Source: Candidatus Helarchaeota archaeon
Lineage (GTDB): Archaea > Asgardarchaeota > Lokiarchaeia > Helarchaeales > RDOG01
Assembly: GCA_029838215.1 (NCBI GenBank)
Contig: JALGVI010000026.1
Location: 1 to 34,702, forward strand
Length of the DNA: 34,702 nt
Direction of reading: 5' to 3'
The translations under genes were made by a program, and so were the position numbers. Below the pieces are notes generated by a model. That model was not told where the DNA came from and ran no database searches. It saw only the letters and a program-made list of their open reading frames with translations. Positions 1 through 34,702 of this stretch are shown here, in pieces; the first letter of the stretch is position 1; each line of letters opens with the position of its first letter.

Positions 1-279
1 ATCTGTCTCATGTCAGGACCTTATTTTTGATGAATCTTCTGAATTATATTAAGGTGTTTAGCTTTATAAATGTTGATCCAAAAATTTTACATAAAAAATG
101 GAAATGTCTAAAATTTGGACTTCAACTGTCGCAATTTTCGGCAAAAATCAAAATGCGCATTTTTTCCTCGCGGCAATACTTTCACGCACCTCTCTCCGTC
201 ACTCATCCGCTCAATAATAAGAATCGTCCCAAAAATTCTTTTTAAACTCATCGGCGGTGATCATCATGACGTGATATAA

Positions 280-426
280 ATGGCAAGCATAAAAATGGAA
301 AAATCTGATACGTATCAGTTCAAAAACGAAATGCTTCTCAAACGATTAAAAGCACGTTTTCACGGATCCTTGGGTGAAGTCTCTTTTTGGGATTTATATC
401 GTGCCGCGAAGCAATTTAGCTCTTAA
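280..426 (+). CDS. Small hypothetical protein, 48 aa (MASIKMEKSDTYQFKNEMLLKRLKARFHGSLGEVSFWDLYRAAKQFSS), below the ORF-track cutoff
   Basis: ATG at 280 preceded by SD-like GACGTGAT; open frame to TAA 424-426; followed directly by a T7 tract (427-433); fills otherwise empty space convergent with the next gene. Confidence 0.45.
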   Translation: MASIKMEKSDTYQFKNEMLLKRLKARFHGSLGEVSFWDLYRAAKQFSS

Positions 427-467
427 TTTTTTTAGGAGAAAATCATCGAAAAAAAGAAAAAATGAGT

Positions 468-1832
468 TTAAGATTTTTTTCGGAGAGTTCTTCTGGGAAA
501 ACAAAGAAGTACAACCATACCAAGTCCTAATAGAATAAAGAGAATTTCGAATCCGGGGATGGCAGGAGGTAAGGTTGTAGATTCAGGGGGATAATCGATG
601 ACATCGTTTGGAGTGATAATATTATTTGTTCCTGAGTCCAAGATTCCGTTCATTGTATTGTAATGAATGGTGTTGTACGTCACGTTATTATCGTGAGATC
701 CTCCGACCAACTGAATGCCATATTTTCCATTATATGAAATAGTATTGTAATGGAATTCGTCATGATGGCTTCGAGTGTTTACCACGATTCCTTCCATGCC
801 GTTATTGGTAATGGTATTGTTGTAAAAGTCAGAATAATTTGCATCTATGCAAATTCCTTGCAGACCGTTATCCGTTAACGTGTTGAGGGTGATGTTATGA
901 CTAATGCCGCATAGATCGAGACCGATATACCGGTTATGAGTTATATTATTGTTGAAAAGCGTCAGATTATCAGAATCATCTGCAATCACCACCCCGCCCC
1001 ACTTATTCCATAGGATATTGTTGTTGACAATCGTGCTATTAGGAGCTTCTATTAAAGTCATGCCCGTATCTTCATTGTCAGTAATCTCATTTCCATCAAT
1101 TCTGGAGAGATTACTTCTTTGAACGGAGATACCATATCCACCATTATCTGTAATGGTATTATCATTCATGTTGATTTGAACTGAATCCAAGACGAGAACC
1201 CCGAAAGGGCTTCCCGTATCAGGACCATCCGTAATCGTGTTATTCGAAAGAGTGATTGTTTCAGAATTAAGCATTACGACGATTCCATGATATGAGATTT
1301 CGGTAATGGTGTTTTGGATGATGAAACAATCCCTGGAATTAGACACGTTGATGCCGCTCAAACCTTGATAAATGTTGTTTATCGTGATGTTCACGTTAGT
1401 GCAGTTGTAAAGAACGATGTTCGAGCCGTGAGAAAAATTATTGAATTGAATTATTCCGTTGCTGACGTTCTCGAGATAGATATTTGGGCCGCCCGTGTTA
1501 TAACAGGAACAATTCTGTATTGCAAAATACTTGTCCGTGTTATTTATTAGAAAACACGGTTCGTAAGTGAGCAATTCTGTTGTATTAATGTTTTTCAATT
1601 GAAAGATGTAGGGATCTCCTTTATTTCCAGTCCCTCCGGAGGAATTCAATTGCAACCAAGTATTATTTTGCATATTGTAAGGCTCATCGCTCGCAAGTAT
1701 TGAAATCGGAGTAAAATCAGGACCATTGACATTCATTGATGGTAATACAAAAAAAATACCAGAAATCGGTATTAGAAACAATAGAAAAAACGATAAAAAT
1801 ATACCCATTTTCATGTAAAAACGCAAGTTCAA
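468..1832 (-). CDS. Secreted/surface parallel beta-helix (PbH1/NosD-like) protein with C-terminal IPGF + TM + basic tail sorting signal (PGF-CTERM/Loki-CTERM-like)
   Basis: N-terminal hydrophobic signal; GGTGNKGDPYI motif; many N-x-I-x-x-N-x-I repeats; Thr/Pro linker; ends PAIPGFEILFILLGLGMVVLLCFPRRTLRKKS. Confidence 0.85.
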   Translation of the reverse strand: MNLRFYMKMGIFLSFFLLFLIPISGIFFVLPSMNVNGPDFTPISILASDEPYNMQNNTWLQLNSSGGTGNKGDPYIFQLKNINTTELLTYEPCFLINNTDKYFAIQNCSCYNTGGPNIYLENVSNGIIQFNNFSHGSNIVLYNCTNVNITINNIYQGLSGINVSNSRDCFIIQNTITEISYHGIVVMLNSETITLSNNTITDGPDTGSPFGVLVLDSVQINMNDNTITDNGGYGISVQRSNLSRIDGNEITDNEDTGMTLIEAPNSTIVNNNILWNKWGGVVIADDSDNLTLFNNNITHNRYIGLDLCGISHNITLNTLTDNGLQGICIDANYSDFYNNTITNNGMEGIVVNTRSHHDEFHYNTISYNGKYGIQLVGGSHDNNVTYNTIHYNTMNGILDSGTNNIITPNDVIDYPPESTTLPPAIPGFEILFILLGLGMVVLLCFPRRTLRKKS

Positions 1833-1973
1833 TCGCCTCTCTTGAATGAAAAAATTATTTTGAGAACATGCTCATGATTATTGCCTAAAAATATTACTTA
1901 GTTGCTTGATTTAAATAATTTTATAATTAATTCACAAGTATCGCATGACCTACAAATCATTTTAAAATACACA

Positions 1974-1987
1974 AAAGTGTACACTTT
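1974..1987. promoter_or_regulatory. Perfect 14-bp palindrome AAAGTGTACACTTT overlapping a TATA-like TTTATAGA (1985-1992); candidate operator
   Basis: Exact inverted repeat in the divergent intergenic region, about 40 nt upstream of the ATG at 2028 (SD GAGGTG at 2015-2020). Confidence 0.4.
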
Positions 1988-2027
1988 ATAGAAATCATTA
2001 AACAATTCAATTAAGAGGTGTTGTAGA

Positions 2028-3176
2028 ATGCCGCAACATACCGTGGGCGAAATGCCGGATGATTTATACATCAAGCCATTTTTACCAATCCTCTCATTCT
2101 TATGGCGAGTTTATAAAGAATACGGATGGGAAGGAGTGAATAATTATGAAGCCATGGGAGATGAAGGAATTTTTGATTTTTGGCAGAATAGGCTTAATGA
2201 GGGCATCTATACTGCTAAAGACGTGATTGAAGGCAAGATAGAGAAACCCGAGCGGGTTCTTTCCTATATTATCATGATTCCATCTTTATCGATTCGGAGT
2301 GATTTATGCATAGGAACGCAGAAATTATTTGGTGGTGAAAGCGTAGACGTTACTTACGCCACAATAAAGGATGATACTTCGGAACTCTTGCTTCTATTGA
2401 ACTGTCATATTGAGGATGGCATTCCCGTGGATTGGTACATGATCAGAGAAACCGATGAGATTTTAGACAGGCGCCACATGAAGTATGGCTATAAATTACG
2501 AGAAATTCCTCGCCGCGTTAAAGGCATGAAAAAATCCGCAGCGATCTTGGAGGATGTTTTAAGGGATATCCGTAATGAAAGGACGCCACAATGGGCAGGC
2601 TCTGACTACTTCGTCGGAACCGTGCTTTCAAGTTGGGCAATAAATCTCATGTGCATACCTTCAAATTATGAGTGTATTGGCGAAACTTATGACGGATGGG
2701 CCAGTAAGGAGAAATATGGTTTACCGGATTATACGTTTTCGCTTCATCCGTTTCCATCAGCGTTTAACATGTTTTTTTATCAAGACCGTGAGACTTTTAT
2801 CAGAAAAATCGCATCGTTAACGACAACAATGGACATGTATGTTCAACCTTTTGAACCGAAGAATTTGGAGATAATCAGGACCAGAGTTCCGCACGTGTTC
2901 ACCACGTATAAAGACCAGATTGAAAACGAAGGCATTCCATTCCCCATTCAATCATTGGGCTGTACCTATCCAAATCTAAAAAGCAAGGACCCAAACATTC
3001 AGTTTGACAAAAAATATCCCAAAGGAGATCGGATAAAACCGTCGGACTTGGATCTTTCATTCGAAGAGTTCTTGGAAGGAGTTTATCTGGACGTAAATCA
3101 CGAAACAAAACCGAAAACTATCGATAAGTCCAAGATTCTATCAATGGGAATCGGACGAAATACTCGATTTCTTTAA
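2028..3176 (+). CDS. Hypothetical soluble protein, 382 aa, family not recognised
   Basis: Long ORF with strong SD (AAGAGGTG), protein-like composition and a downstream T-tract; no motif I can assign. Confidence 0.85.
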   Translation: MPQHTVGEMPDDLYIKPFLPILSFLWRVYKEYGWEGVNNYEAMGDEGIFDFWQNRLNEGIYTAKDVIEGKIEKPERVLSYIIMIPSLSIRSDLCIGTQKLFGGESVDVTYATIKDDTSELLLLLNCHIEDGIPVDWYMIRETDEILDRRHMKYGYKLREIPRRVKGMKKSAAILEDVLRDIRNERTPQWAGSDYFVGTVLSSWAINLMCIPSNYECIGETYDGWASKEKYGLPDYTFSLHPFPSAFNMFFYQDRETFIRKIASLTTTMDMYVQPFEPKNLEIIRTRVPHVFTTYKDQIENEGIPFPIQSLGCTYPNLKSKDPNIQFDKKYPKGDRIKPSDLDLSFEEFLEGVYLDVNHETKPKTIDKSKILSMGIGRNTRFL

Positions 3177-3231
3177 TCGTCAATTTTTTTTCCTTTTTTT
3201 TGTAAATTTTACGTCTCTACAAGTCGGAAAT

Positions 3232-4251
3232 TTAGGATTTATAAATTATATAATTGAAAATGATCATGCTTGAAAATATGCCTACTGCATAAGAGATCTT
3301 GAATGTTGGCATTAAAAACGGCGTTGTTACAAAGAGAAATAAGATGGTTCCGATGATAAGTAATCCCGCCATCACGCATAAAAGCAGGATTCTTTCTCCC
3401 ATGATATATGGTTTTTCTTTTATTGAAAAAATTCGAAACCACAAGATGAAAGCAATTCCTAACAATGGAAGAAATAGGGGAAGTGTAAAAGAGAGGGGAA
3501 GCAGAAGGAATCCACTAATTTTGTCTCTGAAATCTTCAATTTCAGCACGTAATCGTTCATATTCTGCAGCATTAACAATGCCATAATCCTTTTTAATCCG
3601 AGATTTGTAACCCTTCCATAAGGTGTATTTGTAACTTCCAAACTTGGCCTTTATTTTATCCATTTTCGAGTATTTTTCAAATGGACGATATTCATCTTGT
3701 ATCAAGGGAATGATAAAAACGAATAAAATCAAGGAGAACATCCCAAAAATGAGCGAAATAAACCTATCAAGCAAATCTATGGGTAGAAATGAGAGCCCCG
3801 TAATGATATTGTAAATTCCATATATGATCAACAAAAATCCCAAGATCATGAAGACGACCTTGAGCCGGGTTGCGAGCTTCTTGCGTTTCTTCATTTGTTT
3901 CGAAAAAATTCTGAAAAAGATAATGGTAACAGTAGCAAAAGTTATGCTAATGCCCAAACCGCTCAGGAATTTCATTGTAGCTCCAGAAATTAACGTCAAT
4001 ACGAGAAAAGCCGGCAAGATTAAGAAAATATTGAAATTCCAACCAAAAATGGGCATTATGATAAAAAACAGGGCGGTACCTACGGCAGCACTTATTCCGT
4101 AGCTTAAGTAGAGATGTTCGGAAACAGTTCGGCTGGCATTTTCGAAGTGCTCTAATATCTTTGAAGGAATTTGCTTAATAGATGAGAAAAATCCGTTGCT
4201 ACTCATTCGAACCCTTACCGATTTTTTGTTTATTAGTAAGTCTAAATTCAT
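3232..4251 (-). CDS. Multi-pass membrane protein of unknown function (alternative start ATG at 4206)
   Basis: About 8 hydrophobic segments with a charged cytoplasmic loop; start abuts the stop of the upstream gene (4252/4251). Confidence 0.8.
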   Translation of the reverse strand: MNLDLLINKKSVRVRMSSNGFFSSIKQIPSKILEHFENASRTVSEHLYLSYGISAAVGTALFFIIMPIFGWNFNIFLILPAFLVLTLISGATMKFLSGLGISITFATVTIIFFRIFSKQMKKRKKLATRLKVVFMILGFLLIIYGIYNIITGLSFLPIDLLDRFISLIFGMFSLILFVFIIPLIQDEYRPFEKYSKMDKIKAKFGSYKYTLWKGYKSRIKKDYGIVNAAEYERLRAEIEDFRDKISGFLLLPLSFTLPLFLPLLGIAFILWFRIFSIKEKPYIMGERILLLCVMAGLLIIGTILFLFVTTPFLMPTFKISYAVGIFSSMIIFNYIIYKS

Positions 4252-5457
4252 TTAATTCTTTTTATAACGATCTATCAATTTTCTCATGTAATCTTGATCC
4301 ATGCAAAAAATTGTCACGATAAATGCCACCAAGATGATGAGGTTTCCAAAGGCGAGACCGCCAAAACTGCCAACAAAGTAAAGAATTAACGCGGAAATAG
4401 AAAGAGTTGTCCCCCCAAACACCACGTTTAAAAGATCTTGCTTTTTTGGTTTGAAACGTTTGGGAATGTTTAAGTAAAGCGTGATCAGGAATGCTAGGAA
4501 GAATAAAAGCAGGAATAGTAGAGGCCATGCAAGAAAACCGATTAATGGACCGAATTCTTCTCCGTTAAGAATATTAATATAATAATCTTCGTAACTGGAG
4601 CCATCGAGAAAGATTGTCAACGCGGAAATGAAGATACCTTGAGGAAAATAAATATGCCCATGCCTGTTAAACATATAATAAGGATTGCCTGCGCTGGTCC
4701 ACCAGTTAAGGCGAGCGACTTCCGTGCCCAATATTGGTACCGTTCCTGTTTCATTAAATACTATCGTCCACGAATGGGAATCTGATTCAGCAATAAACGG
4801 ACTAATATTCCAATCATAGTTGATATTCAATCGTTCGAGTAAAGAACAGGTTACCACGGCGATTCCATCGCAGTCATCCATATTAATGCTCAGTACTTCG
4901 TCAACAGATGGAAGATGATCCCAAGTGAATCGTGGATATCCAAAATCGTATGCGTACGTAATTAAGCCATCTAGGCTTCGATTTCTCGTGTCCCCGAGCC
5001 GTTTATTTGAAACATTGTACAAAAATTCCTGAATAAAAGTAAGCTGGGACTCGAGGGTCGGGAGTTTTGGATGAGATATGAAAGTGCTAAAATTATCAAT
5101 GCCCAACATATCCGATCTATTTGTAAATTCCCAAAATTGCGTTTCTAATGTCGCGCATTTATCCGGTTCGATCACATTGATTCCTGGAATGGACGTGATT
5201 CGACCCATCCTACGTATAAATTGATTTCCCCAATCGAAAGGAATCGGAAACATGATGAGGAATAGCATGAAAAAAAGGATAGCGAATTGAGTAAAGCGGA
5301 TCTTGAAATTCTGCTTGCGAAAAGTTGCAATTGCCATTCCGATGAAAAATACAAGAAGGTATATCGTTAGAATCATGTACGTGATGATCGTGATAAATAG
5401 AAAGAATGCGAAGAGTGGGAGTCCCACGCCAAGAAAGATTTTGACTTGTTTTCGAAT
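4252..5457 (-). CDS. Membrane protein with an extracytoplasmic transglutaminase-like (papain-fold) cysteine protease/acyltransferase domain; start probably ATT at 5457 (ORF track GTG at 5427)
   Basis: DDCDGIAVVTCSLL (Cys nucleophile helix) and SHSW (HxW) motifs between N- and C-terminal TM segments; in-frame RKQVK precedes the first TM; GGGGGT SD-like sequence upstream of ATT. Confidence 0.7.
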   Translation of the reverse strand: MRKQVKIFLGVGLPLFAFFLFITIITYMILTIYLLVFFIGMAIATFRKQNFKIRFTQFAILFFMLFLIMFPIPFDWGNQFIRRMGRITSIPGINVIEPDKCATLETQFWEFTNRSDMLGIDNFSTFISHPKLPTLESQLTFIQEFLYNVSNKRLGDTRNRSLDGLITYAYDFGYPRFTWDHLPSVDEVLSINMDDCDGIAVVTCSLLERLNINYDWNISPFIAESDSHSWTIVFNETGTVPILGTEVARLNWWTSAGNPYYMFNRHGHIYFPQGIFISALTIFLDGSSYEDYYINILNGEEFGPLIGFLAWPLLFLLLFFLAFLITLYLNIPKRFKPKKQDLLNVVFGGTTLSISALILYFVGSFGGLAFGNLIILVAFIVTIFCMDQDYMRKLIDRYKKN

Positions 5458-5484
5458 AATAAACCCCCCAATTAGAACTTAAAG

Positions 5485-5787
5485 TCATTTCGTTTCTTTT
5501 TTTTGGAATTTTTTTAATTCGTGTTCAAAAGCGTAGAGAGCTTTATCCATTGCTTCATTAATCAGGTCTTGAATTTCTTGTTCAGACATTTCGGGAATCG
5601 TCAATTCAATTTCAAAATCGAGCGAGAGTACTTCATCCATGTTGAGTTCTATTGAGATGTCCAAGTCGGTTATCTTCGATTTATGAACGCGTTCAAAGAC
5701 AGTTTTTCGAGCATTTCGTTCCAAAATGATTAGAAGTCTGTCCAATTCTTCTTCAGGGATCGGTTTGAGCCCAAGGTCTATGATCAT
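5485..5787 (-). CDS. DUF3194 family protein
   Basis: IDLGLKPIPEEELDRL...DLDISIEL pattern and its usual position directly after prefoldin beta. Confidence 0.75.
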   Translation of the reverse strand: MIIDLGLKPIPEEELDRLLIILERNARKTVFERVHKSKITDLDISIELNMDEVLSLDFEIELTIPEMSEQEIQDLINEAMDKALYAFEHELKKFQKKETK

Positions 5788-5839
5788 GAGATTTCAGCAT
5801 AAAAAATCAATTCTAAGAGATATAAATAAAAAAGAGATG

Positions 5840-6217
5840 TTACATGGGCTGGAAGCTTCCGGCGCCACCTGAGCCTTGACTTTGAAGTATCTTTTGAATT
5901 TTTTCACGCATCTCATCAAGTTGGGATTTTGCCCGTTCTTCCTGCTTTTCCAGTGTTTTTAAACGCATCTCATAAGTTTCTTTCTTATCCTTGAGTTCAA
6001 CAATGAGCTCATCCTTTTTTACTTGAACCATTATTGCTCCAATACTTTTGTATACAGCCATATCATCGGCAGTTTTTTCGAGTTTTTCAAGAGCCATATC
6101 CACGTCTCGAGCAGTCAGTTCAAGTTGTTGACGTTGCTGAACTAGGAGCTCATATCGTTGCTGAATTTGCTGAAATTGCTGAATTTGGTGTTGAACGTTT
6201 GGTGGTAATCCTTCCAT
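5840..6217 (-). CDS. pfdB: Prefoldin beta subunit (start ATG 6217; ORF track extends to 6253)
   Basis: LPPNVQHQIQQFQQIQQ...AVYKSIGAIMV...coiled coils. Confidence 0.95.
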   Translation of the reverse strand: MEGLPPNVQHQIQQFQQIQQRYELLVQQRQQLELTARDVDMALEKLEKTADDMAVYKSIGAIMVQVKKDELIVELKDKKETYEMRLKTLEKQEERAKSQLDEMREKIQKILQSQGSGGAGSFQPM

Positions 6218-6298
6218 ACTAAATTCACTTTCCTTTTCAAGAAATTGTTTCAATCAGATAAACCATTTGGACGATATAAATTTTGTCAGCCTGTAAAA

Positions 6299-6574
6299 TC
6301 ATTCGATATTTTTCTTCACGAATGAATGAGTGTCTTCAATAATTTTTAGCCATCGAAAATATGAATTAACGACGGCACGAAATGAAGTTAAATCAGACGT
6401 GGAGATATCAAGCATGAGCGTGTTTTCATCTTTTTCGATAATTTTTAGTCTTATCCGGTCTTCTCGAGTAAATTCCGTTTCTGGTTTTAGTGCAAGATAT
6501 GCCACGTTTTTCTCGTGTGGGGATTCGAAAAATAAATTTATTGTTGCTTGGATTCTTTCTTGCAAATCATCCAC
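6299..6574 (-). CDS. pcc1: KEOPS complex subunit Pcc1
   Basis: ALKPE...LDISTSDLTSFRAVVNSYFRWLK motif; position before pfdB. Confidence 0.85.
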   Translation of the reverse strand: MDDLQERIQATINLFFESPHEKNVAYLALKPETEFTREDRIRLKIIEKDENTLMLDISTSDLTSFRAVVNSYFRWLKIIEDTHSFVKKNIE

Positions 6575-6626
6575 TCTAGCAGCAGAAATGAGTAATGCGT
6601 GGAGTGCTTACCGTTGATCTCGAGTT

Positions 6627-6896
6627 TTACATGAGATCCTTAAGACGTTTTACGTTGCGGGTTGCTTTTTTACCTTCCATCGTTACGGGAATGTATGCTC
6701 CTCCCGCAAATTTATATGAACATTTCTTGCATTGCCAGACACCTACTGAAACTCGGCGAACAGATGGGGTTTGGCATTGAGGACATCGGTGAGGTTGCTT
6801 CATTTTTTCTTCTATTTTTGCAACACGCTTTCGGACTGTTGAACCGTATCGAGGTCCGAATCGACCGGTGCTACCGACTTTTTTTGTTCTGGGCAT
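6627..6896 (-). CDS. rpl37ae: 50S ribosomal protein L37ae (eL43)
   Basis: [18 protein letters not shown]...CKKC zinc ribbon, FAGGAY. Confidence 0.98.
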
Positions 6897-7032
6897 GTCA
6901 AATCACGCATTTTATAGATTATTGATGGATAGATATATTTCTTCTTTTAATTGAAAATTCATTCTTGATTCTGTTTTTAATACTTGCTATAGAGATGAGA
7001 AATTAAAAAAAATAGAGAATTTGGGTGAAGTT

Positions 7033-7872
7033 TTATTCAGCTTTAGGTAGCGGAGGGAGTTTTGCTCGGATTGCTTCGACTTTCTTTAACATGTCATCGA
7101 GCATGTAAAGGCATTCTTCAATTGTTAGGGATCCGTCCGCCCCCTTCTGAAGACTACATATGTTGTTGTTTCCATCTAACGTAATTGTAAATCGAGCATC
7201 CAATACTCGTTCTTCGTTTTCGTTTGGGTCAAGCAAGATCTTTTTATTAATCTTGGCATAGGTGAACGAGACAGGGATGTTTGTTAATGGCAACGGAATC
7301 CAATCAGATCTATCCTTGTAGCTTCCTGAGAATTTAACATCACCATCTTTGGTAATTTCCTTAATACGCGGGATTTTTGTTGTTAATAATGCAGCCACAG
7401 CAGCCAATTCACCAGCATCAAACATATTGCCATCATATTGTATCACATATAAATCGATGAAAATGATGAATACTTTTTCGCCGGGTGTGATACAAAGTTT
7501 TTTCTTGTCGATAATTTCGGAGTGACGTAATCCACGATCAACGACACGAGCTACTTCGATTGACTGTTCACCAGGTGGTCCGGGTTCAAATGTTTGGGAT
7601 GCCATTGGAATGAGTTCAGCATTAACAGTGCAAACACCTTCATTGGGCGTGTCGGGATATGGCGCACCCACGGAAACTTTAACACCTGCTAGAATTTCCG
7701 TCTTTCCAAGCCAAACGTGTGCAGAGCCTTCTGCTTTGACGATACAATCTGTTTTAATTTTAATTTCGCGAAATTCATCGAATTTTCGACCATCAATCCG
7801 CTGTCCTTTTGCAGCTAAGTTTTCAATAGCTGAGCGTTCGATTTCAGAGATTACTTTATACGCTTCACTCAT
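7033..7872 (-). CDS. rrp42: Exosome complex component Rrp42 (start ATG 7872, overlapping the rrp41 stop)
   Basis: RIDGRKFDEFR, AEGSAHVWLGKT, FEPGPP, ARVVDRGLR; SD GGAGGA before ATG 7872. Confidence 0.96.
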   Translation of the reverse strand: MSEAYKVISEIERSAIENLAAKGQRIDGRKFDEFREIKIKTDCIVKAEGSAHVWLGKTEILAGVKVSVGAPYPDTPNEGVCTVNAELIPMASQTFEPGPPGEQSIEVARVVDRGLRHSEIIDKKKLCITPGEKVFIIFIDLYVIQYDGNMFDAGELAAVAALLTTKIPRIKEITKDGDVKFSGSYKDRSDWIPLPLTNIPVSFTYAKINKKILLDPNENEERVLDARFTITLDGNNNICSLQKGADGSLTIEECLYMLDDMLKKVEAIRAKLPPLPKAE

Positions 7873-8662
7873 TTGACTGTTCCTCCGACTCATTTTTTCC
7901 ATTATTTTGTTCGATGTTCTCTTGTATCACGGCATATTTTTCATATAATGCCGTTTTTTGCATTTCGTAAAGTTCATTTATGCCTTTTAGACCCAGTTCA
8001 TATGCTTCTTTGAATTCATCAGGGGTTAGAGTTCCATCGAATTGAAGCAAGGTGATTTCCTTGTTTCTGGGCATCATTGCGATGGGCATGTCCCCAATTC
8101 CTTCTTTGTCTTCAACATCAGATAAGTCTAAGACAATTGTTGGTGGATCGGGTCTATCAATCTTACCAACTGCAACAGCTGCAACCAAGTCTTTCATGGC
8201 GATACCTGCATCGGCCAAAGCAAGAGAAGCTGCATTTATGCATGCACAACGGGTACCACCATCAGCACACAAAACCTGCAGGTATAATTCTATCATCGTT
8301 TTGGGATAATATTCCAAGAATATGGTAGGTTCGACAGATTGCCGAATTATCATTGATAGTTCGACTTCACGACGGCTAGGAGCAGGGCTTTTTCTTTCAT
8401 CCACTGCAAAAGTAGACATGCGATAACTGCATCGTACTATGCCGGTATTTTGTTTGGCGAGATGACGAGGATGAACTTCATTTGGTCCGAATACGGCAGC
8501 TAAAATCTTGTTCTTGCCCATGTTGATGAGGGCAGAACCATCTGCTTTAGGAAGAATACCAACTTCAAGTGAAACGGGACGTAAGTCATCAATTTTTCGC
8601 CCGTCGGTCCGAATGCCGTTTTCGATTAGTCCAGTAAGTGGAATTGTTTCAAACAGAGCCAT
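7865..8662 (-). CDS. rrp41: Exosome complex exonuclease Rrp41
   Basis: RTDGRKIDDLR, ADGSA, SRREVELS, ADGGTR, DKEGIGDMP catalytic motifs. Confidence 0.97.
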   Translation of the reverse strand: MALFETIPLTGLIENGIRTDGRKIDDLRPVSLEVGILPKADGSALINMGKNKILAAVFGPNEVHPRHLAKQNTGIVRCSYRMSTFAVDERKSPAPSRREVELSMIIRQSVEPTIFLEYYPKTMIELYLQVLCADGGTRCACINAASLALADAGIAMKDLVAAVAVGKIDRPDPPTIVLDLSDVEDKEGIGDMPIAMMPRNKEITLLQFDGTLTPDEFKEAYELGLKGINELYEMQKTALYEKYAVIQENIEQNNGKNESEEQSNE

Positions 8663-9407
8663 TATTTACACCATTCTTTTCTGATTTTTCTTTATTTTTA
8701 CGTTTTTTTTCAAGCATTCGTTCTTCTCTGATAAGATCTTTAACGCGATCTGTCAAGCCGGTCGTATGAGCTTCCTTTTCTATTTTCTCAATGACCTTAA
8801 TGATCAAGGTTTCGTCACTCGGTCGTCGAACTTGAACCCATACACGACCATTTTGACCGATTAATATTTGGCAGGGAATTGCTTCCTTGATAAGATTGAT
8901 CATTGAACCTTTTCGTCCAATTAATCGAGGGATTTTTGCAGGAAGTATCTTGAAGATTTTCCCTCCACGAAGTTTTCCATATTCTCTACGCCCGCGAAGT
9001 GATATCACGGGATCTCGAGTTCTGTTAAATGCTATGATTTCTCCAATTAGTATATCCCCAATGTTGAAATATCGGCGGATATCATCTTTTAATGGATTAA
9101 AAGCTCTATCTAACACGTTAGATGCGTGTAATGTCGCAAGATACGGAGACCCGATTTCAACTTTCCAACTCACGATTGATGTATTTATTACCTTTCCAAT
9201 AACGATGTCACCAATCTTGGGAATGTATGGTCCTGCAAAAGGAACGACATTAACGTACGTTTGTCCTCTTATATCAACCAATCCTATCATTGAGGCAATA
9301 ATCTTAGATTTTTCTTTAAATGTTCCAAATCCCGGTTTATATTTAGGATCATCTACCAGTACTTGTCCGGGAATTACTATTTGACGGTTTTCTATAAAGG
9401 TTGTCAA
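8649..9407 (-). CDS. rrp4: Exosome complex RNA-binding protein Rrp4 (S1 + KH)
   Basis: VIPGQ, YIPKIGDIVIG, PRLIGRKGSMI, IGQNGRVW; SD GGAGGT 7 nt before the TTG. Confidence 0.96.
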   Translation of the reverse strand: MTTFIENRQIVIPGQVLVDDPKYKPGFGTFKEKSKIIASMIGLVDIRGQTYVNVVPFAGPYIPKIGDIVIGKVINTSIVSWKVEIGSPYLATLHASNVLDRAFNPLKDDIRRYFNIGDILIGEIIAFNRTRDPVISLRGRREYGKLRGGKIFKILPAKIPRLIGRKGSMINLIKEAIPCQILIGQNGRVWVQVRRPSDETLIIKVIEKIEKEAHTTGLTDRVKDLIREERMLEKKRKNKEKSEKNGVNNGSV

Positions 9408-9458
9408 AAATAAAACCTCCTTAAATATTCTTTTAAAAATTTGATGGGAAAAATGGAT

Positions 9459-10184
9459 TCATTTCTTCAATTTTTTTAATTCAAACTTACCCTTTGTTAA
9501 AGTATTCAACTCATTTTGAATTTCAACTTGCAAGCCAGCAGGAAGATCGATCACGGCAATCCAAGACCCATCTGCTTGCCACTCATCCTTGTTGATTTCG
9601 GCATAACGAGCAATTACATTATAGGCTTTTCCCGTGTGTTCAGCAGGAATTCGAATTGCAATAGAAACACGTTCCAATCTTATGGGAAGGATTGGAGTAA
9701 TTTTTTTAACGATTTCCCGTGCTTGCTCAGCGACTTCCTTTCTAGGGTCAATATTGACACGGGCTTCTTCCATCGCGCGTTCAATGCGATCAGGAGGATG
9801 TGGTAAATTGTTTTTTGGGTTAATTGCATTTCGACTTATGAAAGATATGATCTTTTTTCGGAGTTCTGCAGTAAATTCACGTCGCATTTCCGCCGTGATT
9901 TGAATGGTACCTTTTTCAATAATGGTACGGGCTACTTCAAATTCATCATCGGTCTGAAATTCGTTTTTGATGACTTCAGAAGAAGCCTTTCTACCACGAA
10001 GCGCATCATCAAAGATTGTAAAACCAATGAGGATATCTCGAATGTCAATGTTTTTATCCTTGTAAATATAAGTCCATGCTTTTTTTGGATCAACGAGGAC
10101 TTCAAATTTTTTATTTCCGATTTCATATCTTGCTATGACAGCGTTCCCTAAATCAATGCGCTTATCTCCACGAATGCTTACCAT
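9459..10184 (-). CDS. sdo1: Ribosome assembly factor SBDS (start ATG 10184)
   Basis: AVIARY...KKFEVLVDP, PHPPDRIERAM, WQADGSW. Confidence 0.96.
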   Translation of the reverse strand: MVSIRGDKRIDLGNAVIARYEIGNKKFEVLVDPKKAWTYIYKDKNIDIRDILIGFTIFDDALRGRKASSEVIKNEFQTDDEFEVARTIIEKGTIQITAEMRREFTAELRKKIISFISRNAINPKNNLPHPPDRIERAMEEARVNIDPRKEVAEQAREIVKKITPILPIRLERVSIAIRIPAEHTGKAYNVIARYAEINKDEWQADGSWIAVIDLPAGLQVEIQNELNTLTKGKFELKKLKK

Positions 10185-10189
10185 TCTTC

Positions 10190-10909
10190 TCACGTAAGCC
10201 TATCTATATACTTTTGAAGTTCTTCTGGCTCCAATTCTCGATATTGCTTGTCATCAGTCTTGATCCATGCAATCTCAACATTTTTTGCTTCCAGATTCGA
10301 TTCAATGACTTCTTTCAAAGCACTGAGAGCAAGTAGTATGGCTTCATCTAGAGATAGTCCTTTCTTGTATTCTTTTTCTAATTTTTCTCGCACGGTTTCG
10401 GCATTTTGCCCAATTGCTTGGCTTAAATATCCCCAATAAGCTCCACTCGGATCAGTCATAAAAAGCCGGGGTAATCCATCGGAATCCACTCCCGCTATTA
10501 GAAGTGACACGCCAAACGGTCGTACTCCAGCGTGCTGACAGTACATTTGTAAAAGATCGGCTATTTTTTTTGTCAGAGCCTGCGTGTCAATCGGCTCATC
10601 GTAAGTAAGACGATTAATCTGAGCTTGAATGCGAGCGTGGTCAATTAAAACACGTGCGTCAGCCGTTAAACCCGAAATTGCGGCTCCAACATGGTCATCT
10701 AGCTTAAATATCTTTTCAATTGTTGTTGAATCTTGTAAAGGGAGAACGCGTTTTTCAACAACTAAGGCAACGCCATCTGAGGCACAAATTCCAATCGCAG
10801 TAGTGCCCTTTCGTACGGCTTCGATGGCATATTCAACTTGGAAGAGCCGCCCATCTGGACTAAAGATTGTAATTGCTCTATCATATCCTAAACCTTGTGG
10901 GGGAAACAT
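10190..10909 (-). CDS. psmA: Proteasome subunit alpha (start ATG 10909)
   Basis: GYDRAITIFSPDGRLFQVEYA, GLTADARVL, RPFGVSLLIAG; SD AGGTGG. Confidence 0.98.
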   Translation of the reverse strand: MFPPQGLGYDRAITIFSPDGRLFQVEYAIEAVRKGTTAIGICASDGVALVVEKRVLPLQDSTTIEKIFKLDDHVGAAISGLTADARVLIDHARIQAQINRLTYDEPIDTQALTKKIADLLQMYCQHAGVRPFGVSLLIAGVDSDGLPRLFMTDPSGAYWGYLSQAIGQNAETVREKLEKEYKKGLSLDEAILLALSALKEVIESNLEAKNVEIAWIKTDDKQYRELEPEELQKYIDRLT

Positions 10910-11137
10910 AAAATCCACCTTTCCTATTCAGTAAATTCTTATTGATTTTTCTGTTTAATATTTGAGTTTGGCTTTTTCATTCATATCTTTACTTAATTTG
11001 ATAATAATTTGTTTCAAGTTTTATTTCAAGCCTGTAAATCAAACTCACGTCTTGATTTATAAAAATAAGGATTAATTTCTCTATTTAAAATTACTCCATG
11101 TAAAAAAGAATAAATTCATATAAGCAAAGAAACCAGA

Positions 11138-11656
11138 TCATTGAGTAAAATATAGATATATGGAAAATATAAAACACCCAGCTAAAGTAAGAACGAAAAC
11201 AGTAACGTTAAAGAATTTATCGGGAACTAAATCAAAAAAGAGCAGTGAAAGAATGATTACAACAATGAAAGTTGCGATTAATTCAAACCACCCTGCGACG
11301 GCTCTTTGATATTCCCGAATATTTCCCACGGCAACATAGAGGAAAATGAAAAATAATATGAGTATTATTGAAATAAATATGTGGAATGCATTTAGCGCAC
11401 TTGTAAGTCCTATTCCGCCTAGAAATAACATGAAATACGTGATTGGAGAGTGGATGAAAAAAATAACTTCGCTAAAAGCTATTGAAACGTTTGGCAATTG
11501 AGAAACCGTTAAAATTAGCTTGGGAACGAGAAAACTCACGATAAGGATAACCAACATTGCACAAATGATGGTGGAAAATATTATGGTTTGCATCATCTTA
11601 CTGCGATCTATTTGTCGTGACTGTCGCTCGCGCTTTTCTTCAACTCGTCGGGACAT
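11138..11656 (-). CDS. Small multi-pass membrane protein of unknown function
   Basis: Basic N-terminus followed by about 5 TM segments; SD-like CGTGGAG upstream. Confidence 0.75.
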   Translation of the reverse strand: MSRRVEEKRERQSRQIDRSKMMQTIIFSTIICAMLVILIVSFLVPKLILTVSQLPNVSIAFSEVIFFIHSPITYFMLFLGGIGLTSALNAFHIFISIILILFFIFLYVAVGNIREYQRAVAGWFELIATFIVVIILSLLFFDLVPDKFFNVTVFVLTLAGCFIFSIYLYFTQ

Positions 11657-11763
11657 GCAACTCCACGTTTTTGCTAGTTTTGTGATTTTAATTTGATAAT
11701 TTATTAATACTTATTGGTTTGTTCAGTTAAAAAATCATTTAATAATTTTAAGGAATTAATGAA

Positions 11764-12195
11764 ATGCCCCTGAAGAAAATTGAGATTCAAAAGAAACACG
11801 TTGGAGTCTTAATTGAATGGGCACAGAAAAATCACCCTCAGGAGGCTTGTGCATTACTTCTTGGTAGCATTTCGGAGGGAGTAGCAACGATTTGTGAGCT
11901 TTTTTTGACAAAAAATGAAGATCAATCCACCGTGAGCTTTTCAATTGACCCTGAAGAGTTGTATACTGCCCATTTAAAAGCAGAAAAGAAAGGAATAGAA
12001 ATCGTAGCGATTTTTCATTCTCATCCTGCTCCGAGCCATCCAAGTGGCTTGGATCTCGAATTCATGAGATACAATCCGATTGCGTGGATCATACTGGGAC
12101 GACTTGGAACAACAGACAAGAGCAGGATGCAAGATCTTAAGGCGTTTCAATACCTAAATGAAAAACTTTACGAGATTGAACTATGCATTAAATGA
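11764..12195 (+). CDS. JAMM/MPN+ (M67) metalloprotease, single domain
   Basis: Catalytic E (QEACALLLG) and HSHP-x4-PS-x2-D motif (FHSHPAPSHPSGLD). Confidence 0.92.
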   Translation: MPLKKIEIQKKHVGVLIEWAQKNHPQEACALLLGSISEGVATICELFLTKNEDQSTVSFSIDPEELYTAHLKAEKKGIEIVAIFHSHPAPSHPSGLDLEFMRYNPIAWIILGRLGTTDKSRMQDLKAFQYLNEKLYEIELCIK

Positions 12196-12207
12196 AAAAC
12201 GATGATT

Positions 12208-12780
12208 CTACTTTGTTAAAAGCGCGACGAATTCGTCTACGAAGGTCTTGAGGCGTGATTCATCAATGAACTCGTTGATACCATTTGATTTAAACTCGAT
12301 CCCGCGTTTTTCACAATTTTCTATTGCTTGGTTCTGAAGAACTTTGCGTGCAAATCCGCCAGCTCTTGTAGTTTCAGATAGATCGTAGATTGCTCCAAAA
12401 GTATCGAATATATCTGGTTTCAGCTCATTTTTTTCGGCAAATTTCACGAGATACTTCTCTCTTGCTTCTTCGTATTTGTCTATTGCCGTGCCAGAACTAA
12501 CAAAAATGCCAAATATCACGTCTTCTTTATTAAGTAAATCTCGATTCTTCTTCAAAAACTTCTTGGGTGCCCCGACCCATCGACCCATTGAAATGCCCGA
12601 ACCGACTAGCACGGCATCGTGCTCACCAATAGAAGGCCAATTTTTCTTTTTAATACTCCGAAGATCCACGACATTCGATTCAATTCCAGCTTGTTCAAGT
12701 AATTTTACGATTTTTTGGATGATTAGCTCGGTTCCACCATATCGGGTACCAAAAACAATCAGAACTTTCTTTTTCGACAT
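12208..12780 (-). CDS. Flavodoxin-domain protein (HemG/flavodoxin_5-like)
   Basis: VLIVFGTRYGGT FMN-binding loop; DAVLVGSGISMGRW. Confidence 0.85.
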   Translation of the reverse strand: MSKKKVLIVFGTRYGGTELIIQKIVKLLEQAGIESNVVDLRSIKKKNWPSIGEHDAVLVGSGISMGRWVGAPKKFLKKNRDLLNKEDVIFGIFVSSGTAIDKYEEAREKYLVKFAEKNELKPDIFDTFGAIYDLSETTRAGGFARKVLQNQAIENCEKRGIEFKSNGINEFIDESRLKTFVDEFVALLTK

Positions 12781-13072
12781 ATAACTTCACGGATCCTTTT
12801 TTGATTCTTGAAAGAAATTGCCGATTAATAAAACTAATGATTTAGGAACTTTGACGGAGATTCTTTAATGAAGCATGTTCAAACCATTACAAGAACCACT
12901 TCCTACAAAAAAAAGACTTAGGGAGTTGGGAAAGAGGAAAAATACCATCTGCCATGGAGAATGACATGCAATACAAAGAAAATACCTTTATAACATAATT
13001 TAAATGAAATGAATTTAATAATTGATGATAGGTTATCGTTTTCAATTAAACACATGAGGAGCCCGAAGAATC

Positions 13073-13741
13073 ATGAGAATTCCGTTTTATGACTTTTTAG
13101 CAACAAATCCTGCACTCACACTATTGCTTGGTGCAATTTTTACTGGTATCTGGCTCTGGGACATTATTATTAGGAATCCCGAAGAAGAGGAAGAAACACC
13201 ATGGTATATCAAGGTCATTGATTATAGTGGTTTTTTCGTGGGACTTTTAATCTTGATTCCTACAGGGATAATAATGCTCGTTTCAGGTGATCTCGTCCAC
13301 TTTATCTACGGTCCGATTCATTATGATCTCTTTACAAAGGTACTTGTATTGCTCGTTGGTCTCGCCTTATTCTTCAAGCCTTTGAGGGACGCGCCAATTG
13401 CGACCATTATTGGATTGGTTGGTGGGGCAATTGTTGCCTTTTTTGTAATCATTATCGTGGACACGCCGCTCCAAGTCATTGCATATTTCGGCGGTTTTGA
13501 CATCAAATGGATTTACGTGATCGTGTTTTTCATCATATTTATCGTTGTGGCTCTGGCTTTAAAATGGGCTGCAACGGTATTGCAATGGATTGGAAAGATA
13601 CTTGGTTCCAAGCCCGCTTCTCTCGTACTAGCGGTTATTTGCATCCTGCAAGCCATTTTAATTTCGTTGCCAGTTCCAGTTCCAGGTGTCCTGAGCATTG
13701 GATTCTTCTTTGAATTATTAATCCAAGCGATTTTTCCTTAA
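13073..13741 (+). CDS. Multi-pass membrane protein of unknown function
   Basis: About 7 hydrophobic segments; SD GAGGAG upstream. Confidence 0.8.
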   Translation: MRIPFYDFLATNPALTLLLGAIFTGIWLWDIIIRNPEEEEETPWYIKVIDYSGFFVGLLILIPTGIIMLVSGDLVHFIYGPIHYDLFTKVLVLLVGLALFFKPLRDAPIATIIGLVGGAIVAFFVIIIVDTPLQVIAYFGGFDIKWIYVIVFFIIFIVVALALKWAATVLQWIGKILGSKPASLVLAVICILQAILISLPVPVPGVLSIGFFFELLIQAIFP

Positions 13742-13744
13742 TTT

Positions 13745-14383
13745 CTAATTCTTTTTTATATATCGAGAAAAATCACCTGTTTTTACAAGCTCACACGTCA
13801 TGCAAGGTGCATTTGAATTTAGAAGAGTGTATAGATCTTCCATGGTATCGACGTCAAGTGCCACGTTATTCATTGGATGAACATGTATTTTTAATTGAGA
13901 AATGGAACGAGCGCGAGCAACGTGTTTTTCAAAGCTGTTCAGTCCAAAGACCGGCTTGAGAATTGAAGGGGGTTTTAACAATAATGCATTCGTGCCATCT
14001 TTACGCAATGAAGGTGATATTATCATGATTTTTTCATGACTGGATGAAATTTCAAAATAGGAATCGATATCGCTTGATGAAAGAAGAGGTATGTCAGATG
14101 GAAGGATAAGGAGCGCATCATCAAGTTGAAATTCTCGTGCTTGGAGACCGACTTGTATGGCGTTATTTAGACCGTTGGGCGTATTTTCGAAGATGCTGAT
14201 AAATCGTGAGGGTAAATTATTGAGCAAGTTCTTATTAGATGTTATTACGAAAATTTTGTCAACTTGCGTGGAGTTCTTTAAAGCATTGCAAACATCAAAA
14301 AACATTCTTTTACACAGTTCTTGTTTCAGATGGAAAGGAAGAGCAAGTCGCGCCTTTGCAATTTTAAAGTCCTTGACCGCCAA
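13745..14383 (-). CDS. cofC: 2-phospho-L-lactate/PEP guanylyltransferase CofC (true start probably a few codons upstream)
   Basis: VKDFKIAKARL, GLNNAI, PSDIPLL, DGTNALL, FGLNSFEKH, LDVDTMEDL. Confidence 0.93.
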   Translation of the reverse strand: MAVKDFKIAKARLALPFHLKQELCKRMFFDVCNALKNSTQVDKIFVITSNKNLLNNLPSRFISIFENTPNGLNNAIQVGLQAREFQLDDALLILPSDIPLLSSSDIDSYFEISSSHEKIMIISPSLRKDGTNALLLKPPSILKPVFGLNSFEKHVARARSISQLKIHVHPMNNVALDVDTMEDLYTLLNSNAPCMTCELVKTGDFSRYIKKN

Positions 14384-14406
14384 GAAAACAAAATTTCCTA
14401 AAGTAT

Positions 14407-15333
14407 TTACCCCCAGAGAGCTTTCAAAGCAAGTGATGCTAGTGCCTTTTTAATTTCAAGTGTCTTCATCAGCGTATTGGTAACGAGAACTTCCATTCCT
14501 AACCGCTCGATCTGCTCCTTTTGAGATTTATCTTGCTCGTCTATGATGAATGTATTAACAAAATCACGGTATAATGTTGCCACACCACGACTGGAAACTT
14601 CTAGCTCGAGTCCCTTCATCAAGCGATCAAGAGGACCTTTTACGGGAGCATTACCAATAAGGGGAGAGATACCTATAATGGGTTTTTTCGTGCTTTTGAT
14701 CGTTTTTTTAATTTTAGGAACGCTGAGAATGGGTCCAATGCTTACCAATGGGTTGCTAGGGCATATAATAAAACCTTCAGCTTTTTCGATGATTGACAGC
14801 AATCCTTTTGGGGGATTTGAGGATTCAATGTCCTTGTAAATGATCTCATGAACAGGATCCTCAGCTCGATTCTTGATCATGTATTCTTCAAAATGAATTA
14901 CCCCATCGGATGTTCTAATTTGCGTGGGTACCTTTTGGTCAGTCATTGGATAGAGTCGTGCTTTTATTCCTAACGTATTACAAAGGTGATGCGTGATTTC
15001 AGTAAGTGTATATCCTTCTCGAAGCATTTTCGTTCTTATTAAATGAGTTGCGATATCTTTATCACCCAATAAGAACCACGTTTCCTCCTTGTATCGACGA
15101 AGCATTTCCAAGCAGTTTGTTGAATCATCATTAACACCCCATCCCGTGATGGGATTTACGATTCCTGCCAACGTGTACATGATGATATCGAGATCAGGAG
15201 AAATTTCAAGACCGAAAAGGGTAATATCATCGCCGGTATTGATTATTAAGCATAAATCTTCGGAGTCTATTTCACGCACGAGCCCCGAAATGAACTTTGC
15301 GGCACCAACACCCCCTGCTAACACAACAATCAA
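14407..15333 (-). CDS. cofD: LPPG/EPPG:FO transferase CofD
   Basis: VLAGGVGAAKF, NTGDD, SPDLD, LGDKDIATH, FEEY, CPSNPLVSIGPIL. Confidence 0.97.
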   Translation of the reverse strand: MIVVLAGGVGAAKFISGLVREIDSEDLCLIINTGDDITLFGLEISPDLDIIMYTLAGIVNPITGWGVNDDSTNCLEMLRRYKEETWFLLGDKDIATHLIRTKMLREGYTLTEITHHLCNTLGIKARLYPMTDQKVPTQIRTSDGVIHFEEYMIKNRAEDPVHEIIYKDIESSNPPKGLLSIIEKAEGFIICPSNPLVSIGPILSVPKIKKTIKSTKKPIIGISPLIGNAPVKGPLDRLMKGLELEVSSRGVATLYRDFVNTFIIDEQDKSQKEQIERLGMEVLVTNTLMKTLEIKKALASLALKALWG

Positions 15334-15944
15334 AATGTTTCACTCCACGTGTTGCCGTGCAATACTTCATCTAGAGGCCGCCTTCTAGGGGTGATAGGAT
15401 GTTCTTTTCCATAACCAAGAGTGATGAATGCTTGTGGCTCCACATGTTCGGGTAGAGATAGACATTCACTCACGATGCTTGGGCAGAATAAGGGTGCACA
15501 ATACCAGCAAGTTGCCAATCCTTCAACGTGAGCGGCAAGTAATAAATTCTGAATGGCAGCACTTACGCTTTGGATCATTAGGAGGCGTTCAGCTTCTTTT
15601 CTATGATCGGAATATTTTTCCATGTGTTCAGTTGTAAGGCAAGCGACAATTAAAACAGGAGGATTCGTGAATTTTGAGATCGAATGCTCACAAATTTTTT
15701 GAATTTGCTCAGCATTTACACCATCTTTTTCCAAATCGGCTTTATATTGCTCAGCCATCCGTCTTGCCAGATTCATCTTCTTTTTTTCATTATCTAAGAT
15801 TAGAAAATGCCAGGGTTGAGAATTATGAGCAGAAGGAGCATGAATAGCAGCATGAACGATCTTTTTAATGAGTTCAAGATCAACGGGCTGATTGGTATAT
15901 TTACGAACACTTCGCCGGGTAATTATATAATCAAGAGAATCCAA
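15330..15944 (-). CDS. Nitroreductase-fold flavoprotein resembling the FbiB C-terminal domain (candidate dehydro-F420-0 reductase)
   Basis: RRSVRKY, APSAHNSQPWHF, QNLLLAAHVEGLATCWYCAPLFCP...EPQAFITLGY; 4-nt overlap with cofD. Confidence 0.85.
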   Translation of the reverse strand: MDSLDYIITRRSVRKYTNQPVDLELIKKIVHAAIHAPSAHNSQPWHFLILDNEKKKMNLARRMAEQYKADLEKDGVNAEQIQKICEHSISKFTNPPVLIVACLTTEHMEKYSDHRKEAERLLMIQSVSAAIQNLLLAAHVEGLATCWYCAPLFCPSIVSECLSLPEHVEPQAFITLGYGKEHPITPRRRPLDEVLHGNTWSETF

Positions 15945-15977
15945 ACTAGATCACTCAGGCATTTCGAACAATTAATT

Positions 15978-16664
15978 TTACGTGTACGTGATTTTGGTGC
16001 CTATTTTTGCACCCTGAAGTGCCTTCATTATGTTTTTTGGGTCTCTTCCAGATAGAATGATTGTTGGAATCTTAGATCTACCGATGATGTTAATTGCATT
16101 CAAGTCGAATAATTCATATTTTCCCGCCCGACTCTCGTCTTTTATCAGGCCCTTCAAGTGTTTTACGGAAATTTCTTCATATTTTATAGCAGTGGGATTG
16201 ATTTTTGGATCTTCAGAATATACACCTTCGACATCCGTAGCATTGATGAGTAATTCTGCATTTATTCGTTCAGCTAGCAAAGCTGCAACAGCATTTGTAG
16301 ACTGACCCGGTTGAATTCCGCCCATCACGATGATTTTATTACTCATTGTTGTTGTTGCAGCTTCTTCTAAAGTGGAAGGAGGGACGGGATATGCCATCTC
16401 ACCCAATGCAGCAATTAAAAGACGGGCATTTTGACGTGCGATCTCTATACCTAGCTCATCGCAAAATGCCTCAGACGCACCTAATTGTCTGGCAGTTGCA
16501 ATGTATTCACGTGCCGCTCTTCCTCCGCCCACGACCATTGCAAGTTGGAACTTTTTTGGAGGAATTGATTGAATTTCTTTACCTAATGATTTGATATATT
16601 CTACATCCAATCGTGATTCGTTCTGAAATAATAAAGAACCGCCAATTTTCAGGACAGCTTTCAT
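15978..16664 (-). CDS. pyrH: Uridylate kinase
   Basis: KAVLKIGGS, VVGGGRAAREYI, MGGIQPGQST, ATDVEGVY. Confidence 0.97.
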   Translation of the reverse strand: MKAVLKIGGSLLFQNESRLDVEYIKSLGKEIQSIPPKKFQLAMVVGGGRAAREYIATARQLGASEAFCDELGIEIARQNARLLIAALGEMAYPVPPSTLEEAATTTMSNKIIVMGGIQPGQSTNAVAALLAERINAELLINATDVEGVYSEDPKINPTAIKYEEISVKHLKGLIKDESRAGKYELFDLNAINIIGRSKIPTIILSGRDPKNIMKALQGAKIGTKITYT

Positions 16665-16890
16665 AAAAATCCCTACCAGTTGTTCTTATACTTTCACGTA
16701 TTTAGGCATGTAATGATCGTTGATCTGCTATTTAGGCATTTGTAAATTTAAATTTATGAAATTACGATTTTTCTCTAATTTGATTGATGAAATTCATAAA
16801 ATCAGGTCATCTCGGAATAGAATGGTCGTTAAGAGCAAAGATTACTCGAACCTGCACCATAAGATATTTTTGACCAGGGGAACGATTTTT

Positions 16891-17145
16891 TTAGAACAAT
16901 CCGCTAAACGAGAAGATGATCATGAAAATAACCATTACAATGATCATTCCAAACATTGCAAAAGTCGTGTATTTTGACTTTTTCTCTTTCTTTTTCTTCC
17001 ACTTATAATATTCGCCCGAGCATTTATTTGAGCAATATTGCCGATTGATAGGAATGGCAATGCCACATACTTGACAATGCGCGTGTGGTTCCCATTTTTT
17101 AATCCATTTTTGTTTCTTTTGTGAAGTTTCGGTCGTAGTTGAGAT
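16891..17145 (-). CDS. DUF2116-like Zn-ribbon membrane protein; start inferred at ATC 17145 (the ORF-track start at 17283 lies inside the ncRNA on the opposite strand)
   Basis: EPHAHCQVCG...YCSNKC followed by a Lys-rich stretch and one C-terminal TM; SD-like GGACGTGAT 3 nt before ATC. Confidence 0.75.
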   Translation of the reverse strand: MSTTTETSQKKQKWIKKWEPHAHCQVCGIAIPINRQYCSNKCSGEYYKWKKKKEKKSKYTTFAMFGMIIVMVIFMIIFSFSGLF

Positions 17146-17202
17146 GAAATCACGTCCAAATATCCTGAAATCAATAGCAGATAATAAATGGAAGGAATAC
17201 TT

Positions 17203-17217
17203 AAAAATATTTATTAT
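17203..17217 (+). promoter_or_regulatory. BRE/TATA-like promoter (AAAAATA-TTTATTAT) for the K-turn RNA
   Basis: TATA-like box at 17210-17217 lies about 23 nt upstream of the first nucleotide of the terminal stem. Confidence 0.5.
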
Positions 17218-17238
17218 GCGGAATGAGTTATTAAAAAG

Positions 17239-17325
17239 TGGAGGGGAGATGATGTCGTCGCCCCAACCTGATTCGTAGTCCAACCGCGAGCGTGATGAAC
17301 CGAAGCGACGAGTTGATCCCTTCCA
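17239..17325 (+). ncRNA. Box C/D-type RNA with two K-turns (C/D and C'/D'), a terminal stem and self-paired guide regions
   Basis: Terminal stem (T)GGAGGGGA/TCCCTTCC(A); box C ATGATG 17249-17254; internal stem TCGTCGC/GCGACGA; D' CTGA 17268-17271; hairpin TTCGT/GCGAG; C' GTGATGA 17292-17298; D TTGA 17313-17316; both K-turns have a 3-nt bulge; GC-rich island in AT-rich intergenic DNA. Confidence 0.8.
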
Positions 17326-17345
17326 AAAACCCGTAGAAAAGATGA

Positions 17346-19772
17346 TTAAAGGCTAGCAGCATAGAGAAAATTCATGGAATCGTCATAGATTTTATTGCAT
17401 GTTGTCTGATTATTATAGAAAGCGAGCGTATTTGTATTTAAGGGAGTATCGGGAAAGACAAAATCCGTTAATGGTCCAACCGTGAAGTATGATTGAACGA
17501 TTGGAATGAGAAGAATTTTTCCCGGATATGAATTGTTAAAAGCATTTAGCAAGTCATCATAATAATCAGGGTAAAGGGGAATTACCGTTTTTCCTCCTAC
17601 GGATATTTCATTGATCACTTGTAACGTTTGATATGGAGACCAAGTCACGCCTTCGATTAGATATTCGAGTCGAAAGTCTGCTGTGAAATAATATTCAATA
17701 TTTGGTTGATTTGCCATCCATTGCATCATGTTGTATTCAGAATTAGTGTTTGCTTGCAGATTTGGATACAAAGAATATGGTGCAAGGAATGTTAAAGGAA
17801 GTGCAGAACCGAGTACGATTCCAAAAGTAAATATCTTGATCAAAGTCTGGTGTCGTCGTTTGGTTAGAGACCGCCATGTCCCGACAATTAACATTGCCAT
17901 GAGAATCCCATTGAAATCATACATGATTTGAAGAATTCGACCAAAGTATGCATCGCCAACGAAAAATCCAAAGCATAATGTGAGATATACGTTGCCAAGC
18001 ATCGCCCCACATATGAACATTCCTTCAGGGCCTAGACGGTTATATGCCATTGCAAATCCCAAGAATATGACGAAAACAGAAATCAAGTGTATGTACACGA
18101 TCACTAGCAGGATGCCGAAATTAATGCTTGCCATGAACTCAGACATGACTGTCGTGCCCAGCAAGAGCCAGATAAATGGATTACCCAAGAAAATGATGAA
18201 TCCAGCGATCACAATCAAAGCACCTTTAGAATAATCAAAAAGAGGACCTCGTGGAATTGGATGCCGACGCAAGTGTAATTTAATGAAAACAGGAGTCATA
18301 ATGGTAATTAGTAAAAAGAGGAAGAAATAGAAAATTTTACCTAGGTCGAGAAAGAATGGAGCCTGAGAGGAAAAAGTACTGCTCGATAAACATCCTGTTG
18401 TAAATGAAAGAGAAATAGGTAGGAACGATAGCAGGGTATTGAAAAGAAGTCCTCCATAGAAATAGAGAGACCAGCCTCCATAAAAGATTATTCCTAAAGT
18501 AGAAGAAATTAGGAGAAATTTATTGTAATTCTTCGTGAAATATAAGAAAATATTAATGATCACGATCATGAAAATTAATGACGTGCTAGTGATGACATGA
18601 CTCATCGTCATGTACATGCAAAAGATTGTCATGAGTAAAGCGTCTTGCCATCTCGCTTCGTGTTTTGTCCTAATAAAAGCAAACAGTGTTAGGGGAATAA
18701 AAGCGTAAGAAATCATTTGGGGAGTAACCGAAGATGAATAGATCACGGAAAAAAAGCAAACGATAGAAGTGAAAAAGCAGCTCAGTACCAAGATTTTCTT
18801 ATCACGAGTAAGCCGATAAGCAAGAGCGGTAATGGCAATTATGCTAATGACTGAATTAAAAATATTAGTGATGTCAAAGGTTAGGAAAATGGAAGAACCT
18901 GTGATGTAAGAAACTCCAACCAACAACAGATATAACCCCGGAACATAGCCTTGGTAATAACCCGATTGGAATAGGAGAATACCGTCAGTCATGGCGACCC
19001 GAACTTGAGCATAATGAACCCATGGATCAAGAGGAAAGTTTATGGGGAAATTTGCTTGAAGCAAGGCGGTCCAAATCCGAATCAAGATACCTGTCAGGAA
19101 GGACAAGGCGAATAAGATTATTATATACCGGTTTCGCTTGAAATATTGAATGGAAGGAATTTTTTGATGGCTTGTTGGGGACCTCATTCGTAATAATAAA
19201 AGAATACTGCCCAGTATTAAGCTAATCAGCATTGCAAGATAATTAAAAAGTAGAGATAGACCAAAAATCGTAAAATTCAAGATAAAAAGCAAGATAACTG
19301 AAATAAAAATGCTGGCTCCAAAAGCAAAAACGAGTTGTTCTTCCGGGCGTATAGAGTGCTTCCAAAAAATTATGCTGGTGAAAAAGTATCCAGGAATAAA
19401 ATAGAAGAGCAAAAGACCCAGAGGGATGCGTATCGAAAGCAACAAATCGCCCAGATAAAACGAAAGAGAAAAAAATAATAAATACAATAAAATTCCAGAA
19501 AGGAGAAGCCAAACATCCAAATTTTGTATCAAGGCAGAAACAAAACGGTTTTTTTCACTAACGGGTTGTGAAGATATTGCATCAAGCTCTCCGTTTTGAA
19601 TCATCCTTCGAATTAAATTCTTCTTGATTTTGAGATTTGAAGAATCATCTTCTTCTAGGTGTTGTAAGATTTTATCAATGCTCAATGTCTGATGTTCTTT
19701 AAGCAGGGATATTATTTGGTTCTTAAGTTTAGCCTCGTTATTTGAGGTCGAGAATATTTTCTGACGAACCAT
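17346..19772 (-). CDS. Large polytopic membrane protein: N-terminal HTH-like segment + DUF1616-like TM module + GT-C-like glycosyltransferase region
   Basis: KNQIISLLKEHQTLSIDKILQHL (wHTH-like); RIPLGLLLFYFIPGY...EQLVFAFGAS (DUF1616-like); DPWVHY acidic loop after a TM; C-terminal soluble domain. Confidence 0.7.
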   Translation of the reverse strand: MVRQKIFSTSNNEAKLKNQIISLLKEHQTLSIDKILQHLEEDDSSNLKIKKNLIRRMIQNGELDAISSQPVSEKNRFVSALIQNLDVWLLLSGILLYLLFFSLSFYLGDLLLSIRIPLGLLLFYFIPGYFFTSIIFWKHSIRPEEQLVFAFGASIFISVILLFILNFTIFGLSLLFNYLAMLISLILGSILLLLRMRSPTSHQKIPSIQYFKRNRYIIILFALSFLTGILIRIWTALLQANFPINFPLDPWVHYAQVRVAMTDGILLFQSGYYQGYVPGLYLLLVGVSYITGSSIFLTFDITNIFNSVISIIAITALAYRLTRDKKILVLSCFFTSIVCFFSVIYSSSVTPQMISYAFIPLTLFAFIRTKHEARWQDALLMTIFCMYMTMSHVITSTSLIFMIVIINIFLYFTKNYNKFLLISSTLGIIFYGGWSLYFYGGLLFNTLLSFLPISLSFTTGCLSSSTFSSQAPFFLDLGKIFYFFLFLLITIMTPVFIKLHLRRHPIPRGPLFDYSKGALIVIAGFIIFLGNPFIWLLLGTTVMSEFMASINFGILLVIVYIHLISVFVIFLGFAMAYNRLGPEGMFICGAMLGNVYLTLCFGFFVGDAYFGRILQIMYDFNGILMAMLIVGTWRSLTKRRHQTLIKIFTFGIVLGSALPLTFLAPYSLYPNLQANTNSEYNMMQWMANQPNIEYYFTADFRLEYLIEGVTWSPYQTLQVINEISVGGKTVIPLYPDYYDDLLNAFNNSYPGKILLIPIVQSYFTVGPLTDFVFPDTPLNTNTLAFYNNQTTCNKIYDDSMNFLYAASL

Positions 19773-19870
19773 TAGAACATCAATCCTTGGAGCAGGCTCT
19801 TTTCATGCTATCCGATCATGTTTGTTTTTAAATTATTCTTTTCCTAAAAAAACCTTTTTTAATAATATTT

Positions 19871-20287
19871 ATGATAAGGAACAAAAAGCCTGTGGTGCGA
19901 GCGATTCAGGTCGAGGAATTTTTTCAAATTGCAGAGCGGCTTCAGGAAGAAGCGGATGAATTATTGTTGGAAGGCGATCTCCGGATGGCAGCGGAGAAAT
20001 CTTGGCAAGCAGCATTAAATGCAACAAATGGTTTTATTCTAGCAAAGATAGGGAAAGTTCCAGAAAGAATTTTGGAAACCACGATGAAATTTCACGAACT
20101 CTCGATGGAGATCTCTCAGCTCGACGAACAGGGACTCGTGGATGCCTTTCATGCAAGTTATGACTACCTCCACGGTGATGTATACCATCTTAAAGAGACG
20201 GGATTGAAGGAAGACATTCAAAAGAGAATTGGGAAAAATGCAAGTTATATCAAGAAATTGAGTGATCTTCTCATCACGATTAAATGA
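19871..20287 (+). CDS. PaREP1/HEPN-like family protein
   Basis: EEADELLLEGDLRMAAEKSWQAA...YLHGDVYH pattern typical of PaREP1. Confidence 0.75.
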   Translation: MIRNKKPVVRAIQVEEFFQIAERLQEEADELLLEGDLRMAAEKSWQAALNATNGFILAKIGKVPERILETTMKFHELSMEISQLDEQGLVDAFHASYDYLHGDVYHLKETGLKEDIQKRIGKNASYIKKLSDLLITIK

Positions 20288-20836
20288 TCATTCTCGTTTT
20301 AGCCCTTTTTTGATGTAATATAATTCTAAATAGGAGAAACGCTCAAGTTGTTTCTTCCCAATGCCCCATTCCTCTAATTTTGAAAGAATTTGGTTTCGTT
20401 TGGGTTTATATTCTTCCAAGCTGGGAGCATTCATTTCAATTTCAATAAAACTTCCAACGTCTTTGACATCATCAAGGGAAACGGTCATGTCGTTCAAATT
20501 GAATAATTTTCGAGTTTTCTCCACTGCAGGGACCGGGATGAAATCCAGACGCACGAGAATCTCGTGTAATAAATCAGGCTTTTTGATTTCTACTTCAATT
20601 TCTTCACGACTTTTTGATTTGCGATCAAGTTTTGGTCCTTTATACGTGAGTATTGCCCTGTTTCCTTCGTTTCGAATGCGGATTGCTTCATCAGTTTTAG
20701 CAAAATTTCGTTTGGGATGCTTAAAATAAGTATCTTTTTGATAGACTGTTTTCACGTAGACGGCACCATCAGCAATGATCTTTTGCTCGATTGTTGAGAG
20801 ATCATCGACGTGAGCTTTGATTTCGACTTCAATCAT
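20288..20836 (-). CDS. cyaB: Class IV adenylate cyclase-like CYTH protein (start ATG 20836)
   Basis: MIEVEIK (ExExK), QKDTYF, DEAIRIR, TYKGPK, SLDDVKDVGSFIEIE, SYLEL. Confidence 0.93.
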   Translation of the reverse strand: MIEVEIKAHVDDLSTIEQKIIADGAVYVKTVYQKDTYFKHPKRNFAKTDEAIRIRNEGNRAILTYKGPKLDRKSKSREEIEVEIKKPDLLHEILVRLDFIPVPAVEKTRKLFNLNDMTVSLDDVKDVGSFIEIEMNAPSLEEYKPKRNQILSKLEEWGIGKKQLERFSYLELYYIKKGLKRE

Positions 20837-20875
20837 TTTTTGGACCTCGATATCAGAAAGAGTGAAAAGAATTAG

Positions 20876-20982
20876 TGGACCTGGCGGGCTTGTCGTCTCA
20901 ATGGAGAAAGATCCGTTGAAATATCGATCCCGCGACCTCCTCGATGCCAACGAGGTGCGCTACCAGACTGCGCTACAGGCCC
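20876..20982 (-). tRNA. tRNA-Ala(GGC) with a 33-nt intron at 59/60 (intron 20890-20922); CCA not encoded
   Basis: Acceptor GGGCCTG/CAGGTCC with G3:U70 and A73; anticodon stem CCTCG/CGAGG, loop TTGGCAT; T-stem GCGGG/CCCGC; BHB with bulges ATA and AAG, central helix ATCG/CGAC, intron stem TTTCAA/TTGAGA. Confidence 0.93.
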
Positions 20983-21040
20983 TTCAAATACAAAGAAGAA
21001 GCGGATAACTATTATCAACTCATGAGTTGAAAGAGGAAAT

Positions 21041-21229
21041 TTATTTGCGGCGAATGCCATTAACCTTTTTGTTTTGCCAGTTATTGCGCCTCATTCGAGA
21101 AGTTCTTCCAAATCCGCAAGCAGCACAAATACGATGACGCACGTGATATGCTTTCCGTCCACACCGCCTGCAAAAGATATGCGTTGGATGCTTATTTCGT
21201 TTTCCTTGAGAGGGGGTGCCTTTCGTCAT
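21041..21229 (-). CDS. rpl37e: 50S ribosomal protein L37e
   Basis: [17 protein letters not shown]...CAACGFG. Confidence 0.98.
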
Positions 21230-21244
21230 TTTTCAGGTTTCTCC

Positions 21245-21502
21245 TTATTCGATGTTCACACGGGGAGGACTAATAATTATGACGTTGTCGCCTCGCACGA
21301 TTATAGTTCCCAAAAGTTTGACTTCATTTTCTTCGTAGCTAACTACTTCTTCAGCAGCTTCTAAGACGAGGTTCATATGTTGGTCGAATCCTCGGAGCTT
21401 GCCTCGCAATTCTCGGCCACCTTTTAATTTAATGAGGACTCGCTGATCCAAGCTCTTATTCAATAATCCAAGTGGTTTTTGCGTGCCTAACAAATCTTTC
21501 AC
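21245..21502 (-). CDS. lsm: Sm-like (Lsm/SmAP) protein (start may be the TTG at 21493)
   Basis: [26 protein letters not shown] and IIVRGDNVI (Sm1 and Sm2 motifs); adjacent to rpl37e. Confidence 0.96.
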
Positions 21503-21657
21503 CTAATATTGTTGTATTCTTATTTAAGAAAAGCACAACATTTCATATATGAGCCACAAATCGATAAAACGAAAATATTTCTTTTTATCTTTTGTGTGAT
21601 GAGGTTAATATTCTTAATGATCTTTTAAATTTTTTCTAATTTAGAATGTCGTTTTTT

Positions 21658-22212
21658 TTAGCCCTTCAGTGCTTCGTGGAGCGATTCAACTGCTTGATAT
21701 AATTTATCACCTACGACGTGAAGATTTTTTATGACCTTTCCTTTATTTACTTGCTTGATCTTGCTTGCATCTTCTAATAATTGACCAATAGCAATGGGTT
21801 TATTAAAATTCTCGTCCACAATTTTCACGATGTTTCCTTTCTTAAGATCATCACTCAATTTGTTTTTTAGGATTCCAGGCGCCATGATGTCAGCACCATT
21901 TACAATGAATTTTATGGCCCCCATGTCAACGGTGACCTGAGCCAAATCAATTTTTTCATTGATAACTGCAAAAAGAGTAGGAATGAGTAAATCGTTTAAT
22001 TTTAGGAAGTAAGAAACATTATTTAGGAGATATAGAAGCGTGCCATCGGTAAATTCGACCAATTCGATCTTAATTTTGTTTTTTAGTGCAGTATCCAAGT
22101 CAAATTGGTATGAGTGCTCTTGAATTTCAGCTTTAAGCTCACGAATTTTTTTCGAACGAATGAAATGTCGATTTTTTACTTTCAAACTCAATTTCAAAGG
22201 CACTTCCGTCAT
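21658..22212 (-). CDS. DUF1947/PUA-domain RNA-binding protein (MCT-1/Tma20-like)
   Basis: KNRHFIR, LIPTL, VTVDMGAIKFIVNGADIMAPGI, GKVIKNLHVVGD. Confidence 0.9.
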   Translation of the reverse strand: MTEVPLKLSLKVKNRHFIRSKKIRELKAEIQEHSYQFDLDTALKNKIKIELVEFTDGTLLYLLNNVSYFLKLNDLLIPTLFAVINEKIDLAQVTVDMGAIKFIVNGADIMAPGILKNKLSDDLKKGNIVKIVDENFNKPIAIGQLLEDASKIKQVNKGKVIKNLHVVGDKLYQAVESLHEALKG

Positions 22213-22297
22213 TTTGCGAGATAATACCCTGATGACATACAGGCTCTTTAACTTGCATTAGTTTAAAAGAGTTATCCATGAATAAAATAAGGAGTAT

Positions 22298-22672
22298 TTG
22301 AAAATGCATTTTCGGGATGTTTTAAAGATAGGAACGAAGAAGAAAAAAGAAAAATTGTTTGAGAATTTTCGCACGGATGCTGTAATAAAACGCATGGGCT
22401 TGCGATATATCAAGATGATGCCGTTGACAGGTCTTGGCGACGTAAAAGGAATAACGGAAGAATTAAATCAAGGAAATATCGTCATTTTAAACCTGAAGCA
22501 TTTTCTTTCACGATCAGGTGCCATGAACATCGAGCTTAAACGAGCAGTTCAACAACTAGCCTTTCACGTGAAGTCGGTACAAGGAGACATCGGACAATTA
22601 GGCGAGCATTACGTGGTTGTGGCACCAGATTCATCAGTCAAGATCTTTAAAGAGACATCGAGTAAATCTTGA
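22298..22672 (+). CDS. sepF: SepF-like cell division protein
   Basis: GITEELNQGNIVILNL...ELKRAVQQL...GDIGQLGEHYVVVAP. Confidence 0.8.
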   Translation: MKMHFRDVLKIGTKKKKEKLFENFRTDAVIKRMGLRYIKMMPLTGLGDVKGITEELNQGNIVILNLKHFLSRSGAMNIELKRAVQQLAFHVKSVQGDIGQLGEHYVVVAPDSSVKIFKETSSKS

Positions 22673-22683
22673 ATTTTTAGGAT

Positions 22684-24600
22684 TTATTTTAACCGAACCG
22701 CTTCCAAGTTGAAAGGTGCACGCGTTTCCACCCGAGAAACTTTATGAAGAGCACTTGCTAATGCAATGCATTTGGACTCTTCACCATGAACCGTAAGTAT
22801 GCGTTCGGGTTTTGGGTGCATTTTTCTCAAATATTCAATGAGTTGTTGCCTTGAAGAGTGTCCGGAGAACCCTTCATTCGTAAAAATTTTCATGTTTACT
22901 TTGACAGGGCGAACCTTTCCATCTTCATCTTTCAATGGGATTTCACGATATCCCTTCTGGATTCGGCGTCCCAGGGTTCCTTCGACCTGATAGCTTACAA
23001 AAATTAACGTGTTTTTCTCATTTTGGGCCAACATTCGGAAATATTCAACGCTTGGTCCTCCGTTTAACATGCCACTTGTTGCAAGGATCACGCAAGGTTC
23101 TCCTTTTACAATTTCAGGTCGGATTGTTGAACCATCAACGATCTTGAATGCTTCAGAAAGAAATGGATTGTGTCCCTGATGGAAGATCATGTCTTTTAGA
23201 TCGTGTGAGAGATATTCGGGATGCGTTGTATGTATTGCAGTGGCCTCAGAAATCATGCCATCAATATACACGGGGACTTCAGTCAAGATACGTCGTTGCA
23301 TGAATTCCTCCAGAGTGATGATAAGTTCCTGAGCTCTTCCAACAGCAAGCACGGGTATGAGGACTTTTCCACCACGCTTGACCGTGAAATTAATTTTTTC
23401 CACGAGTTGGCGTTCGGCTTCTCGCCTTGAGGGTTGGCTATCTGAAGGTCCACCATAAGTGCTTTCCAAGATGAGTGTTTCTATTCGAGGGAAAGAACAA
23501 GTTGCAGGTTCTAATAAGCGAGTTTTTGCAAATTTAAAGTCTCCAGTATATGCTAAATTATACATTCCATCATTAATGTGCAAGTGAACGATTGCAGAAC
23601 CTAAAATATGTCCTGCATTGTGAAGCGTCAAACGAACATCAGGAGCGATATCTGTTACTTCTTGATATTCAAGCGGAATCGTGTGAAGAACCATTTTCTT
23701 TATGTCTTTTTGACTGTATGGAGACACCTTTCCTTCTCTCTCCGAGATGTCAAGGTAGTCAATCTGTAATAGAGTCATTAGGTTCCTCGTGGCTTTTGTC
23801 GTGTAAACAGGACCTCGAAATCCGTATTTGTAAAGGAATGGTATGAAGCCATGATGATCGAGATGAGCGTGAGAAACGATAACAGCATCCAGATCCTCTA
23901 TGTTAAACTCCGGGAGGTCAAGTTTTGGATAGAAATTATTGCTATTTCCAACATTTACACCACAGTCCATTAAGACATTGCTTTCAGGAGTTTGAATTAG
24001 GAAGCATGACCTGCCGACTTCTCGGGCACCTCCAAATGAACATAATCGAATCCAGTATCCGCGTTCTTCCTTCAGATACAAGGGACGATGGATGCGAGCT
24101 CCAATATTCTTTAGTATTTTTTTCCGTTCCATGCTCCCTTTCTGAAGGACATCACGAATGCCGTCAATCATTCGACTTTGAAGAGGTGGTGTTCGCACGA
24201 CAGAAGGTCGCCACAGCACGGTTCTCGTGATTTCTTTTAATGTTGTACCATTTCTTCCAATGACAAGACCGGGTTTTTTGGCTTCAATTATGACTTCACC
24301 GACATTATGATCAAATTTGATATCAGTAACGCCAGCTTTTTCAGGACATAGTTCGTGAATGATTTTTTTTGTTTCTTCTTCTTCCATTCGCACGCTTGGG
24401 TCAGACCTGATCACGATTCGCTTTCTAATTAGTTTTGCTAATTCCTTGATTGTTTCACGAAAATCTATGAGAACGCGTGGATTTTTTGAATAGATGGCGA
24501 TCTCCGGTCCTTCAAACTCGATTTGAGTAACTTCAGATTTGGGTGGAATATTTTTTAAAATATATTGTTTTAATTCATCTAATACGGCTTGAGAATACAT
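22684..24600 (-). CDS. fttA: Beta-CASP ribonuclease aCPSF1 / transcription termination factor FttA
   Basis: N-terminal KH domains; GGAREVGRS; SHAHLDH; AGHILGS; GFSGHS; VHGE. Confidence 0.97.
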   Translation of the reverse strand: MYSQAVLDELKQYILKNIPPKSEVTQIEFEGPEIAIYSKNPRVLIDFRETIKELAKLIRKRIVIRSDPSVRMEEEETKKIIHELCPEKAGVTDIKFDHNVGEVIIEAKKPGLVIGRNGTTLKEITRTVLWRPSVVRTPPLQSRMIDGIRDVLQKGSMERKKILKNIGARIHRPLYLKEERGYWIRLCSFGGAREVGRSCFLIQTPESNVLMDCGVNVGNSNNFYPKLDLPEFNIEDLDAVIVSHAHLDHHGFIPFLYKYGFRGPVYTTKATRNLMTLLQIDYLDISEREGKVSPYSQKDIKKMVLHTIPLEYQEVTDIAPDVRLTLHNAGHILGSAIVHLHINDGMYNLAYTGDFKFAKTRLLEPATCSFPRIETLILESTYGGPSDSQPSRREAERQLVEKINFTVKRGGKVLIPVLAVGRAQELIITLEEFMQRRILTEVPVYIDGMISEATAIHTTHPEYLSHDLKDMIFHQGHNPFLSEAFKIVDGSTIRPEIVKGEPCVILATSGMLNGGPSVEYFRMLAQNEKNTLIFVSYQVEGTLGRRIQKGYREIPLKDEDGKVRPVKVNMKIFTNEGFSGHSSRQQLIEYLRKMHPKPERILTVHGEESKCIALASALHKVSRVETRAPFNLEAVRLK

Positions 24601-24654
24601 TAAGATGTCTCCTGCGACAAGGAATACACTAGTTCTCCATTAAAGATGCAAGAA

Positions 24655-25335
24655 TTAAGTGGAAGTTGTGATTTCTCTGTTGGATTGTTTCAATTCTTCT
24701 AAAATTTCTTTTTCTGGGACTTCATGATAGCCATTCTTATCAATATATACAATATCAATACCATTTCCAGATCCAATATCTCGTTCTATGGCTGTACGGA
24801 CAGCATAAATTGCCAGAGTAATTGCATCCTTAATAATCATATCGGGTTTATATCCGTCTTCAAGAACAGCTATTGCAAACGTGGTTCCTGATCCCGTGGC
24901 GGTAACAGTTGTTTCTTCTATCAATGAACCAACAGGATCAAGAGAAAACACTCTAGCGCCAGATTTATCGAATCCTCCAATAAGAGATTGCGCATAGTAA
25001 GGGAACCAACGCCTTTCAAATAATATATTTGAAAAAAGTTGTGCGGCGGCCGCAACGGGTATTGGTTTTGGGTTCGGAATCCCGTGGTTTAAAGCATAAA
25101 GATTGCATTCAGCACTCATTATATCGACTAGTTGTTGTGCATCTGCAACAACCCCAGCAGTAGTCATGGCAATATGATCAACTATCTTATAGACTTTCTT
25201 CACGTGTTTATGAGCTACATAATAACCTTCAGTTGCACGTCGGTCAGTTCCGAAAACCACACCGTCCTTGCACGTGATTGCAATGGTGGTGGTTCCCGTG
25301 TGCTTTCCAAGAGTTGTTTTGGAATTAAGAATCAT
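24655..25335 (-). CDS. psmB: Proteasome subunit beta
   Basis: 14-residue propeptide ending in G before TTT; DRRAT; GVVADAQ; ATGSG; RDIGSG. Confidence 0.97.
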   Translation of the reverse strand: MILNSKTTLGKHTGTTTIAITCKDGVVFGTDRRATEGYYVAHKHVKKVYKIVDHIAMTTAGVVADAQQLVDIMSAECNLYALNHGIPNPKPIPVAAAAQLFSNILFERRWFPYYAQSLIGGFDKSGARVFSLDPVGSLIEETTVTATGSGTTFAIAVLEDGYKPDMIIKDAITLAIYAVRTAIERDIGSGNGIDIVYIDKNGYHEVPEKEILEELKQSNREITTST

Positions 25336-25591
25336 TACAAATTAACCTCAGTTCCAGTGAGTTTTTGAAAAACTTCAAAGAATTTTATATGAAGTAATAG
25401 ACCTCAAAAAGAAAATTTTAGAAAGAGGCAAGAGATCCTTCATAAAAACACAATTTAAACTTTATTGTCATACTACAAGAGAAGCTGTTTTACCGAAGAA
25501 GGATGCACGAATAAACAGTATCATGTCATCATGATGAAGTTCAATACAATAAAGAGCACAATACAGTATTATCATTAATCATTTAGGAGTT

Positions 25592-26041
25592 GTGAATTTG
25601 GACGGCATTATTACGATGATTTATTTCAAACAGGCTAAAATAGGTTATCAATTTCAGCACATTGGGGAATCAAAGGCCTGTAAAAGCTGCAAGTTATACA
25701 AGGCTTGTATTAAAAATCTTAAACTAAAAGCCATTTATGAGGTAATTGAAGTCAGGAACAAGATACACTATTGTCCTTTGATTGATGATGACGTGAAAGT
25801 TGTTAAAGTCAAGGAACTTCCCATCGATACTTATATTGACAGCAGCTCTGCATTTGAAGGAGCCATTATTACTTATCGTGGTCACGATTGTTCGGAAGAA
25901 AACTGTCCCCATCATGAAAAATGTTTTGATGAGAGGTTAGTAAGGGGCAGAAAGTACAAGATTTTGAAGATTATAGAAAACAAAAAGGTTCAATGTTTGA
26001 AAGGAAAGGCGTTAAAATTAGTTAAATTGAAAATAATTTAG
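25592..26041 (+). CDS. UPF0179 family protein
   Basis: ITMI...AKIGYQF, CKSCKLYKAC, YEVIEVR, HYCP, C-x4-CPHHEKC. Confidence 0.85.
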   Translation: MNLDGIITMIYFKQAKIGYQFQHIGESKACKSCKLYKACIKNLKLKAIYEVIEVRNKIHYCPLIDDDVKVVKVKELPIDTYIDSSSAFEGAIITYRGHDCSEENCPHHEKCFDERLVRGRKYKILKIIENKKVQCLKGKALKLVKLKII

Positions 26042-26139
26042 CTTTATTTCCATTCTGTGTAATACCAGAAGAATTTAAAATATTCGATGGATTCTACAAA
26101 TTAAGATTTTAATTTATCATGAGATGTGAAGTGACATAA

Positions 26140-27015
26140 ATGGGAAAAGCAAAGAAAGCCAAAAAACCCAAAAAAACAATAGAAACCACTTCAACAGATA
26201 CTAGCCCATCTACGTCAGGAAAGACCATTTCAGTCGGAGATAAAATTCTGATTAATACGGTCATAAAGAAGGCAGAAAATGGCGAAGTGATTGACACGAC
26301 TCTAAAAGACCTTGCCCAAAAAGCAGGAATTTTTGACGAAAGGCATAGATATGGACCGCAATTCATCGTAGTTGGAGAGAAATTCGTGTTCGATGAAGTC
26401 GATCACAAGCTTACTGAGATGAAAGTCGGAGAGAAACGAGAATTTGAACTCGAGAATCCCTTTGGGAAAAGAGATCCAAAGAATATAAAAATGTATTCGA
26501 TTCGAGAGTTCAAGAGAGCAAATATTGACGTCAAAAAAAGCATGGGAAGACGAGTCACTTTTAAGGGGCGTTCGGGTTACATCATAAGTGAACGTGGTGG
26601 ACGGGTTCGAATTGACTACAATCATCCCTTAGCCGATCAGAAGATCCTTTTTGAAGTAGAAATCGTAAAAAAACTCGAAGATCAACAGGAGCTCGTGAAC
26701 CAAATCCTTGAGATGAATTTTCAGGGAATTAATTTGGAAAAAGTCGAGATTAATTTTGAGGAGAAGAAAATTTCCATCAAGCTTCCGATGGAAGTGGCAT
26801 TGCAACAAAATGCGGCTTACGGCAAGTTCGGTGTATATCGATACATCACGGAGTACTTAAAGGATATTGAAGAAATCGAATTCAGAGAGGTTTTTACCAG
26901 GGATTTCATGAAACCGCCAGCATCCGATACCGAAACATCCGAAAAACCCTCCGAATCCTCAGAAACATCTGCAGAATCAGAAAATGACAAAAAACAAGGC
27001 GACGAATCTTCTTAA
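26140..27015 (+). CDS. slyD: FKBP-type peptidyl-prolyl isomerase (long archaeal SlyD-like type)
   Basis: VIDTT, PFGKRDP, GRVRIDYNHPLAD, acidic C-terminal domain. Confidence 0.92.
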   Translation: MGKAKKAKKPKKTIETTSTDTSPSTSGKTISVGDKILINTVIKKAENGEVIDTTLKDLAQKAGIFDERHRYGPQFIVVGEKFVFDEVDHKLTEMKVGEKREFELENPFGKRDPKNIKMYSIREFKRANIDVKKSMGRRVTFKGRSGYIISERGGRVRIDYNHPLADQKILFEVEIVKKLEDQQELVNQILEMNFQGINLEKVEINFEEKKISIKLPMEVALQQNAAYGKFGVYRYITEYLKDIEEIEFREVFTRDFMKPPASDTETSEKPSESSETSAESENDKKQGDESS

Positions 27016-27551
27016 TGTCCTTTACGAATGTACCAACCTCGATCCAAAATAACTTCTATCATTATTTCTTTTGGAAGAGCAGCCATAAATGATTTAGGAT
27101 CTTTTAACATCTTTCCTAACCCCAGAACATCGCCCTGTTCGTTTTCGAGTAAGACAAAAGCGTTCTTATTCAATTCAGGCAAGGGTGTCTTTATCCCTGA
27201 TTTAGGGATGTTTCTCCCGTATAATGCAGTTTGTTCTCCTTTTTCTAATAACACCACGCGTGGCATTGATAATCTTGCAATGACATCTAATGATTCCACG
27301 TCAAACCGAAATGAATCACGTCTAAACCGACCGATTCGGATTCCAACGTGTCGTGGCACGTTATCGTTTCTAATATTTTCAAGAAATTCGAGCAAACATC
27401 TTGAAGTCAAATAAACTTCTTTCCATTTACCTTCCCGAACGAGCAAGACATCATCTTGTTCGAGTAGATTCGTAAGATCCTTCTTGAATTGTTTTTTCAC
27501 GATTTCCTGCATTCGAAGACGTTCTGCGTCATGAATTTCTCGGATTATCAT
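27012..27551 (-). CDS. nip7: NIP7-like PUA-domain ribosome biogenesis protein
   Basis: KEVYL, HVGIRIG, EQTALYGRNI, GDVLGLG, DRGWYIRKG; overlaps the stop of the NOP2 gene. Confidence 0.85.
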   Translation of the reverse strand: MIIREIHDAERLRMQEIVKKQFKKDLTNLLEQDDVLLVREGKWKEVYLTSRCLLEFLENIRNDNVPRHVGIRIGRFRRDSFRFDVESLDVIARLSMPRVVLLEKGEQTALYGRNIPKSGIKTPLPELNKNAFVLLENEQGDVLGLGKMLKDPKSFMAALPKEIMIEVILDRGWYIRKGH

Positions 27552-28519
27552 TAAACTTCCTCAATTTTTCTCAATTTACAGATGAAGAAACCTTCAGTAT
27601 TATCCTTGAATGGATAAAATCGGCGTGTTTTCACCAGAGAGGGAGACAATGAGCGGTTGAAAATGTCAGTAAAACCGGGACTTCCACCATTCAAATCCAA
27701 GTTCGTGATTTCCACGTTTCCTTTTTCTAAGGCCTCTTGAATTACAAATTCATTCTCTTCAGGGGCGATAGAACAAGTCGAATATAGAATTTCTCCACCC
27801 TTCTTGACTGTTTGAATGGTTGCAATTAAAATATCTTTTTGGATTTGCGACATTTTCTCAATGTCCTCGAGTTCTCGGCTACGTTTCCGGGAAGCTTGAA
27901 TGCAAATCAATCCTTCCCCCGTGCAAGGAACATCGAGCAAGATCTTATCAGGAGTTATGCCTAATTCATGCAACGATCTTGCATCTTGTAAGAAACACAG
28001 GCAATTTTTCACGCCGCATCGAGACAGATTTGACCGCAGGGTAATGAGCCGATTCTTACGAAGCTCACACGCAATGAGAATTCCTTCATTGCTCATTATT
28101 TGGGCAAGATGAGATGTTTTCCCTCCTGGAGCCGCACAAGCATCAATGACAACATCAGTCGAAGATGGATTCAGGAGCAATCCTGCAAGCATTGAAGCCC
28201 TACTTTGAATGTAATAATAACCCATTAAATATTCTGTTGTCGCACCGAGAGAAAAGGGACTTTTTTCAATAAAGAACCCTTCAGGAATATCGGGAATGGA
28301 CATTAAAATAAATCCTTTTTTCTGAAGACGTTCTTGAAGGTCACGTGGTGAGATTTTTAACGTGTTCGCTCTGATCGTAGGTAACGGTGGAATTTCATTT
28401 CCTTGCAGAAAGGGAATGAGGTCATCTTCTCCAAACATTTCTAGATAACGAATCAACATGTAATCTAGATATCCGTGTTTTTCTGCAAGCTTTTTTAATT
28501 TATCAGGAGAAATTGACAC
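27551..28519 (-). CDS. NOL1/NOP2/Sun family RNA m5C methyltransferase
   Basis: YYIQSRASM, DACAAPGGKT, LLDVPCTGEG, YSTCS with both catalytic Cys. Confidence 0.96.
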   Translation of the reverse strand: MSISPDKLKKLAEKHGYLDYMLIRYLEMFGEDDLIPFLQGNEIPPLPTIRANTLKISPRDLQERLQKKGFILMSIPDIPEGFFIEKSPFSLGATTEYLMGYYYIQSRASMLAGLLLNPSSTDVVIDACAAPGGKTSHLAQIMSNEGILIACELRKNRLITLRSNLSRCGVKNCLCFLQDARSLHELGITPDKILLDVPCTGEGLICIQASRKRSRELEDIEKMSQIQKDILIATIQTVKKGGEILYSTCSIAPEENEFVIQEALEKGNVEITNLDLNGGSPGFTDIFNRSLSPSLVKTRRFYPFKDNTEGFFICKLRKIEEV

Positions 28520-28571
28520 TTTCGTTACCTAAAACATCAAGATTAAGGCGTTAAAAAAAATATCACAGTAA

Positions 28572-28675
28572 TGGTGCAGGAGAGGAGATTTGAACTCCCG
28601 ACATCCAGCATTTTGAAGGCTTCCTTTACGGAAGTTTCGTCAAGCTGGCGTCATAACCAACTAGACCACTCCTGC
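28572..28675 (-). tRNA. tRNA-Val(GAC) with a 27-nt intron at canonical 37/38 (intron 28611-28637); CCA encoded
   Basis: Acceptor GCAGGAG/CTCCTGC; Val-type D arm GTGGTCTAG..GGTTATGAC; stem CCAGC/GCTGG; BHB central helix TTGA/TCAA; intron hairpin CTTCC/GGAAG; TTCAAAT T-loop. Confidence 0.9.
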
Positions 28676-28727
28676 ATCTTTTTAATAACTTTCAAGCGAT
28701 GTCGCGGATTAAAAAAAAGATATTAAC

Positions 28728-28741
28728 TTAATAAATTTTAC
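28728..28741 (-). promoter_or_regulatory. BRE-TATA promoter GTAAAATTTATTAA upstream of tRNA-Val
   Basis: Identical 14-mer occurs upstream of tRNA-Phe (33992-34005). Confidence 0.6.
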
Positions 28742-28947
28742 TAAAACTACTTATAAAAAGAGGTTTCGATAAAATCAAAGCATGTTCAAACACGGAATTT
28801 TAACAGGTAACAAAAAAAACGGCAGTTCTTGGATGATGTAAAGGAAAAACACGTCAGTTTCCATTCTGTTCTTCATGACACGGACGTTTAGAAATAAATA
28901 AAATTCTTTATAAAGAAACGATCGATAATTATCAAGTTGAATCAACG

Positions 28948-30303
28948 ATGAAGTCCTTAAAAGATCTCCTCGAACCTCATTCCTACAAGCGAATATTCTT
29001 TGTAGGCGTGATCATTTACGTGGTTATTTACATTATAATTTTCATTATCACCAACGTATTTTTCATGATTGATGCGACCATCCGTCCGGGTTTCATGCGT
29101 AACATGTTTTTTGATTTTTATTATTTTTATCAACAGCAAGGATGGGCAATTACCCACGGACTTATCCCAAACTTGCATTACATTCCTCTTTACCCAATCG
29201 TTGCTGAATATTATATGGCTCTTTTTACGCTCTTTGGACAGAATCCTCACATGGCTCGAATCTTTCAGCTTCTTCTAGTCCTTTCGACGTTATGGGTGGG
29301 GCTTGATATCATTAAATTAATCAAGTTAGAAAATCCAAAAGTTCATTTTTTTCTATTGATAATATCGCTTCCTTTCGTCGTATTTGCCATTTATGAAATA
29401 AATTATGATATTTTAGTCGTATTTTTCATGATCTTGGCGATTGATTTTTTTCTTCGAAAGAACTTCGTTGTCACGGGAATTTTTCTTGGGTTGGGTTTCG
29501 GAACAAAGCTATTTCCCATCATTTTGGCAATCCCCATCATGATTCATCTCATTAAAAACAAGAAATTAAAAGAATTAATCCTGTTTTTATTATCATGTAT
29601 TGGAACCATAGCAGCCTTATACATGCCTTTTGCCATACTTGCTACTATCCAGCAAGGAACAGGAATTTTTGGAGTTATTTCCAATTTCATTGACTTTATT
29701 TTAGCTCCCATGTCATATTTTGATGATAAACCGTTAAATCTTCCATTTTATTTCTTTCAAATCTTTGGTGTTGATAAATTTTTCTTGAAAGTGGTACAAG
29801 CGTTACTTGCTTTTGGTCTAGTGTTGGTTTTTTCGGTTTATCACGTCTGGAAGCATCAAGAGGCAGACGTCCCGTTTCTTTTTAGTGCACTCATCATTTT
29901 CTTTTTCTTTCAACCTTACATAATGCCTTGGTATTTCATTTGGATAACGGTCATTTATCACCTGATTTACAAGGAAAAGCCAGAAGTAGAATATGCCATC
30001 CATCAACCTCTTCTCATAGGGAATTGTTTGGTGTATGCCGTTGAGGGTTTTTTCCTCAAGTATTTTCTTCTTTATCAAATAATGTCGAATGATGATTGGA
30101 ATTATGCCTACATGCTTCCTAACGGATTCATTTTGCCGGCAATAGTAATAGGTTTCATCACGGCATACATGCAAGTGCTTGTTCTCATTTTTCTGACAAC
30201 TAATAAGTGGAAATACCAAAAAATCTTAATTGGTATCAACATTGCACTCATCATAGTAACGGTTATCTTGTTACCAATTGCCATTTTCATTCACAATATC
30301 TAA
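28948..30303 (+). CDS. GT-C membrane glycosyltransferase (GT87/DUF2029-like), paralog 1
   Basis: FDFYYF, YIPLYP, INYDILVVFF, GLGFGTKLFPI, QPYIMPWYFIW; polytopic. Confidence 0.8.
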   Translation: MKSLKDLLEPHSYKRIFFVGVIIYVVIYIIIFIITNVFFMIDATIRPGFMRNMFFDFYYFYQQQGWAITHGLIPNLHYIPLYPIVAEYYMALFTLFGQNPHMARIFQLLLVLSTLWVGLDIIKLIKLENPKVHFFLLIISLPFVVFAIYEINYDILVVFFMILAIDFFLRKNFVVTGIFLGLGFGTKLFPIILAIPIMIHLIKNKKLKELILFLLSCIGTIAALYMPFAILATIQQGTGIFGVISNFIDFILAPMSYFDDKPLNLPFYFFQIFGVDKFFLKVVQALLAFGLVLVFSVYHVWKHQEADVPFLFSALIIFFFFQPYIMPWYFIWITVIYHLIYKEKPEVEYAIHQPLLIGNCLVYAVEGFFLKYFLLYQIMSNDDWNYAYMLPNGFILPAIVIGFITAYMQVLVLIFLTTNKWKYQKILIGINIALIIVTVILLPIAIFIHNI

Positions 30304-30308
30304 TTTAG

Positions 30309-31751
30309 GTGTTGCAAATCGCTCGAGTTACAGAAACGCCATCAGAGGACGAAGTAAAGGATGAAGAATCAGAAGATGATCAAGGCGGATCTAAATTCAA
30401 GCTAAAATCTTTAGGCGATTTGCTTGAACCTTACTCCATGAAGCAAATTTTTCTCATGGGAATTGCAATTTACGTGGTGGCATATTTTGTCATTCTTATT
30501 GCCACCAATGTCATGATTTTTATGACGAATCTTTACAATGTTGAAGAAATGTGGTTCCTATTTTACGATTTTCGCCGTTGGTATTTATGGGAAGGAAGAC
30601 ACATTATTAGTGGTCAAATTCCCTTCTTGCATTATGTCCCTGTTTATCCGATCATCGCAGAATATTATCTCGCATTATTCACGTTATTCGGACAAAATCC
30701 GCACGTGGCGCGAATCTTTCAACTCATCTTGATCTTGGGGACTCTTTGGGTTGGATTAGACATCATTAAAATAATCAAGCTAGAAAATCCCAAAGCGCAT
30801 TTTTTCTTGTTAATTATCACGACTCCTTTCTTTATTTTCACGCTTTATCAAATAAATTTTGATATTCTTGTTGTTTTTTTCATGTTCATTGCAATTGATT
30901 TCTGTCTGCGCCACAAATATTTGATCACCGGTGTCGCTCTGGGTCTCGGATTTTTGACAAAACTATTCCCGATAATTCTAACAATTCCAATAATCATAAT
31001 GGTGACAAAAAACAAAGAATTGAAGAATCTCCTGTTTTTTCTCGTTGGTTGCATTGGCTCAATCGTTGCAGTTGCTCTACCTTTTGTCATTATTGTAACT
31101 ATTTCTCAGGGATCGGGGGTAATCGGTGTTATCATGAATTTTGTGACGGTGCTCATAGCCCCACTTTCATTTTTAGATGATAAGCCACTTACGATTCCTT
31201 TTCTTTTCTTTCAGCTGATAGGTATAAACAAAACATTCTTGAAGCTCTTCCAAGCATTCGTAGCTTTCGGGTTGGTTGCTGTTTTTGTAATAAACCAGGC
31301 TAGAAAAGGACGAAATTTGGATCTTCCGTTAATTTTCAGCGCGATGGTGATTTTCTTTCTATTCCAACCTTACATCATGCCGTGGTATCTTATTTGGATC
31401 ATTCCGGTGTATCAACTCATTTACAAGAAAAGACCCGAAATAGAATATGGAATTCATCAATCGCTCGTTGTATTAAATTATTACGTTTACGGATTAACGG
31501 GATATATGATGATGAAGGAGGTATGGATGGATATAATGCCGGGGTCATTTTTGGATTATGCACTACTCTTACCTGCAGGTGCAATCATCCCCATTTTCAT
31601 TGCAATCTTTATGGTTGCGTACATTCAAGTTTTGGTTCTCATATTTTTTGCAACGAATCGTTGGAAATATCAGAAGATCTTAATTCCCTTGAATTTGGGT
31701 CTCATGATCGCTAGCATTTCATTAGTTCCTCTTGCAATAATGATTTATTGA
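30309..31751 (+). CDS. GT-C membrane glycosyltransferase (GT87/DUF2029-like), paralog 2
   Basis: FYDF, YVPVYP, INFDILVVFF, GLGFLTKLFPI, QPYIMPWYLIW; acidic N-terminal extension. Confidence 0.8.
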   Translation: MLQIARVTETPSEDEVKDEESEDDQGGSKFKLKSLGDLLEPYSMKQIFLMGIAIYVVAYFVILIATNVMIFMTNLYNVEEMWFLFYDFRRWYLWEGRHIISGQIPFLHYVPVYPIIAEYYLALFTLFGQNPHVARIFQLILILGTLWVGLDIIKIIKLENPKAHFFLLIITTPFFIFTLYQINFDILVVFFMFIAIDFCLRHKYLITGVALGLGFLTKLFPIILTIPIIIMVTKNKELKNLLFFLVGCIGSIVAVALPFVIIVTISQGSGVIGVIMNFVTVLIAPLSFLDDKPLTIPFLFFQLIGINKTFLKLFQAFVAFGLVAVFVINQARKGRNLDLPLIFSAMVIFFLFQPYIMPWYLIWIIPVYQLIYKKRPEIEYGIHQSLVVLNYYVYGLTGYMMMKEVWMDIMPGSFLDYALLLPAGAIIPIFIAIFMVAYIQVLVLIFFATNRWKYQKILIPLNLGLMIASISLVPLAIMIY

Positions 31752-31800
31752 AAAGAATGAAAATAGATTGCAGTTAGTTCATTAATCAATCTATTAACTA

Positions 31801-33171
31801 ATGGTAAAAATCATGGAAAAAAGCCTGAAAGATATCATTGAAGGGTTTTCATTATCGAAACTCCTGATCATCACGGGTGTGATGCTAGGAGTCCTCAATT
31901 TAATCTTATTCATATTTCAGGTTCCTGCCTTCTATGATTTCTACACGTTTTATAGTCGAGATGCTACAAAAATTTTGGCGGGATTAATTCCATACGTGAA
32001 TTTCAACCCTTATTATCCAATTCTCGCAGATTATTACTTCGTTTCGTTTGAATGGGTAAGTATTAGTCTTTTTGAAGTAATAGGTCTTGAATTAGCGGTA
32101 GTTATCAAGTTAATTGTTGCTAGAATTTTTCAATCGTTGATTTACCTCGGTTGCTTGATTTTGGTCAGAGACATAATGAATCACTTGGAAGTAGAAAGCA
32201 TTAACTGGCAATTAATCTGGTTCATTGCAAGTCCGGTACTTCTCTTCTTTGCGATCATTCAGGTAAATTTTGACATTTTAATGGTTTTTTTTCTATTCTT
32301 AGCTTTGGCCGGTTTTTTACGGGAGTCTCCATTTGTCATGGGACTTGCTATTGGATTAGGAGTCATGGTAAAGGTCTTCCCAATCGTATTGCTAGTTCCC
32401 ATCGTACTTTTTTATTTAAAGCGAAAACAGGTTAAAAATTTAGCAATTACATTGATTTCGGTCATTGGGATTTATTTTGTGTTCTATCTTCCATTCTCAG
32501 TTGCTCGATTATTCCTGACAGGGCAATCTTTGTTCAATTTTGTCACTAATTATGTTGATTTTTTTCTCATACCGCTTCAAGGGTTTGAAAATCATCCATT
32601 AAACGTGCCTTATTTCTTTTTGCTTCCATTAATAGCGGTTACATTTTTAACGAAGAATCTATTGAAATTAATGGCAAACGTCATTGCAATTTTAATTGTA
32701 TTGGTGTATTGTAGTTGGAGCATCTTCAAGGATTCCGAAGAAGAGTCCAAGACGTTCAAAATCTTGATTTTTTCTCTTTTTCTATTTTTCCTGTTTCAAC
32801 CGTACATAACGCCTTGGTATATTCCGTGGGTGCTTGCACCATATTATCTCTTGGAGAAAAAGCACCCGGGACGGGAAAGTGCAATATACCAACCAATTAT
32901 TTTCCTTGCTTGTACCATCGCAGGCTGGATTCAATATTATTTTAATAATTTCATATTGTCAGGATACCAATCCGTTGATTATAACTTTCTGATCACGCCT
33001 AATTTGATTTTTCCCATGTTTGTTAATATGTTAAGAGTTATACTGTTACAATTCTTGGTGATTCTTTTCTTTGTCACGAATTCTTCAAAATGGAAACGTG
33101 TCTTGATCCCAGGCATGCTCACCTTGCTGATCATCTCCGGCATTGGATCTATTTTGTTATTTTTCTTCTAG
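31801..33171 (+). CDS. GT-C membrane glycosyltransferase (GT87/DUF2029-like), paralog 3
   Basis: FYDFYTF, NPYYP, VNFDILMVFF, GLGVMVKVFPI, QPYITPWYIPW. Confidence 0.8.
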   Translation: MVKIMEKSLKDIIEGFSLSKLLIITGVMLGVLNLILFIFQVPAFYDFYTFYSRDATKILAGLIPYVNFNPYYPILADYYFVSFEWVSISLFEVIGLELAVVIKLIVARIFQSLIYLGCLILVRDIMNHLEVESINWQLIWFIASPVLLFFAIIQVNFDILMVFFLFLALAGFLRESPFVMGLAIGLGVMVKVFPIVLLVPIVLFYLKRKQVKNLAITLISVIGIYFVFYLPFSVARLFLTGQSLFNFVTNYVDFFLIPLQGFENHPLNVPYFFLLPLIAVTFLTKNLLKLMANVIAILIVLVYCSWSIFKDSEEESKTFKILIFSLFLFFLFQPYITPWYIPWVLAPYYLLEKKHPGRESAIYQPIIFLACTIAGWIQYYFNNFILSGYQSVDYNFLITPNLIFPMFVNMLRVILLQFLVILFFVTNSSKWKRVLIPGMLTLLIISGIGSILLFFF

Positions 33172-33262
33172 AATCCTTAGAGAGGCATGAGAAATCCTAA
33201 CGGAAAATTTTAAATTCAAGCCATTTCATTTAAAATTAAACATATTCAGAGTTCGGTCAAGC

Positions 33263-33733
33263 ATGGTAACGAATGTGAATTGGAAAGATAGTCGATATCT
33301 GGGTTTTCTATTCATTCTATTTAGTGTATGCCTATTCATTCAATTCTTTCAGGGAGTAAATGTCGAATTATTTTTTCCAATATTCGTATATCAAATTGTT
33401 CTCATTCCTTTCGGGACGAGCCTTGTCATATGCTGTTCAGTCGTTCTCCTAACAGAAATCCTTTTAAATATAAATAAAAAAATCATTCGTAGTAAGAAAT
33501 TTAAGCGAGAATTTCGATCTTGGTCTCCGTTTTGGTGCTTTGTTATAGCAATAATAATTAATTTGATGTTATATTTAGCCATTTATATGATAAGCTTTAT
33601 TATTTTTTGGGATCCTTTAATTCTACCCATATGGCCTTTCTATTTCAAATACATTCTCGCTCAGGTTCTCGGATGCTTGCCAACGCTTCTCATTCTATTT
33701 GCCGTTGAAGAATATGTTTTTCCACCTTCTTGA
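33263..33733 (+). CDS. Small membrane protein of unknown function
   Basis: About 4 hydrophobic segments around a basic loop (KKIIRSKKFKREFR). Confidence 0.6.
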   Translation: MVTNVNWKDSRYLGFLFILFSVCLFIQFFQGVNVELFFPIFVYQIVLIPFGTSLVICCSVVLLTEILLNINKKIIRSKKFKREFRSWSPFWCFVIAIIINLMLYLAIYMISFIIFWDPLILPIWPFYFKYILAQVLGCLPTLLILFAVEEYVFPPS

Positions 33734-33809
33734 GCCACGTGATTTTCTGCACGGCTACAAGACAAATATCCATTATTTTTCACGAAAAACATTGAATTAA
33801 AAGAAGGAA

Positions 33810-33924
33810 TGGTGCCGAGAGCGAGATTTGAACTCGCGACAACTGGATCTTCAGTCCAGCGCTTTCGAGACCTACTTGGCTTGTCGGTCAGCCACGCACT
33901 TCTCCCGACCTAAGCTACCTCGGC
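33810..33924 (-). tRNA. tRNA-Phe(GAA) with a 38-nt D-arm intron, best fit 22/23 (intron 33864-33901); CCA encoded
   Basis: Acceptor GCCGAGG/TCTCGGC; intact anticodon arm CTGGA-CTGAAGA-TCCAG; T arm GCGAG-TTCAAAT-CTCGC; BHB central helix CGGG/CTCG with bulges AGA and AAA; intron hairpin TGGCT/AGCCA. Confidence 0.92.
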
Positions 33925-33991
33925 GTAAATAGGGAGCTCGTGAACCGTTAAGTCCACGATGCGAAACGATAATATCTAGAAAGTTGCGAGA

Positions 33992-34005
33992 TTAATAAAT
34001 TTTAC
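33992..34005 (-). promoter_or_regulatory. BRE-TATA promoter GTAAAATTTATTAA upstream of tRNA-Phe
   Basis: Identical 14-mer occurs upstream of tRNA-Val (28728-28741). Confidence 0.6.
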
Positions 34006-34034
34006 CATTTCAAACGTCGATTTTTCAAATGAAA

Positions 34035-34445
34035 TTACAAATCTTTTAATCGGAGTTTCTTTGCCAAGTCCACGGCTTCTTCATCATCAGATCGCTTGAC
34101 GCGAATGTGAGGACCTTCTCCAGTTATGCGCCGAACCACGCGTAGCAAAGTGATTCTATCAATTTTTTGTTGAATCTGTCCATTGGAAGCCAACATGATG
34201 AGGGCACGTTCGATGATATTTAGAATGCGTGGATCTTTAATCTCATTTTTTAAATAATGATATGCTTCAGAATCCATGACGGATTGAAAGAATGCATCTT
34301 TTTGACGATTGAGTTGCTCCATTTTTTGCTTCTCTTGTTCTTCCATCCGTTTTTTTTCTTCTTCTTCTTTTTGCGCCTGAATGATTCGATTCTTAAATTT
34401 TTCCATTCGCTTTTTCCGGATTCGTTCTAGCTCATCATCGTTCAT
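34035..34445 (-). CDS. PDCD5-like (DUF122) DNA-binding protein, divergent
   Basis: DDELERIRKKRM N-terminus, Q/E-rich helix, LIMLASNGQIQQKID, and IRVKR near the C-terminus. Confidence 0.7.
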   Translation of the reverse strand: MNDDELERIRKKRMEKFKNRIIQAQKEEEEKKRMEEQEKQKMEQLNRQKDAFFQSVMDSEAYHYLKNEIKDPRILNIIERALIMLASNGQIQQKIDRITLLRVVRRITGEGPHIRVKRSDDEEAVDLAKKLRLKDL

Positions 34446-34702
34446 GATAGTTTCACCGGTAATTTAACCAGAAAAGAATCATAAAAAGATTCCGCATTCA
34501 CGGCTTTCGAATGGAAGAATTTTAACTATAAAAGCAAAAATAGTTTTAGGAATCTTCGTGAAAATACAACAATGGTGAGTTTTCAGGACTTGATGTTTGA
34601 TGCCATTTGATTTCTTGAAAATGATGATTATTTTTTATCAAAAACGATTTCAGGTCAGCATTAAAAGCGGATTTATCACGTTTTAAATTGATTTTTTTTC
34701 AA

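Follow-up and report, generated by a model that had tools for sequence, protein, structure and literature searches.

A box C/D RNA locus in a Helarchaeales genome with predicted guides for the 23S rRNA P-loop and, probably, helix 89

The window, by which we mean the whole stretch of 34,702 nucleotides of Candidatus Helarchaeota DNA that was analysed, carries at positions 17239-17325 of the + strand the elements of a box C/D RNA, set between two genes that both lie on the minus strand. One of these is an 808-aa membrane-like ORF ending at 17346 and the other a DUF2116 zinc-ribbon ORF (16891-17283), whose TTG start at 17283 falls antisense inside the RNA and whose Pfam domain runs from residue 65 onward. 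From the TTG at 17283 to residue 110 this ORF has no in-frame ATG, GTG or TTG.

Read from the sequence, the RNA is bounded by the two strands of a terminal stem, UGGAGGGGA (17239-17247) and UCCCUUCCA (17317-17325), which pair over 9 bp including one G-U with a duplex energy of -15.2 kcal/mol. Inside this stem box C (AUGAUGU, 17249-17255) faces box D, here the variant UUGA (17313-17316), and the non-consensus letters are the U at position 7 of box C and position 1 of box D. Box C is followed by the 12-nt D' guide CGUCGCCCCAAC (17256-17267), which pairs with the organism's own LSU rRNA, by box D' (CUGA, 17268-17271) and by a hairpin that closes the C'/D' K-turn (17272-17290), in which UUCGU (17272-17276) and GCGAG (17286-17290) form 5 bp, two of them G-U, around the 9-nt loop AGUCCAACC. 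Box C' (GUGAUGA, 17292-17298) and the D guide ACCGAAGCGACGAG (17299-17312) complete the molecule, the D guide being 14 nt long against 12 nt for the D' spacer and 12-13 nt for the D spacers of the relatives described below. A guide-guide helix of 7 bp can form between UCGUCGC (17255-17261) and GCGACGA (17305-17311). Both motifs fit K-turn geometry: at each, the GA of D or D' runs directly into a stem, tandem G-A pairs can form, and three nucleotides bulge out of the strand that carries C or C', these being GAU (17248-17250) at the C/D motif. The RNA is about 87 nt long when the terminal stem is counted, and boxes C to D span 68 nt. The boxes C, D', C' and D occur in this order on the + strand only, which bears out the initial annotation in its reading of the locus as an unannotated Asgard box C/D RNA with two K-turn-type motifs, and each of the elements that it described is present on the + strand where it had been placed. 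A TATA-like or BRE-like AT-rich box, AAATATTTATTATG (17205-17218, + strand), is also present, at about 25 nt upstream of 17239 where about 23 nt had been given. We infer a candidate promoter from it, in an AT-rich genome (38.6% GC) in which such boxes are common.

In predicted folding the RNA exceeds chance only weakly (z = -1.97; 10 of 200 shuffled sequences do as well), and the minus strand folds about equally well. The architecture is more distinctive, as a genome-wide scan for a terminal stem with boxes C, D', C' and D returned five matches against none in reversed-sequence controls, the RNA at 17239-17325 being the sole one of the five with a canonical layout. A relaxed genome-wide scan for C/D boxes was dominated by coding GAUGA repeats. 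The window's genome (G000) holds a second C/D-like RNA at C11:~6330-6445 on the + strand, with a 9-bp terminal stem (GGAGAAGUC/GGCUUCUCC), degenerate boxes CGAUGA and UCGA, canonical D' and C' boxes and a spacer of 26 nt that can fold into a hairpin.

The comparison with Rfam that the initial annotation had proposed gave no match at the site of the sRNA at gathering threshold, the window having three tRNA matches only. In a permissive scan the best score was that of snoPyro_CD (17.8 bits against a cut-off of 45), followed by snR67 (15.6 against 55) and sR3 (13.0 against 41), all of which miss their gathering thresholds, and U3 gave no match even at E values up to 10. The three tRNA matches lie on the minus strand at 20925-20982, 28575-28675 and 33813-33888 and none is detected by ARAGORN in default mode; one has a 30-nt insertion in the anticodon loop, probably an intron, and another scores 30.1 bits, barely above threshold, and has no T arm. 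The protein partners expected of a box C/D RNA are encoded in the same genome, with the fibrillarin and Nop5 genes adjacent on contig C122 and an L7Ae gene on contig C71. All three of the partners named in the initial annotation are accounted for as genes, and from how the class works they would be expected to bind this RNA.

The D' guide pairs with the organism's own LSU rRNA at 2672-2680 (UGGGGCGGC) over 9 bp, eight Watson-Crick and one G-U, with a duplex energy of -19.7 kcal/mol. The nucleotide in the N+5 position is G2674, which a MAFFT alignment to E. coli rrlH equates with E. coli G2251 of the P-loop. This is the G that RlmB methylates in E. coli and that yeast, humans and plants modify by means of snoRNPs (PMC11542601); archaeal C/D sRNAs are predicted to target its equivalent in three organisms (PMC4644070). 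Taking membership of the guide class to consist in at least 8-9 bp of guide complementarity together with a sensible N+5 site, the D' guide reaches 9 bp and the G2251 equivalent. The initial annotation had reported that no target could be identified by eye, and this is superseded by the comparison of guides with rRNA that it suggested, which gives the P-loop with an exact N+5. A match of this length is not rare by chance, since about 5% of half-mers match real and decoy rRNA alike, and a genome-wide scan for a half-mer plus a 9-mer match to rRNA did not discriminate (114 real against 115 decoy matches). Because rRNA matches alone are weak evidence, weight was placed on register, site identity and conservation. 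On these grounds the D' guide is predicted to pair with the 23S P-loop and to direct methylation of the G equivalent to E. coli G2251.

A putative archaeal precedent for P-loop guiding, the 'Gm1950' sRNA of H. volcanii, was considered and set aside, its stated target CGGGGGUAAC not being the P-loop sequence. Table 1 of PMC11542601 equates H. marismortui Gm1950 with E. coli Gm2251. That equivalence looks doubtful from the sequences, because the halophile sRNA predicted for Gm1950 in Additional file 7 of PMC2584109 pairs with CGGGGGUAAC and not with the P-loop sequence UGGGGCGG.

The core of the D guide, GCGACGA, pairs over 7 bp with UCGUCGC at 2883-2889 of the organism's own LSU rRNA, on the 5' side of helix 89 (E. 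coli 2457-2463), and places U2886, the equivalent of E. coli U2460, at N+5. This uridine is probably a second methylation target, as judged from guide and register, and in the literature consulted we found no record of 2'-O-methylation at the U2460 equivalent. The helix 89 duplex of the window copy, at -13.5 kcal/mol, is the second-weakest among the family copies and its 7 bp fall short of the 8-bp guide threshold of Lui et al. 2018 (PMC6009581). No long target for the D guide was found anywhere in the genome, where only G-U-rich chance matches occur, and the best alternative match (C90:19950) was rejected as lying antisense inside a 441-aa ORF. The helix 89 arm of the window copy, eroded to 7 bp, may be weak, orphan or a folding aid only. 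The organism's own 23S rRNA, 3467 nt overall, has an insertion of about 96 nt in apical helix 89, 13 nt after the target of the D guide (LSU ~2903-2998; L001:1970-2065, minus strand, on G000:C165), which is absent in the genome of the sister genus and in E. coli and may represent an expansion segment or a small intron of the rRNA.

Copies of the RNA were sought in related genomes by several routes of differing sensitivity. BLAST against 60 relatives matched only G001, a genome of the sister genus in the same GTDB family, and a scan of the genome contigs of the whole collection gave only G001 (recorded as MAG Candidatus Helarchaeota LW55_61) and one chance bacterial match. Scans of metagenome contigs gave nothing and then one chance match in GC-rich bacterial coding sequence, and sequence patterns, which proved too strict, returned almost nothing from 400 genomes of the phylum or from the five others of the order. 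A looser two-core pattern added G254, of family f4, although BLAST of this copy against 60 genomes of its family gave no match. A profile built from three copies then gave full-length matches in G002 (family f2), in G003, G005 and G006 (family f3) and in G280, G281 and G282 (family f7), together with many partial matches in f4. The family now counts 10 full-length copies from five GTDB families of the Lokiarchaeia-level class, within diverged flanks. One further candidate homologue, in G262, was rejected, as it has a P-loop guide and an unclear D box. MAFFT misaligned the C' and D' boxes, so the copies were parsed by box anchors and the closing stem was not assessed by RNAalifold pair counts.

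All 10 copies follow one plan, with box C, P-loop guide, D', spacer, C', helix 89 guide and D in that order. The helix 89 core stands in fixed register to box D in every copy, with one substitution each in G002, where it reads GCAACGA, and in G282. On the P-loop, N+5 falls in exact register in eight of the ten and is one base off in two; an additional base precedes D' in G280 and G282. Duplex energies range across the copies from -18.9 to -24.3 kcal/mol for the P-loop and from -10.3 to -21.3 kcal/mol for helix 89, the latter pairing extending over 8-11 contiguous bp in six of the nine relatives and over 10-11 contiguous bp in G001, f3 and G282. The helix 89 and P-loop sequences in the rRNA of G001 and G006 are identical to those of the window's genome; for most relatives the rRNA is not assembled and the guide-target pairing given here assumes a conserved rRNA sequence. 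At guide positions 9-11 U and C alternate opposite three G residues of the rRNA in most copies, which fits selection for pairing. A conserved UCCAAC in the D'-C' spacer was rejected as an extra rRNA pairing, amounting to 4 bp only and being absent from the f3 and f7 copies.

The boxes themselves vary in a manner that keeps them paired. Positions 5 and 6 of box C and positions 2 and 1 of box D show pairing-preserving changes in most relatives, the pair between position 6 of box C and position 1 of box D being G-U, A-U, G-C, U-G or U-A in different copies with the exception of G282 (G opposite A), and variants include AUGAUUC with GAGA or AAGA in f3 and AUGAUA with UUGA in G001. Conservation in relatives, which the initial annotation had named as a check, is therefore seen both in boxes and guides kept in nine relatives and in pairing-preserving changes in boxes and stems. 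This bears directly on whether the locus is a functional RNA gene at all. Chance boxes, a decaying pseudogene or a K-turn element of a neighbouring mRNA might explain a folding z of only -1.97, the degenerate distal part of the D guide and the overlap with an ORF starting at the TTG at 17283 on the opposite strand. However, 10 copies in five families retain boxes and guides while their flanks have diverged, the pairing-preserving changes are spread over both stems, terminal and closing, as well as the C/D boxes, the genes on either side are both encoded on the other strand, and the overlapping ORF has its Pfam domain only from residue 65, so that such an origin is extremely unlikely.

Some further observations concern the surroundings and the other P-loop RNAs of the class. 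A 204-aa ORF near the sRNA (15330-15944, minus strand) has a 46%-identical homologue beside the G001 copy (L041:1291-1890, minus strand) in the other relative orientation, and the neighbourhood is partly conserved between the window and G001, with rearrangement. G254 carries both a window-type copy and an f4-type match (L050:1491-1554, + strand; L081:1725-1760), and its own helix 89, GUUGUCACGAG, is mismatched to the GCGACGA guide; its window-type copy may be an orphan guide, or the contig that holds it may be a contaminant, contamination in this genome being 7%. Genomes of f4 carry a different P-loop sRNA (L059, L063, L069, L072 and others; for example G035:C2:66440-66560), with the P-loop guide (UUGUCGCCCCAAA/U followed by CUGA) in the D position and a conserved CUUAUGACAA guide upstream. 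Between its halves lies a covarying hairpin (GCUGC/GUAGC, GCUAC/GUAGC, AGAGCU/AGCUCU), and hairpin-closed spacers therefore occur also in other P-loop guide RNAs of the class.

A close known counterpart is Sac-sR110 of Sulfolobus acidocaldarius (Dennis et al. 2015, PMC4644070), entered in Additional file 1 of that paper as CGCCGCUCCAGU-CUGC ... CAACGCGACGAG-CUGA with 5636 RNA-seq reads. As given in that entry it has both guide cores of the window RNA, in the same order and register, its D' guide CGCCGCUCCAGU being complementary to the P-loop (compare CGUCGCCCCAAC in the window) and its D guide CAACGCGACGAG standing before CUGA (compare ...GCGACGAG in the window), and the D' guide of the f3 copies, CGCCGCUCCAAU, is one base off that of Sac-sR110. 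The two differ in build. Sac-sR110 is compact, at about 56 nt; only 3 nt separate its D' and C' boxes, in a loop of K-loop type, both of its guide spacers measure 12 nt, and it lacks a long terminal stem. In the window RNA the terminal stem has 9 bp, the D'-C' spacer is a 20-nt hairpin and the D guide is eroded. Since Sac-sR110 has the same two guide cores, the family predates the window's lineage. In the same entry Sac-sR110 is listed without a predicted target (NP/NP), and a putative assignment of the P-loop and helix 89 as its targets therefore follows from the present work.

Other RNAs and enzymes share the target without sharing the family. Yeast snR67 (RF01177) guides 25S Gm2619, equivalent to E. 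coli Gm2251 (PMC11121408), and has in common with the window the P-loop guide GUCGCCCCAA, the same wobble U and the same register to D'. Unlike the window RNA it uses its second guide on Um2724 and not on helix 89 (PMC11121408), and by Rfam score it is not the same family (15.6 against 55 bits); the likeness of the guides may reflect the common target rather than descent. The archaeal P-loop sRNAs of three archaea (alignment position G2520, equivalent to E. coli G2251; PMC4644070) agree with the window in RNP class and target nucleotide but their partner guides, in the entries examined, aim elsewhere, such as at 23S U2544 or G2490, and not at helix 89. E. coli RlmB yields the identical product at the same conserved nucleotide (PMC11542601), but as a stand-alone SpoU-type methyltransferase that uses no guide RNA.

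Considered together, we put at roughly 85% the probability that 17239-17325 encodes a dual-guide archaeal box C/D sRNA directing methylation of the P-loop G and probably of the helix 89 U as well. By its guides and their register the RNA is assigned to a Sac-sR110-like P-loop/helix 89 dual-guide family and is not a new kind of RNA. The initial annotation had allowed that novelty alone would be lost should the RNA match a known family whose methylation target is standard, and this is what the comparison gives. From how the class works, L7Ae would bind the C/D and C'/D' K-turns, a Nop5 dimer would bridge both K-turn sites, and fibrillarin would methylate whichever rRNA nucleotide pairs with guide base 5, counted upstream from D' or D; the 7-bp guide-guide helix would have to melt on assembly of the RNP or on binding of the target.

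The significance of that helix was examined across the family. It has 7 bp in G000, 7-8 bp in G001 and 5-6 bp in f7, and it is broken in five of the 10 copies (f3, G002, G254), where pairing between the guides is no better than for shuffled guides. Nowhere does it show a compensatory change, and its strands are identical in G000 and G001. Five of its seven pairs follow from the rRNA targets, GUCGC of the P-loop guide, with its wobble U, being complementary to GCGAC of the helix 89 guide. In f3 the P-loop guide has C at the wobble-U position, which makes a Watson-Crick pair with the rRNA, and the helix is lost. Since five pairs are forced by the targets, compensation is absent and f3 loses the helix, the guide-guide helix appears to arise mainly as a side effect of what the two guides target, with some lengthening in the window's family. 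Of the self-paired guides described in the initial annotation, one part stands, in that both guides are predicted to be paired in the 7-bp helix in naked RNA (G000 and G001) and must open; as a conserved design they do not hold up, the helix being broken in half of the copies and never compensated.

A selected gate would be another way to read the helix, either keeping the RNA autoinhibited until assembly or presenting U17258 to fibrillarin for self-methylation. In its favour the pairing persists at 7 bp in G000 and 7-8 bp in G001 despite divergence in the rest of the D guide and in the D'-C' spacer, and few shuffled D guides pair as well (9 of 200 for G000, 3 of 200 for G001). Two nucleotides that are unpaired with the rRNA, 17256 (position 12 of the D' guide) and 17255 (the end of box C), are kept in both copies and lengthen the helix, and the sequence places a paired U of the D' guide at the N+5 position of the D guide. 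The absence of compensatory changes between strands that are identical in the two copies, the automatic origin of five of the seven pairs (GUCGC against GCGAC), the lack of a counterpart in f3, G002 and G254 and the restriction of the long version to two genomes all weigh against a gate, which we hold to be very improbable.

The sequestered guides might also be read, as the initial annotation had proposed, as those of a non-methylating scaffold or pre-rRNA chaperone that binds the C/D proteins and bridges the P-loop and helix 89 while the peptidyl transferase centre is being assembled. Full sequestration of the guides is predicted in the naked RNA of G000 and G001, the D arm of the window copy has no more than 7 bp, and dual guides to distant sites in one functional centre have been proposed as an aid to rRNA folding (PMC6009581). 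However, N+5 falls on a near-universally methylated G, exactly in eight of 10 copies and one base off in two, the guide-guide helix does not hold in f3, G002 or G254, and the P-loop duplex at -19.7 kcal/mol is about 7 kcal/mol stabler than the internal helix at -12.4; moreover chaperoning and methylation can coexist. With the D' guide set on a standard target at N+5, and the dual guide recurring in nine relatives and in Sac-sR110, we judge a purely non-methylating role unlikely and retain the methylation guide as the preferred reading.

The comparison with U3 gives way on the same grounds. Like the 3' domain of U3 snoRNA the window RNA has two K-turn-type motifs in one hairpin-like domain, a topological resemblance only, but it has no 5' domain and no complementarity to the pre-rRNA hinge, and both of its guides are on methylation-type targets.

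A stem-closed C'/D' motif is typical of eukaryotic snoRNAs, and the stems of the window RNA are best seen against those of its relatives. The terminal stem has 9 bp in the window, 3 in G001, 4 in G254, 6 in G280 and 5 in G282, is interrupted by a bulge in G281 (3+5 bp) and by an internal loop in f3 (4+8 bp), and shows compensatory GC/AU changes at two inner pairs. A stem closing C'/D', beginning right after D' and stopping one base before C', is shared, at 5-6 bp, by the window copy and each of the three f7 copies. Its sequences (UUCGU/GCGAG in the window; GACUCG/CGAGUC, GGCCC/GGGCC and GACUU/AAGUC in f7) have changed on both sides at four of five positions, and this is good evidence for a true C'/D' K-turn in the window and f7 lineages. 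G001, G002, f3 and G254 have no such stem and carry unstructured spacers of 10-18 nt.

Terminal stems of 6-8 bp are known in the C/D sRNAs of halophiles (PMC2584109, supplement). Because halophile sRNAs and copies of this family have such stems, a long terminal stem is not foreign to archaea, and the initial view that it is untypical of them gives way to its recurrence both here and in the halophiles (PMC2584109). Nor are the 9-bp terminal stem and the closed C'/D' motif fixed features, since both are missing in the closest relative, G001. Comparison of the copies indicates that the guide-RNA family is old and that the long stems are additions which vary among its members. A more far-reaching proposal would have the ancient P-loop/helix 89 guide acquire, in Asgard archaea of the Lokiarchaeia class, a eukaryote-like long terminal stem and a stem-closed C'/D' K-turn replacing a K-loop, and in the window's family a helix of 7-8 bp that gates the guides until the RNP assembles, giving intermediates in structure between compact archaeal sRNAs and eukaryotic snoRNAs with a regulatory or chaperone layer added to methylation; this we offer as speculation with a small chance of being correct.

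The variable occurrence of a closed C'/D' K-turn and of long terminal stems is a modest data point on the origin of snoRNA-like architecture. The analysis gives a previously unannotated Helarchaeales RNA gene a precise predicted target and ties the RNA to a dual-guide family in common with Sulfolobus, for whose Sac-sR110 it provides a putative target assignment. From the guides described here, the near-universal P-loop Gm appears to be made in Asgard archaea by way of a guide RNA, as in eukaryotes, and not by an RlmB-type protein.
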